From NCBI GenBank assembly GCA_964633955.1, contig CAZWIA010000001.1, positions 16,820 through 80,819 of the forward strand: a stretch of 64,000 nucleotides of DNA, read 5' to 3'. The stretch comes from an uncultured Candidatus Peribacteria bacterium. Lineage in GTDB: Bacteria; Patescibacteriota; Gracilibacteria; Peribacterales; Peribacteraceae. The position numbers and the translations under genes were made by a program. The notes under the pieces were generated by a model, which was not told the origin of the DNA, ran no database searches, and saw only the letters and a program-made list of their open reading frames with translations. Positions within the stretch are counted from its first letter, which is position 1; the number at the start of each line of letters is the position of its first letter. Below, piece by piece: positions 1 through 64,000 of this stretch.

Positions 1-339
1 GAGCGGACGGAGTTCCTGCACCACTTCACCAACATGGAGACGGTGTCCCAGCTCATGCAGAACGCGGAGACCGGCAACTTGCAGGTGTTCCTGTACCCCA
101 CGTTCCTGCACGCCAAGATCCTGCTGGTGGACAGGAAGCGCGCGTTCATTGGTTCGGCCAACCTCATGACCTCGTCCATTGACGAGATGGGGGAGGTGAA
201 CGTGCTCATCACCCGGCCCTCCCGCGCGGTGGCGCGGCTCCGGGAGGTGCTCAGGGCGGACATCATGCGGAGCCGGCCGCTCTTAAGCCCTTCCAAATTC
301 CGGTGGTTCATCCGGTGGCTGGCATGGCTGAAACTGTGA
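1..339 (+). CDS. Phospholipase D / cardiolipin synthase-like protein, C-terminal fragment (5' end outside window)
   Basis: Frame 1 is open from nt 1. HKD motif HAKILLVDRKRAFIGSANL is present. Confidence 0.75.
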   Translation, partial: ERTEFLHHFTNMETVSQLMQNAETGNLQVFLYPTFLHAKILLVDRKRAFIGSANLMTSSIDEMGEVNVLITRPSRAVARLREVLRADIMRSRPLLSPSKFRWFIRWLAWLKL

Positions 340-396
340 GGAGCGATGAGCTGATCTGGCAGGTACAGCCCTCACCCCGGCTCGCTTCGCTCACCA

Positions 397-419
397 CCCC
401 TCTCCCCCGGGGAGAGGGG
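397..419 (+). terminator. GC hairpin after the PLD-like gene (cccctctccc / gggagagggg)
   Basis: 10-bp inverted repeat 58 nt after the stop. There is no clear T-tract. Confidence 0.3.
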
Positions 420-535
420 TTGGGGGAGAGGGCGGCGAGTGATTCCTGTTACCGGTGTGGATGATCCAATGCTGTGGGTGATGCATCTCGGCTGGAAAGT
501 TCAGCCTGGGTTGAGAATTCTGAGAGCAATGCTCC

Positions 536-564
536 TGTCCAAAGGGTACAAATCCTGCTATAAT
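536..564 (+). promoter_or_regulatory. Candidate promoter TGTCCA-17-TGcTATAAT
   Basis: Extended -10 (tgc tataat, 556-564) lies 12 nt upstream of the ATG at 576, in an AT-rich patch. Confidence 0.4.
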
Positions 565-575
565 GTAAGGATTCT

Positions 576-2021
576 ATGCAGCGGACGGCTGTCTCCATCG
601 GCGCGGGCACGCTCGCGGCCATCGCGGTCATTGCGGGGGCGGCGTGGGGCGGGGCGGGTCGCGCAAGCGGCGCCAGCGAGTGCGTGGGCAAGCCCTACGG
701 CTATCCCGGCTGTCCATCCATTCAGACCGCTGCCAGTTCCTCCAGCAAGCCGCCGCGGTGCGGAGACGGCAACATCCAGCTGGCGGAAGGGGAGGAGTGC
801 GACATGGCCAACTTCAACGGCCAGCGGGAGTGCAGCCGCACCTGCAAGCTGCTCTTCTGCGGGGACGGCATCGTCTCCCCGCAGCTCCGGGAGGAGTGCG
901 AGCCGGCTGTGCAGGACGTGTACGTGGAGGAGAACGGCTTGCTGGGTGTTGAGCGGCAGTTTATGGCACCCGTGTGCGGCCGGTACTGCAAGCCGCCGGT
1001 GCTGAACAACAAGGCAGAGGTCATCTCCGGCTGCACGTTCGCCTTTGGCCCCGTGTGCGCCGCGTCCCCGGGATCTTCCGTGGCCGTGGTGGTGCCGCAG
1101 GTGTCATCCGTGGCATCCACTCCGTCCTCGCAGGCGGCGCAGGCGGGGTCTGTCAGTTCGATCGGCCAGAGCGTGTCCGCTCTCCCGGCAAGCTCCGTTT
1201 CCTCCGCTTCCACTATCGCCCCGGCTTGCGGCAATGGGTCGCTCGAGGGTGGTGAGGAGTGCGACGACGGTAACCGCGCGGACGGGGACACCTGCACTGC
1301 AACGTGCCGGCATGCTCGTTGCGGGGACGGCGTCCGCCAGGCCGGGGAAGAGTGCGATGACGGCAACCGCCAGGACGCCGACGCTTGCACCAATTCCTGC
1401 CGCACGCCGCTCTGCGGCGACCTGGTGGTGCAGGGGAGTGAGGAGTGCGATGACGGCAACCGGGTGAACGAGGACTACTGCGGGAACGCCTGCCGCCTGG
1501 CGCGCTGCGGGGACGGCGTCCGCCAGCTGGATGAGGAGTGCGATGACGGGAATGCTACGGGCGATGACGGCTGCTCGGCCCGCTGCCGCCTGCCGGTGTG
1601 CGGCAACGGCCTCTTGGAAGCCGGGGAGCAGTGTGATGCCGGCGCCTATAACCACGATGATGCCGCCGGGGCTTGCCGGACGAGCTGCCGCCTGCCCGTC
1701 TGCGGAGACGGCGTCACGGATCCCGGTGAGGAGTGCGACGGCGGAGCGCAGTGCACCCCGGCCTGCCAGTCCGTGACGCTGGGCGCCACTATGCCCCCCT
1801 CATCCGATCCCGGTGAGATCGTCACGCCGCCCTCGGTAGCAGCGCAAAACGGATCCATGGCGGTGCTCCTGGGCATCGGAGCGGCCAGTGCGGTTGTGGC
1901 GGGTATCCTGGGATACCTGATGCGCGGAGAGATCGCCCAGCTTTTTGGCCTGCGCCGGACCAGGAAGGACATTGATGACATTCCGCTGGATGAGATTGAG
2001 ATGCCGTGGCAGAAATTATGA
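576..2021 (+). CDS. Membrane-anchored cysteine-rich repeat protein (CGDG...GEECDDGN...C...C repeats, Myxococcus-type cysteine-rich repeat)
   Basis: About 8 repeats of CG(D/N)G-x5-7-(G/E)EECDDGN-x5-7-C-x3-C. It has an N-terminal hydrophobic segment, a Ser-rich linker and a C-terminal TM (MAVLLGIGAASAVVAGILGYL). Confidence 0.8.
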   Translation: MQRTAVSIGAGTLAAIAVIAGAAWGGAGRASGASECVGKPYGYPGCPSIQTAASSSSKPPRCGDGNIQLAEGEECDMANFNGQRECSRTCKLLFCGDGIVSPQLREECEPAVQDVYVEENGLLGVERQFMAPVCGRYCKPPVLNNKAEVISGCTFAFGPVCAASPGSSVAVVVPQVSSVASTPSSQAAQAGSVSSIGQSVSALPASSVSSASTIAPACGNGSLEGGEECDDGNRADGDTCTATCRHARCGDGVRQAGEECDDGNRQDADACTNSCRTPLCGDLVVQGSEECDDGNRVNEDYCGNACRLARCGDGVRQLDEECDDGNATGDDGCSARCRLPVCGNGLLEAGEQCDAGAYNHDDAAGACRTSCRLPVCGDGVTDPGEECDGGAQCTPACQSVTLGATMPPSSDPGEIVTPPSVAAQNGSMAVLLGIGAASAVVAGILGYLMRGEIAQLFGLRRTRKDIDDIPLDEIEMPWQKL

Positions 2022-2100
2022 AGTTACGAGTCACGAGTTACGAGTTACGGGTTGCGTAGCGCTCAACGTGTAACCTGTAACTTCAAACTCGTAACTCGTA
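2022..2100. repeat. Imperfect palindrome built from GTTACGAG words between convergent genes (likely bidirectional terminator)
   Basis: Left arm agttacgagtcacgagttacgagttacggg pairs with right arm aacctgtaacttcaaactcgtaactcgtaa. Confidence 0.5.
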
Positions 2101-2104
2101 ATGG

Positions 2105-2881
2105 TCAGACCGTCACCCGCACGTACGCGGTCACGTTCACGCCGCCCAGGTACTGGCTCACGGTCTTCCCGGAATCCTTCACGAACGGCTGGGTCATGAG
2201 GGCGCTCTCCTCCCGGAACTTGCGCTCCTTGCCCTGCATGATCTTCTCTTGGATCTCCGCGGGCTTTGGGTCTCCCTTCATCTGCTCCAGCCAGATCTCC
2301 CGCTCCGCAGATACCGCTTCCGCCGGCACGTCCTCCGGCTTCACGTACGCGGGACTCATGGCGGCCGCGTGCATGGCAACGTCCTTGGCGGTTTCCTCCT
2401 TGCCCGTGCCGTCCAGCCCCACCAGCACGCCGATCTTCCGGTTGCTGTGGACGTACGTGCCCACGGACGGCGCCTGGATCTCCCGCACTTCCCCCAAGGA
2501 GATATTCTCTCCCAGCTTCTGGACGGCCTCCGGGATCAGGGTATCGATCGTCCCCTTGGCGCCGGCCTCTCCGTGTTCCAATACCGTCTCCGCCAGCTTC
2601 TGGCCAAATGCCTGGAAGTCATCCGACCGGGAGACGAAGTCCGTCTCGCACCGGATGAGGACCAATGCCGCCTTGCCCGTTCCGGCTGCGGCAAAGATGG
2701 CGCCTTCCCGCTGTTCGCGGTCGGCCTTCTTCACGGCACCCGCAATGCCCTTCTTGCGCAGGATCTCAATGGCTTTCTCCTGGTCGCCCTGCGCTTCCTC
2801 CAGGGCCTGCTTCACGGCCGTGATGGAAACGCCCGTGCGGGCGCGGAGAGCGGCAACGTCGGCGGCGGAAATGGTGGACAT
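2105..2881 (-). CDS. tsf: Elongation factor Ts
   Basis: N-terminal UBA-like MSTISAADVAALRARTGVSITAVKQALEEAQGDQEKAIEILRKKG. It lies downstream of rpsB, the classic operon order. Confidence 0.95.
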   Translation of the reverse strand: MSTISAADVAALRARTGVSITAVKQALEEAQGDQEKAIEILRKKGIAGAVKKADREQREGAIFAAAGTGKAALVLIRCETDFVSRSDDFQAFGQKLAETVLEHGEAGAKGTIDTLIPEAVQKLGENISLGEVREIQAPSVGTYVHSNRKIGVLVGLDGTGKEETAKDVAMHAAAMSPAYVKPEDVPAEAVSAEREIWLEQMKGDPKPAEIQEKIMQGKERKFREESALMTQPFVKDSGKTVSQYLGGVNVTAYVRVTV

Positions 2882-2974
2882 GGGTGGGGAGTGGTAAGTA
2901 ATAAGTGATAAGTGGTCAGTGGTCAGTGGTAAGCGCGGCCATCTGGCCGCAAGTCGTGGTCAGAGCGATCCGAC

Positions 2975-3709
2975 CTAGGCGTTGACGAGCTCGTCATCCT
3001 CCGCTTCCTCTTCCTCGTCACCGGTCGCCTGCTTGGCCTTGCCGCCCAGCTCCTGCTGGACGGTGGTGAGGAGGAGGGTGATGGACTGCACGGCATCGTC
3101 ATTGGCCGGGATGAACGCCGTGAAGAGATCCGGATCCGCGTTGGAATCGCACACGCCGTAGACGGGGATCTTCAGTTTGGCCGCCTCCATGAGCGCCACG
3201 TTGTCCCGCACGGCGTCCAGGATGAACACCGCGTCCGGCAGCCCTTTCATGCGGGAGACGCCGGCCAGCGCCGCATCCAGCTTGGTGAGCTTCTTGCGCA
3301 GCTCCGTCTGCTCCTTCTTGGTGTACTTCTCCACCTCCCCGGTCTGGAACGAGCGCTGCAGGTCCAAGTAGTACTGCAGGCGGCGCTTGATGGTGGACCA
3401 GTTGGTGAGGAGCCCCGGGATCCACTTCTTGGTCACCATGGGCTGGTTGAGGCTTGCGGCCACGGACTCAATGAGCGGGATGCTCTGCTGCTTGGTGGAG
3501 ACGAACAGGATGGTCTTGCCTTCCGTCTGGAGCTTCTTGAGCGCGGCAATGGCTTCCTCCAGCCGCTTGCGCGTCTCTGAGAGGTCAAAGATGTGGATGC
3601 CCCTGCGGACGCCGTAGAGGTACGGCGCCATCTTGGGGTTCCACTTCTCCTTGCGGTGGCCAAAGTGCACGGCGTGGGCCAGGAGATCTTTTTCCGAGGG
3701 GATAGGCAT
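2975..3709 (-). CDS. rpsB: 30S ribosomal protein S2
   Basis: LLAHAVHFGHRKEKWNPKMAPYLYGVRRGIHIFDL is the S2 signature region. It has an acidic C-terminal tail. Confidence 0.95.
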   Translation of the reverse strand: MPIPSEKDLLAHAVHFGHRKEKWNPKMAPYLYGVRRGIHIFDLSETRKRLEEAIAALKKLQTEGKTILFVSTKQQSIPLIESVAASLNQPMVTKKWIPGLLTNWSTIKRRLQYYLDLQRSFQTGEVEKYTKKEQTELRKKLTKLDAALAGVSRMKGLPDAVFILDAVRDNVALMEAAKLKIPVYGVCDSNADPDLFTAFIPANDDAVQSITLLLTTVQQELGGKAKQATGDEEEEAEDDELVNA

Positions 3710-4068
3710 AACGACGGAATAATGAAGTAAGAAGGAGGAATTATGCGATCGGGACGCCCCATGATTCCTGATTCATGACTCATGATTCAGCTTGCCCATT
3801 AGGGCAGCGAACACGGCCGATGCTCAGACATCCTTGGAGCAGCCATCCAGCGTCATCTCGCTCTAGTGCGGAGGATCCCTGTCATCCCGAGTAGGCCTGC
3901 AGGGCCGTATCGAGGGAGAGGGCAGGACCGCAGCGATCAGCTGGACGGGACGCGGGGATTCTAGCAGGGAAAAGGGGTCTGACAAGGGGTTTTGACTTCC
4001 CGGCCGGGCCGGGGAACAATGCCGGGTCTGTCGTGTCCGTTCATTCCTCTGTTGGATTGGAGGGCAGC

Positions 4069-4389
4069 ATGTTCTATGCCGTGGTGCGCACTGGTGGTCT
4101 GGAGATTCAGGAGGGACCGGAAGCGCCGGATGATGCCATCGCCTTCTTTGACCTGGAACCGGAGGAGGCAGCGGCGCTGCGGGCGGACCTTGGCCGGGGT
4201 TCCGCCAGCCTGGTCTGCCGCCGTGCGGCCCAGGTCTGGGAGAGCGGCGTGCCGGAGGATGAGGCGGAGGACCAGGCGATGTTCAGGGGGCTCTCCGAGG
4301 AGCTCACCGGCGTGCTCGTCGTCGTAGTGGACGAGATCGACATCGCGCGGGCTGAGAGGATCGAGTCCGACCTTGCCGGCCTCGCCTGA
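4069..4389 (+). CDS. Hypothetical small acidic protein
   Basis: ORF 4033..4389 with an internal Met at 4069. It is followed by the hairpin gcccgcccc/ggggcgggc. No recognisable motif. Confidence 0.4.
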   Translation: MFYAVVRTGGLEIQEGPEAPDDAIAFFDLEPEEAAALRADLGRGSASLVCRRAAQVWESGVPEDEAEDQAMFRGLSEELTGVLVVVVDEIDIARAERIESDLAGLA

Positions 4390-4418
4390 CAGACCGCCCG
4401 CCCCTCACCGGGGCGGGC

Positions 4419-5258
4419 TCATTTGCGTGTCATTTTGCGCTGCATGAAGAGCGCTTCCTCCTCCGGCGACCGAAAAGCGTCTAGCACGTAAAAATCCCTC
4501 TGGTGGACCTGCCGGCGGATGCCTTCCCGGAACGCGGGCTGCAGCACGGGGCCGTTCATATCCAGGAGGCATTCGAGCTGTTCGGACGGCGTCCGGTTAT
4601 CGAACAGGACATGGAACTCGGCATGGGTGGAGGCGATCCAAGGATAGATATTGAGTGAGCGTTCCGATCCCCTCCGGCTGCGCGGCACCAGATGGTGCTT
4701 GCTCTTCTGGCGCAGCGGTTCAGGGTCGTGCGGGGTGGAGTGTTCCAGGAACCTATCTGAGAGAACCAGGTCCACAATGGCTCGCCGGTTGTCCTGTATC
4801 AGGAGGTCAAAGAGCTGGTTGCATCCCGACCGATTGGGGTGGGGGACGGTATGATCGATCACGGACGCAACGTATGGTTTGGTATGTTCCAGGATGTCCC
4901 TGATCTCATCCTGAATGCCGGACTGGATGACGGAGGCATTGAGATCCAAGAGCCAGGCGAGTTGCTCCGGCGGAGTCCTGTTCCGGAACACGGTATGGAA
5001 CGCCTCGTGGACTGAGACATTCATCTTCATCTGGTTCACCTTATGGCTGGTCCCGCCCCTGCTGCGCGGGATGAGGTAGTGCGTGCTCTTCTGGCCCAGG
5101 TGGATAGGATGGCGCACCGGCAGGGACTCCAGGAACTGGCGTGAGGAGAGGATCGCGACAATCTGCCTCCGCCAGCCTTTCTGCAGCAGGGCTTGAATGA
5201 CATCCGCTCGTTCTTGGGGTGTAGCTTGAATGACCTCGCTGATCTGTTCAGTGGTCAT
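4419..5258 (-). CDS. Protein with two tandem HNH-like modules
   Basis: An internal duplication carries H(Y/H)L(I/V)PRSR(G/R)G...H(E/A)(A/E)FH(T/V)(V/L)F(R/D)NRTP(P/S)EQL twice. Confidence 0.6.
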   Translation of the reverse strand: MTTEQISEVIQATPQERADVIQALLQKGWRRQIVAILSSRQFLESLPVRHPIHLGQKSTHYLIPRSRGGTSHKVNQMKMNVSVHEAFHTVFRNRTPPEQLAWLLDLNASVIQSGIQDEIRDILEHTKPYVASVIDHTVPHPNRSGCNQLFDLLIQDNRRAIVDLVLSDRFLEHSTPHDPEPLRQKSKHHLVPRSRRGSERSLNIYPWIASTHAEFHVLFDNRTPSEQLECLLDMNGPVLQPAFREGIRRQVHQRDFYVLDAFRSPEEEALFMQRKMTRK

Positions 5259-5360
5259 GAGCGGACGGTGAATGGTGAACTGGCCTGAGCCTGCTCCTCG
5301 CTCCTCCTGTCCGCCAGCAAGTCCGCTAGACGGGCGGGGGAAGTGGTCTGTTCCGGAGGC

Positions 5361-6773
5361 TCATGGGTGCTCACTCATGAGACGGCTTGTCAGTTCGCCA
5401 ACCGGCACCCGTTCCTGCTCCAGCGTGTCGCGGTCCCTGATGGTGACGGTGTCCCGCTCGCCCTGAGCGGCGTCTTCTCCCAGGGTGCCAAAATCCACCG
5501 TGACGCACTTGGGCGTGCCCACTTCATCCTGGCGGCGGTACCGCTTGCCAATGGATCCTGTGACATCCACGTCCAAGCGCAGGTCCGTCTTGGCGCTGAG
5601 TACGTCATAGATCTCCTGCGCCTTGGCGATCAGGTTCTCCTTCTTGCTGAGCGGCAGGATGGCTGCCTGCACCGGTGCGATCCTGGGATGCAGGTGCAGG
5701 ACCGTGCGGATGTCGCCTTCGCCCATGGCCTGCTCTTCGTACGCTTCCAGGAGCGTCATGAGCGTCAGGCGGGTGAGGCCGAACGTCGGTTCAATGACGT
5801 GCGGGACCAGCTTCTCCGCCGTGTCCGGGTCCGTGTACTGCAGGTCCTCGCCGGACTGTTCAATGTGATTCTTGAGATCAAAGTCCGTGCGGTAGGCCAG
5901 GCCAAAGAGCTCCTTCCAGCCGAACGGGGTATGGTACTCCACGTCCGCCGTACGTTTGGAGTAGTGGGACAGCTCCTCCTTGTCGTGCTCGCGGACGCGC
6001 AGCCGCTCCTCGGAAAACCCCATCTCCTTGAGCCACCGCTTCTGCTCGGCCAGCCAGTACTGAAATGTCTTCTCCCACTCCTGCTCGCGGATGAAGTACT
6101 CGAACTCCATGAGATCAAACTCCAGCGTGCGGAAGGTGAAGTTACCCGGCGTGATCTCATTGCGGAACACCTTGCCCACGCAGGCGATCCCGAACGGGAG
6201 CCGCTTGCGAGAAGTGTTGAGGACATTCTTGAAGTTCACGAACATCGCCTGCGCCAGCTCGCCGCGGAGGTACACGTCCTGGTTCTTGGCGTCGCCCTCC
6301 ACCGCGCCCAGCTGCGTGCGGAAGAGGAGGTTGAACTTCCTGGCGTCCGTGAACTGGTTGCGCGTGCCGCAGTGTGGACAGGGGATGTTCAGCTCCGCGA
6401 TGATCTGGGTCAGCTCCTGAGTGGATTTCCCTTCCACCTTCACGGCGGAGTCAAAGTTCTCAATCAGGTGGTCCGCGCGGTGGCGCGCCTTGCACTGCTT
6501 GCAGTCCACCATCGCGTCATTGAAATTGGCCACGTGGCCGCTGGATTCCCACACGCGCGGGTTCATCAGGATAGCCGGGTCGATCCCCACCATGTCCTGG
6601 CGCTTCTCAACAAAGCGCTCCCACCACCAGTCCCGGATGGCGTTCTTGAGCGTGGTGCCGTAGGGACCGTAGTCCCAGGAGTTGGCCAGTCCTCCGTAAA
6701 TCTCGGATCCGGGAAACACGAAGCCGCGACGCTTGGCGAGGGAGACGACCTGATCTAAAGAGGAGGCAGGCAT
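5361..6773 (-). CDS. glyQS: Glycine--tRNA ligase (alpha2 dimer type)
   Basis: LAKRRGFVFPGSEIYGGLANSWDYGPYG; FRNEITPGNFTFRTLEFDLMEFEYF. Confidence 0.95.
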   Translation of the reverse strand: MPASSLDQVVSLAKRRGFVFPGSEIYGGLANSWDYGPYGTTLKNAIRDWWWERFVEKRQDMVGIDPAILMNPRVWESSGHVANFNDAMVDCKQCKARHRADHLIENFDSAVKVEGKSTQELTQIIAELNIPCPHCGTRNQFTDARKFNLLFRTQLGAVEGDAKNQDVYLRGELAQAMFVNFKNVLNTSRKRLPFGIACVGKVFRNEITPGNFTFRTLEFDLMEFEYFIREQEWEKTFQYWLAEQKRWLKEMGFSEERLRVREHDKEELSHYSKRTADVEYHTPFGWKELFGLAYRTDFDLKNHIEQSGEDLQYTDPDTAEKLVPHVIEPTFGLTRLTLMTLLEAYEEQAMGEGDIRTVLHLHPRIAPVQAAILPLSKKENLIAKAQEIYDVLSAKTDLRLDVDVTGSIGKRYRRQDEVGTPKCVTVDFGTLGEDAAQGERDTVTIRDRDTLEQERVPVGELTSRLMSEHP

Positions 6774-6781
6774 GGGAGAGG

Positions 6782-6868
6782 AGTGGTCAGCGGGTAGGGG
6801 TCAGTGGTCAGAACGAGAAGGGGAGGTCAGTGGTGAGACTGGCCACTGATCACTGACCTCTGACCACT
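6782..6868. repeat. Imperfect palindrome of GGTCAGTGG words in a divergent intergenic region
   Basis: agtggtcag...ggtcagtggtcag...gaggtcagtggtgagactggcc pairs with ggccactgatcactgacctctgaccact. Confidence 0.5.
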
Positions 6869-6922
6869 CGCCATCATCTAGAAACGCGGGAGAAACCGCT
6901 ACTTTTCGTACTACAGAAAATA

Positions 6923-6931
6923 TGCTACAAT
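6923..6931 (+). promoter_or_regulatory. Extended -10 element TGcTACAAT; implies a leaderless or near-leaderless mRNA
   Basis: The -10 ends 7 nt before the ATG at 6939, in an AT-rich patch. Confidence 0.4.
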
Positions 6932-6938
6932 ATATGGA

Positions 6939-8294
6939 ATGTCCTTCCTCTCCGCCCTGCCGCCCATTGCTCCTGGAAAGACGCTCATCGTCCTGCTGGC
7001 GATCGCGCTCGTGATGGGGCTGGACGTGGTGAGCCGGCTCCGTCACCGCCACTATCACTACGCCTTTGGCGTGATCGTGGGTACGGGGCTCTCAGCCGGG
7101 CTCCTGCAGTTTGCCTCCCTTCTCCTCTCCGGCGCCGGGACGCCGTACGTCATGGGCATCGGCGTGCTGCTGCTGTTCTTGCTGTGGCGGCTGCTCTTTG
7201 GCGCGTGGGAGACGCACGTGAAGGCCGCGGTCCTGGGATCGTTCATCCTGTGGGTAGGGCTCAGGATCCTCTGGAAGGAGGGCGACCACGAGCGCACGGC
7301 CCACCTCCTGGCGTTCCTGGTGGCGGTGATTCCGGCTTTGCTCTGGTCGCTCCTGTTCCTCAAGTACCACCGTGAGCGGCTGTCCACCGTGATGGTGATG
7401 TTCTTTGGCGGGATCGTCTCCACGGCGCCCATCCTCTTCTATGACGCGCTCCTCAAGCGCGGGGTGGAGATGCAGCTCTTCTTCCTGAGGATCGTGCCGG
7501 AGAACTTCAACGACACCGTGGGGCAGTTCATCCGGGAGGCGTTCCCGCCCCTCACGGAGGTGCAGGGCATCTCCCTCTCCCTGCTCTTCACATTCCTGCT
7601 GGTGGCGTTCTTAGAGGAGTGCTGCAAGTTCTGGGTGCTGAAATCCACGGGCAAGTACCTGTACTCATCCATTGATGACGTGATCCAGATGGGCGTACTG
7701 GTGGCGATCGGCTTTGCCTTTGCGGAAAATATCCTCAATGAAGGCTACTTCCTGGGCTTTGTCCGGGACTACCTCACGGAGGGCCGCACGGACTGGGCGT
7801 CCTTTGTGGGCAACGTGGCTGGCCGGTCGGTGCTCACCAGCATGGTGCACATCCTCTCCACCGGCGTCATGGGCTACTTCCTGGGACTGGCGGTCTTTGC
7901 CGGACCGTACCTTCAGGAGCAGCGCCCATCCGGACCTCTGCGCTGGCTTTTGAGCGTGCTCATGCGGGCCTTTGGCCGGCCGCAGAAGGACATCTTCCGT
8001 TCGCTCATGCTGATTAGCGGCTTGAGCGTTGCCACTGCGCTCCACGCGCTCAGTAACTTCATGGTGTCCCTGCCGGACTCCCTGCCGGGCAATCCCCGGA
8101 CGCTGGGAGACATCTTCCAGGCCCCGCCGGGATCACCGCTGCACTGGGTGGCGCTGCTGCTCTTCCCGTCCCTCCTCTATGTGGGCGGCGGCTTCTGGCT
8201 GCTCAGCTTCCTCTTCACGCGGGCGGAGAACATGCGGGAGCGGGGCCGCGTTTTCACCACGGACACGTTTGTCTCCCGGGGGGTACTGGAGTAG
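6939..8294 (+). CDS. PrsW-family intramembrane protease-like protein
   Basis: Polytopic membrane protein with FLEECCKFW (EExxK), GFAFAENIL and ALHALSNF (HxxxN) motifs. Confidence 0.75.
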   Translation: MSFLSALPPIAPGKTLIVLLAIALVMGLDVVSRLRHRHYHYAFGVIVGTGLSAGLLQFASLLLSGAGTPYVMGIGVLLLFLLWRLLFGAWETHVKAAVLGSFILWVGLRILWKEGDHERTAHLLAFLVAVIPALLWSLLFLKYHRERLSTVMVMFFGGIVSTAPILFYDALLKRGVEMQLFFLRIVPENFNDTVGQFIREAFPPLTEVQGISLSLLFTFLLVAFLEECCKFWVLKSTGKYLYSSIDDVIQMGVLVAIGFAFAENILNEGYFLGFVRDYLTEGRTDWASFVGNVAGRSVLTSMVHILSTGVMGYFLGLAVFAGPYLQEQRPSGPLRWLLSVLMRAFGRPQKDIFRSLMLISGLSVATALHALSNFMVSLPDSLPGNPRTLGDIFQAPPGSPLHWVALLLFPSLLYVGGGFWLLSFLFTRAENMRERGRVFTTDTFVSRGVLE

Positions 8295-8327
8295 CATCTG
8301 GGCCTCCTAGCCCTTCTGCGCCCCGCC

Positions 8328-9974
8328 ATGTCCGCCGCCATCCGTCCATTCCCTGCGCCGCTTTCCCGTGCCGCCTTGTTCCTGATTGGCTGCGCGATCG
8401 TCCTCACGCCCGCGGCGGCCGCGGCGGCAACTCCCCTGGCCGGCGCGCTCACGCGCGAGCGGGCGGTCCTGTCCATTGTCCAGGCACTGGGCATCCCGCC
8501 GTCCGCCAAGACGGACGCCAGCGTCCGGCATTTGCCGCAGGCGCTGCAGCCGTTCTTCACGTCCGCGCTCAACCGCAGCGCGCTGGAAGTCTTTGGGGAG
8601 AAGCTGGAGCCGCAGGCGCCCATCACGCGCGGCCAGGCCGTGCACTTCCTGACGGTACTAGGCAATTACCACCAGAAGGACGCCGCCCTGCCGCCCTACG
8701 CGGACGTGCGCCGCGCGGAGCCCGGCGTGCGGAAGGCTGTAGACATCGCGCTGGAATACGGCTGGCTCCCGGCGCTGCGGAAAGACCGCTTTGGCGTGGA
8801 GGCACCCTTCACGGCCCGGGACCTGCGTACGCTCCTCACGGTCCTGCGCGGGGAGGAGGTGCGGAAGAACGGCAAGACCATTGTGGTGCCGGTGGTGCGC
8901 GTGCGCATCCCGTCCGCATCGGACGCGCCGGAGGCAGAGAAGCTCCTCAAGAACGTCCTGGAGCTGCTAGACAGCCGCTACTACTACGCGGAGAAGTTCG
9001 ACCGGACCGAAGCCCTCTACCGCGCGGCGGAGGCGATCGCGGAGAGCGCGCATGATCCGTACACCGTCTTCTCCAAGCCCAGCCGGGCGGACGTGAACCG
9101 CACCCAACTGGAGGGCACGTTGGAGGGAATTGGCGCGTCCGTGGAGATCAAGAAGGATACCACCGGGGAGGAGGTCCTGACTGTTGTGGCGCCGCTCCCG
9201 GGTTCTCCGGCGCTGGCCGCCGGCCTCCAGCCGGGAGACGAGATCGTGGCCGTGGACGGCGTCTCCGTCCTGGGCATGGCGCTTGAGGACGCGGTGGGGA
9301 AGATCCGCGGCAAGAGCGGCACGCAGGTGACTCTCACGCTCCGCCGCAACGGCGTGGAGTTCCAGAAGACGCTCCAGCGGGCCCGGATCAACCTGCCGGA
9401 GATCGAACGGAAGACGGTTGGCACCGCGCGGGTGGTCCGCCTCATCCAGTTCGGCAAGATCACGCACGAGCAGTTCCGGCAGCAGATGGCGGAAGTGGCC
9501 GCGGAGCAGCCCACCGGCATCGTCTTAGACCTGCGCAACAACCCCGGGGGGTTTTTAGACAGCGCCGAGCGGGTGGTGAGCGCGTTCCTTCCCAAAAACA
9601 GCGTCTTTGCCACCGTGAAGCTGGCGGACGGATCCGGGGAGGCGCAGCGGACGCTCTTGGATCCCGTGGTGCCGGAGTCCATCCCGCTCGTGGTCCTCAT
9701 CAACAATGGCTCGGCGTCGGCGTCGGAGATCGTGGCCGGCGCGCTCCAGGATGCCGGCCGTGCCAGGTTGGTTGGGGAGAAGACCTTTGGCAAGGGTTCC
9801 GTGCAGCAGGTGTATGACGTGGGCGGCGGCGCTACCCTCAAGGTGACGGTGGCCAAGTGGTTCACGCCCAAGGACCGGGCCATTGACGGCCAGGGGATTG
9901 AGCCGGACGTGCGCGTTCCCGGCTCCGCCGACCGGGACGACCAGCTGCTTAGGGCGCTGGATTTGCTGCGTTAA
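8328..9974 (+). CDS. S41 carboxy-terminal processing peptidase with PDZ domain
   Basis: Signal-like N-terminus; PDZ LPGSPALAAGLQPGDEIVAVDG; DLRNNPGGFLDSA; LINNGSASASEIVAGALQD; GEKTFGKGSVQ. Confidence 0.9.
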   Translation: MSAAIRPFPAPLSRAALFLIGCAIVLTPAAAAAATPLAGALTRERAVLSIVQALGIPPSAKTDASVRHLPQALQPFFTSALNRSALEVFGEKLEPQAPITRGQAVHFLTVLGNYHQKDAALPPYADVRRAEPGVRKAVDIALEYGWLPALRKDRFGVEAPFTARDLRTLLTVLRGEEVRKNGKTIVVPVVRVRIPSASDAPEAEKLLKNVLELLDSRYYYAEKFDRTEALYRAAEAIAESAHDPYTVFSKPSRADVNRTQLEGTLEGIGASVEIKKDTTGEEVLTVVAPLPGSPALAAGLQPGDEIVAVDGVSVLGMALEDAVGKIRGKSGTQVTLTLRRNGVEFQKTLQRARINLPEIERKTVGTARVVRLIQFGKITHEQFRQQMAEVAAEQPTGIVLDLRNNPGGFLDSAERVVSAFLPKNSVFATVKLADGSGEAQRTLLDPVVPESIPLVVLINNGSASASEIVAGALQDAGRARLVGEKTFGKGSVQQVYDVGGGATLKVTVAKWFTPKDRAIDGQGIEPDVRVPGSADRDDQLLRALDLLR

Positions 9975-10112
9975 GGCTGAAACGGAATAAACGGTAAAAA
10001 GGGAATAAACGGTGAAAAGGGTCAAAAGGGAAAACAGCAATCCCTTCTTGCCCCTTCATCCCTTTTCACCCTTTTGGCCCTTTCGTCCCTTTTCACCCTT
10101 ATTGCCTTTCCG
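9975..10112. repeat. Long imperfect palindrome of AAACGGTRAAAAGGG words between convergent genes
   Basis: aaacggtgaaaagggtcaaaagggaaaa pairs with cccttttcacccttttggccctttcg. Confidence 0.5.
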
Positions 10113-10328
10113 TCACATGTTCGAATAAAACTGCCGCTTCCGGTTCTTCTGGCGGTACTCCTCCCGCTTCAGGGCGCGCAGGCGCTCCAGGCGCCGGGTG
10201 AGGGGCTTCTTGTAGTGGCCGCGCTCACGGAGCAGCTTGATGAGGCCGGTCTTCTGGACCTGCTTCTTGAACCGCTGCTGGAGGCGGTCATTGCTCTCGT
10301 CCTTTCCTTTCACGGCGTAGATGGCCAT
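10113..10328 (-). CDS. rpsU: 30S ribosomal protein S21
   Basis: From the internal Met: MAIYAVKGKDESNDRLQQRFKKQVQKTGLIKLLRERGHYKKPLTRRLERLRALKREE. The upstream part of the listed 109-aa ORF looks non-coding. Confidence 0.85.
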   Translation of the reverse strand: MAIYAVKGKDESNDRLQQRFKKQVQKTGLIKLLRERGHYKKPLTRRLERLRALKREEYRQKNRKRQFYSNM

Positions 10329-10588
10329 AAGCGGGGAGAGAGTAGGGGAAGGGCTCTCCCCGGCGCAAGGCATTCCTTGGTGAAACGGCGGGAGAGATAT
10401 TGACATATTCCAGTAAATAGTTTTATTATACATATAGGTCATTCAGACCACCGTTAAGGTCTAGGCTGAGACAAGCGCTCTGTGTCCGTTGCGGGGATGT
10501 AGAGCGCTTGTCTCACCAGGAACCAGACAAGCCCGAACCGGCGGTTCCGGTCGTAGAGTGCCCCGCCAAGCGGGGGGAGGAGATTGCG

Positions 10589-11302
10589 ATGATGAAGAAT
10601 TTTCTGAAACTCTCCAAGAAGACGGTGGACGCCGGCGAGCGGAAGCTCGCCAAGTACATCACGGCGGACCGGTACTTGGCCATGCTGGCGGCGGACGACG
10701 CTGCCATGCAGCGGCTCGCTGCCGCGTGGCCGGAGGCGCCGGTCACCGCCACCAAGGGCACCGCCCTGATGTACGACGCCATCAGCGTCTGCCGGCTCCT
10801 GGGCCTTCCTACCATGGATGCCGGTCCGCCGCCCGCCGCCCGGCGGGACGAGATCATGCTGTACTACCCCGGCTTGTCCCTCCCACAGCTGCGGGATAAC
10901 AAGGCCGTCCGCAGCCGGAATCTCATGCTAATCCAGAACTGGTACGAGCGGCACGCCTGGGGGCGGGAGGGCTTGGAGCTGGGCTACTATGGCGTCCGGC
11001 TGCCTATCCCAGGCTCCAGCAGCCGCGACACCGCGGAGCAGGCGCAGCTCCTGCGCGATGAAGAGCGGGCCCTGCCGGTGTGCATTGGAGCGACGCTGCT
11101 GCTGGTCCACGCGTTGGCCACCTGGCAGGACGGCACGTTCCAGGATCTCCTCCGGAACGATTGGGTCCGATGCCTAGAACAGACGTCCCCTGGCGTCCGT
11201 GCCGGTCTGACGTTCGGCTCGGAGGGTCTGTACGTGGACGTCTACTGGAGTGGCTACCGCGGCTCCAGCCTCTGGGGCGGCTCTGCCCGGAAGGCTTCCT
11301 GA
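10589..11302 (+). CDS. DGR variable (target) protein; C-terminal 38 codons are the VR
   Basis: ATG at 10589 is preceded by ggaggag (the listed ORF starts at TTG 10508). No signal peptide. The C-terminus ...GLYVDVYWSGYRGSSLWGGSARKAS overlaps the VR. Confidence 0.8.
   Translation: MMKNFLKLSKKTVDAGERKLAKYITADRYLAMLAADDAAMQRLAAAWPEAPVTATKGTALMYDAISVCRLLGLPTMDAGPPPAARRDEIMLYYPGLSLPQLRDNKAVRSRNLMLIQNWYERHAWGREGLELGYYGVRLPIPGSSSRDTAEQAQLLRDEERALPVCIGATLLLVHALATWQDGTFQDLLRNDWVRCLEQTSPGVRAGLTFGSEGLYVDVYWSGYRGSSLWGGSARKAS
11176..11290 (+). repeat. DGR variable repeat (VR)
   Basis: 115 bp, with 100/115 identical to TR. All 15 differences fall at TR adenines. Confidence 0.9.
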
Positions 11303-11353
11303 CCTTGATGTTCGGACCCTTGAATTCTTTGAATTCTCGGGCTTGATCTTTGA

Positions 11354-11390
11354 CCGCTTCGTGACCCTCGTCACGGGGCGGTTTTCTTTG
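11354..11390 (+). terminator. Hairpin plus T-tract downstream of VR (terminator and/or DGR target-recognition hairpin)
   Basis: ccgcttcgtgac-cctc-gtcacggggcgg (12-bp stem with 2 G:U pairs, 4-nt loop), followed by ttttctttg. Confidence 0.6.
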
Positions 11391-11649
11391 TGAACGTCTG
11401 GCACTATGCTCATCACGCATTCTGCTCATGTAGCGGCAATCACGGTTTCCGCTCGCCGGATGCTGCTCTCTCCACACTCATCGGAATCCGCGGATCCACG
11501 GAGATGCGGAGCGTATGACGGAGAAGCATCAAGGAGAAGGAAGTCCGTGCCCATTCCTGGCGGAGGTGCTGCAAGGCTACTCCCGCAAACAATTCAGCGG
11601 AAAGATCCGTATGGTTCAATCCGCAGTGATCCCGGACGGGAACAGGCGC

Positions 11650-11764
11650 AGAACAGACGTCCCCTGACAACCGTGCCGATCTGACGTTCAACTCGGAGGG
11701 TCTGAACGTGAACGACAACTGGAGTGACAACCGCAACTCCAACCTCTGGGGCGGCTCTGCCCGG
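11650..11764 (+). repeat. DGR template repeat (TR)
   Basis: Read in the VR frame it has 8 AAC codons (..DNRADLTFNSEGLNVNDNWSDNRNSNLWGGSAR). The 3' 20 nt (tctggggcggctctgcccgg, TR 11745-11764 / VR 11271-11290) are identical to VR. Confidence 0.9.
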
Positions 11765-11774
11765 CACTTCCTTC

Positions 11775-12122
11775 TCATTCTTTCACTGACTTCATCCACC
11801 CTCCAAGCATCCGTCCAATCTCATCGATGCTCTGCTGCAACTGTACGGATTTCCGCAGATCGATCGCTCTGGTGTCCTTGGACAGCCGCAGGAGGAGACG
11901 CAGCAGGTTAAGCCTGGCGCTGACCCGCTCCAGGTGCGGCATCTTCTGGCTTCTTAGGAGTTGGCTCGCGAGCAGGATGCCTTCAAGGATATCGAGAATC
12001 AGATTCTCCACTTTCTGCCAGAGCGTGTACCGGTCGGCCTTGGGGATGAGGCCACGCAGGCCGTGGACCGTCTTGTACAGCTCATATGCCTTCTGGAGAA
12101 TGGGGATATCAGGTGTCTTCAT
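11775..12122 (-). CDS. avd: Avd-like (accessory variability determinant / four-helix-bundle) protein, 115 aa
   Basis: Small, basic and helical. C-terminal SIDEIGRMLGGWMKSVKE and LNLLRLLLRL resemble what I recall of bAvd. It sits between TR and RT but on the opposite strand. Confidence 0.65.
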   Translation of the reverse strand: MKTPDIPILQKAYELYKTVHGLRGLIPKADRYTLWQKVENLILDILEGILLASQLLRSQKMPHLERVSARLNLLRLLLRLSKDTRAIDLRKSVQLQQSIDEIGRMLGGWMKSVKE

Positions 12123-13031
12123 ATGAAAGTGCATGAGGATATCTTCAGCCGGATCATCTCGCCAGAGAACCTTTTCAGCGCTTGGGAGGAGTTTCGCAAA
12201 GGCAAGCAGGCACGGAAGGACGTTCGGCTGTTCGAATGGCAGCTGGAGCCGAATCTGTTTGCGCTCCATCACGAGTTGCGGACCGGAACATACCGTCATG
12301 GTCCGTACAGCGCCTTCACGATCCACGATCCCAAGCGGCGGCGCATCCACAAAGCGGCGGTCAGAGACCGGATCCTGCACCATGCCGTCTTCTCCGTAAT
12401 CAATCCCATCTGGGAGCCGGCGTTCATTGCGCACTCATTCTCTTGCCGGAAGGGCAAGGGGACGCACCGCGGTGTGGACGCGCTGGAGCGGATGCTCCGT
12501 CGGGTAAGCCGCAACTATACGCGGCCCTGCTTTGCGCTGAAGTGTGATGTTCACCAGTTCTTCGCGTCTGTGGACCACGGGATTCTCCTGAAGATTCTGG
12601 GGCGCCGCATCAAGGACCCGAACGTCCTGAGCCTGCTCACGGAGATTATCGGTAGCTTTTCCAGCACATCGATAGGGAAGGGCGTACCTATCGGCAATCT
12701 CACGTCACAACTGTTCGCGAACGTCTATCTCCATGAGTTCGACCAGTTCATCAAGCACCATCTGCGCGTGTGCCACTATGTCCGCTACACGGATGACTTT
12801 GTGGTCGCAAGTGAGGATGAAACCTGGCTTGCATCGTTGATTCCGCTCATCCGGTCGTTTCTCCAAGAGACACTCCGGCTGGACTTGCACCCCCATAAGA
12901 TAGGTATCCGCAAGGAGCGGCAGGGCATCGATTTCCTGGGATACGTCCTGCTCCCGCGCCATCGCGTCCTGCGCACCCGCACAAAGCGCCGCATGGTAAA
13001 AAAATTGAGAGAGAGAGAGAGAGCGTGGTGA
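12123..13031 (+). CDS. DGR reverse transcriptase (C-terminus displaced into another frame, 13033-13152)
   Basis: Motifs PIGNLTSQLFANVYL and YVRYTDDFVV (YxDD). Probable start is ATG 12123; the listed ORF start at 11961 is antisense to avd. Confidence 0.9.
   Translation: MKVHEDIFSRIISPENLFSAWEEFRKGKQARKDVRLFEWQLEPNLFALHHELRTGTYRHGPYSAFTIHDPKRRRIHKAAVRDRILHHAVFSVINPIWEPAFIAHSFSCRKGKGTHRGVDALERMLRRVSRNYTRPCFALKCDVHQFFASVDHGILLKILGRRIKDPNVLSLLTEIIGSFSSTSIGKGVPIGNLTSQLFANVYLHEFDQFIKHHLRVCHYVRYTDDFVVASEDETWLASLIPLIRSFLQETLRLDLHPHKIGIRKERQGIDFLGYVLLPRHRVLRTRTKRRMVKKLRERERAW
13007..13022 (+). repeat. (GA)8 dinucleotide tract preceded by A7 (12998-13004) at the RT frameshift point
   Basis: Read directly: aaaaaaattgagagagagagagagagc. 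Confidence 0.95.
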
Positions 13032-13228
13032 CGGCTTGTTCAATCAGGCCTTCCAGGCGTACTTGGGTGTCCTCTCACACGCGGACGCCTACCGGCTGAC
13101 GCAGGATCTCCGGAACCAGTATGGGTTTTTGGCGCTTCAGGACAAGGAATAGTACGGGCATCCGGTCTGTCTGCCTTCAGGCAGGACTTCCGTTCCTGCC
13201 CATTGATCCGGTCCGCATCCCCCAGTAG

Positions 13229-15283
<2,055 letters not shown>

Positions 15284-15327
15284 GTCCAGGATGAGCTATC
15301 TGTGAAGGGTGGTGAGCCTGCCGAACC

Positions 15328-15363
15328 ACGCACGCTAAGGCAGTCACAAATCTAGATATTTGA
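15328..15363 (+). pseudogene. Relic second copy of the last 11 codons plus stop of gyrB
   Basis: It translates to [11 protein letters not shown], identical to the gyrB end (15248-15283), with 25/36 nt identity and only synonymous changes. Confidence 0.6.
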
Positions 15364-15425
15364 GACGTGAGACATGTGACTTGAGAAGAAGCGTCACTCA
15401 TATCTCACGTCTCAAGTCACATGTC
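15362..15425. terminator. Interleaved inverted repeats between convergent gyrB and the glycosyltransferase
   Basis: gacatgtgacttgag (15371-85) pairs with ctcaagtcacatgtc (15411-25). gagacgtgaga (15362-72) pairs with tctcacgtctc (15403-13). Confidence 0.5.
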
Positions 15426-15433
15426 TTTAATGC

Positions 15434-16147
15434 TCACTCCACCCGCGGGAGCTCCACCATCTTCCGCTTGAAGAAGCGGACCTCGCAGTAGGAGCGGATG
15501 TACTCAAACCAGCCGCGGAAGAACCCCCGGCGGAATCGTCGGCCGGAAATGAGGACCGCCGGGCGCGGCAGGTGCCGGATACGGCCGATCTGCGCGATCC
15601 GCTCGCCCAGATCCACATCCTCCATGGCGTCCAGCAGGGGATCGAACCCGCCGGCCGCTTCATACGCGTCCCGGCGGACGGCAAAGCTGCCGCCCGAGAT
15701 GCTCCAGTGGCCGTGGAGGAAGCGGTACAGCCACAGCATGACCGGGAGGCACTGGTTGTGCGTGATGTTGGTGAGCCGGCGGCAGTCATGGATGCGCATG
15801 CCGTGCGTGACGGCCGCCGTCTCCGGCTCGGCCGCAAAGACGCGCAGCGTCCTGTTAATCCACTCCGGATCCACGACAGTTTCCGCGTCCATGCCAAAGA
15901 GCACGGTCCCCTTGGCCTCTTGGCAGCCTCGGGCGCGCGCCCGTCCGCGGCCCCGCCGGTGCTCCCGGGTGACGCGGATGGCCAGGCGGTCTTTGAAGGA
16001 CTCGGCTACTTCGGCAGTATCGTCCGTTGAACCGTTATCCACCACGATGACCTCGAACGGTTCTGAAATGGTCTGGCGCGTGAGCGCCTCAAGGCAGCGA
16101 CCGATGTTCGCCGCCTCGTTCAATGCGGGGATGATCACAGAGACCAT
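15434..16147 (-). CDS. Family 2 glycosyltransferase
   Basis: MVSVIIPALNEAANIGRCLEALTRQTISEPFEVIVVDNGSTDDT. Start placed at the internal Met; the ORF extends to 16261. Confidence 0.85.
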   Translation of the reverse strand: MVSVIIPALNEAANIGRCLEALTRQTISEPFEVIVVDNGSTDDTAEVAESFKDRLAIRVTREHRRGRGRARARGCQEAKGTVLFGMDAETVVDPEWINRTLRVFAAEPETAAVTHGMRIHDCRRLTNITHNQCLPVMLWLYRFLHGHWSISGGSFAVRRDAYEAAGGFDPLLDAMEDVDLGERIAQIGRIRHLPRPAVLISGRRFRRGFFRGWFEYIRSYCEVRFFKRKMVELPRVE

Positions 16148-16295
16148 GGCGTGCGGGAGTATACTCCTGTGACGGCCGGGCGGCTGTATTATTTCGCTAT
16201 AAAAAGGCGCAGAAGTCCATAGTTGGTCGTCTGTGGTCTGTAGGTCGCATCTATCCTTCAATCAGAATGAAGGTCTACAAACTACTCACTACAAA

Positions 16296-16407
16296 CTAGA
16301 ACCGGTTTGATAAACCGTAGCAGGGGTTCGGTTACCCCTGCGGACCCGCGCGGGTAACCGAACCCGCGCTACGATTCATGGAGGTTGAGGGTTTGTGAGA
16401 CCGGTTC
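16296..16407. repeat. MITE/REP-like palindromic element, copy A (112 bp)
   Basis: Near-identical to 22840-22953. Terminal inverted repeats are gaaccggt...accggttc; the inner stem is gggttcggttaccc/gggtaaccgaaccc. Confidence 0.8.
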
Positions 16408-16421
16408 TACCAACTCGTCCG

Positions 16422-17777
16422 TCAGTCCGCATCTACCGCCTCGTCCATCCGGTCGCGCAGCGCGTAGGTGTCTAGGTTCTCCTTTCCAAGCAGCTGGATG
16501 ATCTGCTTAATGGCTTGGTCAAAGGGGATCTGCTGCTGCTTCCCCGCCTGCATGTCCCGCAGAATGATGGTGTTCTCCTTCACCTCCAGCTTTCCCAGGA
16601 GCAGGGTGTAGCGCGCTGCAAATTTGTCCGCCAGGCGCATCTGACTCTTGAGGCTGGCCTCACCCAGTGCGCCGAGCGTATGCACGCCCAGCTCCCGCAG
16701 GTCCGCCACCAGCTTCAGGCACTTCTGCTTGGCCTCCGGTCCCAGCTGCGCCACAAACACGTCCACCTGGTCCTTATTGGGCACCTGCACGCCCGCCTCC
16801 TTCATGTGCCAGATGATCCGTTCCATCCCGCCCGCAAACCCCACGCCGGGCGTGGGCTTGCCGCCCAGGATCTCCATGAGGCCGTCATACCGGCCGCCGC
16901 CGCCAACGGCGTTCTGCGCGCCAGTGCTCTGGTCCCAGAACTCAAAGACCGTCTGGTTGTAGTAATCCAGCCCGCGCACCAGGCTTGGGTTATCCGTCCA
17001 GCTCACGCCCAGCTCGGTCAGGTATTCCTTCAGCGTCTCGTGGTACTGCGCGCTCTCCGGGCTCACAAACTGGCTCAGGGACGGGGCGCCCTTGAGGAGG
17101 ATCTGCGTGTCTTCCTGCTTGGAATCCAGGAGCCGCAGCGGGTTATGCGCCAGGCGCGACCGGTCCTCCTCCGGCAGCTGGCGCTCCTTGCCGGCAAAGA
17201 AGTCCTTCAGCGCCTCCACAAAGGCCGACCTGTGCTGCGCGTCCCCAATGTTATTGAGCTGCAGCGTCAGGCGGTTCAGGATCTTCAGATCCTTCAGGAT
17301 CCGCGTGACCGCGTAGATGAGCTGCGCGTCCAGGCTGGGATCCTTCAGGCCGATTACCTCCAGATCAAACTGGTGGAACTGCCGGTAGCGGCCCTTCTGG
17401 GGGCGGTCGTACCGGAAGCAGGGGCCGATGGCGTAGAGCTCCACCGGCTGCGGGAGCTGCTGCATGCCGTGCTCCAGGTACGCGCGGCAGATGCCCGCCG
17501 TGAATTCCGGTCGCAGCGCGAACTCCTTCATGACCGCGTCCTCCCCGGCGGAGCTGTGCTGCCCCCGCACCGTGAAGAGCTCCTTCTCCACAATATCCGT
17601 GTGCACGCCTATCCCGCGCTCAAAGACCGCCGGGTGCTCGAACATGGGCGGATCGATCCGCTTGTAGCCCGCTTGGCGGGCGCGATGGCGCACGGCCTTC
17701 TTGATGTACGTGTGGTACATCTGCTCCTCCGGGAGGACGTCGTGCGTGCCTTTGGGGGTGCGGATCAGCTCGGCCAT
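16422..17777 (-). CDS. hisS: Histidine--tRNA ligase
   Basis: MAELIRTPKGTHDVLPEE; CFRYDRPQKGRYRQFHQFDLEVIG; GGGRYDGL. Confidence 0.95.
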   Translation of the reverse strand: MAELIRTPKGTHDVLPEEQMYHTYIKKAVRHRARQAGYKRIDPPMFEHPAVFERGIGVHTDIVEKELFTVRGQHSSAGEDAVMKEFALRPEFTAGICRAYLEHGMQQLPQPVELYAIGPCFRYDRPQKGRYRQFHQFDLEVIGLKDPSLDAQLIYAVTRILKDLKILNRLTLQLNNIGDAQHRSAFVEALKDFFAGKERQLPEEDRSRLAHNPLRLLDSKQEDTQILLKGAPSLSQFVSPESAQYHETLKEYLTELGVSWTDNPSLVRGLDYYNQTVFEFWDQSTGAQNAVGGGGRYDGLMEILGGKPTPGVGFAGGMERIIWHMKEAGVQVPNKDQVDVFVAQLGPEAKQKCLKLVADLRELGVHTLGALGEASLKSQMRLADKFAARYTLLLGKLEVKENTIILRDMQAGKQQQIPFDQAIKQIIQLLGKENLDTYALRDRMDEAVDAD

Positions 17778-17990
17778 GGCAAAACGGCTTGGGAACCGGA
17801 AAAAGTACAACGGCTAGCATACCACGGTCTCCCGATCGGCCAAGGGGTTTCCAGACCTGGATTTGCCGTCTGGACAGGCAGTCGCCCATCTTGGCAAAGC
17901 TCCGTTGCGGCGGAAATGAGGAAATTATGCACTCCAGTGCCTGTTCTTCGCTCATTGCATTCTGGGCAAGCCCCGTCTGCTTCAGCTGAC

Positions 17991-18115
17991 TGGGGCGAGC
18001 GACGGGAGTCGAACCCGCGACCCTCTGGACCACAACCAGATGCGGCTGCGCCGCAGAGAGTCTTTCTTCTTGCACCTCGCGTCAACGCTCGGTGGCCCAC
18101 TGAGCTCCGCTCGCC
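17991..18115 (-). tRNA. tRNA-His-like gene with a 48-nt insertion between D arm and anticodon arm (pseudogene or regulatory mimic?)
   Basis: The 3' 53 nt are identical to tRNA-His (anticodon arm, T arm, acceptor, CCA). The 5' end GGCGAGCGgAGCUCAGUGG matches except for U8G. Confidence 0.45.
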
Positions 18116-18154
18116 AAAGGAAGGACTGTCTGTGTGAGGAGATGAATCGTACGA

Positions 18155-18231
18155 TGGGGCGAGCGACGGGAGTCGAACCCGCGACCCTCTGGACCACAAC
18201 CAGATGCTCTAACCACTGAGCTACGCTCGCC
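18155..18231 (-). tRNA. tRNA-His (GUG), with encoded G-1 and CCA
   Basis: Manual cloverleaf: GGCGAGCG UA GCUC AGUGGUUA GAGC A UCUGG UUGUGGU CCAGA GGGUC GCGGG UUCGACU CCCGU CGCUCGC C CCA. Confidence 0.92.
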
Positions 18232-18324
18232 ATGAGAAGATTCAGCCAAATGAACGAAACCCTCAGTCCTGCTCAGCCAAGGGCCTGCGCATTGTAGGGG
18301 AAACTGCGCGTGAGACAACACCGC

Positions 18325-18624
18325 TCATGCCGCTTTGAACCCGGCATGGACTTCCAGCCGGTGGACACGGTCGTCCAGCAGGCTGATCTTGTCCTTGTGC
18401 GTGCCGATCATGTCATGCCGGAGGTCTTCCATGGCGGCCAGCATCCTGTTCTCTGAGGCTTGGATCTTCTCATCCATGGCCGCAAGCAGCCGATTCTCCG
18501 TATCCTGCATGACCGTCATGATGGTCTGCAGGAAGTGCTGCAGATCTGCTTTGGTGGCCGGTGTATCAGAGTCCGCCTGGGGAGTCATGGGTGACCAGTA
18601 TAGCCCGGACGTCCGGTGGGGCAA
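18325..18624 (-). CDS. Hypothetical small coiled-coil protein
   Basis: Heptad-like repeats (ENRLLAAMDEKIQASENRMLAAMEDL). Its start abuts the stop of the upstream 804-aa gene. Confidence 0.5.
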   Translation of the reverse strand: MPHRTSGLYWSPMTPQADSDTPATKADLQHFLQTIMTVMQDTENRLLAAMDEKIQASENRMLAAMEDLRHDMIGTHKDKISLLDDRVHRLEVHAGFKAA

Positions 18625-21039
18625 CTACTCTCCCGCGAGCGGCGGCAATGGGGTGTCACTCTGTGGTACTACACTGTCCGCTCGGATGACAAACGTGACA
18701 TTAGAGTCTGGATTGGCAGCCGGAGCGGGGCTGGGCTGAGCCGGCGGCGCGCTCGGCGCCGGCGTCACGATGGTCGGCTGGGAGATGGGGATCACGGGGG
18801 TGCTCGTGGGCGTTGCTGCCGGAGTGGGTACCGGCGTAGGACCGGGATGAGGAGTGACGGGTTTGGGCGCGCGGGGTGTTACTGCGGGCGTTTGGGCGAC
18901 CGGTGCCGTCTGAGGTGGCGGAGCGGTTGGCGCCGGCCCGGGAAGGGTGGGGGCAGTGGGCACGCTTGGGACGGCTACCGTGACGTTGACCGTGGGCGCG
19001 GAAGGAGCGCCAGCGGCCTCCTCACGCAGGCGCTTATTTTCCCGGTAGCGCTGGCGCTTCTTGCGCTTCCGTTCGCGTTCACGCTCGGCTTGCTGGTCGG
19101 CATAGGAGGGATTCTTGCCGGCAGGGGCCGGAGGGGTGGTAGGCGCGGGAGCGGCGGAAGCAGGAGGTGTGGGAGGTACGGAAGGTATAGAAAGTATAGA
19201 AGGTACGGGAGGTGGAGGAGGTGCCGGAGAAGGGATCGGCGGAGTGGCCGGTGCCGGTGCTGGTGGGACAGGAGTTGGCGTGGGCGGTGGGACAGGTGGC
19301 CGTGGGGGCTGCGGAGGAGGTACGGGGGCCGGGGGAGGAGCGGCGGACGGAGCGCTCGGTTGCGGTGCTGGTTTGGGCGGGGCGGCCGGCGGCGGCGTGG
19401 GGACCGGAGACGGGCTGGGCGGAGGCGCCACGGGTTTAGGCGGTTGCGGCGTGGGTGCGGCCGGCGGAGGCGGGGCTGGCTTCACGGGCGGCTTGGGAGG
19501 CTGGGGCGCTGGCGCTTCCTTTTTGGGCTCGGGTTGAGGTGCCGGCTTCTCTAGCGGTTGGCTGCCTAGGCCCTTCTTCAACCAGTCGGGTGCGGCGCGC
19601 TGGTCGATCGCCGGTTGCGGTTCCTCCACGGAGGCGGGCTTGGGGGTTGCTTCCGCCACCGTGGCGCCCGCAGGCCCGCGCTCCGGCGCGGACGTGCGCA
19701 GCGTGAGCGGCGGCGGGATATCAATGACGCTGCTTGCGGACGGAGATTCCGGCGGTGTGTCCTTGGATTCCACGATCTTGGCTTCCATACGCTCCAGCCG
19801 CTCGGCGAGCGTGCCGCCTCCCCGGCGCCGCAGAAGGCGTGAGACCGCGTACACCAGGGCGCCCAAGAGCGCGGCCGTGAGTATCGCGCCGCCGATCAGG
19901 CGCATCCAGCGCCAGATCCGGCTTCCAATGCCTGGCCCAGCGGTCTTAGCAGGAGGATCGTCCGTGCCCCCCACCACCACTGCGCCGGAGCCTTCCGGCG
20001 GGCCCGCATCTGAAATGGTCAGCTGCCGCTCACCGGTGGCGATGATGCGTCCCGTGGAGAGGAGCCGTGCCTGAACGCGCACGGCGTAGATGCCCGGCGC
20101 CGCGTAGCGGTGCACCGGCGCCATCTGCAGGCTCTGGCTGCCGTCCCCAAACGTCCACTCCAGGATGCTCGGCGCGGGAGAAGGCGGCAGGCCGGTCGCG
20201 CTAAAGCGGATGCTGCCGTCCGGCTGCACGTCCGCCTGGATGAGGAGGGACGTGCCGGGCTCGTCGCCTGCGGCCTGATCAGTCACCGGAACCGTGCGTG
20301 TGCGCTGCGCTCCGGCCAGGTCCGTCACCGTGAAGCTCAGAGTATGCGGCCCGGGCGGCAGGAAGAGCCGCAGCGGGTGCAGGTCCGTCCGCGCCAGTGT
20401 CGCGGCGGTGAGGAAGTCGTTCAGAGGATTGCCGTCGGCGTTGTCATCCCGTTCGGCGCTGCCGTCCACGTCAAAGGACTGGATCACCGCGCGGTTAGGC
20501 GTAACGGTGACGAGCCGGCTGCCGTGCAGGGTGATGGCGGATCCCTGGATGGGGGGGTCTGTGGAGAGGGGATCGGTAAGCAGCGGAGCGGGACCGATCC
20601 CGATGAGCGCGCCCGTGCTGGATGCGGACGGCGCGGGCTGGTCGGTAATGACCACGCGGAAGACGGCGCGGTCCTGGAGAGCCGCCGCGGTGTCCGTCTG
20701 CTCCAGGAAGAGCAGGAACGTGCCGGGCGTGATGCTGCGGAGCGGGAAGCTCTGCCCGCGGCGCGCTTCCAGGAACTGGCCGTCACGGGTGAGGACCCAG
20801 GAGGCGGTGCTGGCGGGGCTGAGCGGAACGGCCAGGATCTCCAGCACCGCGCCGGCGGGCAGGGTGAGGGATTCCTGTGCGGGAGCGGCGGTGTCCGGGA
20901 GCGCTACCGGCGCCGGCGCCAGGGCCCGCGGATCGGCCGGCGGAGATGCGCCCGGCGCCTGCGCGCCTGCCGTGCCAAGGCCGCCTGTAAGCAGCAGGGC
21001 GACCAGAAGGCCGGTGACGAACGAGACGGGCTGGCGCAT
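18625..21039 (-). CDS. Surface protein: signal peptide, PKD-like domain, single TM, about 400-aa proline-rich tail
   Basis: MRQPVSFVTGLLVALLLTGGLGTAGAQA; PKD motif LEWTFGDGSQSLQMAPVHRYAAPGIYAVRVQARL; TM LIGGAILTAALLGALVYAV; PPxP low complexity with an ERERERKRKKRQRYRENKRLRE patch. Confidence 0.75.
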   Translation of the reverse strand: MRQPVSFVTGLLVALLLTGGLGTAGAQAPGASPPADPRALAPAPVALPDTAAPAQESLTLPAGAVLEILAVPLSPASTASWVLTRDGQFLEARRGQSFPLRSITPGTFLLFLEQTDTAAALQDRAVFRVVITDQPAPSASSTGALIGIGPAPLLTDPLSTDPPIQGSAITLHGSRLVTVTPNRAVIQSFDVDGSAERDDNADGNPLNDFLTAATLARTDLHPLRLFLPPGPHTLSFTVTDLAGAQRTRTVPVTDQAAGDEPGTSLLIQADVQPDGSIRFSATGLPPSPAPSILEWTFGDGSQSLQMAPVHRYAAPGIYAVRVQARLLSTGRIIATGERQLTISDAGPPEGSGAVVVGGTDDPPAKTAGPGIGSRIWRWMRLIGGAILTAALLGALVYAVSRLLRRRGGGTLAERLERMEAKIVESKDTPPESPSASSVIDIPPPLTLRTSAPERGPAGATVAEATPKPASVEEPQPAIDQRAAPDWLKKGLGSQPLEKPAPQPEPKKEAPAPQPPKPPVKPAPPPPAAPTPQPPKPVAPPPSPSPVPTPPPAAPPKPAPQPSAPSAAPPPAPVPPPQPPRPPVPPPTPTPVPPAPAPATPPIPSPAPPPPPVPSILSIPSVPPTPPASAAPAPTTPPAPAGKNPSYADQQAERERERKRKKRQRYRENKRLREEAAGAPSAPTVNVTVAVPSVPTAPTLPGPAPTAPPPQTAPVAQTPAVTPRAPKPVTPHPGPTPVPTPAATPTSTPVIPISQPTIVTPAPSAPPAQPSPAPAANPDSNVTFVIRADSVVPQSDTPLPPLAGE

Positions 21040-21041
21040 GC

Positions 21042-21422
21042 TTAGAAGATATCCTGGAACGTACCCTGCACGGTCATGACAATGACCCGGGAGAAGAGGA
21101 TGAGCAGCAGGCCGATCGCGGTGTAGAGCACAATGCGCTTGGCACGGTCGCGGGACTCCTCAGATCCCATGCCCACGATGAGCATGATGCCCGCCACGAT
21201 GATCACCACCACGGCCGCGAGCCCCACGTAATCCAGGATGGCCCCGATGATATCCACGATGCGGTCCCGCGGGCTCCCGCCGGGCGCGATGCCCACCTGC
21301 CCCTGGGCGGCTTCCAGTCCCTCCTGCAGGCCGTCACGCGGGCCGTTGAACACCTGGGCGGCAGCGCGGGGCGCGTCCGCGATCAGTGTCAGCCAGGCGG
21401 CGAAGCTGCTCATGAGGGTCAT
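21042..21422 (-). CDS. TrbC/VirB2-like small two-TM protein (T4SS pilin candidate)
   Basis: Signal-like N-terminus, two TM helices separated by SEESRDRAKR; IGLLLILFSRVIV shared with the neighbouring paralog. Start at the internal Met 21422. Confidence 0.55.
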   Translation of the reverse strand: MTLMSSFAAWLTLIADAPRAAAQVFNGPRDGLQEGLEAAQGQVGIAPGGSPRDRIVDIIGAILDYVGLAAVVVIIVAGIMLIVGMGSEESRDRAKRIVLYTAIGLLLILFSRVIVMTVQGTFQDIF

Positions 21423-21478
21423 GACATTAAAATTATACCACAAATGAAACTCTAAGTCATGGTCCAATCCAGCCCGGT

Positions 21479-21784
21479 TCAGGTCAGCGTACGCAGGACC
21501 AAGCTCACGATCACACGGGAGAAGAGGATGAGCAGCAGGCCGATCAAGGCGTTCCGTACCACCCGCACGGCGCGGTCCCGCCGTTCCTGCTCCCCGCCGC
21601 TCGTGATGAGCAGCAGCCCGGCCCACAGGAGCGCGCCTACGGCGATCAGGCCCACCAGATCCAGGAGTGCTGCCAGGATCTGCGTAACCACGGCCTGAGG
21701 ACTGCCGGTGAAGACGCCCCTCAGATAGAGCCGAGCCGCCTCAAGGCCTGCGTCCAGGCCGCCGCCGCTGACGAGGGATTCCAT
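21479..21784 (-). CDS. TrbC/VirB2-like small two-TM protein, paralog
   Basis: Same architecture: GGEQERRDRAVR loop and IGLLLILFSRVIV. Confidence 0.55.
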   Translation of the reverse strand: MESLVSGGGLDAGLEAARLYLRGVFTGSPQAVVTQILAALLDLVGLIAVGALLWAGLLLITSGGEQERRDRAVRVVRNALIGLLLILFSRVIVSLVLRTLT

Positions 21785-22125
21785 TCGGGAAGGAGAAGGG
21801 CGGCTCCCATGCTACCATCCATCCCTTCATCGCACAGCTGATGCATCCCCGTCTCACCCGTCTCCGCCGTCAGGTCCACGCGCCCGCGCTCCTCATCCGT
21901 CACCCGCTCAGCATCGGGTACCTCTTGGAGCATCCGCCCATCCACGGCTGGCTGCTTGTCACGCGCGGTTCATGCCGCCTCTTCACGCACGTGCCGTTCC
22001 TTCCAGCGGCCAACCGTCTGGCGCGCCGTGGCATCAGCCTTCACCCCACAGCTGACTTGCCAGTTCACCTGCGGTCCTTGAAGCGCGTGACGGTTGAAAA
22101 AGACAATCTGTATTATATAGATTTT

Positions 22126-22833
22126 ATGTATTTGAAGACGAAAATGAAGAACACAACAATGATCCTCAAGTCGGGGATGGTCACGGAGCTTCGGCGAGTG
22201 AAAGACCCGGCGGAGCTGGCAACCATCCGCCGTGCCGATCGCATGACGGCAGGATTGATGCGCCGGGCGCGGCAGGTGCTGCGACCGGGGATCACGGAAG
22301 CGTGGCTGGCGCGGCAGCTTCACCGCTGGGCGCTGGAAGCCGGCGCGGATGGTTTGGCCTTCGACCCCATCGTGGGCTTTGGGCCCCATACCGCCCATCC
22401 CCATCACGTTCCGGGCGGGCGGCGGCTGAAGGCCAATGACCACGTGCAGCTAGACCTGGGCGTGAGGCTGAACGGCTACTGCAGCGACCGCAGCGAAATC
22501 CTCTTCATGGGGCGTCCAAAACCGGAAGTGCGGCGGGCGTACCGAGCGGTGAAGCGCGCGGCCGCCGCCGTGATCGCGCACGCGCGGACAGGCGCAAGGA
22601 TCCGGTCGCTTGACCGGCTTGCCAGGCAGGTGCTGCGCGACCAAGGTGTGCCGGATGACTTCCCCCACGCCCTCGGTCACGGGGTAGGACTGGAAGTACA
22701 TGAAGCGCCCACCCTCTCCGCACGCGGGGTGAACCGGGCGCTCAAGCGGGGCGAGGTGCTGGCCATTGAGCCGGCAGTCTACAGAGCCGGGGAGTACGGA
22801 GTCCGGTGGGAGCGCCTGGTGATCGTCCCGTAG
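22126..22833 (+). CDS. M24-family metallopeptidase (Xaa-Pro peptidase-like catalytic domain only)
   Basis: FDPIVGFGPHTAHPHH; DLGVRLNGYCSD; HALGHGVGLEVHE; LAIEPAVY. Start at ATG 22126 inside the longer listed ORF. Confidence 0.85.
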   Translation: MYLKTKMKNTTMILKSGMVTELRRVKDPAELATIRRADRMTAGLMRRARQVLRPGITEAWLARQLHRWALEAGADGLAFDPIVGFGPHTAHPHHVPGGRRLKANDHVQLDLGVRLNGYCSDRSEILFMGRPKPEVRRAYRAVKRAAAAVIAHARTGARIRSLDRLARQVLRDQGVPDDFPHALGHGVGLEVHEAPTLSARGVNRALKRGEVLAIEPAVYRAGEYGVRWERLVIVP

Positions 22834-22839
22834 TACTAA

Positions 22840-22953
22840 CTAGAACCGGTCTCTCATAAACCGTAGCAGGGGTTCGGTTACCCCTGCGGACCCGCGCGGG
22901 TAACCGAACCCGCGCTACGATTCATGGAGGTTGAGGGTTTGTGAGACCGGTTC
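22840..22953. repeat. MITE/REP-like palindromic element, copy B (114 bp)
   Basis: See copy A. It differs only near the left end (ctctcataaacc versus tttgataaacc). Confidence 0.8.
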
Positions 22954-23083
22954 AAGAGAAAAGTAGGTATATTAATAATGACTGCTATAGTAAGCCAAAT
23001 AGAGAGATCAAATCCTGTATTCTCATGATGGAAAATCCACTACGGTTGTGGTACAATGGACGGTCAACTCACACCCACACCGC

Positions 23084-24448
23084 ATGCGGCACTCCCTCTC
23101 TCTGGCGATCCTGATTCTGGCTGCGTGTCTGGGCACGCTGGTACCCTCTCCCGGTGCCTCCGCCGCGGGCGCGGAGCGGGAGTTCGTGGTAACGGCATAC
23201 TATTCCCCCCTCCCCAACCAGTGCTGCTACGTGAAGGGGAGCTATGAGGCGGATAGGATCCTGAATGGCAACGGCACCCACGGCGCGAGCGGCCGGCCGG
23301 TCTACCCGGGCATGATCGCCGCGCCGGCCTCCTATGCCTTTGGCACGCGTGTTGAACTACCGGAACTGGGGATGGTGGGAACGGTAGCCGACCGCGGAGG
23401 CGCCATTGTGGAGAAGGAGGGTTACGACCGGCTGGACATCTGGATGGGGGAAGGCGAGGAGGGTCTGGCGCGTGCGCTCGCCTTTGGCGTGCGGCGGGTG
23501 AAGGGCCGGGTCCATGCGCCTGGTTCCGCTCAGCCGGCTGAACGGGTGTCCCTGGCGGCGTACGCATCCCCCTTTGCCAGGCTGGCCGCGTTCGCCGTGC
23601 CGGGCGAACGTGTTCTTCTGACGCTGAAGGTCCGCCAGAGGGAACGGAGCCCCGCCGTGCGTCTGCTCCAAGAGCGCCTGGCTGCACTGGGGTACTTCCG
23701 CCATGCGCTCACGGGTCTCTACGGCGATGTCACCGCAGGCGCGCTCGGCCGGTTCCAGCAGGACTACGGTCTCACGGAACCGGCAGACCAACTGTCCGAA
23801 CGGACCGCGGCCTACCTGGAGGCAGCGTCCGAGCGCGTAGCAGCCCGCGACGCGTTGATCACGGAAGTTGATCAAACAAGTGGCCATCAAGATGTCCTGA
23901 GTGCAAAGAGGACCTTGAGATTCCTGGGGTACTACCGGGGCCGGACAACCGGCGTGTACGATGACGCGCTGGCGGCTGCCATCCTCCGCTTCCAGCAGGA
24001 TCACCGTCTGGTGGGCGGTCCAGGACTGCCGGGTGCCGGGCGCATCGGTCCTGTCACCAAGCGGACGGTGCTGCAGGCGTGGGAGCGTCGCATTGTGGCG
24101 TCACGCGCGGAACGGCTACTGCTTCTCCTCCGGGTGGAGCGGAAGCTTGCGGAGAGCGGCCGGCGCGTGGAGGCGTTTGCGGGGCGGGGGGAGCGCGGGG
24201 AGCACGTTCGAGTCCTGCAGCGTTTCCTGGCGGCCCGGAAGTACCTGCCGTCCCAGAGCGTCACCGGCTGGTTTGGCTCACAGACGCTCCGCGCAGTACT
24301 GGCCTACCAGCTGGAGCGGAAAATCATTCCCTCTGCCGCGGATCCGGCGGCTGGTTTTGTGGGACCGGCCACGCTGGCTGCCATGCAGCGTGAGCAGCGG
24401 CAGGATGCTTACCGCATCGTCCGGTCGGCAGGATGGGAAGCGCTCTGA
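23084..24448 (+). CDS. Secreted cell-wall protein: 3D domain plus three peptidoglycan-binding repeats
   Basis: Signal peptide MRHSLSLAILILAACLG; 3D-like VVTAYYSP...GTRVELPELGMVGTVADRGGAI...DIWMG; repeated LQxxLaxxGY...G.yg..t..Al..FQqd.gL. Confidence 0.75.
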   Translation: MRHSLSLAILILAACLGTLVPSPGASAAGAEREFVVTAYYSPLPNQCCYVKGSYEADRILNGNGTHGASGRPVYPGMIAAPASYAFGTRVELPELGMVGTVADRGGAIVEKEGYDRLDIWMGEGEEGLARALAFGVRRVKGRVHAPGSAQPAERVSLAAYASPFARLAAFAVPGERVLLTLKVRQRERSPAVRLLQERLAALGYFRHALTGLYGDVTAGALGRFQQDYGLTEPADQLSERTAAYLEAASERVAARDALITEVDQTSGHQDVLSAKRTLRFLGYYRGRTTGVYDDALAAAILRFQQDHRLVGGPGLPGAGRIGPVTKRTVLQAWERRIVASRAERLLLLLRVERKLAESGRRVEAFAGRGERGEHVRVLQRFLAARKYLPSQSVTGWFGSQTLRAVLAYQLERKIIPSAADPAAGFVGPATLAAMQREQRQDAYRIVRSAGWEAL

Positions 24449-24610
24449 GAAGGCTGGGGTGGAATGGCACTCTGCATGCGGCTCAATCAGCCCTTCTTCA
24501 TAGGCTGACGCCAAGAGGCATTCCGGATGGGCGGCGGGCTTGTTTGACCCGCAAGAGAATCCCTTTAGTGGTCAATTGACCTTCCAGCCGCTCTGGGCGA
24601 CGGTAGGTCT

Positions 24611-25750
24611 ATGCAGTGGCGCTTGCTCTTCTTGGTGGTTGCCTGCGGGCTCACGGCTGTGTCCGCCGCCGATGCTGCGGAGGAGCCCGTTTCCCGCCGT
24701 GATGCCTATGTGCGCATCTGGCAAACCGTCGAACGGCCTGCGCAGGAAACGCGCGAACGGCCGTTTTCTGATGTCCTGCCTGGCTCGCCGGGATTTTTGG
24801 AGATCACGTTTGGCAAGCGGCGAGGCATGATAGATGACGCGGCGGCGTTCCGGCCGGACGATCCGCTGGACCTGGAAACGGCGCTGTTGTGGCTCTTCCG
24901 AACACGGAACGTGATTGAGCATGACCGCATCACCGTAGAGAACTTCCCGCTGCTCCTTGGGCGCTATCCGGTGCTGGAGCATCTGGATCTGGGGGGCAAG
25001 GCGTATGCCGACCGGCTCCTCACGGCATCCGAGCTGCAGGGGCTCATAGACCGGCTGAAGGCGCTCATGGACGCCGAGGTCCACCTGGTCACCTACTACG
25101 CGGATGCGTTCCACGGCAAGGGCACGGCCTACGGAGAGACCTTTGACATGCATGCGCTGACGGCGGCGCACCGGTCATTCCCGTACAACACGCTTCTGCG
25201 GGTGACCAACGTGGCCAACGGCAAGAGTGTCGTTGTGCGCGTGAACGATACCGGTCCCTGGGTGCAGCCCGGTCACCGCTACTATGACCGGTTGGACCTG
25301 GACCTGAGCATGGCGTCATTCCGGTTGATCAGCGATACCGGACGCGGCGTGGAGGAGGCGAGGATCGAGCGGCTCGGCGATGTCGCGCTGGCGGATCCGG
25401 TTTTGCGGGGCACCCTTGAGGCGCAGGAGAGCGCGGAAGCCCGGTTCTGCCGGACCGGGGAGACGCACGCGGTCACCCGGCTCCATCGCGGTGCAGCGCT
25501 CTCATCCGGCGTGCCGCAGTGGCGGCGGACGGGGGAAGCGCTGGAGCTTGCGTCAGCACAGCCATTCTCTGTAGAGGAGCTGCGGCATCCGGCCGGGTAC
25601 CGGGAGGCGATCGGCCAGCGTGTGGTACCCGGGGAGATGTTCCGCCGTGTGCTTGAGCAGACGGGAGGATATCGCCTGGTCTTGTCTACGGAGGATGGGC
25701 GACGCCGCGCCTACGGCGTCCGCGTTACGGATTGCAGCAACATTCCATGA
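24611..25750 (+). CDS. rlpA: RlpA-like double-psi beta-barrel lytic transglycosylase-like protein
   Basis: YYADAFHGKGTAYGETFDMHALTAAHRSFPYNTLLRVTNVANGKSVVVRVNDTGPW. Confidence 0.8.
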   Translation: MQWRLLFLVVACGLTAVSAADAAEEPVSRRDAYVRIWQTVERPAQETRERPFSDVLPGSPGFLEITFGKRRGMIDDAAAFRPDDPLDLETALLWLFRTRNVIEHDRITVENFPLLLGRYPVLEHLDLGGKAYADRLLTASELQGLIDRLKALMDAEVHLVTYYADAFHGKGTAYGETFDMHALTAAHRSFPYNTLLRVTNVANGKSVVVRVNDTGPWVQPGHRYYDRLDLDLSMASFRLISDTGRGVEEARIERLGDVALADPVLRGTLEAQESAEARFCRTGETHAVTRLHRGAALSSGVPQWRRTGEALELASAQPFSVEELRHPAGYREAIGQRVVPGEMFRRVLEQTGGYRLVLSTEDGRRRAYGVRVTDCSNIP

Positions 25751-27603
25751 AGATACTGCACGGTCAGATTGCGGCGCGCCGAGGGTTCACGCTGATAGAA
25801 CTCCTCATCGTTATGGGCATTGTAGGGTCCCTGTCCGCCGTGGTAATCCTGGCCGTGAATCCGGCCGGGATGCTGGGCCAATCCCAGGATGCCAAGCGCA
25901 ACTCCTCTGCCAACCAGATTCAGAAAGCCATGCAGCAGTACCTGATCGAGCAGGGGCGGTATCCGGATGAAGCCAATATCCCCACGTCCGAGGCCAGCGC
26001 CAAACCCATCTGCGCGGATGACTACATCGGAGCGTCCTGCATCAGCATGGCTCCCGCCCTGATTCCCACGTACATCGCATCTCTGCCGGAAGACCAGTAT
26101 GAGAAGTGCTCCGCGTTCTCCGGCTTCAAGGTGTACCTGAAGAACGGCCGGGCGCAGGTCCTGGCCAGCCACGTGGGGCTGAGGCCGGAGCAGATCTCCA
26201 TGGATGCCACATGCCCGTCCGCCGTGCCGGCGGACATCACCGCGTCCGTGGCCAACGGTGGTGCCGTGACCCTCAACGGCACGCAGAACGTGGCGGCCAC
26301 GCCCGTCACGGTCACCATCTCCAACGGCGGAACCGTGGCGCTCACGCTCAGCAGCATCACGGTCACACGGACGTCCGGCAACTTCAGTACGGCCTTTGAC
26401 GGCGGGGCGTTTGAAGGGCAGCCGTCCCTCACGGTGCCGGGCGGCGGCACCAAGAACCTCACCCTCACGCTGGACACAGGCTCGGTAGGAGCGGTGGCCG
26501 GCCAAGTGAGCTTTGCTACGAGCGACTTAGACACGCCCAGCTTCAGCTTCACTGTGAACGGCACCGTGAACCCGCCGGCAACGCCGGACATCGCGCTCTT
26601 TGACGGCGCCACTAGCGCCGGCACCCCCATCACGGACGGACAGGCTGGCGCGATCGACTTTGGCAGCACCACGCAGGGCACGCCGGTGGACCGCACGTTC
26701 ACCATCAGGAACGAGGGGACCGCTCCCATCTCCCTCACTCTGCCCCTGACGGTCAGCGGGGACTTCTCCATCTTCACCCAGCCGAGCAGCAGCACGGTGA
26801 ATGTGAACCAGGAGCTAACCTTTGTGGTGCGCCTGGCGGCTACCAGCGTTGGGTCTCCCGCCGGTACAGTCACCGTCACCAGCGATGATCCGGATGCGGA
26901 GGGCACGTTCACCTTCCCCGTCTCCGGCACCGTGACATCTGGCATCCCGGCCGGGTTGGTTGCCTGGTGGAAGCTGGATGAGACGGTGGCCGGATCCGCT
27001 CTGGCGGACTCTACCGGTAACGGTCATGCCGGCACTCCTGCTGGCGCCACAGCTCCCGGCACCTCGGTCCCGCCGCCCCTCACCACCAGCGTGCGATCCC
27101 TGTATTTCACCGGAGGGAGCGCCAGTACGCCGGATGCCAATGACCTGGATGGCTCTGCCACCATGAGTTTCAGCTTCTGGGTGTACCCCACCACGCTGGA
27201 TGGCAATCCTCGAGGTATCCTCTCCAAGCGGGTGGCCCCGGGGAGTAATCCGTCCTACAGCTTCTTCTTTTATACCGGGAACCGCCTCTATCTGGATCTG
27301 GATAATGCGAACGACCGCACATCCTCCAACACTGTCTTCAGCGCCAATCAGTGGTACCACGTGGCCGTGACGTACGACGGTTCTCAGCTCGCCGCTCAGC
27401 GCGCGAAGCTCTACGTGAACGGCGTGCTGGACAAGACCTTCACGGAGACATCCGCTTCCATTCCCAACTACGCGAGCAGCCTCTGGCTCGGCATCCTGAA
27501 CACCGGTGCCAGCCACACCTATGCCGGGCGCCTGGATGACGTCCGGATCTACAGCCGCACGCTCACGGCCCAGGAAGTGGCTGCCCTGTACGCCGGTCCC
27601 TAG
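25747..27603 (+). CDS. Prepilin-type (type IV pilin-like) protein with large C-terminal LamG/concanavalin-like domain
   Basis: RRGFTLIELLIVMGIVGSL N-terminal methylation motif; C-terminal ...MSFSFWVYP...WYHVAVTYDG...KLYVNG...GRLDDVRIYSRTLTAQEV. ATGA overlap with the upstream gene. Confidence 0.8.
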   Translation: MKILHGQIAARRGFTLIELLIVMGIVGSLSAVVILAVNPAGMLGQSQDAKRNSSANQIQKAMQQYLIEQGRYPDEANIPTSEASAKPICADDYIGASCISMAPALIPTYIASLPEDQYEKCSAFSGFKVYLKNGRAQVLASHVGLRPEQISMDATCPSAVPADITASVANGGAVTLNGTQNVAATPVTVTISNGGTVALTLSSITVTRTSGNFSTAFDGGAFEGQPSLTVPGGGTKNLTLTLDTGSVGAVAGQVSFATSDLDTPSFSFTVNGTVNPPATPDIALFDGATSAGTPITDGQAGAIDFGSTTQGTPVDRTFTIRNEGTAPISLTLPLTVSGDFSIFTQPSSSTVNVNQELTFVVRLAATSVGSPAGTVTVTSDDPDAEGTFTFPVSGTVTSGIPAGLVAWWKLDETVAGSALADSTGNGHAGTPAGATAPGTSVPPPLTTSVRSLYFTGGSASTPDANDLDGSATMSFSFWVYPTTLDGNPRGILSKRVAPGSNPSYSFFFYTGNRLYLDLDNANDRTSSNTVFSANQWYHVAVTYDGSQLAAQRAKLYVNGVLDKTFTETSASIPNYASSLWLGILNTGASHTYAGRLDDVRIYSRTLTAQEVAALYAGP

Positions 27604-27677
27604 GCCGCGCGGAGGGGAATTTGCAGCCGGAATTGACGATCATGGCAGCGATCGACCTCCCACGCAGGTCATTTTTC

Positions 27678-27686
27678 TGCTATAAT
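27678..27686 (+). promoter_or_regulatory. Extended -10 TGcTATAAT upstream of the T4CP-like gene
   Basis: tctgctataatc lies 30 nt before the GTG at 27716. Confidence 0.35.
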
Positions 27687-27715
27687 CAGAGGAATATCCT
27701 GTACATTCCGCCCCG

Positions 27716-30337
27716 GTGACGTTCGTCCTGCGTTTCCTCCTGTGGCCGATCTTCTGGGCGATCCTGGCGCTCGGTGCCTGGGTGTTCCAGTGGGATATCT
27801 GGGGCGTCTTCTGGCGGTGGTACAGCCGGGATCCCGGCTGGAACACGTTCTGGACCGTTCTGTGGATCGCAACCGCGTACGTCGTGTGGCGGGAAGTGAG
27901 CAAGCAGGCCCGGTTCTTCTACGCGCTCTGGATGTCCTCGCACCTGGTGCACATGAAGGTGCTGCTGCCGCGATCGGACACCAAGGTGGACCAGGAGAAG
28001 CGGACGGAGAAGGACTTCAAGGAGAAAGTGGCCATCATGGAGCAGCTCTACCGCGCGCTGTGGGAGGTGAAGGACCTCACGTTCTGGCGGCTGCTGCACT
28101 TCTGGATCACGCGTTTCCTCACCATGAGCTTTGAGCTCTATGTGGAGAACGGGGAGCTCACGTTCTACGTCATCACCCAGCCCAATCTGGTTTCCATTGT
28201 GGAGAAGCAGATCACCGCGTTCTACCCGGATGCGGAGGTGCGCGTGCAGCGCGCGCCGGAAATCTGGCAGCGGGGCTACGTGCTCTCCGCCTATCACATG
28301 CAGACCCGCAAGCCGTTCCAGTATCCCATCCGCTTTTACGAGCAGATGCAGGATGATCCGATCAACGACCTGGCCAACGTGCTTTCCAAGCTGGATGTGG
28401 ATGAGACGGCGTGCATCCAGATGGTCATCACGCCCACCTTCACGGACCGCTGGAGCCGGAAGGTCAAGCGCTTCGCCAGCCTGAAATTCAAGGGCAAGGA
28501 GGACCACTGGGTAGGACGGATCCCGCTCCTCTCAGACTTCATCCGCCTCTTCAGCGGGGTGGCTGCAGGAACGGACGGGCAGACCTTTGCGCCCGGGGCC
28601 AGTTCCGGCGACCAGTTTGTCCGCATGATCCAGCCGGAGGAGGAGCTCTACAAACGGATGGGAGAGAAGGCTGGCATGAGCGGTTTTCACGCCACCATCC
28701 GCCTCTTGGCGTCCGCCAAAACCAAACAGCGCGCGCTGGACATCACCAACAACATGCAGGTGGCGTTCAACGTGTTCAAGGACATCTACGGCAACTGGTT
28801 CATCAACCGGCAGTTCATCAGCAACATCCTCCCCATGGCGTGGAACGCGCCGGTGATGCACTGGCTCTGGCGCCACCGCATCAACGGGTACCTGAGCAGG
28901 CGGCCGCTCCTGGTGGAGCGGGAGCTTGCCGGGCTCTACCACTTCCCGGATAGCCGCTACAACAAGATCCCCATCATCCAGTGGATCAGCTACCGCATCC
29001 TGCCGCCGCCGCCAAACAGCCCGCGGGAGGGGATCCTCCTGGGTCTCAACGAGTACCGGGCGCTGAAGACGGAGATCAGATTCCTACCCGGAGACCGGAC
29101 CCGCCATGAGTACATCATCGGTAAATCCGGCTCGGGTAAATCCGCGCTCCTCTCCTTCCAGGCGCGGCAGGACGTGGCCGCAGGCGAGGGCCTCTGCGTA
29201 GTGGATCCGCACGGGGATTTGATTGAGGACATTCTGGCCCACATCCCCAAGGACCGGGCCAAGGACGTGGTCGTCTTTGATCCGGCGGATGCCGACCGGC
29301 CCATGGGGCTCAACCTGCTGGAGGCTCAAACGGATGAGGAGAAAGACCGTGCGTCGCTGGATGCCATGGAGATCTTCATCAAGCTCTTTGGCAATGAGAT
29401 CTTTGGCCCGCGCATTCAGCACTACTTCCGGAACGGTTGCCTCACGCTCATGGATGACGAGGAGGAGGGAGCCACGCTGATTGATGTCCCTCGCCTCTTT
29501 GTGGATGACGAGTTCCAGCGCTACAAGGTATCAAAGTGCAAGAACGCGGTGGTGCGGAGCTTCTGGGAGCATGAGATCGCCAAGACCGGCGCACGGGAGA
29601 AGGAGGAGATGATCCCGTACTTCTCCGCCAAGTTCGGTCCCTTTGTGACCAATACCACCATGCGCAACATCATTGGCCAGCCCAAGAGCGCCTTCAACAT
29701 CCGCCAGGTGATGGATGAGGGGAAGATCCTGCTGGTGAACCTGTCCAAGGGGAAGATAGGCGATATCAACGCGCAGCTTTTGGGGCTCATCTTTGTGAAC
29801 AAGGTGAACATGGCCGCGCTCTCCCGCGCGGACGTGCCGCAGCGCCAGCGCCGCCGTTTCTACCTGTACGTGGACGAGTTCCAGAACTTTGTCACGGACG
29901 CCTTTGCCACCATCCTCAGCGAGGCCCGCAAGTACGAGTTGGGGCTCATCATGGCGCACCAGTACATCGGCCAGCTGGTGGGCAAGACGGAGGAGTACGG
30001 CCAGGCTTCCACCAAAATGCGGGATGCGGTCTTTGGCAACGTGGGGACCATCCTCAGCTTCAAGATCGGCGCGGAGGACGCGGAGTACATGGTCAAGGAA
30101 TTCGCGCCGGTGCTGAGCGAGCAGGACGTGATCGGCATTCCCAACTTCCACTGCTACGCCAAGCTGAACATCAACAACACCACGTCCCGGCCGTTCAGCA
30201 TGAAGACCATCTACGATGAATCCGACCGGAACGAGAAGCTGGCGGCCCTGATCAAGGAGTACAGCCGCATGAAGTACGGACGGAAGCGGGTGTTCGTGGA
30301 CCAAGAAATAGAAGATAGAATTGGGATTATCAAGTAG
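27716..30337 (+). CDS. VirD4/TraD/TrwB-like type IV coupling protein-like membrane ATPase
   Basis: N-terminal TM helices; Walker A IIGKSGSGKSAL; Walker B RFYLYVDEFQNF; LIMAHQYIGQL. Confidence 0.7.
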   Translation: MTFVLRFLLWPIFWAILALGAWVFQWDIWGVFWRWYSRDPGWNTFWTVLWIATAYVVWREVSKQARFFYALWMSSHLVHMKVLLPRSDTKVDQEKRTEKDFKEKVAIMEQLYRALWEVKDLTFWRLLHFWITRFLTMSFELYVENGELTFYVITQPNLVSIVEKQITAFYPDAEVRVQRAPEIWQRGYVLSAYHMQTRKPFQYPIRFYEQMQDDPINDLANVLSKLDVDETACIQMVITPTFTDRWSRKVKRFASLKFKGKEDHWVGRIPLLSDFIRLFSGVAAGTDGQTFAPGASSGDQFVRMIQPEEELYKRMGEKAGMSGFHATIRLLASAKTKQRALDITNNMQVAFNVFKDIYGNWFINRQFISNILPMAWNAPVMHWLWRHRINGYLSRRPLLVERELAGLYHFPDSRYNKIPIIQWISYRILPPPPNSPREGILLGLNEYRALKTEIRFLPGDRTRHEYIIGKSGSGKSALLSFQARQDVAAGEGLCVVDPHGDLIEDILAHIPKDRAKDVVVFDPADADRPMGLNLLEAQTDEEKDRASLDAMEIFIKLFGNEIFGPRIQHYFRNGCLTLMDDEEEGATLIDVPRLFVDDEFQRYKVSKCKNAVVRSFWEHEIAKTGAREKEEMIPYFSAKFGPFVTNTTMRNIIGQPKSAFNIRQVMDEGKILLVNLSKGKIGDINAQLLGLIFVNKVNMAALSRADVPQRQRRRFYLYVDEFQNFVTDAFATILSEARKYELGLIMAHQYIGQLVGKTEEYGQASTKMRDAVFGNVGTILSFKIGAEDAEYMVKEFAPVLSEQDVIGIPNFHCYAKLNINNTTSRPFSMKTIYDESDRNEKLAALIKEYSRMKYGRKRVFVDQEIEDRIGIIK

Positions 30338-30478
30338 GCGGCAATAGGATGAGTGCGAGCGTTCTCTCTTGCCGTGGAACGCTATTTGTCCCATGTGCAC
30401 GACCAAAACCCGCAGCGGACAGTTAGGACTCGCTGCGATCCCATGGAATGCCGGTGAAACGGGTTCCAGAATGCGCTC

Positions 30479-30988
30479 ATGCCTCAGAAGCACCTCTCCC
30501 AAGAGGGAACGTTCCACGTCACCACCAACGCCAAGGGCCGCATGCCGTGGTGTACATTGCCGGGCGTGCCGGAGATCCTGATCGATAACCTGTGCATGAC
30601 GCGGTCGGTCCACCGGGCGGAGCTGTTTGCGTTCTGCGTGTTGCCGGACCACGTGCACATGGTGATCCGGCCGGGGGAGAGAGGATTGAGCCGGTTCGTG
30701 CAATCGTTCAAATCCCATGCCATGGTGGAGATTCGTTCCCTGTTTACAAACGTGAATCCCGTAGCAGCGAGCCATGGCTCGCTGCTACGATTACGTGTGA
30801 GGGATATCTTGTGGCAAAAGGGCTATCATGACGAACACATCCAGGATGATGACCAGCTCCACGCCGCCTTGGCGTACGTGCGGGCTAACGCCTGCCGGCA
30901 CGGCCTTTCTGAGACGCCGGAGGACTGGCCGTGGACCTCGCTGCACTTTGGCGATCGGCTGGATGTCTGGAGCCCGTGGTTCGACTGA
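30479..30988 (+). CDS. REP-associated tyrosine transposase (RAYT) / IS200-like Y1 HUH transposase
   Basis: HUH motif LPDHVHMVI; LWQKGYHDEHI; catalytic-Tyr motif LAYVRANACRHGL. Confidence 0.8.
   Translation: MPQKHLSQEGTFHVTTNAKGRMPWCTLPGVPEILIDNLCMTRSVHRAELFAFCVLPDHVHMVIRPGERGLSRFVQSFKSHAMVEIRSLFTNVNPVAASHGSLLRLRVRDILWQKGYHDEHIQDDDQLHAALAYVRANACRHGLSETPEDWPWTSLHFGDRLDVWSPWFD
30760..30789. repeat. 30-nt perfect palindrome with GTAG/CTAC feet inside the RAYT gene
   Basis: cgtagcagcgagccatggctcgctgctacg, read directly. Confidence 0.85.
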
Positions 30989-31420
30989 ATCGGCGTGAGC
31001 CCTTGAGTAGCCGGGCGTTCGTGCCATCCGCGGAGCGATCGAATTGGACTGTAGAATGCAAAATTCCCAATATCAATGCTATACGATGAGATAACGCAGT
31101 TCTGCGAAACCGGATTTCTGTTGACGCGGGCGAGCCCAGGCCTTTTAATGCGCGCGCTTTTGTTTCTCTTTTTCCCGCTCCAGAGAGATGGTGAACACCG
31201 CGCCCGATCACCGGGCAGAACAGGAAAACGCAGATCCTACGCTCATCGGCCGCCGGGCTAACGGTACTTCCTTGCAGAGAGTTCATAGAAAACAGACCGA
31301 GATTACGATGAACTTCAGAAGGCAGCTCGGCCTTTTGGTTGATGAGCCAGGAGAGGATGAAGTCGAGCGGCAGGATGAGGCGGCGTAGCCCTGCGGGGAA
31401 GCAGCCAGCCAGAATCAATA

Positions 31421-31449
31421 CAGCAGAGGCCCAAGAGGGCCTCTGCTGA
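31421..31449 (-). terminator. Hairpin downstream of the 31470-32621 gene
   Basis: cagcagaggccc-aaga-gggcctctgctg, about 20 nt after the minus-strand stop. Confidence 0.5.
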
Positions 31450-31469
31450 TGTGACTTGCCACAGGAAGA

Positions 31470-32621
31470 CTATGGGACGACCTGAATCCAGGTGCTACTG
31501 CGATTGTTCTCACGGTTGATTTCTGGATCATCTGTGTGGAGTTCAAACATGAAGTAGTTTCCACCGAAGAACGTACCTGCCACTAACGGCACTTCTATAT
31601 CCCACATACCAGGCGGCAGGCGGCCGATGCGACACTCCAACTCACCTCTCTCCGTTGCACCGCACTCCGCACTCAAATTATTCATGACGGCGGAGGACAG
31701 GCTGGGCCATACGCGTTCGTGATCAATCGTTGGGCCGTCAATGCCGAACCTCATGCGGACGGATTGTGCAGATGCTGTTCCCCGGTTGCCAAAACGCACG
31801 CGCACGTTGAAGTGTTGTCCGGGTCGTACGGAGGTAGGTGGGGCTATCTGAGTAAAGAGATCGATAGAGTGTGATGCGGCGCTGCTGGCACGGCTGGAAA
31901 CGGAAGAGCTCATCCGGCTGGAGAGACTGGAGCTGCTTCCGGTGCGCGGCTCGCACACGCCGGTGCAGACATCAGGACAGCCTGCTCCAGGCGGGCAGGC
32001 GGGCCGACAATCGCCACGCTCCGTGGAGCAGCGCTGGTCAGGCCTGCATTCAAGAGATGACCTGCACGCGGCAGCCGCGTCAGCGCACCTAAACTGCCCC
32101 CCCGTGCTGGCCTGGTTGCTGTCTGCCAACCGGGGGTCCGGCGTGATGATGGAGAATGCCCAGGCGGTGAAGTGGAACTGGCGGGTGCAGAAGGGGGGCA
32201 GCATGGTGTCTCCGCCCGCTGGAAAATCCTTCACACCGATCATGAGGGTCATGCTCCGCTCTGCCGCGATGAGCGGGATGCGGCAGGTGGCGGTGGTGCG
32301 GCCGATGCACCCCCGGGAACTCTCCGGATCCAGCTGTGTATGGTCAGGAAGCTCCGCAAAGACGTGCGTCAGCTGCGCGGCGGCCGGGCCGCTATTGGTC
32401 ACCGTGACGCGGAAGAGCTGGACGCCTGGGCGCGTTTGGCTCGGTCCGGCATAGTCAACGCTCACATTCAAGTTCGCCTCACGGGCTGCGCCCCGTCCGG
32501 GATCCACCAGCTGCCCGCGGAAGCGGCTGAAGGAGAAGGCGGAAGAGGGTTCCGGCAAGGTAGCCGTAACCGCAAGCAGCCCCGCGGTGACCGCGGCAGC
32601 TAAGAGGGGGATGGTCCTCAT
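31470..32621 (-). CDS. Secreted hypothetical protein (two beta-rich repeat regions flanking a Cys-rich linker and Ser-rich stretch)
   Basis: Signal peptide MRTIPLLAAAVTAGLLAVTA; FRVTVTNSGPAAAQ-type motif; CRSSLECRPDQRCSTERGDCRPACPPGAGCPDVCTGVCEP. Confidence 0.6.
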   Translation of the reverse strand: MRTIPLLAAAVTAGLLAVTATLPEPSSAFSFSRFRGQLVDPGRGAAREANLNVSVDYAGPSQTRPGVQLFRVTVTNSGPAAAQLTHVFAELPDHTQLDPESSRGCIGRTTATCRIPLIAAERSMTLMIGVKDFPAGGDTMLPPFCTRQFHFTAWAFSIITPDPRLADSNQASTGGQFRCADAAAACRSSLECRPDQRCSTERGDCRPACPPGAGCPDVCTGVCEPRTGSSSSLSSRMSSSVSSRASSAASHSIDLFTQIAPPTSVRPGQHFNVRVRFGNRGTASAQSVRMRFGIDGPTIDHERVWPSLSSAVMNNLSAECGATERGELECRIGRLPPGMWDIEVPLVAGTFFGGNYFMFELHTDDPEINRENNRSSTWIQVVP

Positions 32622-32773
32622 GAGGGGAAAGGGGAAGGGGACGGACGCCAGCATCCCGCAGGCGCTTCCATGGTGAAAGCGGATTCCCTTGCGTATGTAG
32701 ACTGTTCGGCTGGGCGATCGTACTGCTTTCACGGCTTGCCATCCGTCCGCCTCCTCCGTACCCTGCGGGCACT

Positions 32774-33070
32774 ATGGTGTCTTTCTCTCAAGCCCGCGAC
32801 CTCTACCGCCTGCAGCGGGATGCCAAGCGCATCAAGAAGGAGCTCCGCAACACGCACGTGGAGGCGGAAGCGCAGGGCGTGAAGGTGGTGGTGTCCGGGG
32901 AGCAGGAGATCGTGGAGATCACCATTGCGCCGGAGGTGCCGCGGGAGCGGATCCCGGAGCTCCTGAAAGACGCCCTCAACCGCGCCATGAAGAAGGCGCA
33001 ACTGGTCTCCGCGGAGCGCATGAAGGGCATCATGGGGCAGATGGGGCTGGAGATGCCGGGCGGGGAGTGA
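32774..33070 (+). CDS. ybaB: YbaB/EbfC-family nucleoid-associated protein
   Basis: Size, and VEAEAQGVKVVVSGEQEIVEITIAPEV...LKDALNRAMKKAQ. Confidence 0.85.
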   Translation: MVSFSQARDLYRLQRDAKRIKKELRNTHVEAEAQGVKVVVSGEQEIVEITIAPEVPRERIPELLKDALNRAMKKAQLVSAERMKGIMGQMGLEMPGGE

Positions 33071-33120
33071 TGCGGATTGATAGCCTTTTCATGGCAACGT
33101 GGCATCAGTAGCATGCGCAC

Positions 33121-34134
33121 ATGCGGAAGCTCCTGCCGCTCCTGGCTATCATCCTCATCGTCTGGCTCAGCCGGGGGGTGGCCTACCGTCAAGGCCTTGA
33201 GCCCAGGGATCCGGAGACTAGCGGCCGCATCACGGTCACGGTTCCGGAGGGCGCGTCCCTGGCGGCCATCGCCGGCCAGCTCCGGGAGGCCGGTATCATC
33301 CGCTCCGCGTGGGCGTTTGAGCGCTACGCCAACCGGCAGGGCCTGGCGCAGAGCCTGCAAGCGGGCACCTTTACGCTCAGTCCGTCCATGACGGCCGCGG
33401 ACGTGGTGCGCGTGCTCCGGACCGGTGGCGGGGAGCAGGTGACGCTCACCATCCCGGAGGGCTTCACGGTGGAGGACATCGACCGGCTGCTGACAGGCAA
33501 GGGGCTCATCACGCGCGGGGAATTCACCGCGTGTGCGCGCACGTGCGCGTTTGACCATTCATTCCTGCCTCCCCTCAGTCTCCAGATGGCCGCGCGCGGC
33601 GGCCGGCTGGAGGGATACCTCTACCCGGATACGTATTTCGTGAATCCGGCGGAGTTCACCCCGCAGTCGTTCGCTGACCGGCTGCTCAAGACGTTCCAGA
33701 CCAAGGTGGTGGACGCGCTGCAGAAACAGCTCACGGCTGCGGACCATCCCCTTCACGCCGTAGTGACCGTGGCGTCCCTGGTGGAAGAAGAGACGCGCAC
33801 GGCGGAGGAGCGGCCGGTGGTGGCCGGTATCCTCTGGAAGCGGCTCAGTGAGGGGATGCGGCTGGATGTGGACGCCGCGCTCCGCTATGCGATCGGGAAG
33901 TCCACAGACGCCATCACGCGCGCGGACTTAGAGGTGGATTCTCCGTATAACCTGCGGCGCGTCCGGGGCCTCCCGCCGGGGCCCATTGCCAGTCCGGGCC
34001 TTGCGAGCATCCGCGCGGCGCTGGCGCCTCAGCCGAGCCCGTACTACTACTACCTCCATGGCTCGGATGGCCGGATCCGGTACGCCCGGACCAACGAGGA
34101 GCACAACCAGAACCGCGCGCGGTACCTGCCGTGA
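33121..34134 (+). CDS. mltG: Endolytic murein transglycosylase MltG (YceG-like)
   Basis: LEGYLYPDTYFV; ASLVEEETRTAEERPVVAGILWKRL; SPYNLRRVRGLPPGPIASPG. Confidence 0.9.
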   Translation: MRKLLPLLAIILIVWLSRGVAYRQGLEPRDPETSGRITVTVPEGASLAAIAGQLREAGIIRSAWAFERYANRQGLAQSLQAGTFTLSPSMTAADVVRVLRTGGGEQVTLTIPEGFTVEDIDRLLTGKGLITRGEFTACARTCAFDHSFLPPLSLQMAARGGRLEGYLYPDTYFVNPAEFTPQSFADRLLKTFQTKVVDALQKQLTAADHPLHAVVTVASLVEEETRTAEERPVVAGILWKRLSEGMRLDVDAALRYAIGKSTDAITRADLEVDSPYNLRRVRGLPPGPIASPGLASIRAALAPQPSPYYYYLHGSDGRIRYARTNEEHNQNRARYLP

Positions 34135-34312
34135 GGCGGTGTACGCCATTGCGCAGCATCACATGCGACACCAGAAGTAGGAGGAGCATCATTCGGTTGC
34201 AACCTCCGAACAATGTCCAATCTCCATCGTGGGTCTCAATGTTCGCACTCCTGGTTGTTTCCAGTGCGGGGAATGGGGGGGATTGGATACTGGTTTGGCC
34301 GTTGATGTTTGG

Positions 34313-35596
34313 TCATTCCGCCTCAGGCGGGTTGGGCTTCGTCAATTCATCCTGTGCAATGCGACGGAAGACGTACTCCCGCTTGGTGGGGTTCACCAGT
34401 GTCAGCTCGTAGCCTGTCTGTCGGAGGAGGAAGGTTTGTAGATGATGCAGTGCGGTGGAGAGAGTGTGGTGCGAGCATTGCAGTTCCCCTAGCATTGCCG
34501 TGCGCGTAGTAGTGCAGCTTTCAGCGGATCCCAGGTGCGCGAGCAGCCAGCAGAGCGCTGCAATGTCAGCCTGATTGCCGCGAATTTTCTTGATCTTAGG
34601 GTGGTACCAATGCCGGAAGATCAGCCGCTCTAGCTCCGCCCGCGCGGTTGGCGGCGGCGACCAGGTAGTGGCTGCCTGCATCTTGCGCCAGATCTTTAGC
34701 CTGCAATCCTCCTCCATTGTGAGCGCGGACGGAGGCAGGGCGGCCTGAAGAGCTCCAGTGCTCCCACTGCTGACTGGTGCCCGCCGCGAGATCCACACTG
34801 TCATCGGTTGATCCTGCTTCTTCCGGGAAAGTCCAACGGTCAGTCCGCAGCGAGAGACGTACTGTTTGATGGACCGGACTTTCCGCAGGAGCTGCTCGTA
34901 GTCTTGCCCAACAACCCGGCAGATCTCCGCTGCTTCCACCTCTGCCCGATCGCCGTCACCCAGCCGGTGCACCAGCCAGCCCAGGGTGACAGCTTCCCCA
35001 GGGCCGCCGCAGAGGAAGGGCAAAGTGCGGCGCAAGTGCTTCTCCCGGCGGATTTGTTCAAATACGTCCAGAACGCGCGCATCAGTAGTCATCCCCTGGA
35101 TGGTCTCCGTGTCCGTGATGTGAATCTCTGCACATGCGCGATGCAAGTAGCCTGCGGGATCGGTGGGTATGGTGTCCGTAGGCGCTGGCTCGTCAGGCGC
35201 TTCCTGTGCCGGGAGTTCCAGGTGTGAGACGAGTTCTTGGTGCGCTTCCGGGCTGAGCCGCTGGGCCAGCTGCTCTAGGATGGCCTGTTCCATGCTCAGA
35301 TGAGTCTGCTGCAGGAGAAATGCTATCCGTTTAGGTGCATTGGTGTCAGGTTCTTCCGCTGCCTGCGCGATCCGCAGGACGGTACGCAGCTGACGTTCCA
35401 GTTCCTGCCGTGATTCCCTGCGCGTCAGGATGCCGCTGATCTGCCGGCTAGCCGCCTGAAACGCGAATTCCCCTAGCGCTTCATAGAACTTCCGGCGGTG
35501 GTGCTGGTCAAAGCGTTCCATGTCCGCTTGCGGGCTTGGCGCGCTGCGATCCCAGTAGGATGCCCAGCGATCAGGAAGAGGACCGTTTTCTCGCAT
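34313..35596 (-). CDS. Hypothetical protein with two wHTH-like repeats (AT-richer island)
   Basis: C-terminal 427 aa of the listed 709-aa ORF, from Met MRENGPL. The upstream part is antisense to a recognisable plus-strand gene. Confidence 0.55.
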   Translation of the reverse strand: MRENGPLPDRWASYWDRSAPSPQADMERFDQHHRRKFYEALGEFAFQAASRQISGILTRRESRQELERQLRTVLRIAQAAEEPDTNAPKRIAFLLQQTHLSMEQAILEQLAQRLSPEAHQELVSHLELPAQEAPDEPAPTDTIPTDPAGYLHRACAEIHITDTETIQGMTTDARVLDVFEQIRREKHLRRTLPFLCGGPGEAVTLGWLVHRLGDGDRAEVEAAEICRVVGQDYEQLLRKVRSIKQYVSRCGLTVGLSRKKQDQPMTVWISRRAPVSSGSTGALQAALPPSALTMEEDCRLKIWRKMQAATTWSPPPTARAELERLIFRHWYHPKIKKIRGNQADIAALCWLLAHLGSAESCTTTRTAMLGELQCSHHTLSTALHHLQTFLLRQTGYELTLVNPTKREYVFRRIAQDELTKPNPPEAE

Positions 35597-35628
35597 GTCC
35601 TGACTGTAGCCATAAACAATGAAATCTG

Positions 35629-35634
35629 CTATAG
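35629..35634 (+). promoter_or_regulatory. -10 element in CTGCTATAGT upstream of the LOG-like gene
   Basis: The extended -10 lies about 26 nt before the ATG at 35660. Confidence 0.35.
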
Positions 35635-35659
35635 TAGTTTGATATTCTGTACTCCCGGA

Positions 35660-36268
35660 ATGCCGCACCGTCACCGAATCAAGATCGGCGTCATGGGGTC
35701 CGCCAGCGGACCGCAGATTGATGATCCGCACGCCAAGGCCATGGCCCGGCAGCTGGGGGAGGAGATAGGGCGCCGCGGGTACATCTTCATCAACGGCGCG
35801 TGCCCGGGCCTGCCGCATGAGGCCATGCTGGGTGCCAAATCCAGAAACGGCTTCACCATTGGCATTTCTCCGGCCTTCTCCGAGTATGAGCACGTCAACG
35901 AGTATCTCTCCCCCCACGGGCACGACATGATCATCTACACCGGCATGGGCTTCATGGAGCGGGACATCATCAACATCCGGTCGGCGGACGCGGTGGTCAT
36001 CATCGGCGGCGGCATTGGCACGCTCAATGAGTTCACCATTGCCTATGATGAAGGCCGGCCGATCGGCGTGGTGACCGGCACCGGCGGGATCAGTGATTCG
36101 ATCCAACACGTGGTGGTGGAGCTCTGTGAGCGGGAGATGCCGAGGAACCTGGTCATGGACAGCGATCCGGCGAAGCTGCTGGACAAGCTGGAAGTGGTGG
36201 TGCAGGCGTTCCCGCTGCCCGTCCGCGAGGATGGGAGAGTGCGGGACGACCGGCGGGGGAGGGGATAG
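35660..36268 (+). CDS. LOG / TIGR00725-family (SLOG-fold) protein
   Basis: IGVMGSASG; GGGIGTLNEF (PGGxGTxxE-like); start at the internal ATG 35660. Confidence 0.8.
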   Translation: MPHRHRIKIGVMGSASGPQIDDPHAKAMARQLGEEIGRRGYIFINGACPGLPHEAMLGAKSRNGFTIGISPAFSEYEHVNEYLSPHGHDMIIYTGMGFMERDIINIRSADAVVIIGGGIGTLNEFTIAYDEGRPIGVVTGTGGISDSIQHVVVELCEREMPRNLVMDSDPAKLLDKLEVVVQAFPLPVREDGRVRDDRRGRG

Positions 36269-36275
36269 GCGGACG

Positions 36276-36340
36276 GTAGGGAGGGCAGGAAAGGCAGAGA
36301 GGGCAGAGAAGGTCTGTTCATACTGCCCTCCCTGCCCTAC
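36276..36340. repeat. Palindrome of GGGCAG words between convergent genes
   Basis: gtagggagggcagg pairs with ctgccctccctgccctac. Confidence 0.45.
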
Positions 36341-36384
36341 ACACCATGTGCAGCGTATCAATGTCCGCGCGGTTACGGAGTCCT

Positions 36385-37737
36385 TCAGCTTCTCTGCCCT
36401 CCCTTGGAGATCCACCGCACCGGCGTCCCGGCAAAGTCCCACGTCTCCCGGAGGCGGTTCTCCAGGAATCGCAGCTGCGTCACCTGCACCTCCTTGGGAT
36501 TCTTCACGAACAGGACGAACGTGGGCGGGACCGCATCCGCCTGCGTGATGTGTTTGGCGCGGCCCACCGGCCCGAGCGGCTTGCCTTCCGTCGTGTCCTG
36601 GAACCAGCGCTGGAGCTCGCTTGCCGGCAGGCGGCGCAGGCGGTTCCGCTGGATCATCTGGATCACATCGAACAGCTTGAGGAGCCCCTCGCGCGTTTCC
36701 GCGGAGACGGGAATTACGGGCGCCCAGCGACAGAAGGGGAAAGCATTCTGCAGTTCGGCGAGCCGCTCGGCTTTCTCCTCTTTGGTGACTAAGTCTGTCT
36801 TATTGAGCAGGATCACAATCCCCGTCCCCCGATCGGCAGCCAGGCCGGCTATGCGCTTATCCTGGCGGCTCACGGGCTCGGTCGCATCCAGCACCAGCAC
36901 GCACACGTCCGCCTGCTCCACGGCCTGGATGGACCGCAGCATGGCGTAGCTGTCTATGCCCGCCTCCGTCCGCGCCTGCCGCTTGAGCCCCGCCGTATCC
37001 ACAAAGATGAATTCCCGATCCTGGGAGCGGATCACGGTATCCGTGGCATCCCGCGTGGTGCCCGCTACGGGGGAGACCAGCCGGGGAGACTCCCTCCGCT
37101 GCGCGTCGCTCATGAGCGCGTTCACAAGCGAGCTCTTGCCCACGTTGGGCTTGCCCACCACGGCTACCCGCGGGGTGTCCCAATCGGCGGAACTCCGCTG
37201 TTCCTTGGAGAAGTGCAGGCGCTTCAGCTGCGTGATGATCTGGCGCTGCAGCGCTTCCGTTCCCAGGTTGTTGAGCGCGCTCACCGGCACAATCTCCTCC
37301 CCAATCCCCAGTTGCCAGTACTCCGGCAGGATCTCATCCAGCGTGTCGTGGTTGTCCGTCTTGGTCACCACCACGATCACGGGGACATGGTGCCGCTTCT
37401 TTGACCGCAGGAGTGCCACTACCTGGTAGTCGCTGGCCGTGAGCTCCTCCCGGCTGTTGACGGTGAAGAGGATCAGATCGGCCGATTCCAGCGCCAGCAC
37501 GGACTGCGCGTGGACGTTGTCCTCAAAATCCGTGTCCTCCGTGCCGCCGCCCATGCCGCCGGTATCCACCAAGAGGTAGTCCAGCTCGTCCGTTTCCACT
37601 CTGCCCGCCACGTGGTCTCGGGTGGTGCCGGGAGTATCGGAAATAATGGCCTGACGCCGCCCCACGAGCCGGTTGAAGAGGGTGGATTTGCCCGTATTGG
37701 GCCGGCCGATGATGGCGACGGTGGGGAGGCGGGCCAT
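36385..37737 (-). CDS. der: Ribosome-associated GTPase Der (EngA), two G domains plus KH-like domain
   Basis: VAIIGRPNTGKSTLFN and VAVVGKPNVGKSSLVN; DTGG/DTAG; NKTD. Confidence 0.95.
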   Translation of the reverse strand: MARLPTVAIIGRPNTGKSTLFNRLVGRRQAIISDTPGTTRDHVAGRVETDELDYLLVDTGGMGGGTEDTDFEDNVHAQSVLALESADLILFTVNSREELTASDYQVVALLRSKKRHHVPVIVVVTKTDNHDTLDEILPEYWQLGIGEEIVPVSALNNLGTEALQRQIITQLKRLHFSKEQRSSADWDTPRVAVVGKPNVGKSSLVNALMSDAQRRESPRLVSPVAGTTRDATDTVIRSQDREFIFVDTAGLKRQARTEAGIDSYAMLRSIQAVEQADVCVLVLDATEPVSRQDKRIAGLAADRGTGIVILLNKTDLVTKEEKAERLAELQNAFPFCRWAPVIPVSAETREGLLKLFDVIQMIQRNRLRRLPASELQRWFQDTTEGKPLGPVGRAKHITQADAVPPTFVLFVKNPKEVQVTQLRFLENRLRETWDFAGTPVRWISKGGQRS

Positions 37738-37875
37738 ACGGGTTGCGTGAGCAGGATCACCCGATTTTTGCATGGAAACGCCAATGAAGCCAGCTCTGTA
37801 CAGATGTCATGAATCATGTTCTTGACAATAGCGGCGCGAGGGGTAAACCGGAGGTGTTCTTTCCCCATCCTTTTC

Positions 37876-38088
37876 ATGGAGCCCCTGAAGCGCAATGAAG
37901 CCAATTGGCATGAGCTCGTAGTCGTAGAGATCGAGCGTGTGGCAGCAGCAGAGGAACGGTTGGGCAAGCCGCTCCCAGCATGTGAAGCTGGCCGCATGGC
38001 CTACGTCACTCCACAAGTGGCTGAGGAGATTTACAATGTACTCGGTGGCAGTACGAATGTTGAGACTGAGGGGATGAGTGCCGCTTGA
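37876..38088 (+). CDS. Hypothetical 70-aa protein
   Basis: The ORF is followed 22 nt later by a strong terminator. No motif recognised. Confidence 0.4.
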   Translation: MEPLKRNEANWHELVVVEIERVAAAEERLGKPLPACEAGRMAYVTPQVAEEIYNVLGGSTNVETEGMSAA

Positions 38089-38110
38089 GCCACGGAATCG
38101 CCTGGATCAG

Positions 38111-38143
38111 ACGCCCCGCCCCTCCAGGCGGGGCGTTTTCTGT
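38111..38143 (+). terminator. Rho-independent terminator
   Basis: acgccccgcc-cctcca-ggcggggcgt followed by tttctgtg. Confidence 0.65.
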
Positions 38144-38170
38144 GCCGGACACATGCTCTACACTGCGGCT

Positions 38171-41100
38171 ATGGACAAGCCCTACAGCCCCCGGGAGATA
38201 GAGCCCAAGTGGCAGCGGAAGTGGGAGGAAGCCGGCGTCTTCCGCGTTGACCTGGAAAAGGCGAAGGATCCCTTTTACCTGCTGGTCATGTTCCCGTACC
38301 CCAGCGGCGCGCAGCTCCATGTGGGGCACTGGTTCCAGTACTCGCTGCCAGACAGCTACGGCCGCTTCCTGAAGATGCGCGGCAGAGAGGTATTTCACCC
38401 TATGGGATTTGACGCCTTTGGCCTGCCGGCGGAGAACTACGCCATCAAGACCGGCGTGCCGCCCGCGGTGAGCACAGCGCAGAACGTGGAGAAGATGATC
38501 GACCAGTACAGGAAGATGGGCGTGATGTACCCGTGGGAGTACCTGCTCAATACCAGCGAGCCCCAGTACTACCGCTGGACGCAGTGGCTGTTTCTGCAGA
38601 TGTACGGCGCGGGCCTGGCCTACAAGAAGCTGGGCAACGTGAACTGGTGTCCTAAGGACCAGACAGTCCTAGCCAACGAGCAGGTGCTAGACGGCGCGTG
38701 CGAGCGGTGCGGCACCCAGGTGGTCCAGAAGGCGCTCTCCCAGTGGTACTGGCGGATCACCGCGTATGCCGAGCAGCTGCTGAACGACATGGACGGCCTG
38801 GACTGGCCGGAGCGTACGCGCCTCATGCAGAAGAACTGGATTGGAAAGAGCGAGGGGGCGGAGGTGGTGTTTGAAGTTTGTCCAGGGTTTGTTGGTAGGC
38901 AGGGAATGGATATCGCATGGACAGGGTTAACTGAGGCAGGCATGCGAACAGTGCATCTCATTTTTTCACCCCAGCATCGTAACCGTCTGTTTGAAGAGCT
39001 GTCTGAGGCGACCGAATTACTGAGAATTCTGAAGAGCGTAGCAGAGGGGCATGGCATAGCGTTGCATGAAATTGCTGTCATGCCGGAGCATGTGCATTTG
39101 CTCGTGAGTTTCGATGCCAAGCGGCATCTGGAGAAAGATATTGTGAAAAAATTGAAAGGCTCCAGTGCGCGTGAATTTCTCCGCCGCCGTCGCACTCCGG
39201 GATTTGTTCCGAGTGGCCAACATTTGGGTGGTACCCAACGTTTGGTTAACCAACATTTGGGTAGTTTGGTTAGCCCCCGAATTAATTCGGGGGCTAACCA
39301 AACGGGCATGGCTAACCATAACCAAACGGACCTGGCCGCAGCAGATGCGGCGGAGAATCTGGGTCCCTGGGATGACATAGTTAGCCCCCGAATTAATTCG
39401 GGGGCTAACCAAACGGGCATGGCTAACCATAACCAAACGGACCTGGCCGCAGCAGATGCGGCGGAGAATCTGGGTCCCTGGGATGACATAGAACATCTCT
39501 GGGGGGAGAAAAAGCACTTCAAGGAAATTGAGAACGATGCCCAATTCCAAGCAACCCTGAACTACATCCGCAGTAACCCCAAGGAAGCCGGCCTGGATCC
39601 TGCCGGCCGCACCCTCTCAGAGCTGCCGGAGACCGTCACCGTCTTCACCACCCGGCCGGACACGCTCTTTGGGGCCACGTACCTGGTGCTGGCACCGGAG
39701 CACCCGCTGGTGGATGCCATCACCACGCCTGACCGCGCGGACGCCGTGAACGCGTACAAGGCGGAGACCAAGAAGAAGACGGAGCTCATGCGCCAGGAGA
39801 GCCGGGAGAAGACGGGGGAGTTCACCGGCGCGTACGCGATCAATCCCGCAAACGGAGAGCAGATCCCCGTGTGGATTGCGGACTACGTGCTCATGAACTA
39901 CGGCACCGGCGCCATCATGGCCGTCCCGGCGCATGATGAGCGGGATTTTGATTTTTCAATCAAGTATAACATAGAACGCAGGTGTGTGATCGATCCGGAT
40001 CTATCATCAACAGACGCAACGTTCGACGTAATCTATCGCGGAGGTGGATCTATCGCATTTGATGTAAACGAGACGGGAAGTTCAGTGATTCCGAAGGCAG
40101 CGGAGCTGAAGGCAGCAATTGTAGATGCAAGATTGGGATGGAAAGGTGAAGGAACACTGATCAATTCGGATTTTCTCAATGGTCTTGATGTGAGTGCGGC
40201 CAAGCAGGCCATGACCGACTGGCTGGAGCAGGAGGGCAAGGGGAGGAAGGTGGTGAACTACCGCCTCCGTGACTGGCTCGTCAGCCGCCAGCGGTACTGG
40301 GGCGCGCCCATTCCCATCGTCTACGATCCGGACGGCAACCCGCATCCGGTTCCTGAAGAGCACCTGCCGTGGCTGCTGCCCACGGATGTGGAGTTCCTGC
40401 CCACGGGCGAATCCCCGCTCCGGCAATCTAGGGAGTTCCTGGAACGGACGGAGCGGATCTTTGGCACAGGCTGGACGCCGGAGTATGACACCATGGATAC
40501 GTTCGTATGTTCCAGCTTCTACTATCTCCGGTTCCTGATGAGTGGTCAGGGATCAGTGGTCAGTGGTCAGAATCATGAGGAAAAAAAACTCACCACTCAC
40601 CACTCACCACTGACCACTTCTCCGGGCGATCAATTCGTCAACCTGGAACTTGAGAAGAAGTTCCTCCCCGTAGATCTCTACATTGGCGGGCCGGAGCATG
40701 CCACCATGCACCTCATCTACGCGCGGTTTGTCATGAAGGCACTCCGAGACCTGGGGCACGTCACTCATGCGGAGCCGTTTCAGCGGCTGGTCCACCAGGG
40801 GCTCATCACCAACCAGGGCGCCAAGATGAGCAAGAGCAAAGGAAACGTGGTGAGTCCGGATGACTACGTGGCGCGGTACGGATCGGACGTGTTCCGCATG
40901 TTCCTCATGTTCATGGGGCCGTTCACGGACGGCGGAGACTGGTCGGATACGGGCATCCGCGGGATCGACCGGTTCACGCAGCGCGCGTGGAAGCTGCTCA
41001 CGGAGAAGGTGATGGACGATGAAGAGGCGCCGCAGGTGCGGCAGGCGCTCCATGCCGCCATCAAGCGGGTCACGGAGAGCATTGACCGCCTGCAGTTCAA

Positions 41101-41521
41101 CACGGCGGTGAGCGCCCTCATGGAGTTCCTGAACGCGGCGGAGGCTCATGGTTCGGTCTCCCGGGAGACCGCGCAGATCTTTGTGCGCATGCTCACGCCG
41201 CTCGCGCCGCACCTGGCGGAGGAGCTGTGGGAGAGGCTGGGGGAGCCGGCCTCCGCAGAAGCTACGGCCAGTAAAAAAGAGTTTGCCATCCAGCAGCCCT
41301 GGCCGGCGTATGATCCGGCGCTCCTGGTCGCGGACACGCTGACCATTGCCGTGCAGGTGAACGGGAGGCTGCGCGGGAGCGTGGAGGTCTCCGCGCAGGC
41401 CGGCAAGGAAGAGATCCTGGCCGCTGCCAAAGCGGAGCCAAACGTGCAGAAGCACCTGCAGGGCGCCGCCATCAAGAAGGAAATCTACGTGCCGGGGAAG
41501 CTGGTGAACGTGGTGCTCTGA
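38171..41521 (+). CDS. leuS: Leucine--tRNA ligase carrying large in-frame insertions
   Basis: PYPSGAQLHVGHW (HIGH-like); NWIGKSEGAEVVF; VFTTRPDTLFGATYLVLAPEHPL; YRLRDWLVSRQRYWGAPIP; KMSKSKGN. Confidence 0.95.
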   Translation: MDKPYSPREIEPKWQRKWEEAGVFRVDLEKAKDPFYLLVMFPYPSGAQLHVGHWFQYSLPDSYGRFLKMRGREVFHPMGFDAFGLPAENYAIKTGVPPAVSTAQNVEKMIDQYRKMGVMYPWEYLLNTSEPQYYRWTQWLFLQMYGAGLAYKKLGNVNWCPKDQTVLANEQVLDGACERCGTQVVQKALSQWYWRITAYAEQLLNDMDGLDWPERTRLMQKNWIGKSEGAEVVFEVCPGFVGRQGMDIAWTGLTEAGMRTVHLIFSPQHRNRLFEELSEATELLRILKSVAEGHGIALHEIAVMPEHVHLLVSFDAKRHLEKDIVKKLKGSSAREFLRRRRTPGFVPSGQHLGGTQRLVNQHLGSLVSPRINSGANQTGMANHNQTDLAAADAAENLGPWDDIVSPRINSGANQTGMANHNQTDLAAADAAENLGPWDDIEHLWGEKKHFKEIENDAQFQATLNYIRSNPKEAGLDPAGRTLSELPETVTVFTTRPDTLFGATYLVLAPEHPLVDAITTPDRADAVNAYKAETKKKTELMRQESREKTGEFTGAYAINPANGEQIPVWIADYVLMNYGTGAIMAVPAHDERDFDFSIKYNIERRCVIDPDLSSTDATFDVIYRGGGSIAFDVNETGSSVIPKAAELKAAIVDARLGWKGEGTLINSDFLNGLDVSAAKQAMTDWLEQEGKGRKVVNYRLRDWLVSRQRYWGAPIPIVYDPDGNPHPVPEEHLPWLLPTDVEFLPTGESPLRQSREFLERTERIFGTGWTPEYDTMDTFVCSSFYYLRFLMSGQGSVVSGQNHEEKKLTTHHSPLTTSPGDQFVNLELEKKFLPVDLYIGGPEHATMHLIYARFVMKALRDLGHVTHAEPFQRLVHQGLITNQGAKMSKSKGNVVSPDDYVARYGSDVFRMFLMFMGPFTDGGDWSDTGIRGIDRFTQRAWKLLTEKVMDDEEAPQVRQALHAAIKRVTESIDRLQFNTAVSALMEFLNAAEAHGSVSRETAQIFVRMLTPLAPHLAEELWERLGEPASAEATASKKEFAIQQPWPAYDPALLVADTLTIAVQVNGRLRGSVEVSAQAGKEEILAAAKAEPNVQKHLQGAAIKKEIYVPGKLVNVVL
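38879..39628 (+). mobile_element. In-frame roughly 250-codon insertion in leuS encoding a RAYT/IS200-like Y1 transposase module
   Basis: It lies between the conserved LeuRS motifs GAEVVFEV and ETVTVFTTRPDT. HUH MPEHVHLLV; HLWGEKKHF; LNYIRSNPKEAGL. Visibly lower GC than the flanks. Confidence 0.7.
39269..39490 (+). repeat. Perfect tandem duplication, 2 x 111 bp (37 codons), each starting with a REP-like palindrome
   Basis: Unit gttagcccccgaattaattcgggggctaaccaaacggg...gatgacata repeats at 39269 and 39380. The protein repeat is VSPRINSGANQTGMANHNQTDLAAADAAENLGPWDDI. Confidence 0.95.
40541..40618 (+). repeat. GGTCAGTGG-word palindrome inserted in frame in leuS (26 codons)
   Basis: agtggtcagggatcagtggtcagtggtcag pairs with ctcaccactcaccactcaccactgaccact. 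It encodes SGQGSVVSGQNHEEKKLTTHHSPLTT. Confidence 0.7.
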
Positions 41522-42177
41522 TCAGCAACTGTCGTCCTGCACGCCAGGAGCGCCTTGGTCCCTTCCACCCGCATGATGTGCCACACCTGCCAGCGATTCT
41601 CTTCTAATAGGTTGGCCAGGCCGGCCAGATCCAGTGCCGTGTGCCGGTCTAGGAAGGCGGGATCTTCCAGCTGACGGTGGTAGGCTTTGGCCTCCCGCTG
41701 CAGGAGCGCGCAGACCGCTGCTCGGTCGTGCTGCTTGAGGATGTACTCCAGCACCAGGAGGTGCGCTTGCGGATGGCTGGCGCTCAGGGCGGAGAGGATG
41801 ACGCTGCGCTCTTGAGGCTCCAGGCAGCAGAGGACAAAAGAGAGGGTTACTACATCGTAGGGCGCTGGTGCGCGCATCAGCTCCCTCTGCGTAATGATCC
41901 GCACGTTGCGGTCGGACTTGGCGGGCGGGTGGATCTGGGCGTGGGGATCGTAGAGGTCCAGCTGGTCTTCCGGCAGCTTGTGCTGCTCCAAAAAGAGCCG
42001 GGCCAGTCCCTTGCGACCGGTACCGTAGTCCAGGAGCCGCAACGGTCCATGGAGTTTCTCCTGCCGTATCTGGCGCAGGAGGATGCCGTACTCCGCGTCC
42101 AGCTGGTCTATCCAATCCTCCGGGGAGTGAAACGAGCTCTGGTCCGGCTGGTGCGAGCTGTCCGTTGCGCCTGGCAT
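41485..42177 (-). CDS. Class I SAM-dependent methyltransferase
   Basis: Motif I LRLLDYGTGRKGLA. Its 3' end overlaps the leuS 3' end by 37 nt (convergent). Confidence 0.7.
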   Translation of the reverse strand: MPGATDSSHQPDQSSFHSPEDWIDQLDAEYGILLRQIRQEKLHGPLRLLDYGTGRKGLARLFLEQHKLPEDQLDLYDPHAQIHPPAKSDRNVRIITQRELMRAPAPYDVVTLSFVLCCLEPQERSVILSALSASHPQAHLLVLEYILKQHDRAAVCALLQREAKAYHRQLEDPAFLDRHTALDLAGLANLLEENRWQVWHIMRVEGTKALLACRTTVADQSTTFTSFPGT

Positions 42178-42199
42178 AGGTGTCACTATAGTGCCATTG

Positions 42200-43672
42200 A
42201 TGACGGCTTCCCATCCCTTTGACCGCTATGCCGCTTGGATGGACCTGGGGCTCCTCAGGGAGTACTCCGCCCGGCCGCTTAGGAAGTGCGTGCGGGTGAA
42301 TACGCTGAAAGGATCGACCGATGCCTTCCGCGCCTGGGCGGCGGAGCGAGAGTGGAAGCTCACGCCGGTGCCGTGGGCGCCGGAGGGGCTCTGGATCGAT
42401 CGTCCTGTGGCAAGCCCAGAACAGGCTCCGTTGGATGGACCAAAACGCGAAGCTCTAGGCCGCGATCTCCTCCACCTGCTGGGCCACTTCTACATGCAGG
42501 AGGCGGCGTCCATGCTGCCCCCGGCGCTCTTGGATCCGCAGCCTGGGGAGATGGTTTTGGACATGAGCGCCGCACCGGGAAGCAAGACCACGCAGATGGC
42601 GGCCATGATGCGCAATACGGGAGTCATTGTGGCCAATGATGTCCAGGAGAAGCGCCTCTGGACGCTGAAGGCCGCCCAGCACCGGGCGGGCGCGCTGAAC
42701 GTAGTGGTGACCAAGAAGGTGGGGCAGTGGTTTGGCCGCCACATGACGGAGCGCTTTGACCGCGTGCTGTGCGACGCGCCATGCACGGCGCAGGGGACGT
42801 GCCGGAAGGATACGGACGCGCTCCGGTACTGTTCGCCGGATAATATCGCCAAGATGGCGCGGCTCCAGAAGGAGCTCTTGGAAGCCGCCGTCCACGCGGC
42901 CAAGGTGGGCGGGCGCATCGTCTACTCCACCTGCACACTCACGCCGGAGGAGAATGAGGGAGTCATTGCATGGGCGCTGGAGAGGTTCGAAGGAAAGGTG
43001 GAGGCGGTAGATCCGCGATCGAATGTGGAATATCGAATGTCGAATATCGATAGGGCTATTGAAGATTCCCAAGTTGTCCAGAAGTCCCTCGATATTCGCC
43101 ATTCGATATTCGATATTCCAGCCGTCCGGCTGTGGCCGCAGACGTACGACACGGAGGGCTTCTTCTGCGCGGTGTTGCGGAAGACCGCTCGCACCCGCGA
43201 TCCCATGCTGCTGGACGCCGTGCCGTCCCAGGAGCTGCCGCTGGCTCCTAAGCATCAGAAGGAGATCCTGCAGGGGATCGAGCACGCGTTCGGCGCGTCT
43301 CTTGTCCATGAGGGCGAGCGACTGATGCAGCGCGGCGATGTCCTCCTGCTCGCTACGGAATCGGCGGTCCAGTTCCCGCTGCCGGTGCAGGACTACGCGC
43401 TGGGCATCCCGTTTGCCAAGCGGCTCAAAGACGGCCGCATCCGGCTGGACCATGAAGCGGTGACGCTCCGCGGCCAAGAGGCGACCAGGTCCGTGATCAA
43501 TCTCTCCGAGTCCGACCTGGCGCAGCTCCTAGACGGCAGGGACATCACGTGCGATCCCGCGCTGCGCGGCGACATGATCCTGCGCTACCGCGGGATCCCG
43601 GTCGGCCTGGGCCTGGCCAAAGAGGGGAGCCTGAAAAATAACCTGCCGCGCTGGGTGGTGCAGCGGGCGTGA
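42200..43672 (+). CDS. NOL1/NOP2/Sun-family rRNA (cytosine-C5) methyltransferase (RsmF/RsmB-like)
   Basis: YMQEAASMLPP; DMSAAPGSKTTQ; FDRVLCDAPCTAQGTCRKD; IVYSTCTLTPEENEGVI. Confidence 0.85.
   Translation: MTASHPFDRYAAWMDLGLLREYSARPLRKCVRVNTLKGSTDAFRAWAAEREWKLTPVPWAPEGLWIDRPVASPEQAPLDGPKREALGRDLLHLLGHFYMQEAASMLPPALLDPQPGEMVLDMSAAPGSKTTQMAAMMRNTGVIVANDVQEKRLWTLKAAQHRAGALNVVVTKKVGQWFGRHMTERFDRVLCDAPCTAQGTCRKDTDALRYCSPDNIAKMARLQKELLEAAVHAAKVGGRIVYSTCTLTPEENEGVIAWALERFEGKVEAVDPRSNVEYRMSNIDRAIEDSQVVQKSLDIRHSIFDIPAVRLWPQTYDTEGFFCAVLRKTARTRDPMLLDAVPSQELPLAPKHQKEILQGIEHAFGASLVHEGERLMQRGDVLLLATESAVQFPLPVQDYALGIPFAKRLKDGRIRLDHEAVTLRGQEATRSVINLSESDLAQLLDGRDITCDPALRGDMILRYRGIPVGLGLAKEGSLKNNLPRWVVQRA
43026..43120 (+). 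repeat. AT-rich GAATATCGA-word palindrome embedded in the methyltransferase CDS
   Basis: tggaatatcgaatgtcgaatatcga pairs with tcgatattcgccattcgatattcgatattcca. It encodes VEYRMSNIDRAIEDSQVVQKSLDIRHSIFDIP. Confidence 0.7.
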
Positions 43673-43708
43673 GGCAGGGGAGTGAGCAATGAGCAACTCT
43701 TAGCGATT

Positions 43709-43736
43709 TTGCATATTATTAATTATATTGTATAAT
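43709..43736 (+). promoter_or_regulatory. Promoter TTGCAT-16-TGTATAAT
   Basis: AT-rich island about 45 nt upstream of the GGQ-protein start. Confidence 0.5.
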
Positions 43737-43779
43737 ATACATACAATACAGCTACATCCCAAACGCTTTGCCCGTTGCT

Positions 43780-44085
43780 ATGACCTTCCCTCCAGACCTC
43801 TCCCAGGAGCTGATCGCCAAGGCCAAGGCCCTGCACATGGATCCCCGGCACATTGAGGAGCATCACATCAGGGGCTCCGGCCACGGCGGACAGAAGATCA
43901 ATAAGACCTCATCCTGCGTGCAGCTGGTGTATCACACGCTGGGAATGGAGGTTCGCTGCCAGGACCATCGCGAGCAGAGCAAGAACCGCCTGAGTGCCTG
44001 GCAGAGGCTGATTGATAAAGTGGAGGAGTGGCGGAAGGACGTGGAGCACGCGCTGGCGGAGCGCGAGTATCACATGGGGCACTGA
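43780..44085 (+). CDS. Small RF-1-domain (GGQ) protein, ArfB/peptidyl-tRNA hydrolase-like
   Basis: IRGSGHGGQKINKTSSCVQLVYHTLGMEVRCQDHREQSKNR. Confidence 0.8.
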   Translation: MTFPPDLSQELIAKAKALHMDPRHIEEHHIRGSGHGGQKINKTSSCVQLVYHTLGMEVRCQDHREQSKNRLSAWQRLIDKVEEWRKDVEHALAEREYHMGH

Positions 44086-44120
44086 GGAATCGGAACAAAA
44101 GGACTTCCGTTGTTTGGTTA

Positions 44121-44160
44121 GTTTGGTTAGCCCCCGATGTACATCGGGGGCTAACCAAAC
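44121..44160. repeat. REP-like 40-nt perfect palindrome, same family as those in leuS
   Basis: gtttggttagcccccgatgtacatcgggggctaaccaaac. It shares gtttggttagcccccga / tcgggggctaaccaaac with 39264-39303. Confidence 0.85.
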
Positions 44161-44242
44161 GTGCTCGGGCGTATCCCTTGCTTAAAGTTCACCCGCAGTT
44201 CTGTAACGACACGCGCTCCGTCCGGTGTATACTCCCACCCCC

Positions 44243-45979
44243 ATGGATAGCGTGCAGGAGATCAAGTCGCGGCTGCCGATCGAGCAACTGGTAGGCCAGT
44301 ACTGCCAGCTCACCAAGAAGGGCCGCGGCTACGTGTGCCTGTGTCCGTTCCACAATGACGCGCACCCCAGCTTCCTGGTCTCCCCGGACAAGGGGATCGC
44401 CTACTGCTTTGCGTGCAACACGGGCGGGGACATCTTCAGCTTCTACCAGAAGATTGAGGGCGTGGACTTCCCGCAGGCGCTCCGGGAGCTGGCGGAGAAG
44501 GCGGGTGTGCAGCTTCCGGAGCGCGAGCACCGGTCGGGTCCCAGGAAGGGGGAGAAGGACCGCGCGCGGGAGTGCCTGCAGGCGGCGGCAGCGTTCTACC
44601 GGGAACAGCTGGGGAAATCCGAGCTCGCGCGCCAGTACCTTGAGCGCCGGAAGGTGCCACAGGAGCAGATCGACCAGTTCATGCTGGGCTACGCGCCGGA
44701 TTCATTCACGCAGACCTACGAGCACCTGCTCAAGCAGGGGTTCAGCCGCACGGAGATCGTGGCGGCGGGGCTGGGCGGCCAGAAGGAACTGGAGGGCAAG
44801 ATCTACGACCGGTTCCGGAACCGCCTCATGTTCGCCATCACGGACGGACAGGGACAGCTGGCGGGCTTTGGCGGGAGAACGCTGGGCCAGGATGACGCCA
44901 AGTACATCAACTCTCCGGAGGGCATCCTCTACAATAAATCCCAGATCCTCTTTGGCCACTTCCAGGCGCGGGACGCGATCAGGGAGAGCGGCGCGGTCAT
45001 TCTGGTGGAGGGGTACTTTGACGTGCTGGCCTGCCATCGGGCGGGTGTGAAGAACGTGGTGGCGGTCAGCGGCACGGCGCTCACGGAGCAGCACGCGCGG
45101 CTCTTGCGGCGCACGTGCAAGACGGTGACGCTGTGCCTAGACCAAGACCGCGCGGGCCGGGCTGCCGCCGATCGGGCCTTCACCATCCTCTCTCCGCAGG
45201 ATCTGCTCGTGTGCGGAGCGGTGCTGCCGGGCAAGGATCCGGCGGAGATCGCGGAGCAGGATACGGAGCGGCTCAAAGCTATCCTCACCCAGGAGCATCT
45301 GCCGTACATCGATCTCCTCCTGTCCGAGCTGCGGACGCAGGATCTCCTCTCCGCACCCGTGAAGGCCGCGGCCATTGAGCGGCTCATTCCGCTCCTCCAG
45401 TCCATCGGTCGGCCGGCCCTCCAGGAGGCGGCTGTGCACAAGGCCGGCAATATCCTGAACGCGGACATGCAGGCGGAGCTCAAGCACGCGGCAGTGGGCG
45501 GGCACGGGCCGCGCCCGGCGTGGCACGCGGCCCGGCCGGCCATGAAGGGGGATGCCTATACGCGAACGGAGGTGACCTTAGGGATCTTCCTCCTCTACCC
45601 CGCTCAGTGGCCCCTGCTCACGGAGCTGATCCGCCCGGATGATCCGTTTGGATCCGCGCTCTATGATGCCATGTGCGCGGTGTGCGCGGTGCCGGAGCGC
45701 GAACGGCCCCCGCTTGATCTCCCTCAGGAGATGAGGGACAAGGTGGCCATCTTGCAGCTCTACTGCGAGGAGCACGGCTTTGGGGACTGGTCCGAGGCCA
45801 ACGCCATCCGGGAGATCCGCAAGAACTGCCTCATGGCCAACCGGGAGTTCCTGGACCGCAAGAAGCGGGACGTGCTGCGGCGGCTGCGGGAGGCCCAGGC
45901 GGCGGGGCAGGCGGAAGCGGAACAGCGGCTGGCGGAGGAATACGGTGAGGTGCTGGGCATGATGCGGCGGGTGGGCTAG
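44243..45979 (+). CDS. dnaG: DNA primase
   Basis: Zinc finger CLCPFHNDAHPSFLVSPDKGIAYCFACNTGGD; TOPRIM ILVEGYFDVL...LCLDQDRAG. Confidence 0.93.
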   Translation: MDSVQEIKSRLPIEQLVGQYCQLTKKGRGYVCLCPFHNDAHPSFLVSPDKGIAYCFACNTGGDIFSFYQKIEGVDFPQALRELAEKAGVQLPEREHRSGPRKGEKDRARECLQAAAAFYREQLGKSELARQYLERRKVPQEQIDQFMLGYAPDSFTQTYEHLLKQGFSRTEIVAAGLGGQKELEGKIYDRFRNRLMFAITDGQGQLAGFGGRTLGQDDAKYINSPEGILYNKSQILFGHFQARDAIRESGAVILVEGYFDVLACHRAGVKNVVAVSGTALTEQHARLLRRTCKTVTLCLDQDRAGRAAADRAFTILSPQDLLVCGAVLPGKDPAEIAEQDTERLKAILTQEHLPYIDLLLSELRTQDLLSAPVKAAAIERLIPLLQSIGRPALQEAAVHKAGNILNADMQAELKHAAVGGHGPRPAWHAARPAMKGDAYTRTEVTLGIFLLYPAQWPLLTELIRPDDPFGSALYDAMCAVCAVPERERPPLDLPQEMRDKVAILQLYCEEHGFGDWSEANAIREIRKNCLMANREFLDRKKRDVLRRLREAQAAGQAEAEQRLAEEYGEVLGMMRRVG

Positions 45980-45981
45980 CA

Positions 45982-46046
45982 GGTTACGAGTTTGGAGTTA
46001 CAAGTTATGCCGCCCAACTCGTAACTCGATACTTGTAACTCGTACC
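45982..46046. repeat. GTTACGAG-word palindrome after dnaG
   Basis: ggttacgagtttggagttacaagtt pairs with aactcgtaactcgatacttgtaactcgtacc. Same word family as 2022-2100. Confidence 0.5.
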
Positions 46047-46256
46047 TTCACATGTCTCCATTTGCCAATCCGTCATCCCTTCCAGTAGTATTCCCGCGCA
46101 CATAGAGGCTCCGACCGTTCCCGCGCTGCATGCGCCCATGGCATTACGCAATATAAAGTGTGAAGGTCAAGGATCCCTCAGCGTTTCCCTTTTGTCCTGC
46201 GCGCGGGGCACTGTACCCTAACTCGCGCCCGGGGCTCGCCCGTTTTTCCCCTGCCT

Positions 46257-47768
<1,512 letters not shown>

Positions 47769-48002
47769 GCAGCCGCACAGTTTGTCACCCTGAGGTGGCC
47801 TGCACTGGCTCGCAGCTCAGCGAATGATGAGAGGATTCCCTCTGTCATGATGCGGGCCCTCGAAGGGTGATCTGAGGGGGAACGACCAAACTCGTTTTCC
47901 AACAACGCCGCACCCATGAAAGGGCGCTGCTGCGGGCAATCGTTATTCCCACTACCAGTAGCGGCATGGTGAGCCAGGTCGAACCACGTGGCCGCGGGTG
48001 TG

Positions 48003-48036
48003 AAACGAAAAACCACCCCGGCCCAGGCCGGGGTGG
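48003..48036 (-). terminator. Rho-independent terminator (minus strand)
   Basis: ccaccccggcc / ggccggggtgg stem, followed on the minus strand by tttttcgttt. Confidence 0.6.
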
Positions 48037-48398
48037 GGTGCGGAGGCCGTCAGGCCTTCATGTCGATGCATGTTATCGGAGCAATGTGGATGGCCGTTCC
48101 CAGAACGAGATGGTCAGGTAACTCCTTCTCCACGACGTGCGGCTGGCTTTTGTAACTGAACGAAGGGGCGGGGATGGACATCCGCCGTCTCGCATGCCTG
48201 GTGCCCCCAGAGCTTGGTGGTTGGAAGCCTGAAATGGCCCGAAGCACCGCATGTGACGAGGTGGTTTCTATTCCAGAGCCAATGCTCCCGCTTAAACCGC
48301 GCATGCGCCTCCACGAATGCGATGAGTACGCCGATCACGACCAATAAAGAACACAAAAAGTGTTCAATTTATACCTCTTCATGATGCTGTGTAATGTT

Positions 48399-48467
48399 TG
48401 GAGGGAGGAGGAATCGAACCTCCGCGGTCGGCCTAAGGCCGATGCTCTACCACTGAGCTACCCCTCC
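48399..48467 (-). tRNA. Atypical 69-nt tRNA-like gene; anticodon arm 2 nt short and centred on UUA; no encoded CCA
   Basis: GGAGGGG UA GCUC AGUGGUA GAGC A UCGGCC-UUA-GGCCGA CCGC GGAGG UUCGAUU CCUCC UCCCUCC A. Confidence 0.5.
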
Positions 48468-48611
48468 GGTCTTTCCCCTTCACTCTCTGCCCAGAGAGGA
48501 AGGACTGCCAGCCTATTCCTCTGTCTGGGTGAGTCAAGTCCAATAGACTTCTTATGCAACAAAATCAACAACTAGCAATTCAAGCTCTTGAGCAGCGCCC
48601 GGGCATCGATC

Positions 48612-51602
48612 ATGAACGGCAAGCCCGCTACACTGCCGCACATGACGCAGTTCACGGAGGAATGCGATCGGCTGAACCCGGCGCAGCGTCTGGCCGTGGA
48701 AACGATTGAAGGCCCGGTGATGGTGGTGGCGGGACCGGGTACCGGCAAGACGCAGGTCTTGGGGATGAGGGTGGCCAACATCCTGCAAAAAACCCAGATG
48801 AGACCGGGGAATATCCTGTGTCTTACCTTCAGTACCAGCGGCGCCGCTGCCATGCGCGAGCGGCTCCGGCGGCTCATCGGGCCGGATGCGTACGGCGTGA
48901 AAGTCAGCACCATTCACGGATTCTGCAATGAGATCATCACCATGCACCCGCAGGTCTTTGAGGATTGGTCCGCCCGGCAGCAGATCACGGACCTGGACCG
49001 CTACCGTGAGTTGAATATGATCATTGATCATATGATGCCGCATCTGGAACTTGTGAATCGCAAACATCCGTATTCACGGACAAAGGATATCCTGTGGCGG
49101 ATCAGCCAGCTGAAGAAGGAGGGAAAAGATGACTTCCAGGAACTAAAGCACATTGCCGACCGGCACGCGGCGCTCATGGCGGAGAAGAGCAAGCCGGGAA
49201 CCAGACAGCATGAGCGCAATCTGCTGCAGGCAAAGAAGTTCCAGGAGCTCGTCACGCTCTACGAGCGCTACCAGGAGATGCTGCGGCGCACAGACCGCTA
49301 TGACTACGACGACATGATCCTGCATGTGCTCCGCGCGCTCCGTGAGGAGGAGTGGATGCTGCAGTCCCTGCAGGAGAAGTACCAGTACGTCTTAGTAGAT
49401 GAGTATCAGGATACCAACGGCGCGCAGGCGCAGTTCATTGAGCTGCTCACTACGTATCCCACGCCGGATGCGGCGCCAAACCTCTTTGCAGTGGGAGATG
49501 ACGATCAGGCCATCTACCGTTTCCAAGGAGCTAATCTCACCAACCTGCTGCAGTTCCATGCGCGGTTCCCGGGAGCGCCGGTGATCGCGCTGACCGTGAA
49601 CTACCGTTCCACGCAGGCCATCCTGGATGCCGCAGGCAGTCTCATCGGCCACAATACTGAGCGGCTCGTCGGTCGGATTCCGGGGCTACAGAAGCAGCTT
49701 CTTGCCGGCGCTGATCCGGGCGGTCAGCCTGAGCCAAAGATGGTCTACGCGGCATCTGACACGGTGGAGCCGTGGCTGGTGGCGGACCTGGTCGCAGAAC
49801 GGCTAGAGCGGGGAGTGGATCCCCAGGAGATTGCCGTCCTCACTTGGACCAACGGCGAGGTTCTTTTGCTGTACGAGGTGCTGCGGGCCAGGAACATCCC
49901 CGTGCAGGTGCAGGGCAAAGTGGATCTCTTGAACCACCCGCTCATCAAGCAGGTCCTGTGCGTCCTGAAGGGGGTGGAGTACCCGCAGGATGACAGCCTG
50001 CTGCGCGATGCGATCGCGTGCGAGCGGCTGGGCTGCCATCCGGCCGATTTGGGGAGACTGTATGTCCTGCGGCGGGAGAGCGGCGGATCGCTGATGGATC
50101 TTCTGCTGAAGATTGAGGTGATCGCCCATGCCGGATCTGTGGCCTTCACGGACTTGGCGTCACTCGTCAAGGCCCGCGATTGCATTCTCAACCTGCATCA
50201 CAGGCGAAGGTCCAGGACGGTCGTGAACACCGTGGAGGCGCTCCTGAGAGACTGCGCTTTTCTGGAAGAGGAGAGGGAGGGAATGATAGATCCGCTAGAG
50301 TTCTCCGCCATCCAAGCCTTCTTCAACCATGTGTGCAGCCGGGCGAACGGCAATCCCGTCTACCAGTTTGGGGACCTGGTGAACGAGCTGGCGCTCTATG
50401 AGAGCCCGGAGTACGGGGACCTGCGCCTGCAGTACGCGGTACCGCGGTTGCATGAGAGCGGCGTGCAACTCATGACCGCCCACCAGAGCAAGGGGCGGGA
50501 ATTTCACACGGTGATCATCACGGATTTCCGCGAGGGGCAGTGGGACGGCCGGCGGACGCCGGCGGCGCTGGCGGTGCCGGAAGATCTCCTCTTTGGCTGG
50601 ACCCGCGACCAGAAAGCCTTTGAGCAGGACCAGGACGAGCGGCGGGTGGCCTTTGTGGCCATGACAAGGGCAAAACGGGAACTGCTCTTCACTTGCCCGC
50701 GCCAAACGGTGAGCGGGGACCGTGCCAGGCCCGTATCTCCCAGTGGCTTCTTTGCCCAGGCGGGCACGCTGCCGGAGGAGGAGCGGGAAGTGCGGGATGG
50801 CGATCTTGCCTCGCTCCTGATCGTGCGGCCCGTGCGGGACCTCTCCGCCGAGGAACGCGCGTTCCTCCGTGAGCAGCTGGAGCACTTCAGCCTGTCTCCC
50901 ACGGCGCTCAATCACTTCCTGGAGGATCCGCGGCTCTTCCTGGAGCGTGATCTGCTGCGCGCTCCGCAGCCGCTGCAGCCGGAGTTCCTGTTTGGCTCCG
51001 CCATGCACCGGGCGCTGCAGGCGTGGGGCATGTCCGTCCAGCAGGGGCAGCCCCTGGGGCGGGAGGAGGTGTTCTCCGTCTTTGAGCGGACGGTGATGGA
51101 GACCGGGGTGGCCACCGAGCAGCTCCGGCGGGCGCTGGTGGAGGACGGCCGGGACGTGCTCCCACGCTACTACGATGCATGCTTGGCGGTGTCCCGTCCG
51201 TTCATCGACCGGTTGGAATCCACGCTCACGGCGCAGCTCACGGATCCTGAGCGCCCGGATCTGCCCGGCATCCCGCTCAAGGGCAAAGTGGACCGCGTGG
51301 ACCGGTTGGATGCGGATTCCTCCTTGGCCACCGTGTGGGACTACAAGACCGGCGCCTCCAAGACGGAGAAGGAGATCCGGGAAGGAGACCTCTACCGCCA
51401 GATCACGTTCTACTCCCTGCTGTTTGACGCCGGCAACATGCTGCTCACGCCGCAGTCCTTCATCCTGGAGTTCCTGGGAGGCAAGGCGGAGTCTCCCGTC
51501 TCCCGCGTGTTCCAGATTCCGGAAACCGATCGCCAGGATCTCACCCGGGTGATCCGCGCCGTCTGGACCAAGATCCAAGCGCTGGATTTCACGCCGCTGT
51601 GA
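48612..51602 (+). CDS. UvrD/PcrA-family helicase fused to a C-terminal PD-(D/E)xK (RecB-like) nuclease
   Basis: LNPAQRLAVETIEGPVMVVAGPGTGKT; VLVDEYQDTNGAQ; MTAHQSKGREF; C-terminal GKVDRVDRL...VWDYKTG...LYRQITFYSLL. Confidence 0.85.
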   Translation: MNGKPATLPHMTQFTEECDRLNPAQRLAVETIEGPVMVVAGPGTGKTQVLGMRVANILQKTQMRPGNILCLTFSTSGAAAMRERLRRLIGPDAYGVKVSTIHGFCNEIITMHPQVFEDWSARQQITDLDRYRELNMIIDHMMPHLELVNRKHPYSRTKDILWRISQLKKEGKDDFQELKHIADRHAALMAEKSKPGTRQHERNLLQAKKFQELVTLYERYQEMLRRTDRYDYDDMILHVLRALREEEWMLQSLQEKYQYVLVDEYQDTNGAQAQFIELLTTYPTPDAAPNLFAVGDDDQAIYRFQGANLTNLLQFHARFPGAPVIALTVNYRSTQAILDAAGSLIGHNTERLVGRIPGLQKQLLAGADPGGQPEPKMVYAASDTVEPWLVADLVAERLERGVDPQEIAVLTWTNGEVLLLYEVLRARNIPVQVQGKVDLLNHPLIKQVLCVLKGVEYPQDDSLLRDAIACERLGCHPADLGRLYVLRRESGGSLMDLLLKIEVIAHAGSVAFTDLASLVKARDCILNLHHRRRSRTVVNTVEALLRDCAFLEEEREGMIDPLEFSAIQAFFNHVCSRANGNPVYQFGDLVNELALYESPEYGDLRLQYAVPRLHESGVQLMTAHQSKGREFHTVIITDFREGQWDGRRTPAALAVPEDLLFGWTRDQKAFEQDQDERRVAFVAMTRAKRELLFTCPRQTVSGDRARPVSPSGFFAQAGTLPEEEREVRDGDLASLLIVRPVRDLSAEERAFLREQLEHFSLSPTALNHFLEDPRLFLERDLLRAPQPLQPEFLFGSAMHRALQAWGMSVQQGQPLGREEVFSVFERTVMETGVATEQLRRALVEDGRDVLPRYYDACLAVSRPFIDRLESTLTAQLTDPERPDLPGIPLKGKVDRVDRLDADSSLATVWDYKTGASKTEKEIREGDLYRQITFYSLLFDAGNMLLTPQSFILEFLGGKAESPVSRVFQIPETDRQDLTRVIRAVWTKIQALDFTPL

Positions 51603-51636
51603 GTGATGCGTCCGCAGTTGCACGTCCCCATCCTTC

Positions 51637-53904
51637 CTACACCTCCGCCACCGGCTCGCCGGCTAGCCGGTCGATGTACACTTTGCGCGGCTTGGCGCCC
51701 TCCGCCGGGCCGATCAGGTTCTTCTCTTCCATGATATCTAAGAGCCGCGCTGCCCGGGCGTAGCCCACCTTCAGCTGCCGCTGCAGCAAGGAAGCCGATG
51801 CCTTGCCGGTGGACTGGACCACGCGGACGGCCTCAAAGAAGAGGTCATCCCCGCCGTTGTCATCCGCCTCCAGGTCAATGTATCCCTGGGTCGGTCCGCC
51901 TTCTTCTTCCCCTTCTTCCACCGGACTCAGGCCGATTTGCTCCGTGACCCGGCCGCCGCCGGCAATCTTCACCGCGTTGATCACCCGTTCCACCTCCTTG
52001 CTAGAGGTGAAGATGCCCTGGATGCGGATGGGCTTGGGGGTGGTGGCATCCATGAAGAGCATGTCGCCTTTGCCTAGGAGGTCCTCCGCGCCAATGCCGT
52101 CTAAGATGGTGCGGCTGTCCACGGCGGAAACCACGCGGAAGGCGATGCGCGTGGGGATGTTGGCCTTGATGAGGCCGGTGATCACGTCCACGGACGGCCG
52201 CTGCGTGGCGATGATGAGGTGCATGCCCACCGCCCGGGCCATCTGCGCTATCCGCGCGATCATGGTCTCCGTGTCCCGCCGGAACTGGCGCATCATGAGG
52301 TCCGCCAGCTCGTCCACCACCACCACCACCCGCGGCAGCATGTCCTCCTCCCGGCTCTGCTTCTCGTTGAATTCGTCTATATTGCGGGCGCCCTGCTCGG
52401 AGAAGCGGTGGAGCCGCCGGCCCATCTCCGCCACCGCCCAGCGGAGCGCCTGCAGCGCTTTCTCCGCTTCCGTGATCACGGGCGTGAGGAGGTGCGGGAT
52501 GCCGTCGTAGGGCATGAGCTCCACGCGCTTGGGATCGATCAGGATGAACTTGAGCTCATGCGGGGCGTTCTGGAAGAGGAGGGACGTGAGGAACGTGTTC
52601 ATGCAGACGGACTTCCCGGAACCGGTGGCGCCGGCAATGAGCAAGTGCGGCATCTTGTCCAGCGCCACCACCACCGCTTCCCCGGACACGTCCCGGCCCA
52701 GCGGCAGGGACAGCGGAGAGGAGCTCTGCACAAATTCCGGACTGTCCTGGATCTCCCGGAGGTGCACGGTGGTCCGCTCCCGGTTGGGCATCTCTATGCC
52801 CACCAGGGACTTCCCGGGGATGGGCGCCTCAATGCGCAAGCTCTGCGCGGCCAGGGCCAGGGCCAGGTCGTCTTTCAAACTGCCGATCTTGCTGAGCTTC
52901 ACCCCCTCCGCCGGCTGCAGCGTGAACTGCGTCACGGTGGGGCCGGGGCGGGCGTCCTTCACGGTCACATCTATGCCAAACTCTCCCAGCTTCTCCTCAA
53001 TCAGCTTGGCCTGCTTCTTAAGCTCGTCGTCATCCACGGCTAGCACGGTCTCCGCGTCATCCAGGAGGTCAAAGCTGGGGAACGTCCACTCCTCGTACCG
53101 CGTGTCTTTCATCTCCAGAACGTCCTGGACCTTGCGCTTCACCGCCGTCTTGTCCTTGTCTTTCCCCACCTTGGCCCGGGCGAACGTGGGCCGCACGATG
53201 TTCAGCGCCGGCGCGTCCTGCTCCTCTTCCACCAGATCCTCTTCCTCATCCTCCGTCTCGTCTTCCTCCTCATCCTCCGCCATGCTCACGGCCGCGCCGC
53301 GCCGTCTGGCCGGCCGCTCCTGCGAATGGGGAGAGAGGAATGCGCGCAAGGACGCCGCCATGCCGGCCACATCCGGTTCAAACGATACGAAGAGTCCGAT
53401 CAAAAACGCGCAGCTAAGCACGGCAAATCCCGCCGGCACGGACAGCCAGGCAACAAACGGCAGGCTGATGATCCAGCCCACGGCGCCCGCCAGTTCGTCC
53501 ATCCGGTCGCCGATCTCCCGGATGGGCGCGGGGCTTCCCAGGACGCCGTAGAGGTGCATGAGCCCCAGGAAAGAGAGGCCCAGGAGCGTGAGGCCCACGG
53601 TCCGGTTGCGGATGAAGCGCCGATCCGGCGCCAGGATGGACACCAGCCCGGAGGCCAGGAAGTACAACGGCAGAATCAGGCTGTAGGCGCCAAAGAGCGC
53701 CGTGAGGACGCCGCGGACCCGGTCGCCCATGACTCCCGCCTGGCGCTGCAGGGCCAAAAGCAGTACCGCCGCCAGGCAGAGTTGCAGGACGCCCATGATG
53801 GCCGATCGCGTGCTGGATTTGAGATCCAGCGGCGGCGTGATCACCGCCTTCTTCCGCTTCTTGGGCATGGTCCCAAGTGTACTAGAGCGGCGGTAGAGAG
53901 CCAA
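51637..53904 (-). CDS. ftsK: DNA translocase FtsK/SpoIIIE
   Basis: N-terminal TM helices; HLLIAGATGSGKSVCMN; VVVVDELADLMM; C-terminal gamma wHTH SASLLQRQLKVGYARAARLLD. Confidence 0.93.
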   Translation of the reverse strand: MALYRRSSTLGTMPKKRKKAVITPPLDLKSSTRSAIMGVLQLCLAAVLLLALQRQAGVMGDRVRGVLTALFGAYSLILPLYFLASGLVSILAPDRRFIRNRTVGLTLLGLSFLGLMHLYGVLGSPAPIREIGDRMDELAGAVGWIISLPFVAWLSVPAGFAVLSCAFLIGLFVSFEPDVAGMAASLRAFLSPHSQERPARRRGAAVSMAEDEEEDETEDEEEDLVEEEQDAPALNIVRPTFARAKVGKDKDKTAVKRKVQDVLEMKDTRYEEWTFPSFDLLDDAETVLAVDDDELKKQAKLIEEKLGEFGIDVTVKDARPGPTVTQFTLQPAEGVKLSKIGSLKDDLALALAAQSLRIEAPIPGKSLVGIEMPNRERTTVHLREIQDSPEFVQSSSPLSLPLGRDVSGEAVVVALDKMPHLLIAGATGSGKSVCMNTFLTSLLFQNAPHELKFILIDPKRVELMPYDGIPHLLTPVITEAEKALQALRWAVAEMGRRLHRFSEQGARNIDEFNEKQSREEDMLPRVVVVVDELADLMMRQFRRDTETMIARIAQMARAVGMHLIIATQRPSVDVITGLIKANIPTRIAFRVVSAVDSRTILDGIGAEDLLGKGDMLFMDATTPKPIRIQGIFTSSKEVERVINAVKIAGGGRVTEQIGLSPVEEGEEEGGPTQGYIDLEADDNGGDDLFFEAVRVVQSTGKASASLLQRQLKVGYARAARLLDIMEEKNLIGPAEGAKPRKVYIDRLAGEPVAEV

Positions 53905-54007
53905 TCGTTATCGGGTGGCGGGGAGGGAAAACTCCGGATGTGGAAAGAAGAAATCCGACATGAGGGATGAAGCGATCATGTTGCCGCTCTGTTTGCCGGT
54001 CTGTTCA

Positions 54008-54089
54008 CCGGGGGTTTAACCCGCGCAGCGGAAATCTCGGGAGCTTGCTCCCGAGTGCACGCTTCAAGGCTCTCGATTTAAACCCCCGG
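54008..54089. repeat. Nested long hairpin upstream of ftsK
   Basis: Outer stem ccgggggtttaa / ttaaacccccgg; inner stem ctcgggagc / gctcccgag (54036-54055). Confidence 0.5.
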
Positions 54090-54110
54090 TTAACCGATCT
54101 TGGCGCCCAG

Positions 54111-54644
54111 TCAGGCGTACTTCCACTCCTCGCCTTCATCATCGTCGTCATCCACGTTCAACCTGAAATCCTTGGCAGTATTCCGGAAGCGCTGGACGTG
54201 TTGCACGATCAGGCTCCGTTGGCGACGCAGGAGAAGGAGCTGGCACAGCTGCGCCTGCAGCTGTCCGTTGCCGTTCTCCAGACAGCGGGAAACGACCGGC
54301 AAGCGGGCGGCCATGCGGCGGCAGGCGAGCCGCTGGCAGAGCTGCAGGAATTCCTGCGTATCGCGTTTGCGCGCTTCTTTACACCAGTTGATGAGTCCTT
54401 CCAGCACGCGGTCCCAGGAAAAGTATCCATGTTGATCGGACTCCACCTTGAGTGCACAGAGCCGTCCGTGAAGGTCTTCCGCCAGCCGCGCGTCGTCACA
54501 AGCTTGCCAGCTGTAGGCAAACGCACCATCTGGCTCTTCCCGCACCTCGAGCGTGAACTTTTTCATCAAGGCATGCAGCTCCTCCAGGAGCTCGCGAATG
54601 CGACCATTGAGTTCTGCGCGGATGACGGGTCGGTCCTCTTCCAT
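54111..54644 (-). CDS. Hypothetical 177-aa protein with acidic C-terminus
   Basis: Coherent ORF antisense to the spurious N-terminal extension of ORF 53967-55529. No motif recognised. Confidence 0.5.
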   Translation of the reverse strand: MEEDRPVIRAELNGRIRELLEELHALMKKFTLEVREEPDGAFAYSWQACDDARLAEDLHGRLCALKVESDQHGYFSWDRVLEGLINWCKEARKRDTQEFLQLCQRLACRRMAARLPVVSRCLENGNGQLQAQLCQLLLLRRQRSLIVQHVQRFRNTAKDFRLNVDDDDDEGEEWKYA

Positions 54645-54653
54645 GACAGGGTG

Positions 54654-55529
54654 ATGATGGTACGCTCCCGGCGTCCACTTTCAACGTCTAGTCTGACCAT
54701 CCTCCTCCTGGGCTCCACCGGCTACCTGGGAAGCCACGTGAAGGCGCGGTTTCCGGACGCGCTCACGCCCCGGGTGGACATCACCGATCGCGCAGCGGTG
54801 GCGGCAGCGCTTGAGTCACTGAAGCCGGACGTCGTCATCAACTGCGCGGGCAAGACGGGCCGGCCCAACGTGGACTGGTGCGAGGATCATAAGTTCGAAA
54901 CTCTGTCAGTGAACGTGACAGGTGCGTTGGTCCTGCTGCAGGAGTGCGCAGCCCGTCACATCCGGCTGGTCCACTACGGTTCAGGGTGCATCTACGCCGG
55001 GGACAATCAAGGAAGGGGATGGAAAGAGGACGATCCGCCCAACTTCTACGGGAGCTTTTACTCCAGAACCAAGGCCTGGAGCGACCAGATGCTCCGCGAG
55101 TTCCCGGATGACGTGCTGAACCTGCGCCTGCGCATGCCGTTTGACGGGTCGGATCATCCGCGGAACCTCATCATGAAATTGTCTCAGTACCGGCGCGTGC
55201 TGGATGAGCCCAATTCCATCACGTCCATTCCGGAGTTAATCAATGTGACGGCGGAGCTGCTTGCGCGTGGCATCACCGGCACCTTCAACGTGGTGAACCC
55301 GGGGCCCATCAGCCCCTACCGGATCATGGAGCTCTATAAGGAGGTGGTGGATCCTGGTCATATGTTTGAACGGCTCACGGCCGATACCTTAGGAGAGGTT
55401 GCCAAGGCGCCGCGCAGTAACTGCATCCTCAATGGCCAGAAGCTTGCGTCGCTCGGCATCCGCCTGACGCCGGCGGAGGCGGCGGTGCGGGGGGCGCTCC
55501 TGGAAATTCGGTCGCGGAAGATCAGTTGA
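54654..55529 (+). CDS. NAD(P)-dependent sugar epimerase/reductase (RmlD-like)
   Basis: ILLLGSTGYLGSHV Rossmann motif; VINCAGKTGRPNVDWCE; YSRTKAWSDQ (YxxxK). Confidence 0.8.
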   Translation: MMVRSRRPLSTSSLTILLLGSTGYLGSHVKARFPDALTPRVDITDRAAVAAALESLKPDVVINCAGKTGRPNVDWCEDHKFETLSVNVTGALVLLQECAARHIRLVHYGSGCIYAGDNQGRGWKEDDPPNFYGSFYSRTKAWSDQMLREFPDDVLNLRLRMPFDGSDHPRNLIMKLSQYRRVLDEPNSITSIPELINVTAELLARGITGTFNVVNPGPISPYRIMELYKEVVDPGHMFERLTADTLGEVAKAPRSNCILNGQKLASLGIRLTPAEAAVRGALLEIRSRKIS

Positions 55530-55572
55530 TAATCGCTGCTATTTGGCAAATATATGTATTATATACGATAAT

Positions 55573-55600
55573 TTGACATATATTTTTAAGTACATATAAT
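55573..55600 (+). promoter_or_regulatory. Consensus sigma-70 promoter TTGACA-16-TATAAT in an AT-rich island
   Basis: Read directly: ttgacatatatttttaagtacatataat. Confidence 0.6.
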
Positions 55601-55774
55601 GCGACCAATAAGAGTCCGTGACTCTGCCAAGCTCCTTCACAGCGTTGAGTGCAAACAGGGTGTGTGGCAATCTCCGCACCGAGGGCTCACAGAGCTCTGG
55701 TTGCGGAGATTCACATTATACCTACCCTAACCGGGCGGCCTCATGGTGGTCGAGATCTCTGAAAGGAGAAAACC

Positions 55775-56077
55775 ATGACGGGGACCTTCGTATACCAGAA
55801 CAACTATGACAGGGCCGACCTGTCGGCCCAACTCGTTAACCTGGAGCTCGAGTCCCACGACCCGGACTAGCTCCAAAGGCTCTTGGAGAGCCATGAGTGG
55901 TGCACCCCAAGGGTCTTGTCGAAAGACAAGATCCGAATCTACATTGGTCGCCAGAGCGACCCGATCGCCGTCTTAGAGGGAATGGCAGCGTACGTCGTCG
56001 AACCCGGGAACGACGACCACGCTGGCCGCCTGGAGGTCAAGACCTCCAGGTTGCTGATTGTCAGCAGAAGGAAATAG
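55775..56077 (+). other. One reading frame of 31 + 68 codons interrupted by a single in-frame TAG (55868-55870)
   Basis: A strong SD (gaaaggagaaaacc) precedes the ATG at 55775. The listed ORF 55883-56077 is in the same frame. Confidence 0.35.
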
Positions 56078-56120
56078 GGCGGGCCTTGGCCCGCTCAACG
56101 CACTCAACCAGAAGGAGCCA

Positions 56121-56155
56121 AGACCCCGGCCGCACGGCCGGGGTCTTTCATTGTG
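56121..56155 (+). terminator. Rho-independent terminator
   Basis: agaccccggcc-gcac-ggccggggtct followed by ttcattgtgccattttt. Confidence 0.7.
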
Positions 56156-56239
56156 CCATTTTTCCTTCAGCTGTGCGGGTAGTCGTATTACACTCCGTTC
56201 ATGGGAACGCGCAGCAGACTCGGGACCAGGAATACGGTG

Positions 56240-56518
56240 ATGAAGCTCGCTGAGGTGCGTCCGGTCGTGCGCCGCATTGCGCGGGCGTATGGTATTCGCA
56301 ATGTTCGCATTTTCGGCTCGTTCGCTCGTGGCGAGCAGGGCAAGAGAAGTGATATTGATCTGCTCATAGATCTGCCGGATGGAATGAGCCTGCTGGATCT
56401 TTCAGGCTTGAAGCTGGATCTAGAGGATGCGCTCAAGCGGAAAGTTGACGTTGTGCCGTCGCGTTCCATTAAGCCCGCGCTGCGGGATCGCATCCTGGCT
56501 GAAGCCCGTACCTTATGA
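56240..56518 (+). CDS. mntA: MNT-type nucleotidyltransferase antitoxin
   Basis: RIFGSFARGEQGKRSDIDLLID (GS-x10-DxD). Confidence 0.85.
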   Translation: MKLAEVRPVVRRIARAYGIRNVRIFGSFARGEQGKRSDIDLLIDLPDGMSLLDLSGLKLDLEDALKRKVDVVPSRSIKPALRDRILAEARTL

Positions 56519-56865
56519 CCAAGGCAAAGCGCGATCCCCGGGTATACCTGACAGACATTCTTTCGGCGATCAACCGGATTCAAGAATACACGGCCGATGG
56601 CAAGGACGCGTTCTTTGAAGATGAGAAGACGCAGGACGCTGTTATCCGTCAGCTCTCTATTATTGGTGAAGCTGCGGCGAAGTTGCCACCTGCCATCAGG
56701 GCGGCTGATAATGACATTCCTTGGAAGGAAATCATTGGCATGCGCAATATCATCATCCATGACTACGCGGAGACGGATATATCAACAGTCTGGGTGGTAG
56801 TGGAACGGGATTTGCCTCATCTCCAAATGGCGGTGAACGCGTTGCTTGAACGGGAGGCAGCCTGA
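56515..56865 (+). CDS. hepT: HepT (DUF86/HEPN) toxin
   Basis: GMRNIIIHDY (Rx4HxY HEPN motif). ATGA overlap with mntA. Confidence 0.85.
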   Translation: MTKAKRDPRVYLTDILSAINRIQEYTADGKDAFFEDEKTQDAVIRQLSIIGEAAAKLPPAIRAADNDIPWKEIIGMRNIIIHDYAETDISTVWVVVERDLPHLQMAVNALLEREAA

Positions 56866-56966
56866 ATGTGCAGCAGTACGTCATAGGTGATTGAGTCATT
56901 GCCGGGCGCACTGTTCCTCTTCGTGCTCCAGCCACGTCCTAGTCAAACAGTCGCATATGTTTTCTA

Positions 56967-56995
56967 TTGCACTAATGCTTCCTGAAGCGTATAAT
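56967..56995 (+). promoter_or_regulatory. Promoter TTGCAC-17-TATAAT upstream of marR
   Basis: Read directly. It lies 31 nt upstream of the ATG at 57026. Confidence 0.5.
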
Positions 56996-57025
56996 TAGAT
57001 CATCTAACTATTTGGGACAGTAACA

Positions 57026-57469
57026 ATGATGAAGAACGTCATCGATCGCATCACGGAACTGATGGTGGAGTTCCCGCGCCTGATGCACCGGCGGATGGCT
57101 AAGGAATGCCGTGAGGAATCTAAGGTGAACATCCTCCAGATCCACGCGCTGGTGTTCCTGCGGGAGAACCAAGGCGCCACCATGTCGGCATTGGCAAGGG
57201 TCCTGCAGGTGTCGTCACCTTCCGCCACGTCCTTCGTAAACAGGTTGGTGAAGATGGGCTGGATAACGCGCGTCTCGGATCCGCAGAACCGCAAGCTGGT
57301 CCGCCTGCAGGTGACGCCGGTGGGTGAGAAGGCCCTGGCGGATAAGCTCCACGCGCGGAACCGGGTGATCGCCGGCATCCTGGTGGCCCTGGATGAGACG
57401 GAACGTCTGGAGTTCGAACGATTGCTCAAGAAAATTCTGACATCCGCTCGCGATAGCGTTACCATCTGA
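57026..57469 (+). CDS. MarR-family transcriptional regulator
   Basis: wHTH LQIHALVFLRENQGATMSALARVLQVSSPSATSFVNRLVKMGWITRVSDPQNRKLVRLQVTPVGE. Confidence 0.85.
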   Translation: MMKNVIDRITELMVEFPRLMHRRMAKECREESKVNILQIHALVFLRENQGATMSALARVLQVSSPSATSFVNRLVKMGWITRVSDPQNRKLVRLQVTPVGEKALADKLHARNRVIAGILVALDETERLEFERLLKKILTSARDSVTI

Positions 57470-57486
57470 CCCTTTCTCTCACCCGC

Positions 57487-59244
57487 ATGCCCCTCCTCCA
57501 GCGCATCAAAGGCATCCCCTCGGTCCTGTGGCGCCACAAGTGGAAGACGCTTATAGCGCTCCTTGTGGGTGTTCCGGTGGCGTACGGCGCAGTGACGCTG
57601 TCCCGGCCCAAGCCGCCGGAGTACGTGACGGCGCAGGCGGAACGCGGGGACCTGGTGCAGACGGTGGAAGCCGTGGGCACGGTCTCATCCGATCGGGATC
57701 TGGAGCTCCAGTTCAAGAGTTCCGGCATTGTGGCCCAGGTACTGGTGAAGCAGGGCGACCAGGTGCGCCCCGGCCAGCGGCTGGCGGTGCTCCGCGCGGG
57801 GAGCATGGCGGCCGGGGTGGCGTCCGCCGCGGCCCAGGTGCGGGAGGCGGAGGCGCAGTTGCGCCTGCTCAGGGAGGGCAGCCGACCGGAGGACATTGCC
57901 GTCTCAGAGGCCAACGTCCAGAACAAGCGGGCGCTCCTGGCCGCCGCGCAGACCAGCCTCTCGGTCGCGGAGCAGGCCATTGACACGGCGGAGGAGAACC
58001 TGGACGCCCTCCGAACGGAGGCTAGGACCAAGCTCTCCGGCCAGGTGACCCTGGCGCTTGCAACCGTCAATGAGAAGCTCGCCCGCGTGGAGCAGGCGCT
58101 CCAGGCGATTGATGACGTCTTTGCCAACAACGACGTGCAGGACGCCATCATCAAGGACAAGCCCGGCGAGTACGACTCCCTGGAGAAGCAGCGGGAGGCC
58201 GCCCGCGCCGCTATCCAGGAGATCCGCGCCCTGCGTGTCCCGGCTGATTATGAAGGCGCGCTCCAGGCGCTCCTGAAGATCCGGGCGGGCGTGGTGCAGT
58301 CCGCCAACGTCCTGGATACCGCCTACCGCACCGTGGCCGCCCTGGAGCTCACCAGCTACCTCACCGCCTCCGGCCGGGAGACCTATAAGTCCACCCTGGC
58401 CAGTGAGAAGAACGCGGTCCTTGCCGCGCTCAGCGCGCTGGATTCCGCGGTCACGTCCCTGCAGGACGCATCCGCCGCCTATGACACCAAGATCGCGGCG
58501 CAGGAGGCGGCCATTGTCACGGCGCAGGGGCAGCGGGACAAGGCTGTGGCGGACATCCGCACGTACCAGGCATCCCTGGGGATTGATGAAGCGCAGCTGG
58601 CCCTCAAGCGCGCCGGCAGCCGCCAGGCGGAGATTGACGCCGCGGACGCGCGCGTGCGCCAGGCCAGAGCCGCGCTCGCCCGCGCCAGCGCGGATCTCTC
58701 AGATACCGTCATCACCGCGCCCGTGGCGGGCCAGGTCACCAAGGTGAACGTGAAGCCGGGGGAACTGGCGCCGATCGGCCCCGCCATCACGCTCTTGGGA
58801 CAGAGCCCGCTCCGGGTAGAGATGTTCGTGTCGGAGATCGATGTGCCCAAGGTGAAGCTCAGCCAGAGCGGATCCATTGAACTGGACGCGTTCCGCGACC
58901 AGCCGTTTAGCCTGCGCGTGAGTGAGATAGAGACCGCGCCCACGGATGTCTCCGGGGTAGCCAAGTACAAGGTGACCTTGGACTTCAACGCGCTGGAAGA
59001 GGGCGTGAAGATCGGCATGACGGGAGACGCGGAGATCCAGACCGGCCGCCGGGACGATGTGATCAGCGTCCCGCTCCGCGCGGTTCTGCAGGACGGCGAG
59101 GGTAACCGCATCGTCCGTGTCCTGGAGAACAGCCGCGCCGTGGACCGGCCGGTCACGACCGGCATGGAGGGCGCGGGCGGCAACATCGAGATCGTGTCGG
59201 GGCTGAAGGAAGGGGAGACGGTCATTGTCCTGATTAAGAAGTAG
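57487..59244 (+). CDS. HlyD/MacA-type periplasmic adaptor (membrane fusion protein) with long coiled coil
   Basis: N-terminal TM; lipoyl-like SSGIVAQVLVKQGDQVRPGQRLAVL and ITAPVAGQVTKVNVKPGE; long Ala-rich coiled coil. Confidence 0.85.
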   Translation: MPLLQRIKGIPSVLWRHKWKTLIALLVGVPVAYGAVTLSRPKPPEYVTAQAERGDLVQTVEAVGTVSSDRDLELQFKSSGIVAQVLVKQGDQVRPGQRLAVLRAGSMAAGVASAAAQVREAEAQLRLLREGSRPEDIAVSEANVQNKRALLAAAQTSLSVAEQAIDTAEENLDALRTEARTKLSGQVTLALATVNEKLARVEQALQAIDDVFANNDVQDAIIKDKPGEYDSLEKQREAARAAIQEIRALRVPADYEGALQALLKIRAGVVQSANVLDTAYRTVAALELTSYLTASGRETYKSTLASEKNAVLAALSALDSAVTSLQDASAAYDTKIAAQEAAIVTAQGQRDKAVADIRTYQASLGIDEAQLALKRAGSRQAEIDAADARVRQARAALARASADLSDTVITAPVAGQVTKVNVKPGELAPIGPAITLLGQSPLRVEMFVSEIDVPKVKLSQSGSIELDAFRDQPFSLRVSEIETAPTDVSGVAKYKVTLDFNALEEGVKIGMTGDAEIQTGRRDDVISVPLRAVLQDGEGNRIVRVLENSRAVDRPVTTGMEGAGGNIEIVSGLKEGETVIVLIKK

Positions 59245-59391
59245 GCGTTCGTCGATGATGCGACTGGGGTACAATGGCCAAATCCCAAGCACCAAATCCC
59301 AAATAAGTTCCAAACCAAAAACTAAAAACCATAAACCAAAAACTTCCGAATCCCCTCTCGACCAATCCCCTACTCGCATTCACTCGAATTG

Positions 59392-60129
59392 ATGTCGCAA
59401 TCCCCCGCTCCGCTCATCCAGACCCGCAAGCTCTGCAAGGCCTACGTGAACGACGACGTGGAGACGCCGGTGCTGTTCGACATTGACCTCACCATCCAGA
59501 AAGGCGAGTTTGTGGCGATCATGGGGCCGTCCGGTTCCGGCAAATCCACGCTGATGCACATTCTGGGATTCCTGGACAGCCACACGGGCGGCCAGTACCT
59601 GTTCCAGGGGCGGGAGTCCCAGGAGATGGACGACGATGCGCTGGCGCGTATCCGGGCCACACGCGTGAGCTTTGTGTTCCAGGCGTTCAACCTGCTGCCG
59701 CGCACCACGGTCCTGCAGAACGTGCTCCTGCCGCTTCTCTACCACCCCGCCATCCGGGAATCCGAGCGGCTGCCCCGGGCGCTCCGCGCGATCGAGCAGG
59801 TGGGTCTCACGCCGCGCAAGGACTACCTCTCAAGCCAGCTCTCCGGCGGACAGAAGCAGCGGGTGGCCATCGCGCGGGCGCTGGTGACGGATCCGGAAGT
59901 CATCTTCGCGGATGAGCCGACCGGGAACCTGGACTCCGCTTCCGGCGTTGCCGTCATGCAGGCGCTGCAGGACCTCAACGAGCGCGGGCACACCATCATC
60001 CTGGTCACGCATGAACTCACCACCGCCCAGCACGCCAAGCGGATCCTCCGCATCCGGGATGGACGGATCGTGGAGGATACGAACAGCTTCGCGCGGATCG
60101 TGGCAGGAGAGCGTGATGTGCTGAAATAG
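59392..60129 (+). CDS. ABC transporter ATP-binding protein (MacB/LolD type)
   Basis: [10 protein letters not shown]; [15 protein letters not shown]; [11 protein letters not shown]. Confidence 0.92.
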
Positions 60130-60132
60130 CTC

Positions 60133-60238
60133 GTTAGCTTTTTAGCTGCTTAGCTTCACTCGAACTCCTTCTCCCATGTATCCATCTCCTAACACCTCTG
60201 AAAGCTCATCAGCTAACAAACTAAAAAGCTAAGAAGCT
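60133..60238. repeat. TTAGCT-word palindrome between ABC genes
   Basis: gttagctttttagctgcttagctt pairs with agctaacaaactaaaaagctaagaagct. Confidence 0.45.
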
Positions 60239-60267
60239 CACAAGCTCGTCATTCATCCATCCTCAAC

Positions 60268-61488
60268 GTGCTGCTCTCCGATCTGGCATCATCGGCCCTC
60301 CGCGGCGTCACCGCCAACATCGGCCGGTCGCTCTTGACCATGCTGGGGATCATCATCGGCGTGGGATCCGTGGTGCTCATGAGTTCGATCGGCGCCAGCA
60401 TGGAAGGCGTGATCCTGGGCCAGATCAGCAGTCTTGGCGCGCGCAGCATGGTGATCTTCCCGGGTACCGAGGAGGGGAACCCGCTTGCCACCGGCTTTGA
60501 TAGCCTGGTCCTGGAAGACGTGGAGGCGCTGCGGCAGCTGGGCACCATTGAGAGCGTTGCCCCCATGATCCTGGTGCCGGGAGTGGCCACCTACGGCAGC
60601 CAGAAGGCCAGTCCCCAGACGTTTGGCGTGACGGCGGAATTCTTCCAGAACCAGGACATCACCGCGGAGCGCGGGCGGCTGCTGGACGCGTCTGATGACG
60701 AGGGTGCGCGGTCCGTGGCGCTCCTGGGGCCGGATACGGCGGAGAAGCTCTTTGGCCAGGCGGACCCCATTGGCCAGCGCATCAAGGTGGGCGACCATCA
60801 CTACACGGTGGTGGGTATCGCCAAGGCCCTGGGGTCCCAGTTCTTCCAGAACGCGGATGACCGCGTCTACGTCCCCTTCTCCGTGGCCCGCCAGGTGACC
60901 GGGCAGCGGTACGTGAACCAGGTGACCATGCTTGCCACCGGCGGGTTTGAGGAGGCGTTCTGGGACGTGCGGTCCCTCCTCCGCCAGCGTCATAGGATCA
61001 AGAACCCGGAGGACGATCAGAAGAAGGATGACTTCATCGTGCACTCGTCTGAGGAAGCCAGCGCCATCCTGGGCGGCGTGTCCCTGGGCCTCACGCTCTT
61101 CATCACCACCATCGCCGCCATCTCGCTCATCGTGGGCGGCATTGGCATCATGAACATCATGCTGGTGACGGTGAGCGAGCGGACGCAGGAGATCGGCCTG
61201 CGGAAGGCGCTTGGTGCGCGGAAGCGGGACATCCTCCGGCAGTTCCTGCTGGAGGCGGTGCTGCTCACCGTCATCGGCGGATGCATCGGCATGACGGGCG
61301 GCATCATGCTCGCCTACGCGGTGGCGCTGGTGGTCACGCGCCTGCTCTCCACCTACGCGTTCGCCGTGGCGCCGCTGTCCATCGTAGCCTCCTTCCTCAT
61401 GGCGGCTGTCACCGGCATCGTGTTCGGATTATCCCCCGCCCGCCGGGCGGCGGCTCTCTCTCCCATGGAAGCGTTACGGTACGAATGA
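60268..61488 (+). CDS. MacB/FtsX-type ABC permease
   Basis: N-terminal TM, large periplasmic domain; C-terminal FtsX motif GGIGIMNIMLVTVSERTQEIGLRKALGA. Confidence 0.9.
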   Translation: MLLSDLASSALRGVTANIGRSLLTMLGIIIGVGSVVLMSSIGASMEGVILGQISSLGARSMVIFPGTEEGNPLATGFDSLVLEDVEALRQLGTIESVAPMILVPGVATYGSQKASPQTFGVTAEFFQNQDITAERGRLLDASDDEGARSVALLGPDTAEKLFGQADPIGQRIKVGDHHYTVVGIAKALGSQFFQNADDRVYVPFSVARQVTGQRYVNQVTMLATGGFEEAFWDVRSLLRQRHRIKNPEDDQKKDDFIVHSSEEASAILGGVSLGLTLFITTIAAISLIVGGIGIMNIMLVTVSERTQEIGLRKALGARKRDILRQFLLEAVLLTVIGGCIGMTGGIMLAYAVALVVTRLLSTYAFAVAPLSIVASFLMAAVTGIVFGLSPARRAAALSPMEALRYE

Positions 61489-61548
61489 TGATCCGGTAGA
61501 GGCGCCCTGTCAGGGCGCCTCTACCGGCATCCCCAATTGCATCATCCC

Positions 61549-62763
61549 ATGCGCATCTCAGACCTCACATCCACGGCCGTATCGGGAATCACCGTCAACA
61601 GGAGCCGGTCGCTCCTGACCATGCTGGGGATCATCATCGGCGTGGCATCCGTGGTGCTCATGGTCAGCATGGGCCGCAGCTTCCAGAACTATGTGCTGAA
61701 CCTGATCGCCGGCATTGGCACCAACACGGTGGACGTGTTCCCCACGGGCTTTGAGAAGTTTGGCGGGAACTTGGATTCCCTCACGCTGGAGGATTACGAG
61801 GCCGTCCGCCGGCTCCCCACCGTGGAGCGGGCCGTGCCCATCATCCTGGTGGGCAAACCTGTGCAGTACGGCCGGGAGAGCGTCTCCCCCATGGTCATGG
61901 GCACCCGCGCGGACATCTTCCGGAACTACGGCTTGGAACTCTCCCGCGGTCGCCTCTTGGACGACCGGGACGATGAGGGCGCCAAATCCGTGGCCGTCTT
62001 AGGCGCGCAGACGGCGGAGGACCTGTTTGGCAACCGCGACCCGCTGGGGGAGAACATCAAGGTGGGCGGGCAGACGTTCACGGTTGTGGGCGTGCTGCGG
62101 AGCCAGGGTTCGCTGCTCACGCAGGACTTAGACAGGCCCGTGTTCATCCCCTTCCGCGCGGCGCGCGCGCTGACCGGACAGAAACACCTCTCGTTCATGA
62201 ACATGAAGGCGGTGGGGGATCCCGCTGTCGCGATCGATGACATCACGGCCCTCCTCCGGGAGCGCCACCGGATTGAGAACCCGGCGGACGATCCCGATCA
62301 GGATGACTTCCGCGCCCGCAGCGGCGAGCAGATCTCCCAGATCGTAGGCACCGTCACACTGGGTCTCACGGTCTTTTTGGGCCTTGTGGCCGCCATCTCC
62401 CTGCTCGTTGGCGGCATTGGCATCATGAACATCATGCTGGTGTCCGTGACGGAACGCACCCGGGAGATCGGCCTGCGCAAGGCCGTGGGCGCGCGCCGGC
62501 GGGATATCCTCCTGCAGTTCCTGCTGGAGGCGGTCTCCCTCACGTTCTCCGGCGGGATCATCGGGCTGGTGCTCGGCATCAGCGCGGGCTGGTTCCTCTC
62601 CCGCATCGCGGACCGCGTGCTGGGCGGCTTTGCCTTCAGTCTCTCCATCCCCGGCGTCCTCCTGGCCGTGGGGATGGCGGTGGGCGTGGGCCTCCTCTTT
62701 GGCATCTATCCGGCCAAGCGGGCCGCAGAATTATCTCCCATGGAGGCGCTGAGGTATGAATAG
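61549..62763 (+). CDS. MacB/FtsX-type ABC permease, paralog
   Basis: GGIGIMNIMLVSVTERTREIGLRKAVGA. Same architecture as the upstream gene. Confidence 0.9.
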   Translation: MRISDLTSTAVSGITVNRSRSLLTMLGIIIGVASVVLMVSMGRSFQNYVLNLIAGIGTNTVDVFPTGFEKFGGNLDSLTLEDYEAVRRLPTVERAVPIILVGKPVQYGRESVSPMVMGTRADIFRNYGLELSRGRLLDDRDDEGAKSVAVLGAQTAEDLFGNRDPLGENIKVGGQTFTVVGVLRSQGSLLTQDLDRPVFIPFRAARALTGQKHLSFMNMKAVGDPAVAIDDITALLRERHRIENPADDPDQDDFRARSGEQISQIVGTVTLGLTVFLGLVAAISLLVGGIGIMNIMLVSVTERTREIGLRKAVGARRRDILLQFLLEAVSLTFSGGIIGLVLGISAGWFLSRIADRVLGGFAFSLSIPGVLLAVGMAVGVGLLFGIYPAKRAAELSPMEALRYE

Positions 62764-62824
62764 CAAAAAGCCGATCAGTCCGGTGAGGAACTGATCGGCG
62801 GGGTTCGCTCCTGTGGCTAGAGGG

Positions 62825-63169
62825 TCACGGGGAGACGCAGGACGGACGTGATGGGATGTGCACAGTCATGTGATTGTTGATCACGCAGACGACTGCGCGG
62901 TAGGTGACGGTCTTCCCTCTGGCGCGATGCAGCAGCAGGAAGAGCCACCAGAAGTGGCCGAGCAGGAGACTTACCGTCCGGCTCTGTGCCACTCGATCGT
63001 TTCCAGCCCGTAGCGTGCGGGTGAGATACGTCTGGCTGTTCCAGAAGTTGAGACAGAGTTCCTTCTGTCGCACGGGGACACGGATGTAGCACTCGGCGGC
63101 TTCGCCATCGTGCAGGCCCAGCTCTCTGAGCTGGCCCATGAGATGAGGTTTGCCCTCAACGCGAGCCAT
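62825..63169 (-). CDS. Hypothetical protein (AT-richer island)
   Basis: Only ORF-level evidence; start at the internal Met of the listed ORF. Confidence 0.3.
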   Translation of the reverse strand: MARVEGKPHLMGQLRELGLHDGEAAECYIRVPVRQKELCLNFWNSQTYLTRTLRAGNDRVAQSRTVSLLLGHFWWLFLLLHRARGKTVTYRAVVCVINNHMTVHIPSRPSCVSP

Positions 63170-63362
63170 CGTGCTGCTTCTCCCGCGCCAGGACGGCGCA
63201 CTCAAGACAAGAAGTGGGTTCAAAGGAGCGAACCGTCCCACGCTACGGCATTTCAGCCTGGATGCAAGGGTGATCCATGGCTTCTCTGAAAACGCTGTTT
63301 GATCGATCAAACGGTGGCAGCACAAAGAATCCCCCGTCCTGCAGGACAGGACGGGGGTGGGC

Positions 63363-63995
63363 TCAGGACACGGGCCTGAGGCCGGTGGGCTGGTCCTTCA
63401 GGAAGGCCAGGAGCTCGTGGAGCTCGGCCAGGATGCCGTTCGTCTGGGCCAGCCGCTTCCGGTCGAACTCCGGATCGTCGTTCTCAAGCATGGTCTGCTC
63501 CGGCGGGTGGATGTACGGGACATCCACGGACACCACGCGCAGCCCCTGCGCCAGGGCGCGGACCACCGGGAAGAAGAGCGCCGCAGAGTAGCCGATCGGA
63601 CGGATGACCTGCTGCCACTCCGTACCGGGGGGATCCGCGGAAAACTCCCACCGCTGCATGAAGGGCGGGTACGCGCGCCGGTTGAACAAGCGGGGACCAA
63701 AGAACATGTCCAGGTTGAACTTGTCGGTCCAGTAGCCGGCCTTGCGGAGCGCCGCGCAGAACGCGGCGTTGGAAGCCAGCTCGGAGCCGGCCTGGAACGG
63801 CGGCAGGGACTTGATCCCCGCCTTGCAGCGGGCCGGGATGACCACGTCCGCCTTGCCTTCCAGGATGGGACGGGCGGCCATCTCCACGCAGCCGTCCCTG
63901 ACCATGGAGACCTTCTCCGCCTCTAGGCGGGCAAAGACCTCCACCTCCCGGTTATCGTGCAGCAGGCGGTAGCCTTGCTGCCGCCCGTTGCTCAT
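63363..63995 (-). CDS. Hypothetical protein (may extend beyond the window end)
   Basis: Coherent 210-aa ORF. No motif I can name with confidence. Confidence 0.45.
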   Translation of the reverse strand: MSNGRQQGYRLLHDNREVEVFARLEAEKVSMVRDGCVEMAARPILEGKADVVIPARCKAGIKSLPPFQAGSELASNAAFCAALRKAGYWTDKFNLDMFFGPRLFNRRAYPPFMQRWEFSADPPGTEWQQVIRPIGYSAALFFPVVRALAQGLRVVSVDVPYIHPPEQTMLENDDPEFDRKRLAQTNGILAELHELLAFLKDQPTGLRPVS

Positions 63996-64000
63996 CCCCT

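Follow-up and report, generated by a model that had tools for sequence, protein, structure and literature searches.

To our knowledge, prokaryotes have no natural system other than diversity-generating retroelements (DGRs) for the targeted hypermutation of proteins, and we know of only one DGR, that of phage BPP-1, whose RNA has been studied in depth. In this prototype, arranged as mtd-VR, avd, TR and brt, a spacer located 3' of TR is essential. Among the DGRs of CPR bacteria (clade 2), targets typically have no signal peptide, transmembrane segment or known domain, and ribosomal protein genes are found next to the cassettes, as described by Roux et al. 2021 (PMC8144416). The gene order 'TR-(avd)-RT' with a reversed avd corresponds to architecture B3 of Wu et al. 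2018 (PMC5758913). A study of Bacteroides DGRs considered the balance between diversification and the loss of a good variant to be unknown, and bursts of activity separated by quiescence were expected (10.1101/2024.11.15.621889). A second kind of system is also relevant here, i.e., the contingency loci of Haemophilus, Neisseria and Campylobacter (including phasevarions), in which long tracts near the 5' end of a coding sequence or inside it set the reading frame by their length, natural alleles differ by single repeat units, and tracts have originated independently in homologous genes.

A 64-kb stretch of DNA (hereafter the window) with a newly found cassette was analyzed together with related loci; coordinates are those of the window, and features lie on its plus strand unless stated otherwise. 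The locus is a genuine DGR and conforms to an established type; it is carried by a tiny, uncultured Patescibacteria/CPR bacterium (probably a member of Peribacteria), and is ordinary apart from its broken RT gene. We consider it likely, taking all lines of evidence together, that this is a chromosomal patescibacterial DGR whose RT gene is switched at random by slippage in a (GA)n tract. A phase-variation switch of this type on a DGR is probable and apparently undescribed, as the searched text of PMC8144416 and PMC5758913 mentions neither on/off alleles nor repeats of this sort within RT or avd.

Organization and identity of the locus

The cassette consists of the target gene with VR at its end, a terminator, a structured RNA leader, TR, an avd gene on the opposite strand, and RT. 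The accessory variability determinant (avd; 11775–12122, minus strand, 115 aa) had been overlooked in the original prediction; its product matches Pfam bAvd (E 4e-17) and exceeds the NCBIfam DivGenRetAVD cut-off (84.2 bits vs. 80). Its start codon abuts that of RT (CATATG), leaving the two genes back to back, a layout shared by about 35 of the 47 related loci. The RT reading frame extends, as assembled, from 12123 to 13031 (302 aa) and contains the IGNLTSQ and YTDD motifs that had been reported for it. By sequence comparison the RT belongs to the DGR clade and not to the group II intron type, in agreement with the earlier proposal: BPP-1 Brt (8ub7_A), the top hit among solved structures, was matched with an E-value of 3e-50 over residues 2–336 and is thereby 27 orders of magnitude ahead of the closest group II intron RT (4.7e-23). 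That this RT is instead of the group II intron, retron or defence type, with the repeats being there by coincidence, has a negligible probability. The top NCBIfam score did come from a group II intron RT model (144 bits), yet it lies far below the cut-off of 300, in a library without a DGR RT model, while the end-to-end match to Brt, the IGNLTSQ motif, the adjoining avd, the mismatches restricted to adenines and the recurrence of the same cassette in relatives all contradict such an assignment.

Related Peribacteria MAGs harbor homologous targets, TR/VR pairs, avd and RT with adenine-specific differences. A phage-borne element was considered and rejected: since housekeeping genes flank the cassette and one relative (L005) has its element in the same chromosomal place (the ctpA-rpsU-gyrB neighbourhood), transport by a phage is unlikely. 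An exact look-up of GyrB matched 0 contigs. Scanning the whole window with Rfam at gathering thresholds recovered two tRNAs only, and a permissive Rfam scan of 10400–12200 returned only noise.

The locus resembles the BPP-1 DGR in its RT (homologous end to end), the presence of Avd, a TR of about 115–134 nt with AAC codons, VR differences limited to adenines, a VR that occupies the 3' terminus of the target gene and has a GC-rich IMH-like end, and a hairpin downstream of VR. It differs from BPP-1 in being a chromosomal, cellular element rather than a phage-borne one, in the position of avd (opposite strand, between TR and RT), in the identity of the VR and TR 3' ends over 22 nt, in a more distant (62 nt) and terminator-like hairpin, in the large structured RNA domain 5' of TR, in a 237-aa target without tail-fibre context, and in the frame-shifting repeat tract within RT. 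With the CPR DGRs described by Roux et al. 2021 it shares the host group, a target devoid of known domains and of any recognisable signal peptide or transmembrane segment, and an adjoining ribosomal protein gene (rpsU in this case), and with B3 of Wu et al. 2018 the gene order and reversed avd; the off/on alleles of RT, the conserved structured RNA 5' of TR and the conserved target leader are added here.

The TR/VR pair and signs of VR variation

As originally proposed, VR (11176–11290) corresponds to the final 38 codons of the target gene (ORF 10589–11302), and TR (11650–11764; 28 adenines) contains eight AAC codons when read in the VR frame. The two form gapless direct repeats of 115 nt with 100 identities and 15 mismatches, and our recount reproduced the claim that TR carries an adenine at all 15 mismatched positions (10 A>G and 5 A>T), the other 13 TR adenines being unchanged. 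The probability of 15 out of 15 mismatches falling on A by chance is (28/115)^15 = 6e-10 (hypergeometric 1.6e-11). In the target frame, all changes affect the first or second position of a codon, and 12 residues spanning 202–227 are altered. The GC-rich, IMH-like 3' ends of VR (11269–11290) and TR (11743–11764) are identical over 22 nt, two more than the 20 nt initially given, and the sequences part only beyond them (IMH equals IMH*); such identical pairs do occur in DGRs, according to Wu et al. 2018 (PMC5758913). No further TR-like or VR-like copies were detected on either strand of the window by an adenine-wildcard TR scan and an IMH-like 21-mer scan.

Both independent short-read assemblies of this region (Logan contigs SRR8893623 and SRR8893624) are interrupted in VR, where contigs end at 11194/11192 and restart at 11262/11263, and in both the breaks bracket the adenine-derived sites. 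Collapse of the TR/VR repeats was rejected as a cause because the two have no 23-mer in common, and no k-mers of ≥ 23 nt from the break region recur elsewhere in the window. Breaks at precisely these sites suggest VR heterogeneity in the sampled populations, although they could also stem from a paralogous VR that lies at another genomic site and escaped assembly. In the mechanism that we propose, an RNA comprising the structured 5' domain and TR would be transcribed, with putative transcript bounds and a putative promoter of its own. RT and Avd would then copy TR into cDNA with misincorporation opposite adenines, as expected from the family, and the cDNA would replace VR, whereby 12 surface residues of the target would be recoded.

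A structured RNA domain upstream of TR

The region 5' of TR is a structured RNA supported by covariation. This non-coding domain of roughly 230 nt (11417–11649) directly precedes TR and contains the helices 11417–25/11455–63, 11430–40/11445–54, 11478–96/11501–18, 11547–58/11638–49, 11562–68/11571–83, and 11597–604/11614–24, with a conserved GGACGGGAA..GGC box at its 3' end. Searches with nhmmer located it upstream of TR in > 15 loci. For 13 sequences, RNAalifold gave 86 pairs (50 with compensatory changes) and 95% of cells paired, a value reached in 0 out of 500 shuffles, while slid controls gave 7–19. In addition, a long-range helix (helix 6) brackets TR by pairing GAAGGAA (11536–11542) with TTCCTTC (11768–11774), immediately 3' of TR; its cells are 94.5% paired, and both-side changes were observed in three of its seven pairs. 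Open reading frames in the spacer between VR and TR (e.g., 11406–11684) were dismissed as genes, as they have no Pfam match and the structured RNA is the better explanation. The covariation-supported domain offers a concrete model of the template RNA for CPR DGRs.

A (GA)n tract sets the reading frame of RT

The original prediction described the DGR as complete; while its DGR nature was confirmed, the element as assembled is not complete, given that a frameshift at a (GA)8 repeat truncates RT to 302 aa. The tract (13007–13022) lies inside the RT gene, is preceded by an A7 run (12998–13004), and is the only long dinucleotide repeat in the window. Downstream of it, the RT C-terminal segment (13009–13152, ...GDGLFNQAFQAYLGVLSHADAYRLTQDLRNQYGFLALQDKE*) is encoded in the +1 frame only; it is stop-free, aligns to the C-terminus of Brt and has residues that are invariant in relatives. 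The (GA)8 allele deprives RT of its conserved last 41 residues, and judging from this loss the 302-aa protein would be inactive. Since the +1 frame is closed upstream by a TGA (13006–13008) and frame 0 by another one (13029–13031), RT can be repaired solely by an indel that falls within the tract or directly behind it. When tract lengths were simulated, 6 or 9 units resulted in a full RT, and 7, 8, or 10 units in a truncated one.

This exact element is known from three assemblies, in two of which RT is truncated, although these two (the window and L001) are perhaps not independent. Both have (GA)8 and 302 aa (with the stop at 13031 in the window), whereas L002, which stems from a different run, carries (GA)9 with an unbroken ORF of 343 aa; the (GA)8 and (GA)9 contigs otherwise differ by a single SNP in 2 kb. 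Exact look-ups of simulated window RT alleles with 6, 7, or 10 units yielded no match. We propose that slipped-strand changes in the GA tract randomly inactivate and reactivate the element in the population, so that diversifying phases would alternate with phases in which one VR variant is kept.

Simple repeats in related DGRs

Across 48 related loci, 13 long simple repeats were situated in or next to avd and RT (the core) vs. two outside of it (p = 2e-7), whereas 80 DGR loci from viral contigs had almost none (core comparison, p = 1e-5). Such repeats arose independently at eight or more positions in avd or RT and recur in many independent metagenomes. Length polymorphism was recorded at six tracts (the one in the window and five in relatives), and in three pairs of near-identical loci tract length was the sole or main indel. 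Three in-frame Avd proteins, predicted beforehand, were matched exactly in public, independent data sets; exact look-ups of in-frame RT alleles for L050, like those of simulated Avd alleles for L034 and L055, gave no match. Tract-bearing relatives are mostly out of frame (eight off, three on), as neutral decay would also produce, and their out-of-frame genes are otherwise intact. That comparable tracts are found clade-wide in RT or avd supports the reading as an on/off switch. A clade-wide generalization, with contingency-style (GA)n, (GT)n, (CA)n, and poly-G tracts in RT or avd switching hypermutation, and with a TR RNA whose large 5' domain is tied to the sequence 3' of TR through the long-range helix, is in our judgment as open to doubt as to belief.

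Alternative explanations for the truncated RT

The most serious competitor of the switch, although an unlikely one, is a decaying DGR, in which (GA)8 would be an ordinary inactivating mutation, the TR/VR differences would be relics, and the repeats would have no regulatory role. It would account for the truncation of RT in two of three assemblies, for the internally deleted or damaged RTs of the relatives L005, L045, and L046, and for the prevalence of out-of-frame alleles among tract-bearing avd genes. Decay is harder to reconcile with the intact (GA)9 allele in a sister sample, with 41 downstream codons that have stayed stop-free and conserved, and with out-of-frame genes that are otherwise undamaged and for which exact in-frame alleles exist elsewhere. 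The strong enrichment of repeats at avd and RT, with at least eight independent origins, and the interruption of both assemblies precisely at the variable VR sites also argue against it. Somewhat less probable still is that every cell has an intact RT and (GA)8 reflects stutter or misassembly at a low-complexity tract. Dinucleotide and homopolymer tracts are indeed error-prone in sequencing, and (GA)9 is present in one assembly only, but the NCBI contig and the Logan contig both have (GA)8, and an error would explain neither the tract-length indels that set apart three near-identical locus pairs, nor the three in-frame alleles predicted in advance and then found exactly in independent data, nor the tracts in many independent metagenomes.

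A gene that is in effect always on, with programmed ribosomal frameshifting, or slippage during transcription, at A7/(GA)8 yielding full-length RT from the (GA)8 allele, is highly improbable. The sequence A AAA AAA, a classic –1 slippery heptamer, is located in frame 0 just upstream of the tract, yet a –1 frameshift at this site was rejected because it enters the wrong frame (IERERESVV...) and a +1 shift is needed; the latter would have to fall inside the GA tract, as the TGA at 13006–13008 closes the +1 frame. Furthermore, no stimulatory element was identified, and in the (GA)9 allele the frame is corrected at the DNA level. We favor random switching of RT by the (GA)n tract over these alternatives.

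Implications of a proposed switch on a mutator

If this reading is correct, a tract that flips the frame of RT or Avd would offer a simple solution, both heritable and reversible, to the balance between diversifying and keeping. A mutable switch would be placed on a mutator, and lineages would at some times diversify a ligand-binding protein and at others retain a variant that has proved successful. Surveys that demand an intact RT or avd ORF would then miss or misclassify elements in the "off" state. The likeness to contingency loci extends to tract position, to frame determination by tract length, to natural alleles one unit apart and to independent origins in homologous genes. In contrast to those loci, where surface structures or methyltransferases are switched, the gene that would be switched here is the mutator itself (DGR RT or Avd), and its hosts are CPR bacteria from the environment.

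The target gene and its flanking elements

The target (variable) protein (10589–11302, 237 aa) belongs to a family without a Pfam model. It had no match in Pfam or NCBIfam and none at the sequence level in PDB, and a word-indexed homologue search returned only the query itself, so that an exhaustive HMMER search was needed to reveal the family (222 cluster representatives at E ≤ 1e-3); an exact look-up of the 236-aa target matched 0 contigs. Its AlphaFold2 model (pLDDT 92.4) had a weak best Foldseek match in PDB to Bd2740-CTD (E 0.1, TM 0.64–0.66 on the target), followed by weak matches to snake C-type-lectin-like proteins, FGE, EgtB, and Lcl-CTD, and nothing significant among viral models. 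The target is probably a small C-type-lectin-like protein. Its sequence has no hydrophobic signal-like stretch at the N-terminus, and it may act inside the cell, as originally proposed.

Past the stop codon, a stretch with repeated (C/T)TTGA pentamers (11303–11351), conserved in a six-locus alignment, is a candidate for the element by which VR may be told from TR. It is followed by the GC hairpin that had been noted after VR, which is indeed present (11352–11383, 4-nt loop) and begins 62 nt beyond the VR end; a T run lies behind it, with which it scores as an intrinsic terminator (11352–11393). Its most plausible role is to end transcription of the target gene, a DGR target-site role like that of the BPP-1 cruciform being possible. 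In relatives, a hairpin of different sequence, likewise followed by a T run, occupies this place.

Upstream of the target gene, a promoter-like site (10400–10429; TTGACA, 18 nt, TATTAT) agrees with the consensus at 11 of 12 positions, which is a consensus match only, and the TTGACA box occupies the same relative place in relatives. Between this site and the start codon, the mRNA would have a structured 5' leader (10436–10588) with a long hairpin at about 10467–10515, a predicted folding energy of –76 kcal/mol (z = –4.7) and no match in Rfam. Its features, namely a small hairpin, a CGTCAAGG box, a long GAGACAAGC...GCTTGTCTC hairpin, and a CCGAGCAAGTCCGAGCC box, are found again in L003, L005, L006, L009, and L017, where the hairpins display compensatory changes, as judged by eye.

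A diversity-generating retroelement of architecture B3

The element is a genuine diversity-generating retroelement (DGR) of a known kind, a DGR of the CPR (Patescibacteria) with the TR-(avd)-RT order designated architecture B3 by Wu et al. 2018 (PMC5758913). The gapless alignment of the variable repeat (VR, 11176-11290, forward strand) with the template repeat (TR, 11650-11764) contained 100 identities and 15 mismatches, and all 15 mismatches fell on TR adenines (10 read as G and 5 as T in VR), while 13 other TR adenines were unchanged (P ~6e-10 for 28 adenines in the 115-nt TR). The adenine-only substitution pattern of the original prediction was thereby reproduced, as were the eight in-frame AAC codons of TR. 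The changes were confined to codon positions 1 or 2 of the target ORF (10589-11302) and recoded 12 residues between positions 202 and 227. The identity of the repeat 3' ends was also recovered, although it extends over 22 nt (11269-11290 in VR) and not 20 nt as first proposed. No additional TR-like or VR-like copies were present in the 64-kb window. In the related locus L005 (repeat pair 4576-4688 and 5093-5208), VR exceeds TR in length by 3 nt, with one extra codon in the variable part.

The reverse transcriptase (RT) ORF (12123-13031, forward strand, RVT_1 match) carries the motifs IGNLTSQ and YTDD, and its full-length allele matched 8ub7_A, the Brt protein of Bordetella phage BPP-1 (100% identity), over residues 2-336 with an E-value of 3e-50, as compared to 4.7e-23 for the top-ranking group II intron RT, which bears out the earlier assignment to the DGR type. 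The original prediction had missed the accessory variability determinant gene (avd, 11775-12122, reverse strand; Pfam bAvd, E 4e-17; NCBIfam DivGenRetAVD, 84.2 bits with a cut-off of 80), whose start codon abuts that of RT (CAT/ATG, 12120-12125). A metagenome scan added 47 loci from the clade of this RT, and in about 35 of them avd and RT were placed back to back, their start codons 0-13 nt apart, a layout conserved across the clade and exactly equal to that of the window in L009. Since the two starts abut or nearly do so, the promoter of each gene must sit within the other. The start codons abut or nearly abut in the window, L009, L032, L037 and others, and the junction is often the palindrome CATATG. 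Damage or rearrangement of the cassette was seen in some relatives: the RT of L005 (6001-6942) lacks two in-frame blocks, those of L045 and L046 (4001-4825) lack residues ~173-231, and L020 (1416-5038) has target and RT in tandem duplication.

Indirect evidence for natural VR variation came from the assemblies of both short-read runs (SRR8893623 and SRR8893624), in which the contig with the 5' part of the target ends at 11194 or 11192, around the first variable site (11193), and the contig with TR, avd and RT begins at 11262 or 11263, next to the last clustered variable sites (11261 and 11262). Repeat collapse was ruled out as the cause of these breaks, as the longest identity shared by VR and TR is 22 nt and no k-mer of at least 23 nt from the VR/TR region recurs within the window. 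Paralogous VRs left unassembled are a possible alternative source of the breaks.

A frameshifting repeat tract in the RT gene

The original prediction described a complete DGR; the element itself is real, but as assembled its RT is out of frame and the DGR is "off". A (GA)8 tract inside RT (13007-13022) is the frameshift site: the ORF ends at a frame-0 TGA (13029-13031), and the conserved RT C-terminus (…QAYLGVLSHADAYRL…) is read in the +1 frame up to a TAG at 13150-13152. Because the +1 frame is itself closed by a TGA at 13006-13008, the two frames can be joined only by an indel that falls within (GA)8 or directly behind it. In simulated tracts, 6 or 9 units gave a full RT, while 7, 8 or 10 gave a truncated one. 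Two near-identical short-read contigs of the same element, both with an avd identical to that of the window, represent the two states: L001 (SRR8893623) has (GA)8 and an RT of 302 aa, L002 (SRR8893624) has (GA)9 and an RT of 343 aa, and besides the tract they differ by one SNP in ~2 kb. These two were also the only forms of this RT in a collection of 15 billion proteins. Ribosomal slippage by -1 at A AAA AAA was considered and rejected, as it would lead into the wrong frame. The tract is the sole long dinucleotide repeat of the 64-kb window, and it is lineage-specific, since relatives read ...KLxERIxxCKAG... at this place.

Simple repeats at avd and RT across the clade

The survey covered the window and 51 related loci (L003-L055, with L007 and L008 excluded), and long simple repeats were found to cluster at avd and RT. 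The tracts comprised (GA)9-10 inside RT, in a loop different from that of the window tract (L049 and L050, the latter with its frame split by the tract), (GT)10-15 or (CA)7 in avd from codon 4 on (L030, L032, L043, L042, L044), poly-G of 9-10 immediately after the avd start codon (L033, L034, L035, L036, L055), poly-G at the avd 3' end (L025, L026), and (GA)13 and (CT)11 in a hairpin stem between TR and avd (L006 and L009). With near-duplicate loci removed and strict repeats defined as at least 6 dinucleotide units or homopolymers of at least 9, thresholds that were set after the data were seen, 13 strict repeats lay within 150 nt of avd/RT vs. 2 in the other 78% of the sequence (binomial p = 2e-7). 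A control set of 80 DGR loci from viral contigs (417 kb) contained four strict repeats in total and no dinucleotide tract (Fisher p = 1e-5 for the core comparison of clade vs. viral-contig loci). One of these four was an 11-nt poly-G just 3' of the avd start in L059 (2441-2451), where it puts the start out of register with the Avd domain. L059 is on an IMG/VR contig (GC 35%) catalogued as viral, and its RT is one of those nearest to this clade in the collection.

Tract lengths differ between close relatives: L034 and L035 show no indel in 2.4 kb other than G9 vs. G10, and L032 and L043 are separated by (GT)15 vs. (GT)12. Of the tract-bearing genes, three were in frame and eight were not. In a prospective test, tract length alone was altered to restore the frame and the resulting proteins were looked up exactly; of the five in-frame Avd proteins predicted in this way, three were present in independent data, namely those of L033 (8 units), L030 ((GT)8) and L042 ((CA)6). 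Another Avd allele of the L032 family uses an alternative ATG in a different frame: the 131-kb ENA contig P0160 has an L032-type avd with (GT)n in another phase and an upstream ATG (MIEYPSYVRA-(TH)n...), and two of the three tract phases of the L032 avd yield a full Avd, with differing N-termini. In L006 and L009 tract length alters the C-terminal tail of Avd. Their repeats, (GA)13 (L006, 4568-4593) and (CT)11 (L009, 1680-1701), are expansions of one arm of the hairpin CAACTCTCTC...GAGAGAGTTG, which sits between the convergent TR and avd and is absent from the window.

A probable repeat-tract switch common to the clade is one new aspect of these elements. In the literature searched, no paper connected simple repeats or phase variation with DGRs, and a study of Bacteroides DGRs describes the control of DGR activity as an open question (10.1101/2024.11.15.621889).

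Structured RNA 5' of the template repeat

A structured RNA 5' of TR is the second new aspect. The ~230 nt between terminator and TR are conserved 5' of TR in more than 15 loci, and the consensus structure of a 13-sequence alignment has 86 pairs, with 95% paired cells vs. 84% in shuffles. Compensatory changes support 50 of these pairs, vs. 25.7 ± 3 in shuffles (0 of 500 reached 50) and 7-19 in slid controls. The arms of the helix GAAGGAA (11536-42) / TTCCTTC (11768-74) flank TR, the latter just 3' of it, and the helix thus brackets the template. The region had no Rfam match. Only 10 nt separate the TR end from the avd stop codon in the window, and relatives have an additional hairpin there, an arrangement suggesting that the TR transcript would run antisense through avd towards RT.

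The GC hairpin predicted after VR was present (11352-11383, forward strand), and together with the T run that follows it scores as an intrinsic terminator; relatives keep a hairpin and T run of different sequence at this position. Conserved, repeated (C/T)TTGA pentamers occupy the stretch between the target stop and the hairpin (11303-11351), and the same place in L003, L005, L009, L017 and L020. With the two repeats identical at their 3' ends, VR could be marked as the recipient by this stretch.

Target protein and its leader

The target and 46 relatives had no sequence match in Pfam, NCBIfam or PDB, and an exhaustive search placed the target in a family of 222 cluster representatives of 170-240 aa. 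The AlphaFold2 model was confident (pLDDT 92.4), and Foldseek returned weak matches only, consistently towards C-type-lectin-like folds. No hydrophobic segment was present at the N-terminus, and the sole hydrophobic helix (~residues 161-179) belongs to the core of the model; according to Roux et al. 2021 (PMC8144416), features of this kind are typically missing from CPR DGR targets.

The 5' leader of the target mRNA (10436-10588) is strongly structured (-76 kcal/mol, z = -4.7) and may be a cis-regulatory RNA, with no match in Rfam. Its elements upstream of the target, a small hairpin, a CGTCAAGG box, a ~21-bp hairpin (GAGACAAGC...GCTTGTCTC) and a CCGAGCAAGTCCGAGCC box, are kept in L003, L005, L006, L009 and L017, with apparent compensatory changes.

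Genomic context and relatives

The closest RTs (59-67% identity) were found in MAGs named Candidatus Peribacteria, Peribacteraceae or Patescibacteria group, three of which carry target homologues (31-33% identity), avd homologues, and TR/VR pairs differing mostly or only at adenines. The L005 cassette lies in the same ctpA-rpsU-gyrB neighbourhood as that of the window (GyrB 76% identical), and this shared neighbourhood indicates that the element is chromosomal and vertically inherited. In the window, rpsU (ribosomal protein S21; 10113-10328, reverse strand) is directly beside the cassette; ribosomal protein genes have been noted inside CPR DGRs by Wu et al. (PMC5758913). In L005, rpsU (4149-4358) likewise adjoins the cassette but on the other side, the positions of RT and rpsU being in effect swapped relative to the window.

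Follow-up and report, generated by a model that had tools for sequence, protein, structure and literature searches.

A structured RNA upstream of TR accompanies the inverted avd gene of a Peribacteria DGR

The DGR described here, located in a window of 64,000 nucleotides from an uncultured Candidatus Peribacteria bacterium, carries its avd gene inverted between TR and the RT gene, and a conserved, covarying RNA structure is found directly upstream of TR. We consider it likely that this locus is an authentic DGR of the B3 type known from CPR bacteria, in which the upstream leader would act in the role of the BPP-1 spacer Sp and antisense avd RNA would be dispensable. The host genome (1.02 Mb, 99.8 % complete) is Peribacteria-like CPR, and the nearest relatives of the RT come from Peribacteria and Patescibacteria MAGs.

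The locus is a genuine DGR with an authentic Avd, RT and TR/VR pair. VR (11176-11290) and TR (11650-11764), both on the plus strand, form a repeat of 115 nt with 15 mismatches, all 15 of which are at TR adenines, and the 3' end of VR (about 11269-11290) is A-free, GC-rich and identical to the end of TR, as in an IMH. VR makes up the last 38 codons of the target gene (10589-11302, plus strand), whose ORF and start give a product of 237 AA with no Pfam or NCBIfam match. Besides the adenine-only TR/VR differences and the position of VR at the 3' end of an ORF, the DGR-defining RT motifs [I/L/V]GxxxSQ and YxDD were found as IGNLTSQ and YTDD in the RT (12123-13031, plus strand). This RT matches RVT_1, and its best match in the PDB is the bRT of BPP-1 (8ub7_A, E=6e-48), with group II intron RTs far behind (8e-23).

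The 115 AA ORF on the minus strand (11775-12122), which the original prediction had likened to Avd, can be classed by its sequence as a true Avd. It passes the cut-offs of the family models NF033474 DivGenRetAVD from NCBIfam (84.2 bits, cut-off 80) and bAvd PF22296 from Pfam (63 bits, cut-off 40). A four-helix-bundle fold that forms a pentameric barrel is suggested by a profile-to-sequence match, in which a profile of 21 such Avd proteins hit only BPP-1 Avd in the PDB, over the full length (4dwl, E=1e-4; 8ub7_B). A profile was needed for this comparison since a phmmer search of the PDB with a single Avd returned chance matches only. The coordinates originally given for TR, the stop and ATG of avd and the ATG of RT proved correct to the base, and avd is indeed inverted relative to TR and RT. 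Its stop codon (11775-11777) lies 10 nt past the last TR/VR-homologous base (11764), and its ATG, the complement of 12120-12122, adjoins the RT ATG (12123-12125) with a gap of 0 nt. avd hence runs towards TR and lies head to head with RT, and apart from the 10 nt the entire interval between TR and RT is avd coding sequence on the opposite strand. The earlier statements that there is neither a non-coding TR-to-RT spacer nor intergenic space between avd and RT, and that the layout departs from the Bordetella phage paradigm, were thereby borne out. An in-frame ATG at 12134 could lengthen avd by four codons and would overlap RT. This start is disfavoured, as the N-termini of the closest homologues (Avd and RT of L005) align with the starts at 12122 and 12123.

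The view that this architecture is unusual did not hold. The core order of TR (plus), avd (minus) and RT (plus) is that of architecture B3, TR-(avd)-RT, which Wu et al. (2018, NAR 46:11, PMC5758913, Fig. 5) describe for 90 % of the CPR DGRs in their set. The inverted-avd layout is already known, having entered the DGR catalogue in 2017. Avd is present in 123 of 401 genomes of the phylum, and the B3 layout was found in 19 of the 23 phylum loci with a TR, as well as in the further relatives L009, L010, L012 and L014. Across this B3 survey, in which simple rules fixed the TR ends and start codons with a possible error of a few bases, the median gap is 9 nt (-24 to 62 nt) between the TR end and the avd stop and 3 nt (-21 to 37 nt) between the avd and RT starts. 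Tail-to-tail packing of TR and avd combined with head-to-head packing of avd and RT is the norm of the clade. The element shows no essential difference from other B3 DGRs in CPR: gene order, strands, the single upstream target gene and the CPR host are shared, and other B3 loci carry homologues of its RT and Avd. It stands at the compact end, with gaps of 0 nt (avd/RT) and 10 nt (TR/avd), and this copy has a (GA)n run in RT.

The same survey bears on the idea, raised with the original prediction, that the inverted avd stems from a recent local inversion or an assembly artefact. In the closest RT relatives, L005, L007 and L008, avd and RT share a strand, as would be expected if avd had flipped in the window. 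However, TR is convergent with avd in these three loci too, and it is the RT that lies elsewhere. The order seen in the window is shared by 23 other loci from across the phylum, and TR-avd-RT is unbroken in Logan DNA contigs of runs X1, X2 and X3 from two studies. Since the junction is spanned by contigs from three samples, it is not an artefact, and these findings refute the explanation as a whole.

In a comparison between samples, based on contigs and not on reads, the VRs of runs X8 (RNA) and X3 (DNA) differ from that of the window only at TR-adenine positions. Because VR varies between samples, the DGR is naturally active at the population level. The RT allele of the assembly is probably off because it is frameshifted: its frame closes at a TGA (13029-13031) after a (GA)8 run (13007-13023), and the C-terminal part (LFNQAFQAYLGVLSHADAYRL...) follows at 13036-13153 on the plus strand in the +1 frame. 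L005 has the same C-terminus within one frame, and run X2 contains one extra GA unit, (GA)9, with the RT frame intact. The broken frame could also be read as a sign that the DGR is decaying and inactive, with the tight packing as a by-product of deletion. Such a reading would accommodate the absence from the window of a 72-nt hairpin segment that is found in L005, L007 and L008, as a lost TR-avd hairpin. It is nevertheless quite improbable, given the restriction of VR differences between samples to TR-adenine positions, the intact frame in the sister sample, the expression of leader and TR RNA, and the occurrence of equally small gaps (at most 8 nt) in 12 of 24 B3 loci.

The original prediction implied that the spacer after TR would be antisense avd RNA. 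As a functional spacer, this RNA would be part of a TR transcript that reads through avd, supplies priming and RT-binding elements like Sp of BPP-1 and perhaps continues into RT. The 10-nt gap between TR and avd in the window lacks a terminator hairpin, which is compatible with such read-through, and stem-loops were described within 100 nt downstream of TR in many DGRs, including those of CPR (Handa et al., bioRxiv 10.1101/2023.10.23.563531). In contrast, eight B3 relatives with gaps of at least 24 nt contain terminator-like A-tract/hairpin/T-tract elements between TR and avd, and the conserved covarying RNA sits upstream of TR. In L005, L007 and L008, the RT is located elsewhere and not downstream of avd; therefore, a shared TR-RT transcript is impossible there. 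The metatranscriptomes also argue against read-through. In four of them, contigs were found for the target gene (10517-11292) and for a segment from 11317 or 11433 to 11679 (11734), starting at 11433 in runs X5 and X6, and the depth of leader and TR RNA is about half that of the target gene. No RNA contig of these four metatranscriptomes covers 11756-13400, comprising avd and RT, or the start of gyrB, where unstranded assembler contigs of this kind demonstrate presence and not absence. Overall, a functional antisense spacer is unlikely, and with a conserved cis RNA upstream of TR there is most likely no need for one.

According to the favoured account, TR would be transcribed separately, as an RNA of about 360 nt that runs from about 11417 to about 11780 and starts at a promoter just past the terminator of the target gene. 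A terminator scan detected a GC-rich hairpin followed by a T-run at 11352-11383 on the plus strand (14 pairs, TTTTCTTT tail), and the position of this terminator-like hairpin after the target gene is kept in L005, L007 and L008. The hairpin corresponds to the inverted repeat downstream of the IMH in other DGRs. A -10-like box, TATGCT (11405-11410, plus strand), is a candidate promoter for the separate TR RNA and aligns with TATACT, TATGCT and TACACT in L005, L007 and L008, respectively. Promoter prediction gave no sigma-70-type candidate for the TR RNA, avd or RT; the two genes would be expressed weakly from promoters inside each other's coding regions.

The structured RNA P1-P2-P3 covers 11547-11649 on the plus strand and ends exactly at the 5' edge of TR. 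Its model consists of the P1 5' strand (11547-11559), P2 (11562-11583), the A-rich junction J2/3 (11585-11596), P3 (11597-11624), J3/1 (11625-11636) and the P1 3' strand (11637-11649), which adjoins TR. In the MAFFT alignment A5, 95.8 % of the cells are paired compared to about 50 % with slid partner columns, both sides change in 19 of 24 pairs, and the covariation score is 0.70 compared to 0.28 for shuffles. The leader structure was tested on a 13-sequence alignment with a stated structure. RNAalifold on 25 leaders recovered P3 alone because in some rows MAFFT had placed the P1 3' strand one column off, and the single-sequence fold of 11505-11830 in the window is not significant by itself (z = -1.23). 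An ORF of 50 AA in the leader (11515-11667) was rejected as a coding gene, since it is not conserved and indels in the related loci are not multiples of three.

A second covarying duplex joins a segment 5' of the leader RNA to the last bases of TR and about 10 nt beyond. Its strands, arm a (11531-11544) and arm a' (11766-11779), both on the plus strand, constitute the inverted repeat I6 and form a clamp with 13 of 14 positions paired. On the opposite strand, the avd stop codon and 2 nt of the sense codon before it fall within arm a'. The clamp and P1 were tested with anchored arms by comparing cognate and non-cognate duplexes. The cognate duplexes reached -12.9 kcal/mol for a:a' and -16.3 kcal/mol for P1, compared to -7.2 and -8.3 kcal/mol for the respective non-cognate ones, and in both cases 0 of 20000 permutations were as good. 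A validation set of 16 new loci gave the same outcome for a:a'. A duplex search of the 180 nt upstream against the TR end yielded long, noisy duplexes that were not above shuffles in most loci.

The leader model R1 matches the window at 11538-11653 with 84.7 bits, the window being one of its 13 seed sequences. Across 401 genomes, 64 R1 matches were found, including one in the window's own genome, and 50 of them are followed by an opposite-strand Avd match at a distance of 118-212 nt, compared to 0 followed by a same-strand one. The leader motif is almost confined to sites just before a TR with an inverted avd behind it. R1 had no significant match in the B1-type CPR loci L016 and L018, in which avd, TR and RT share one strand. 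The downstream spacer of L018 holds GAATAAATAC...GGTGA blocks, a hint at homology with the leader.

Scanning the window against Rfam at E<=5 gave no relevant family. RT-10, the BPP-1-type DGR RNA, was unmatched in the window, and RT-16 (RF03019) had no match at this threshold. Two of 36 leader loci have sub-threshold RT-16 scores, L021 with 42.3 bits and L062 with 37 bits (gathering score 50). Aligning L021 to the RT-16 consensus revealed common sequence blocks and helices, namely CUAC-GCCC... (P1 5' strand), AUAAAAUACA, the P3 hairpin, GGUG and ...GGGC (P1 3' strand). Judged by these sequence blocks, the leader motif is a distant relative of RT-16 that falls below Rfam's membership rule. The two readings differ in the arm a region, which is a local 5' hairpin in the RT-16 model and is read as a clamp around TR in the window. 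When Weinberg et al. (2017, PMC5737381) published RT-16, they gave it no function and did not link it to TR.

The priming puzzle posed by the inverted avd is probably resolved by the conserved structured RNA at 11531-11649, whose putative role in priming is suggested by analogy to BPP-1. The DGR of this phage (mtd-VR, avd, TR, Sp, brt; bioRxiv 10.1101/2023.10.23.563531) has a homologous RT and Avd. Both systems also have TR/VR differences specific to adenines and an IMH-like end that is GC-rich. In contrast to BPP-1, avd in the window is on the opposite strand and downstream of TR, a non-coding spacer after TR (about 140 nt and structured in the BPP-1 type) is missing, and no obvious Avd-binding stem-loop follows TR. 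The structured RNA of the window is instead 5' of TR, joined to the strand preceding it, in an apparent circular permutation. The leader and positions 47-139 of Sp have the same order of elements, consisting of primer strand, stop-duplex strand, stem-loop, A-rich strand and long stem-loop, a likeness of element order and not of sequence homology. By this analogy, the leader would take over the jobs of Sp: arm a would serve as the primer strand and P1 as the stop duplex, while the RT would be bound by P2, the A-rich strand and P3. Only about 15 nt downstream of TR would be used. If the leader does these jobs, antisense avd RNA is not needed and avd can therefore pack against TR.

A more specific version of this proposal, to which we give even chances, is that the non-template part of the B3 DGR RNA is a circular permutation of that of BPP-1, placed as a 5' leader, with priming from arm a and a stop at P1. 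The BPP-1 elements 3' of TR, including the A-rich 'thumb ring' and the RT-binding stem-loop, would have become the 5' leader, and cDNA synthesis would begin with the 3' end of arm a (about 11544-11546) as primer, clamped to the 3' end of TR by a:a', and halt at P1. Such a permuted RNA would explain why an inverted avd is packed against TR in most DGRs of the B3 class. Its topology would be retron-like. In the msr-msd RNA of retrons, a structured non-template RNA is located 5' of the template, and terminal inverted repeats (a1/a2) place the 5' priming site next to the template's 3' end, which is the same topology as that of leader and clamp. The RT clades are different and there is no sequence similarity, and the template in the window is a protein-coding repeat for adenine mutagenesis with no msDNA product known here.

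Alternatively, the leader may be a real DGR RNA element with another job, such as stability, processing, Avd or RT loading, or distinguishing the donor TR from the recipient VR, while cDNA synthesis is primed in some other way, e.g. at a nicked or 3'-terminal RNA end or by the target DNA. What was observed is the leader's structure and its association with TR, and a function of the leader is deduced from them, which leaves room for such a job. Naorem et al. reportedly proposed in 2017 that BPP-1 is primed from nicked template RNA. However, the a:a' duplex ends at the 3' limit of TR/VR homology, where cDNA synthesis must begin, P1 adjoins the 5' edge of TR, the expected stop of synthesis, and the order of leader elements copies that of Sp. 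Another job is for these reasons rather unlikely, albeit the least so among the alternatives to a leader acting in the place of Sp.

The inverted-avd layout itself adds little, as it is already catalogued. To our knowledge, everything known about the priming mechanism of DGRs comes from one phage element with an essential RNA downstream of TR. This arrangement is impossible in the layout that dominates CPR DGRs (90 %, Wu et al. 2018, PMC5758913). The upstream leader and the TR-spanning clamp provide a concrete, mutable model for cDNA priming and stopping, and suggest a likely function for the orphan Rfam motif RT-16. As a compact unit of an RNA and two proteins, the system may be open to reconstitution in laboratory strains of E. 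coli for targeted mutagenesis tools.

The 115-aa ORF on the minus strand (11775..12122), which the original prediction had described as Avd-like, can be identified as Avd from its sequence profile. It matches both NCBIfam DivGenRetAVD (84.2 bits, cut-off 80) and Pfam bAvd (63 bits, cut-off 40). In addition, a profile built from 21 Avd homologues had the Bordetella-phage Avd (4dwl, 8ub7_B) as its sole match among solved structures. Elsewhere in the same genome, outside the diversity-generating retroelement (DGR), three additional regions match the Avd model weakly, with 26-37 bits, below the cut-off (L002-L004; C2:49215-49532, C7:21672-21932 and C3:3420-3725); these are probably other four-helix-bundle proteins. 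The reverse transcriptase (RT) contains the motifs IGNLTSQ and YTDD, and its closest solved structure is the phage bRT (8ub7_A, E=6e-48).

The template repeat (TR, 11650-11764) and the variable repeat (VR, 11176-11290), which forms the end of the target ORF (10589-11302), are a 115-nt direct repeat on the plus strand with 15 mismatches, all at positions where the TR base is adenine. Direct reading of the region and the ORF listing reproduced the predicted coordinates exactly, including the inversion of avd relative to TR and RT: the avd stop codon lies 10 nt past the last TR/VR-homologous base, and its ATG (complement of 12120-12122) touches the RT ATG at 12123. Since both proteins begin with Met-Lys, the two adjoining starts (12113-12132) create a perfect palindrome of 10 nt, TTCATATGAA. 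No sigma-70-like promoter was predicted for avd or RT.

The architecture was originally considered unusual, but CPR DGRs with this layout are already catalogued as B3. In the notation of Wu et al. 2018 (PMC5758913), B3 is TR-(avd)-RT, with parentheses for the reverse strand; the authors assign 90 % of their CPR set to it and report that TR and RT are even on different strands in some DGRs. The host genome comprises 1.02 Mb and is 99.8 % complete, and the closest RT relatives are found in Candidatus Peribacteria and Patescibacteria MAGs, which identifies the host as a CPR bacterium. Related loci were surveyed using tblastn for Avd and RT and a script for repeat pairs in which 80 % or more of the mismatches are adenine-specific, with start codons and TR ends set by simple rules. 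Of 401 genomes sampled across the phylum, 123 contained a match to the Avd family model, and the order TR(+), avd(-), RT(+) was found in 19 of the 23 phylum loci having all three parts, as well as in L009, L010, L012 and L014 from the species-genome collection. The gap between TR end and avd stop ranges from -24 to 62 nt in 24 B3 loci (median 9, window 10), and the distance between the avd and RT starts from -21 to 37 nt in the 14 loci where both could be set (median 3), with a distance of 0 also in L039. The window geometry is therefore typical rather than extreme. A recent local inversion or an assembly artefact was also considered and is excluded by Logan DNA contigs that run unbroken over TR-avd-RT in three sequencing runs, two from one study (X1, X2) and one from another (X3).

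Exceptions to this layout are L016 and L018, which carry avd-TR-RT on one strand (B1), and L005, L007, L008, L021 and L040, in which the RT is located elsewhere. L005 (2200-5030), L007 and L008, the three closest RT relatives (61-70 % identity), are arranged as (RT)-target/VR-TR-(avd), with the RT upstream of the target gene on the opposite strand; RT and avd share one strand, TR and target gene the other. Thus, no shared TR-RT transcript is possible in these loci. As TR remains convergent with avd in these three loci as well, the conserved core is a TR facing the 3' end of avd. The avd of L008 aligns over residues 5-47 only and looks truncated, and L007 has a long (CT)n run inside the TR-avd stop hairpin (~2560-2610, minus strand).

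At the head-to-head avd/RT junction of 10 of the 24 B3 loci (L009, L010, L014, L026, L027, L029, L030, L032, L042, L043), a G7-G11 homopolymer (RT-sense strand) precedes the RT start by a few bases, and L031 has (GT)6 at this position. These are candidate hypermutable tracts controlling the expression of RT and/or avd. The window junction contains no such homopolymer or repeat tract. Within the window, the RT frame is broken in this assembly at a (GA)8 run (13007-13023), with the conserved C-terminus in the +1 frame (13029-13153). The DNA contigs contain 8 (X1), 9 (X2, in frame) and 7 (X3) GA units, which fits a slippage on/off switch of the RT. The VR in the RNA run X8 differs from the window at 13 positions, all at TR adenines, and that in X3 likewise at TR-adenine positions only. 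The element therefore diversifies in nature.

The RNA data consist of assembler contigs without strand information, which show presence but not absence and break at the TR/VR repeat. Target gene contigs (10517-11292) were found in four metatranscriptomic runs (X4, X5, X6, X8) and contigs for 11317-11679 or 11433-11679 in X4, X5 and X6, with an extra piece (11650-11734) in X6. No contigs were found on 11756-13400 (avd, RT and gyrB start) in the four runs, where contigs can show presence only. Coverage this uneven points to RNA as the source rather than DNA contamination, and it suggests that leader-TR RNA is abundant and avd/RT mRNA much lower. After the target gene, a terminator-like hairpin (11352-11383) is directly followed by a -10-like box, TATGCT (11405-11410), conserved in L005, L007 and L008; in two runs, a contig beginning at 11433 is consistent with transcription starting near 11417. 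Eight B3 loci with TR-avd gaps of at least 24 nt carry A-tract/hairpin/T-tract elements there, which fit bidirectional terminators or, alternatively, are possibly an Avd-binding stem-loop. The window gap has no such element.

The stretch of approximately 130 nt that precedes TR is conserved between the window, L005, L007 and L008 despite being non-coding, as judged by indels that are not multiples of three. The same blocks recur across 27 loci: ...ACUYC followed by UUGCCC.. (P1 5' strand), the P2 hairpin (often GGAG/CUCC), AAAUAAAAUACA between P2 and P3, P3 as a variable hairpin with an AA/GA internal loop, CRGUGA with GGAUG after 4-6 nt, and ..GGGCAA (P1 3' strand), ending 0-12 nt before TR. 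In a structure-blind MAFFT alignment of 13 leaders tested against the stated structure, 95.8 % of the cells were standard-paired, compared to 75 % in shuffles and 44-52 % with partner columns slid, and 19 of 24 pairs changed on both sides. The covariation score of 0.70 (shuffles 0.28, slid columns 0.17-0.20) was reached by 0 of 500 shuffles. The P1 5' strand pairs better with its own 3' tail than with those of other loci (-16.3 versus -8.3 kcal/mol; equalled in none of 20000 permutations). The leader covariance model R1, which has the window among its 13 seed sequences and gives rough E-values, recognises 29 of the loci examined and yields 64 matches in 54 of the 401 phylum genomes, with one in the window's own genome. 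At least 50 of the 64 have an opposite-strand Avd match 118-212 nt downstream (median 174); the other 14 have no Avd among the matches listed or lie at contig ends, and no same-strand Avd occurs downstream among the Avd matches listed.

In addition to this leader, TR is enclosed by a clamp. Its 5' strand consists of the 14 nt immediately preceding P1 (arm a, 11531-11544, AAGGAGAAGGAAGT), which pair with 11766-11779 (arm a', ACTTCCTTCTCATT); arm a' begins two bases past the end of TR/VR homology and extends over the avd stop codon. The distal clamp parts differ in every locus while complementarity is kept, e.g. TTGCTTAGA (L019), GCAAGACAC (L026) and GCTTAAAG (L041). Cognate arms reach -12.9 kcal/mol versus -7.2 for non-cognate arms (0 of 20000 permutations as good), and this advantage persists with the conserved core removed. 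For validation, 16 loci found only by the leader model were used. Each has a TR with adenine-specific mismatches 0-42 nt after the leader, and their clamps gave -11.8 versus -7.0 kcal/mol (0 of 20000). The X2 and X3 contigs carry a C>A change at 11546, at the junction of arm a and P1.

In the Bordetella phage BPP-1, the spacer (Sp) after TR contains an Avd-binding stem-loop (Sp 3-33), a primer strand (Sp 47-56) pairing TR 118-129 and priming from A56, and, after two nucleotides, a stop-duplex strand (Sp 59-70) whose partner is the 3' end of avd immediately before TR, followed by a short stem-loop, A-minor-contact adenosines, a single-stranded 'thumb ring' and a long stem-loop that has interior loops and binds the RT (Handa et al., bioRxiv 10.1101/2023.10.23.563531). 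The CPR leader keeps the same order: arm a is separated by 0-3 nt from the P1 5' strand, after which come P2, a single-stranded A-rich stretch and P3, which contains an interior loop. A short linker then leads to the P1 3' strand directly before TR. Based on element order rather than demonstrated sequence homology, the leader is as would be expected of a circularly permuted phage RNA, and it would share its topology with retron RNA. The TR-to-RT spacer of L018 contains GAATAAATAC ... GGTGA blocks resembling those of the B3 leader, and may connect the two RNA arrangements directly.

The class of the leader motif is partly known already. A search of the window against Rfam 15 was negative at E<=5, and RT-16 (RF03019) matched L021 (42.3 bits) and L062 (37 bits) below its gathering score of 50, with the same sequence blocks as the leader in the alignment. 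RT-16 is one of the motifs RT-1 to RT-19, published without an assigned role by Weinberg et al. 2017 (PMC5737381), who speculated that some of them belong to DGRs. The literature searched did not describe the leader motif as the TR leader of B3 DGRs, nor did it contain the clamp or the Sp analogy. The original concern that the spacer downstream of TR would be antisense avd RNA is most likely answered by the upstream leader RNA together with the TR-spanning clamp, and these are the part that deserves experiment.

Follow-up and report, generated by a model that had tools for sequence, protein, structure and literature searches.

A length-variable GA tract in the DGR reverse transcriptase gene of a Peribacteria bacterium and its probable role as a slipped-strand switch

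A reverse transcriptase (RT) gene of a diversity-generating retroelement (DGR) that is interrupted inside a dinucleotide repeat may be a dead gene, an error of assembly or an intact gene in the off position of a switch. The question is raised by the DNA of an uncultured Candidatus Peribacteria bacterium analyzed here (the window, a stretch of 64 kb to which all positions refer), in which the RT ORF ends directly after a run of eight GA units and the next frame continues with what resembles the missing C-terminus. A sequence-only reading of the window had proposed that the gain of one GA unit would repair the gene and that the tract could switch mutagenic homing on and off by slipped-strand phase variation, with recent inactivation or an assembly error as alternatives.

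The DGR cassette and its interrupted RT gene

The DGR is complete and consists of a target gene with its variable repeat (VR), a template repeat (TR), the accessory gene avd and the RT gene. The target (variable-protein) gene was located on the forward strand at 10592..11302 and encodes a protein of 236 aa; its 3' end carries VR. Its exact product (P0122) comes from the same 81-kb NCBI contig; the ORF as read from a TTG start was absent from the protein collection in an exact look-up, and none of the Pfam families matched the target protein. VR (11176..11290, forward strand, inside ORF 10592..11302) and TR (11650..11764, forward strand) form a direct repeat of 115 nt with 87% identity. VR has substitutions at 15 of the 28 TR adenines, these VR sites running from 11193 to 11268. 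Since every difference between the two copies (15 of 15 mismatches) coincides with an adenine in the second one, the first copy was assigned as VR and the second as TR. A G+C-rich hairpin of 14 pairs with a T-run (11352..11383, forward strand) is found 3' of the target gene and VR; it is terminator-like and represents a candidate terminator or a candidate post-VR hairpin as in some DGRs.

The avd gene (11775..12122, reverse strand) encodes 115 aa matching PF22296 (bAvd, E = 4e-17). It is divergent from the RT gene, the two start codons abutting. The RT carries PIGNLTSQLFANVY, the DGR-type motif PIGNLTSQ (IGxxxSQ type), and PF00078 (RVT_1), and shows the features of the DGR clade, namely a bRT-like NTE, fingers, palm and thumb without extra domains. 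Its closest homologues were found in Peregrinibacteria and Peribacteria MAGs. The next gene after that for the RT is gyrB, at 13241, and the G+C content of the window is 62.7%.

The interruption lies in a stretch for which the sequence-only reading had given the composition A7-TT-(GA)8, and the letters of 12998-13023 (AAAAAAA TT GAGAGAGAGAGAGAGAG), read directly, match it: an A7 run (12998-13004), TT (13005-13006) between the two repeats, and a length-variable tract (GA)8G (13007-13023), all on the forward strand. Within the last, (GA)8 occupies 13007-13022 and is followed by a G at 13023. The tract encodes R296-R300, where the first thumb helix of the RT ends. It is a perfect non-triplet repeat inside the RT ORF, of a length sufficient for slippage, and the sole dinucleotide array detected by TRF in the 64-kb window. 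In a regular-expression scan of the same DNA it was again the sole dinucleotide array of at least six units, and just one (GC)5 was seen besides. For a 16-nt GA pattern with no more than two mismatches, 0.13 occurrences would be expected, based upon dinucleotide-preserving shuffles. AGA is the rarest Arg codon of the window (six other genes use it for only 2 of their 170 Arg residues) and is used three times in a row by the tract; codon preference therefore does not account for the repeat.

Translation confirmed the two frames. The zero-frame RT ORF of the (GA)8 allele (12123..13031, forward strand; protein P0001, with PF00078) ends in RRMVKKLRERERAW, the last residues being KKLRERERAW, with a TGA stop at 13029-13031. 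Its product of 302 aa, the proposed OFF form, comprises the NTE, fingers, palm and only the first thumb helix. The remainder of the RT coding sequence (13024..13152, forward strand) is in the +1 frame; it codes for the second and third thumb helices, the invariant motif YLGVLSHA included. This frame opens at 13009, ends in a stop codon (13150-13152) and encodes ERERERGDGLFNQAFQAYLGVLSHADAYRLTQDLRNQYGFLALQDKE. The peptide reported earlier for it was right apart from its last nine residues, given as GFWRFRTRN; the true end is NQYGFLALQDKE.

Tract lengths of 4 to 13 units were simulated. The 3' remainder was joined to the ORF at 6, 9 and 12 GA units only, giving single ORFs of 341, 343 and 345 aa, respectively, and every other length gave a truncated RT. 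One added unit is thus sufficient for repair, as had been predicted, and a natural allele with nine units exists in run SRR8893624 (see below). The A7 run encodes part of VKK and is the same in both alleles. It had been included in the proposed switch site, but simulated runs of A5 to A9 restored a full-length ORF in no case, because the +1 frame has a TGA at 13006-13008. The A7 run was therefore rejected as a repair site and lies outside the switch.

That the downstream frame encodes the C-terminus of the RT, as proposed earlier from a motif typical of this region, holds on alignment. The conceptual (GA)9 fusion of 343 aa was aligned end to end with RTs of 340-350 aa, over 97-100% of the length and with 66-70% identity. 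Columns Y314, L315, G316, V317 and H320 are invariant among the aligned homologues, and all five are encoded by the downstream frame. Against the RT of Bordetella phage (bRT; 8ub7_A, 328 aa), residues 2-336 of the fused protein were aligned with residues 3-325 by phmmer (E = 3e-50), the part from the downstream frame falling on bRT 292-325. An AlphaFold model of the RT (pLDDT 83) gave TM values of 0.87/0.91 on 8ub7_A in Foldseek. The thumb of the model is composed of three helices (285-300, 306-319 and 324-340), the tract coding for the end of the first (R296-R302 in the model). Based on this model, the 302-aa product is predicted to be without helices 306-319 and 324-340. In the homologue alignment the thumb varies most just past the tract, where the window protein has 5 aa fewer. 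The thumb of bRT touches the template:primer duplex and is encircled by a "Thumb Ring" RNA, both of which are required for cDNA synthesis (bioRxiv 10.1101/2023.10.23.563531). With two modeled thumb helices lost, and by analogy with the thumb of bRT, the truncated RT would be inactive.

Length alleles at this locus and in related cassettes

The 302-aa protein P0001 was found as an exact match on the 81-kb NCBI contig and on Logan contig SRR8893623_31747, an independent assembly which is the same as the window throughout the overlap, (GA)8 included. An exact look-up of the Avd protein, which is identical on both Logan contigs, yielded contig SRR8893624_348887 from a sister run. This contig has (GA)9 and encodes an intact RT of 343 aa. 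Over ~2060 nt the two alleles differ twice, by one GA unit and by a C-to-A SNP at window position 11546. The 302- and 343-aa RTs share one 90% cluster, with no third variant on record, and an exact look-up of GyrB for further samples of the organism gave none on record. The tract is accordingly a real, naturally polymorphic repeat, and the window allele truncates the DGR RT. The alleles at this locus are assembly consensus sequences from the two samples that hold the organism, and as these are also one SNP apart the 8- and 9-unit forms could be two strains and not the outcome of rapid switching.

Both Logan contigs start within VR, at 11262 and 11263, directly past two A-derived positions of VR, 11261 and 11262. 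A read population heterogeneous at these sites would produce such breaks, but they are only a hint. A homology search with the target protein for VR variants returned the protein itself as the sole match in the protein collection, and the contig breaks are therefore the only sign of VR heterogeneity in the window organism.

The recurrence of such tracts was examined in 160 related RT loci of candidate-phyla-radiation (CPR) bacteria, 80 from GTDB representative genomes and 80 from JGI metagenomes. At least one locus is in both sets (L051 = L131); no tract-bearing locus is duplicated. Fifteen dinucleotide arrays of at least six units were identified, and all fifteen are inside DGR cassettes; the remaining ~627 kb of flanks of the 160 loci contained none. 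The (AG)5 arrays of L163 and L164, which lie in unrelated ORFs, were counted as background. Eight arrays are within RT ORFs, in the variable loop between EIIxSF and GIPIGNLTSQ: L029 (GA)8, L053 (GA)10, L060 (AG)6, L066 (GA)15, L069 (AG)9, L077 (GA)10, L134 (GA)25 and L154 (AG)10. The L066 tract looks real, but was excluded from the ON/OFF evidence because it comes from a long-read MAG with other homopolymer frameshifts. The other seven arrays are located at RT ends, the avd 3' end or the avd-RT intergenic region. Two are at the RT 3' end or just past it (L032 (GA)11 and L037 (GA)9), two at the avd 3' end adjoining TR (L005 (GA)10 and L061 (GA)13) and three in the avd-RT intergenic region or at the avd 5' end (L063 (CT)10, L075 (GT)6 and L150 (GT)8). 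The eight RTs with loop tracts have a mutual identity of only 50-64% and are interleaved with tract-less relatives, and the site of the tract within the loop varies, which points to several separate origins. At the exact site of the window, a GA tract was seen in none of the 120 homologues listed and none of the 160 related loci. In the comparison of orthologues suggested in the sequence-only reading, the site itself was thus unmatched, but GA tracts of ON and OFF length recurred elsewhere in related DGR cassettes.

Alleles differing in GA-unit number were identified in four further lineages. In three of them the RT is toggled between intact and truncated forms, and in the fourth the end of Avd is moved; in three of the four the unit number is the only difference over roughly 1-4 kb. 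In the L069 lineage, (AG)9 is ON while (AG)8 and (AG)10 are OFF in two different frames, with no other differences in ~940-990 nt. In the L077 lineage, (GA)10 (ON) and (GA)11 (OFF) show no other differences in ~1037 nt, and a relative carries (GA)25 in frame. In the avd tail of a Peribacteraceae lineage, (GA)14 gives a 135-aa Avd ending just past the tract and (GA)13 gives read-through to 237 aa; this pair, on contigs of 54,530 and 54,528 nt, is otherwise identical over 4071 nt. In related Avd proteins the C-terminus is formed by (RE)2 to (RE)5. Clusters of related RT proteins likewise contain intact forms together with forms diverging exactly within an (RE)n stretch.

The fourth lineage, from Berkelbacteria, was sampled from JGI metagenomes (among them the series 3300007964 to 3300008095 and 3300025811) and NCBI MAGs, the CG-prefixed names of the MAGs presumably referring to Crystal Geyser. 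A purine tract of 13 nt (5 contigs) gives an RT of 333 aa (ON). A tract of 15 nt (8 contigs) is OFF, with a product of 198 aa and a separate C-terminal ORF, e.g. PIR27449.1 and PIR27450.1, and a tract of 17 nt (1 contig) is OFF with 212 aa. The 198-aa OFF product is present on nine contigs, and all eight contigs read (8/8) had the 15-nt tract. L094 (ON) is the same as L086 and L088 (OFF) at all other variable sites in ~1500 nt, and L093 and L085 are one SNP apart. When tract state is set against two flanking SNPs, all four combinations are present. This fits recurrent length change; recombination or chimeric metagenome consensus could also give these combinations. TR is nearly constant, with three contigs one base off the reference TR, and VR occurs in at least 4 versions with 17-25 differences from TR, 17-23 of them at TR adenines, a heterogeneity that is a sign of ongoing mutagenic homing in this population. 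VR type A was found with an ON allele (L092) and with OFF alleles (L084, L088 and L096), and VR type C with an ON allele (L095) and with OFF alleles (L086 and L090). As the same VR type accompanies both ON and OFF RTs, the OFF state is no dead end in the Berkelbacteria population.

The proposed switch and alternative readings

Taken with the variable GA runs of relatives, the intact 9-unit allele of the sister run makes the window tract look like a slippage switch for hypermutation. Both lines of evidence support the phase-variation reading first put forward, as did each of the checks proposed with it that could be run, and (GA)8 is probably a slipped-strand contingency switch gating mutagenic homing. 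Replication slippage would gain or lose GA units in the thumb-coding part of the RT gene. Alleles of 6, 9 or 12 units would produce the full RT of the 343-aa type (ON), and other unit numbers would lead to a stop 2 to ~24 codons past the tract, with two of the three thumb helices gone (OFF). As adenine-mutagenised cDNA comes from the RT alone, the state of the tract would gate mutagenic homing from TR to VR in the target gene. The majority of cells would then have a fixed variable protein, and a shifting minority would be able to diversify it. Switching would presumably be frequent and reversible within the lineage, and the tract would be maintained by selection.

A broader proposal, to which we give an even chance, is that CPR bacteria have repeatedly installed unstable GA tracts in their DGR cassettes as a general, heritable and reversible second-order switch of hypermutation, ON in a minority of cells. 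The sites would be the RT fingers loop, thumb and C-terminal tail, the Avd C-terminal tail by TR, and the avd-RT intergenic region. Such a switch would explain many "broken" DGR RT genes in metagenomes. GA codes for Arg/Glu in any possible frame, and in-frame expansion is therefore benign, giving merely a longer charged surface segment; this property may explain the recurrence of the GA unit.

The rival that best withstands these data, although unlikely, is a one-off inactivating slippage in a decaying DGR, the repeat being an incidental low-complexity RERERE stretch and not a maintained switch. It would agree with the lack of a tract at the window's site in any relative, with the position of the tract next to the most variable region of the thumb, where the window protein is 5 aa shorter, and with the two samples of the organism being one SNP apart as well as one GA unit. 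Ordinary frameshifts do occur in related RTs; that of L151 is at the same protein position and was rejected as a case of the same type, since it is due to an extra C in a CCC run. Decay is opposed by the intact state of the remaining RT, avd, TR and VR and by the ON allele of the sister sample. The tract is moreover built from a codon (AGA) otherwise nearly absent in the genome, and polymorphic GA tracts are found in the DGR cassettes of at least four further lineages, the flanks of which have none. In the Berkelbacteria population, OFF and ON alleles occur side by side and VR shows variation at TR adenines. One-off decay does not account for the use of AGA, the recurrence of tracts, the length alleles or the coexistence of ON and OFF forms.

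Very improbable is a recoding mechanism, by which some full-length RT would be made from (GA)8 either through a ribosomal -2 (= +1) slip on the GA repeat, with pausing at the rare AGA codons, or through stutter of RNA polymerase. Judged from the letters, a shift of 2 nt on (GA)n would give perfect codon-anticodon re-pairing for the AGA and GAG tRNAs, and AGA is indeed very rare in the genome. The homologues of 340-350 aa and the ON allele are, however, single ORFs, so that a frameshifted layout is not a conserved trait. The RNA past the tract shows no significant folding (13024-13110 has z = -1.13, with 30 of 200 shuffles as good), and the variation is present at the level of DNA. A -1 frameshift on the heptamer A_AAA_AAA was rejected, because it leads into a frame that lacks homology and meets a stop at 13097-13099. 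It is conceivable that a 2-nt ribosomal slip makes OFF alleles leaky.

Finally, that (GA)8 is a sequencing or assembly artefact and the true length gives one ORF is improbable in the extreme: dinucleotide repeats are error-prone in some technologies and the long-read MAG of L066 has obvious homopolymer frameshifts, but the NCBI contig and the Logan SRR8893623 assembly agree on (GA)8 (though both could derive from one read set), the existing (GA)9 allele of SRR8893624 makes a consensus error very unlikely, and for other lineages, differences of ±1 unit are seen repeatedly in many independent metagenome assemblies of the Illumina era.

Relation to known systems

The proposed contingency switch resembles the SSR loci of Neisseria, Haemophilus and Campylobacter, phasevarion methyltransferases included, in having a non-triplet repeat within an ORF where a change in unit number leads to a full-length or truncated product, and in the natural coexistence of alleles that differ only in unit number. 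It differs from them in that the gated gene encodes a targeted-hypermutation polymerase and neither a surface structure nor a restriction-modification enzyme, that the hosts are uncultured CPR bacteria, and that the repeat unit, GA, reads as Arg/Glu in every frame. The general properties of SSR contingency loci are described in PMC3315296, PMC3546556 and PMC11868660.

A second parallel concerns the control of mutation itself. The short tandem repeats of Salmonella mutL have reportedly been regarded as a repeat-mediated mutator switch. In both cases an unstable repeat would reversibly toggle a mutation-related function and so provide second-order control of evolvability. Switches of the mutL type alter the mutation rate of the whole genome, whereas the tract in the window DGR would gate the adenine-specific diversification of one protein.

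The literature was searched for DGRs in combination with phase variation, SSRs, frameshifts or dinucleotides, and no relevant paper was found within the scope of the search, outside of which most subscription journals lie. A search for the accessions of the two sequencing runs likewise gave no paper. The window tract belongs to a wider pattern among CPR DGR cassettes, of which no description was found in the literature searched. The novelty lies in the target of the switch (the DGR polymerase, and Avd in relatives) and in the host group; the mechanism is classic slipped-strand phase variation and the components are those of a classic DGR. We know of no earlier report of SSR phase variation in CPR bacteria.

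To our knowledge, DGRs are the only system in nature by which prokaryotes hypermutate proteins in a targeted way. If the proposed switch is real, a slippage tract in RT or avd would be a simple answer, at the population level, to how cells limit the cost of a DGR and time its diversification, with diversification bet-hedged, heritable and reversible instead of constitutive. Where a DGR RT gene in a MAG is split or truncated, as in the PIR27449.1 and PIR27450.1 pair, it should be checked for a repeat before it is scored as dead or misassembled. The state of a DGR could also be read from the length of the tract across a metagenomic time series, in which the relation between RT state and VR turnover becomes testable.

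With respect to its components, the window DGR is like that of Bordetella phage BPP-1 (bRT-Avd-TR RNA; PDB 8ub7), the two having the same parts, an RT fold that corresponds from end to end and adenine-specific substitutions. The bRT of BPP-1 is without a repeat tract at the aligned position. The arrangement of the genes also differs from that of BPP-1, the order in the window being target gene, TR, avd (reverse strand) and RT, with avd divergent from the RT gene and abutting it.

Organization of the avd/RT junction

The divergently oriented avd (- strand) and reverse transcriptase (RT, + strand) genes of the window are separated by zero intergenic nucleotides, their start codons adjoining as CAT|ATG (12120-12125). 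A divergent, overlapping layout of avd and RT was also found in the Berkelbacteria loci. The lack of intergenic space in the window implies that each promoter must lie inside the opposite gene, or that RT must be read from a transcript running through TR, antisense avd and RT. In the Berkelbacteria loci (L084-L096) the DGR is surrounded by genes for a Wzy_C protein (O-antigen polymerase-like) and for glycosyltransferases, and this setting hints that the diversified protein works at the cell surface.

GA tracts and frameshifts in related loci

In the closest Peribacteraceae relatives, and not in the window, a GA tract was identified at the 3' end of avd (L061:1068, L181:3377 and L005:1081). Two alleles are otherwise identical over 4071 nt, Avd being a protein of 135 aa with (GA)14 vs a read-through product of 237 aa with (GA)13. 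The tract, which is on the strand opposite TR, is approximately 20 nt away from where TR ends; on the strand of the TR RNA it is a (UC)n run shortly 3' of TR. This is the same place as that of the priming spacer, 3' of TR, in the RNA of BPP-1, and by this analogy tract length might also influence the DGR RNA of these relatives.

The RT gene of L151 carries a frameshift (L151:2700-2712, approximately aa 295) at a protein position matching the break in the window RT. It was rejected as a repeat-tract case: a CCC run has gained one C, no repeat being involved, and this is either a common type of lesion or an error. In L066, a long-read MAG, a (GA)15 tract is located in the RT loop (L066:3059). 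Two more frameshifts occur in A-runs near the thumb (3430-3460) and are typical of homopolymer errors, so the state of this RT is untrustworthy.

Differences between contigs of the window organism

Two Logan contigs, independent of each other and from two runs (L001/L002 and L003), start at 11262-11263, directly past the A-derived VR positions 11261 and 11262, as expected if the reads are heterogeneous at these sites. The sole substitution between the (GA)8 and (GA)9 contigs is C to A at 11546, within the spacer that separates TR from the target gene.

Other repeats in the window

Inverted pairs of imperfect tandem arrays with units of 7 or 9 nt were identified in intergenic regions at 2022-2101, 6782-6868, 9980-10114, 40537-40618, 43018-43118 and 59278-59343. 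Examples are ACTGACC x4 opposite AGTGGTC x4, and CCCTTxxxx-type units opposite AAACGGAAT-type units. Such pairs would fold as long intergenic hairpins made of repeats. A 111-nt unit, which holds its own inverted repeat (GTTAGCCCCCGAATTAATTCGGGGGCTAAC), is present in perfect tandem duplication at 39269-39491 (2.0 copies, 100% match). A 93-nt coding repeat (1251-1549; approximately 3.2 copies, 68% match) translates to a 31-aa module rich in Cys and Asp.

Follow-up and report, generated by a model that had tools for sequence, protein, structure and literature searches.

The window, by which we mean the whole 64,000-nucleotide stretch of Peribacteria DNA that was analysed, carries on its minus strand the sole tRNA-His gene of a 1.02-Mb genome (99.8% complete), followed by a tRNA-His-like variant and then by hisS (Table 1). 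The order and limits of these genes, and the lengths of the two spacers that separate them, are as the first-pass annotation had placed them. We looked for a terminator-like site in the spacer between the tRNA and the variant and found none, and the genome holds no second copy of the spacer that precedes hisS. The product of hisS is 66–78% identical to the HisRS of most family relatives. We treat hisS as a neighbour of the element described below and as no part of it.

Table 1. Features of the tRNA-His/hisS locus, listed in the direction of the minus strand.
Feature	Coordinates	Strand	Basis or remark
Promoter-like site TTGTCT-16-TACAAT, 5′ of the canonical tRNA-His (predicted)	18291..18318	-	Consensus scan
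Canonical tRNA-His(GUG) with encoded G-1 and CCA; the intact "twin"	18155..18231	-	ARAGORN 18230-18155; Rfam tRNA 68.6 bits
39-nt spacer, twin to variant	18116..18154	-	Strain SNP at 18124
125-nt tRNA-His-like variant	17991..18115	-	Pairwise alignment with tRNA-His
Variant 5′ part, equal to tRNA-His nt -1 to 19 with U8→G	18097..18115	-	Alignment
Module hairpin 1, CACC-GA-GCG-UUGA-CGC-GA-GGUG	18073..18094	-	Fold; model R2 46.5 bits
A-rich single-stranded linker CAAGAAGAAAGACUCUCU	18055..18072	-	A-rich in every family member
Module hairpin 2, GCGGC-GCA-GCCGC (GC stem and GCA triloop)	18042..18054	-	Covarying forms in the family
Variant 3′ part: A26, anticodon arm (GUG), variable loop, T arm, acceptor 3′ strand, C73, CCA	17991..18041	-	Identical to twin
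213-nt spacer before hisS, with extended -10-like box TGGTATGCT inside at 17824-17816	17778..17990	-	
hisS, histidyl-tRNA synthetase, 451 aa, ATG at 17777	16422..17777	-	Pfam tRNA-synt_His and HGTP_anticodon; alignment to relatives

Pairwise alignment agrees with the earlier description of the two RNAs as sharing an identical 3′ part of 53 nt (17991–18043 = 18155–18207) and nearly identical 5′ ends, with a single difference, U8→G, in the 5′ 19 nt. The common 5′ part covers the acceptor 5′ strand, the D-stem 5′ strand and the D-loop as far as G18G19. Between the common parts, 53 nt stand in place of 5 nt (TTAGA), which are nt 20–24 of the D-arm. The "48 extra nt" of the first-pass annotation are therefore correct as a net gain, but what took place is a replacement, in which the last GC of the D-stem 3′ strand has been kept. 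This GC now forms the end of hairpin 2, to which a flanking U and A26 can contribute a sixth pair. Hairpin 1 is built of 4 bp, a tandem GA/GA internal loop, 3 bp and a tetraloop. The variant retains G-1:C73, the full acceptor helix, the T arm, the anticodon arm and CCA; it has no D-stem and, in the window strain, no U8.

Scoring both RNAs with the Rfam tRNA model (RF00005), a check that had been proposed at the outset, separates them clearly: the canonical gene reaches 68.6 bits, and the variant reaches 25.9, below the gathering score of 29, in an alignment that skips the 5′ part and is D-arm-less. With its sub-threshold score and missing D-stem 3′ strand, the variant is not a canonical tRNA, and ARAGORN miscalls 17991–18092 as a 102-nt tRNA-Arg(gcg). 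Searches of Rfam with the variant, both at the gathering threshold and at E ≤ 10, gave no ribozyme family, T-box, other leader family or RtT RNA; the weak matches to YrlA, ycf2 and others at the permissive setting (E about 1 or higher) were set aside as tRNA-sequence artefacts. The minimum-energy fold of the variant (-64 kcal/mol) pairs the linker/hairpin-2 region with the 3′ side of the anticodon arm, an alternative that is unconserved among relatives, and the family consensus fold has an energy of -49.7, or -56.3 with further pairs permitted.

The locus is no assembly artefact, as the same junctions occur in an independent metagenome. The arrangement occurs in Logan contigs of several wastewater, sludge and aquaculture runs that are unrelated, and one 171-nt contig from an unrelated aquaculture metagenome (X2) spans 18014–18184, including the 3′ part of the variant, the insert, the 5′ part, the spacer and the end of the canonical gene. 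The X2 strain differs by three SNPs, which fall in the first module base (18096), the 5′ arm (18107) and the spacer (18124), and by none across 736 flanking bases. At 18107 it reads T, which restores T8; U8→G is therefore specific to the window strain, and the ancestral 5′ part of the variant was identical to that of its twin. In the wastewater metatranscriptomes that we searched, tRNA-His came from other organisms only.

Close relatives present a simpler picture at this locus. BLAST against 40 relatives recovered only canonical tRNA-His, and in all four species of the same genus tRNA-His is followed by hisS on the same strand with no second copy. The spacer between tRNA-His and hisS in the window genome is too diverged to align with those of the same-genus species, two of which (G002 and G003) have an AT-rich island (about 0.5–0.7 kb) after tRNA-His that ends in a degenerate copy of the tRNA-His 3′ end. 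Among 52 metagenomic hisS loci, whose HisRS are 53–78% identical to that of the window (none closer than 78%), about 15 have tRNA-His nearby, and none has a hairpin-1 match within 1.5 kb upstream.

The insert itself has relatives elsewhere in the family. A pattern search for a tRNA-His D-loop and anticodon lying 36–66 nt apart, run over 200 family genomes, matched six of them, from five genera, with the same insert architecture by tRNA-His. All six His variants lie 10–175 nt downstream of the canonical tRNA-His of their own genome, and their arms track the host tRNA-His, with acceptor GAGCG, GATCG or GGTCG and with anticodon-stem and T-stem variants. The architecture of the insert is constant in all six, consisting of hairpin 1, an A-rich linker and hairpin 2; the sequence of the linker is unconserved across family members, despite its A-richness. 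We built covariance models of the unit (R1) and of hairpin 1 (R2). R1 matches 53 of the 200 family genomes, in 30 genera, and all its matches in a 401-genome sample of the class fall within the host's GTDB family. At 18042–18096 the window scores 89.1 bits with R1 and 46.5 bits with R2, and its insert is a full instance of the module as defined by a GA/GA hairpin 1, an A-rich linker and a GNA-triloop hairpin 2 after G18G19.

The module is not confined to tRNA-His. In the matches that we inspected, it occurs directly after G18G19 in partial or complete tRNA copies that represent at least 16 anticodons, namely His, Met, Arg (UCG, CCG, GCG), Ala (UGC, CGC, GGC), Pro (UGG, GGG, CGG), Val (GAC, UAC), Thr (CGU, GGU), Trp, Lys and Phe. 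A matched intact twin lies at most 450 nt away in 39 of 45 scored units; most of the units without one stand at contig or locus ends, and the 480 nt that precede the unit in G191:C12 contain no tRNA. For nearly all inspected units the intact version of the tRNA is found on the same strand within about 20–200 nt. The tRNA-derived arms copy this neighbouring twin, and the module is common to different tRNAs and genomes. Run over 11 genomes, R2 finds a single match in the window genome, its His unit, and 2–8 matches in each of seven other genomes (eight in G115); it finds none in the same-genus G002 and G004, nor in G092, where the units have a divergent hairpin 1. All 33 matches of at least 19 bits, from eight genomes, lie in a tRNA-derived context after a tRNA D-loop, and the two weakest R2 matches, of 17 bits and inside coding DNA, were judged to be noise. 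Within genera the distribution is sporadic, with different tRNAs affected in different species. Arrays with two units after one tRNA occur, as do eroded copies, and some units have a second insert in the T-loop. The module is thus restricted to one lineage, specific to one tRNA position, structurally constrained and located in spare tRNA copies. Our literature searches found no description of such a family, and the window variant is one member of what is apparently an undescribed family in Peribacteria (CPR).

Covariation supports both hairpins. In the six His copies, 88.5% of the proposed pairs are paired and eight pairs have double changes, and the observed score is reached by none of 500 shuffles. 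For hairpin 1, a gap-free alignment of 20 copies is 99.3% paired with double changes in six of seven pairs, and a model-based alignment of 48 matches (44 distinct) is 96.7% paired with double changes in all seven; again, none of 500 shuffles reaches the observed score. Controls in which the pairing was slid all collapse (10–71% paired, covariation ≤0.05 versus 0.44). Double changes account for 47 cells, and no one-sided (G·U) change is seen in 303 cells. Both GA dinucleotides are nearly invariant, as is the GCA triloop, and the GA/GA loop is of the tandem sheared type. Hairpin 2 occurs in the covarying forms GCGGC/GCCGC, GCCGC/GCGGC, GCGC/GCGC, GAGC/GCUC and GACGC/GCGUC, and its closing pair is now and then U·G. 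Read on the opposite strand, the GA/GA loop would become UC/UC; this loop, like the U·G pairs, makes sense only if the hairpins form on the tRNA-sense strand. Inspected by eye, hairpin 1 has neither the CUGANGA/GAAA core of a hammerhead nor the 3-nt bulge of a K-turn.

Units come in two layouts. Downstream twins, as in the window, consist of a variable 5′ arm (full length down to 2 nt), the module and a complete 3′ arm. Upstream "mini" units consist of a complete 5′ arm, hairpin 1, the linker and a few native nt (about 23–31) closed by a short inverted complement, after which 30–45 nt lead to the twin; in the Val and Ala mini units it reaches as far as GCGCTCTAGCC, which is the twin's GGCTAGAGCGC in reverse complement. 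Mini units keep 75–91 nt between hairpin 1 and the +1 of the twin regardless of the tRNA, and many possess their own -10-like boxes. In most of 39 pairs, unit and twin cease to be homologous within a few nt of the twin's mature 5′ end, so that the 5′ limits cluster at its +1; the range is -13 to +9, with the positive values, which denote truncation, found mainly in downstream twins. At the 3′ side of downstream twins homology usually stops at CCA or directly behind it, but some exceptions run on for 12 to 100 nt or more. These boundary regularities fit mature-tRNA-shaped copies or long-term gene conversion from a constrained twin.

How such units might arise can be proposed with moderate confidence: we consider a tRNA-gene-specific duplicative insertion process their most likely origin, and a functional tRNA-like RNA the less favoured alternative. 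A small non-autonomous element would enter tRNA genes by duplicative insertion and would survive only in the spare copy, because a cell could not live with an insertion in its only gene. Afterwards the arms would be held identical by gene conversion from the twin, recombination between the direct repeats would delete units with no scar left, and selection would maintain the hairpins, either to let the element propagate or to have its transcript processed harmlessly. We rank an insertion element first because the spread is sporadic, some genomes are multicopy, units erode and form arrays, G·U changes are missing and units persist only where an intact gene is left. Some genomes have 5–8 copies, against one here, and multiple copies within some genomes are near-identical; the clustering of 5′ limits at the twin's +1 is likewise element-like. 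We found no enzyme, terminal repeats, target-site duplication or empty/filled site pair for the units. A search of their neighbours for a recurrent protein family returned only His-locus synteny, and Pfam on four neighbouring ORFs from six His loci gave no integrase and nothing mobile. In the window, the variant is probably co-transcribed with tRNA-His, since no terminator follows the latter; its acceptor helix, T arm and CCA are intact, so that RNase P could then cleave it and HisRS bind it, by analogy with the known minimal substrates of these enzymes. Decoding by the variant is unlikely because it has no D-stem.

A counterpoint comes from sister species, where His loci (G158 and G159) and the three Pro-GGG loci of one genus (G157, G158 and G159) keep the hairpins via compensatory changes while spacers and linkers diverge. 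Such upkeep at the same tRNA resembles selection acting locally, and hence function, and the constant size of the mini units, together with their own -10-like boxes, suggests a defined transcription unit. On a functional reading, the module would make a stable RNA of use to the host, and unable to decode, out of a spare tRNA copy. This RNA might be a decoy or sensor for proteins with affinity for the cognate tRNA (aminoacyl-tRNA synthetases, RNase P, modification enzymes or anticodon nucleases), or, as a leader or trailer, might tune how the neighbouring tRNA matures. In the window this would be a tRNA-His mimic competent for HisRS and RNase P, which agrees with its intact G-1:C73 acceptor stem, T arm, anticodon arm and CCA, just as the confinement of the module to tRNA-derived contexts and its nearly invariant GA/GA loop and GCA triloop agree with function in general. 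We nevertheless regard a host-serving RNA as a somewhat unlikely explanation, as units are present in only 53 of 200 genomes, at tRNAs that vary by species and in numbers from one here to eight in G115, and as many copies have lost some of their acceptor 5′ strand or 3′ end, which leaves no single tRNA-like shape conserved. The complete lack of G·U among 47 covarying cells is also unusual for an RNA helix, and the X2 strain has all three of its differences in the unit and spacer, none in the flanks. A still more speculative and rather improbable idea is that the units are made by a copying system not known so far, for which the tRNA itself would be template or guide. In one version, the mature tRNA, from +1 (or G-1 for His) to CCA, would be copied through an RNA intermediate and the module joined by template switching near the D-loop, giving a bacterial SINE-like retrocopy; in another, the tRNA-derived arms would be homing guides of a tiny element that needs little protein and enters at the D-loop, always leaving an intact gene alongside.

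The three origins suggested by the first-pass annotation, namely an att footprint, a decaying duplicate and a regulatory mimic in the hisS leader, fared less well. The 53-nt repeat could be the att core (attL/attR) of an integrative element that entered tRNA-His and was then nearly all deleted: the identity block runs from the D-stem end just before position 26 to CCA, which we take to be the anticodon-loop type of att site in the sublocation classes of Williams (2002), and the islands of G002 and G003 with their degenerate tRNA-His 3′ copies, as well as a 1.4-kb island between two module-bearing Ala units in G079, would suit such an origin. A scar is nonetheless very unlikely. Only 113 nt lie between the repeats, 19 of which are tRNA 5′ part; the copy thus also has tRNA nt -1 to 19, matching the host, and upstream mini units are without any 3′ repeat. 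The module moreover occurs at 16 or more tRNAs with neither an integrase nor a common neighbouring gene. What the window shows of an att duplication is the direct repeat of 53 nt, and not the element DNA or a copy limited to the tRNA 3′ part. An interrupted tRNA-His that functions after removal of its insert, or an ordinary decaying tandem duplicate hit by a chance insertion, has hardly any probability in our view. The arms in the window are perfect, and some family copies are clearly eroded; however, joining the flanks leaves nt 20–24 missing and thus gives no D-stem, which together with the Rfam score bears out the initial judgement that the variant is neither a normal tRNA nor one with a removable intron. 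There is no match to a ribozyme family, a group I intron would have to be much longer than the 53-nt insert, and an intact twin adjoins nearly every inspected unit. Decay describes the flanks, which erode in many members, but not the insert: a module with compensatory changes, present in at least 44 distinct covarying copies, is not explained by chance insertion. Equally remote is a tRNA-His mimic in the hisS leader that HisRS would bind for autoregulation, in the manner of the thrS operator, tempting as it is given a variant on the same strand 213 nt 5′ of hisS, with the HisRS identity elements G-1:C73 and GUG anticodon and no terminator-like site in between. Its absence from close relatives, one of the observations that had been named beforehand as telling against a mimic, applies to all four same-genus species that keep tRNA-His before hisS and to all 52 metagenomic hisS loci. 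The other five His units of the pattern search are not next to hisS (in G115 it is 1.3 kb away), and the module accompanies many other tRNAs that are not beside their synthetases. Furthermore, hisS has its own extended -10-like box, TGGTATGCT, 38 nt before its ATG, comparable to the TGnTAnnnT boxes that stand 12–15 nt before the ATG in relatives, and neither a T-box nor another leader family was detected with Rfam (E ≤ 10). A synthetase-leader regulator of the thrS or T-box type was rejected because relatives do not have the unit in their hisS leaders. The link of the unit is to tRNA genes and not to hisS, and the variant does not represent a conserved mechanism of hisS regulation.

Few sequences in any genome are as conserved or as well annotated as tRNA genes, and yet dozens of genomes of one bacterial family carry unannotated, structured tRNA twins that standard tools miss or miscall. 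If the module is mobile, it would be a very small element with specificity for a single position in the tRNA D-loop and a built-in sparing of its essential target. If it is functional, tRNA-derived RNAs of a new class would have to be recognised in minimal genomes, which are expected to retain little non-coding DNA. In both cases, the reading of the window variant as a HisRS-autoregulatory mimic is corrected, and two covariance models are now available for mapping the module family.

Several known systems share features with these units. The att duplications left by phages, ICEs and genomic islands likewise place a direct repeat of a tRNA 3′ part beside an intact gene; here, an element body and an integrase are missing, the 5′ part is included, a two-hairpin module occupies the D-loop and mini forms exist. 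RtT RNA and the tyrT-tyrV repeats of E. coli (RF00391) are units with a tRNA 3′ end that follow a tRNA gene and are co-transcribed with it, their function being unclear. They resemble our units as repeats by a tRNA gene that contain its 3′ end, and differ in structure, lineage and position within the tRNA copy, with no Rfam match here. REP/REPIN sequences with RAYT, the RPE of Rickettsia and MITEs are also short, GC-rich, multicopy, non-coding hairpins whose consensus is kept across genomes, whereas the module is found at one tRNA position only and has no terminal inverted repeats, target duplication or adjacent GTAG foot. A GTAG palindrome elsewhere in the window (30760–30789) was considered as a sign of a REP/RAYT relation and rejected, being unrelated in sequence to the module. 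Archaeal non-canonical introns and split tRNAs, and the tRNA-like domain of tmRNA, are similar in their interruption of the D-loop or D-arm and in having acceptor and T arms without a D-stem. In comparison with archaeal introns, excision here restores no tRNA, no bulge-helix-bulge motif is evident, the lineage is bacterial and an intact twin is nearly always present. Eukaryotic tRNA-derived SINEs, finally, also combine a tRNA-derived head with an unrelated structured body, and the units recall them in that their 5′ limits cluster at the mature tRNA 5′ end with variable truncation and their 3′ limit is often CCA. Unlike SINEs, the units described here adjoin the matching tRNA gene instead of being dispersed, and they carry their module inside the tRNA body and not after it.

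Variation between strains was found to be concentrated around the module-bearing tRNA-His copy, a spare tRNA-His-like gene that contains the two-hairpin insert. Strain X2, a Logan contig from an aquaculture metagenome with the same tRNA-His/variant junctions, shows three differences from the window, all inside a 29-nt stretch, and none in 736 flanking bases, which constitutes locally excess variation around this copy. Further upstream lies an ORF of 99 aa that contains an internal repeat (ENRLLAAMDEK/ENRMLAAMEDL) and for which a Pfam match was not found.

Features in the window and in genomes of relatives (G079, G012, G158)
Feature	Position	Strand	Description
Extended -10-like box	17816-17824		38 nt from the hisS ATG
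X2 difference	18096		first module base
X2 difference	18107		position 8 of the 5' arm
X2 difference	18124		spacer
ORF, 99 aa	18325-18624	-	between tRNA-His and the PKD-domain surface protein gene
tRNA-like gene	48399-48467	-	ARAGORN: tRNA-Stop(UUA); Rfam tRNA: 62.8 bits
Duplicated tRNA-Ala block (L081)	G079:C6 50091-52800		two copies, ~1.6 kb apart
tRNA-His units with N runs (L021/L036)	G012:C2 ~6000-6400		~100 N
tRNA-His units with N runs (L028/L034)	G158:C22		~100 N

Among relatives, some of the module-bearing twins have, besides the module, another conserved insert located in their T-loop (…TTCRA-CCTGYCC…GCGAAG…GGRTCC…), observed in L025 (G067 His), L045 (G191 Arg), L047/L081 (G079 Ala), L049 (G215 Met), L060 (G212 Thr), and L021 (G012). 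As the module occupies the D-loop, the D-loop/T-loop elbow of these tRNAs is flanked by both inserts. The duplicated block in G079 comprises the 3' end of tRNA-Ala(UGC), a 96-nt flank, and the module-bearing Ala twin, with ~1.4 kb of lower-GC DNA containing small ORFs separating the two twins. In G012, mini units (complete 5' arm, hairpin 1, linker, and a few native nucleotides) are repeated, accompanied by a degenerate tRNA-His truncated at its 5' side; the N runs that break up the module-bearing tRNA-His units of G012 and G158 represent either masking or scaffold gaps.

Directly 3' of tRNA-His, two same-genus species (G002, L008/L022; G003, L015/L023) harbor an AT-rich insert of ~0.5-0.7 kb with a small ORF. 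Both inserts terminate in a degenerate repeat of the final 16-20 nt of tRNA-His (for example, CCCGTAGCTCATCCCA vs CCCGTCGCTCGCCCCA). They represent small islands that occupy an att-like site and are distinct from the module family.

Upstream of hisS, the window and its relatives in this GTDB family share an extended -10-like box (TGnTAnnnT). Its distance to the ATG in the relatives is 12-15 nt, a spacing that suggests a near-leaderless hisS mRNA.

Elsewhere in the window, a tRNA-like gene shows an acceptor, D-arm, and T-arm of normal appearance, lacks an encoded CCA, and has an anticodon arm (TCGGCC-TTA-GGCCGA) that places a 3-nt loop on a 6-bp stem. This gene is probably a further aberrant tRNA copy rather than a genuine ochre suppressor.
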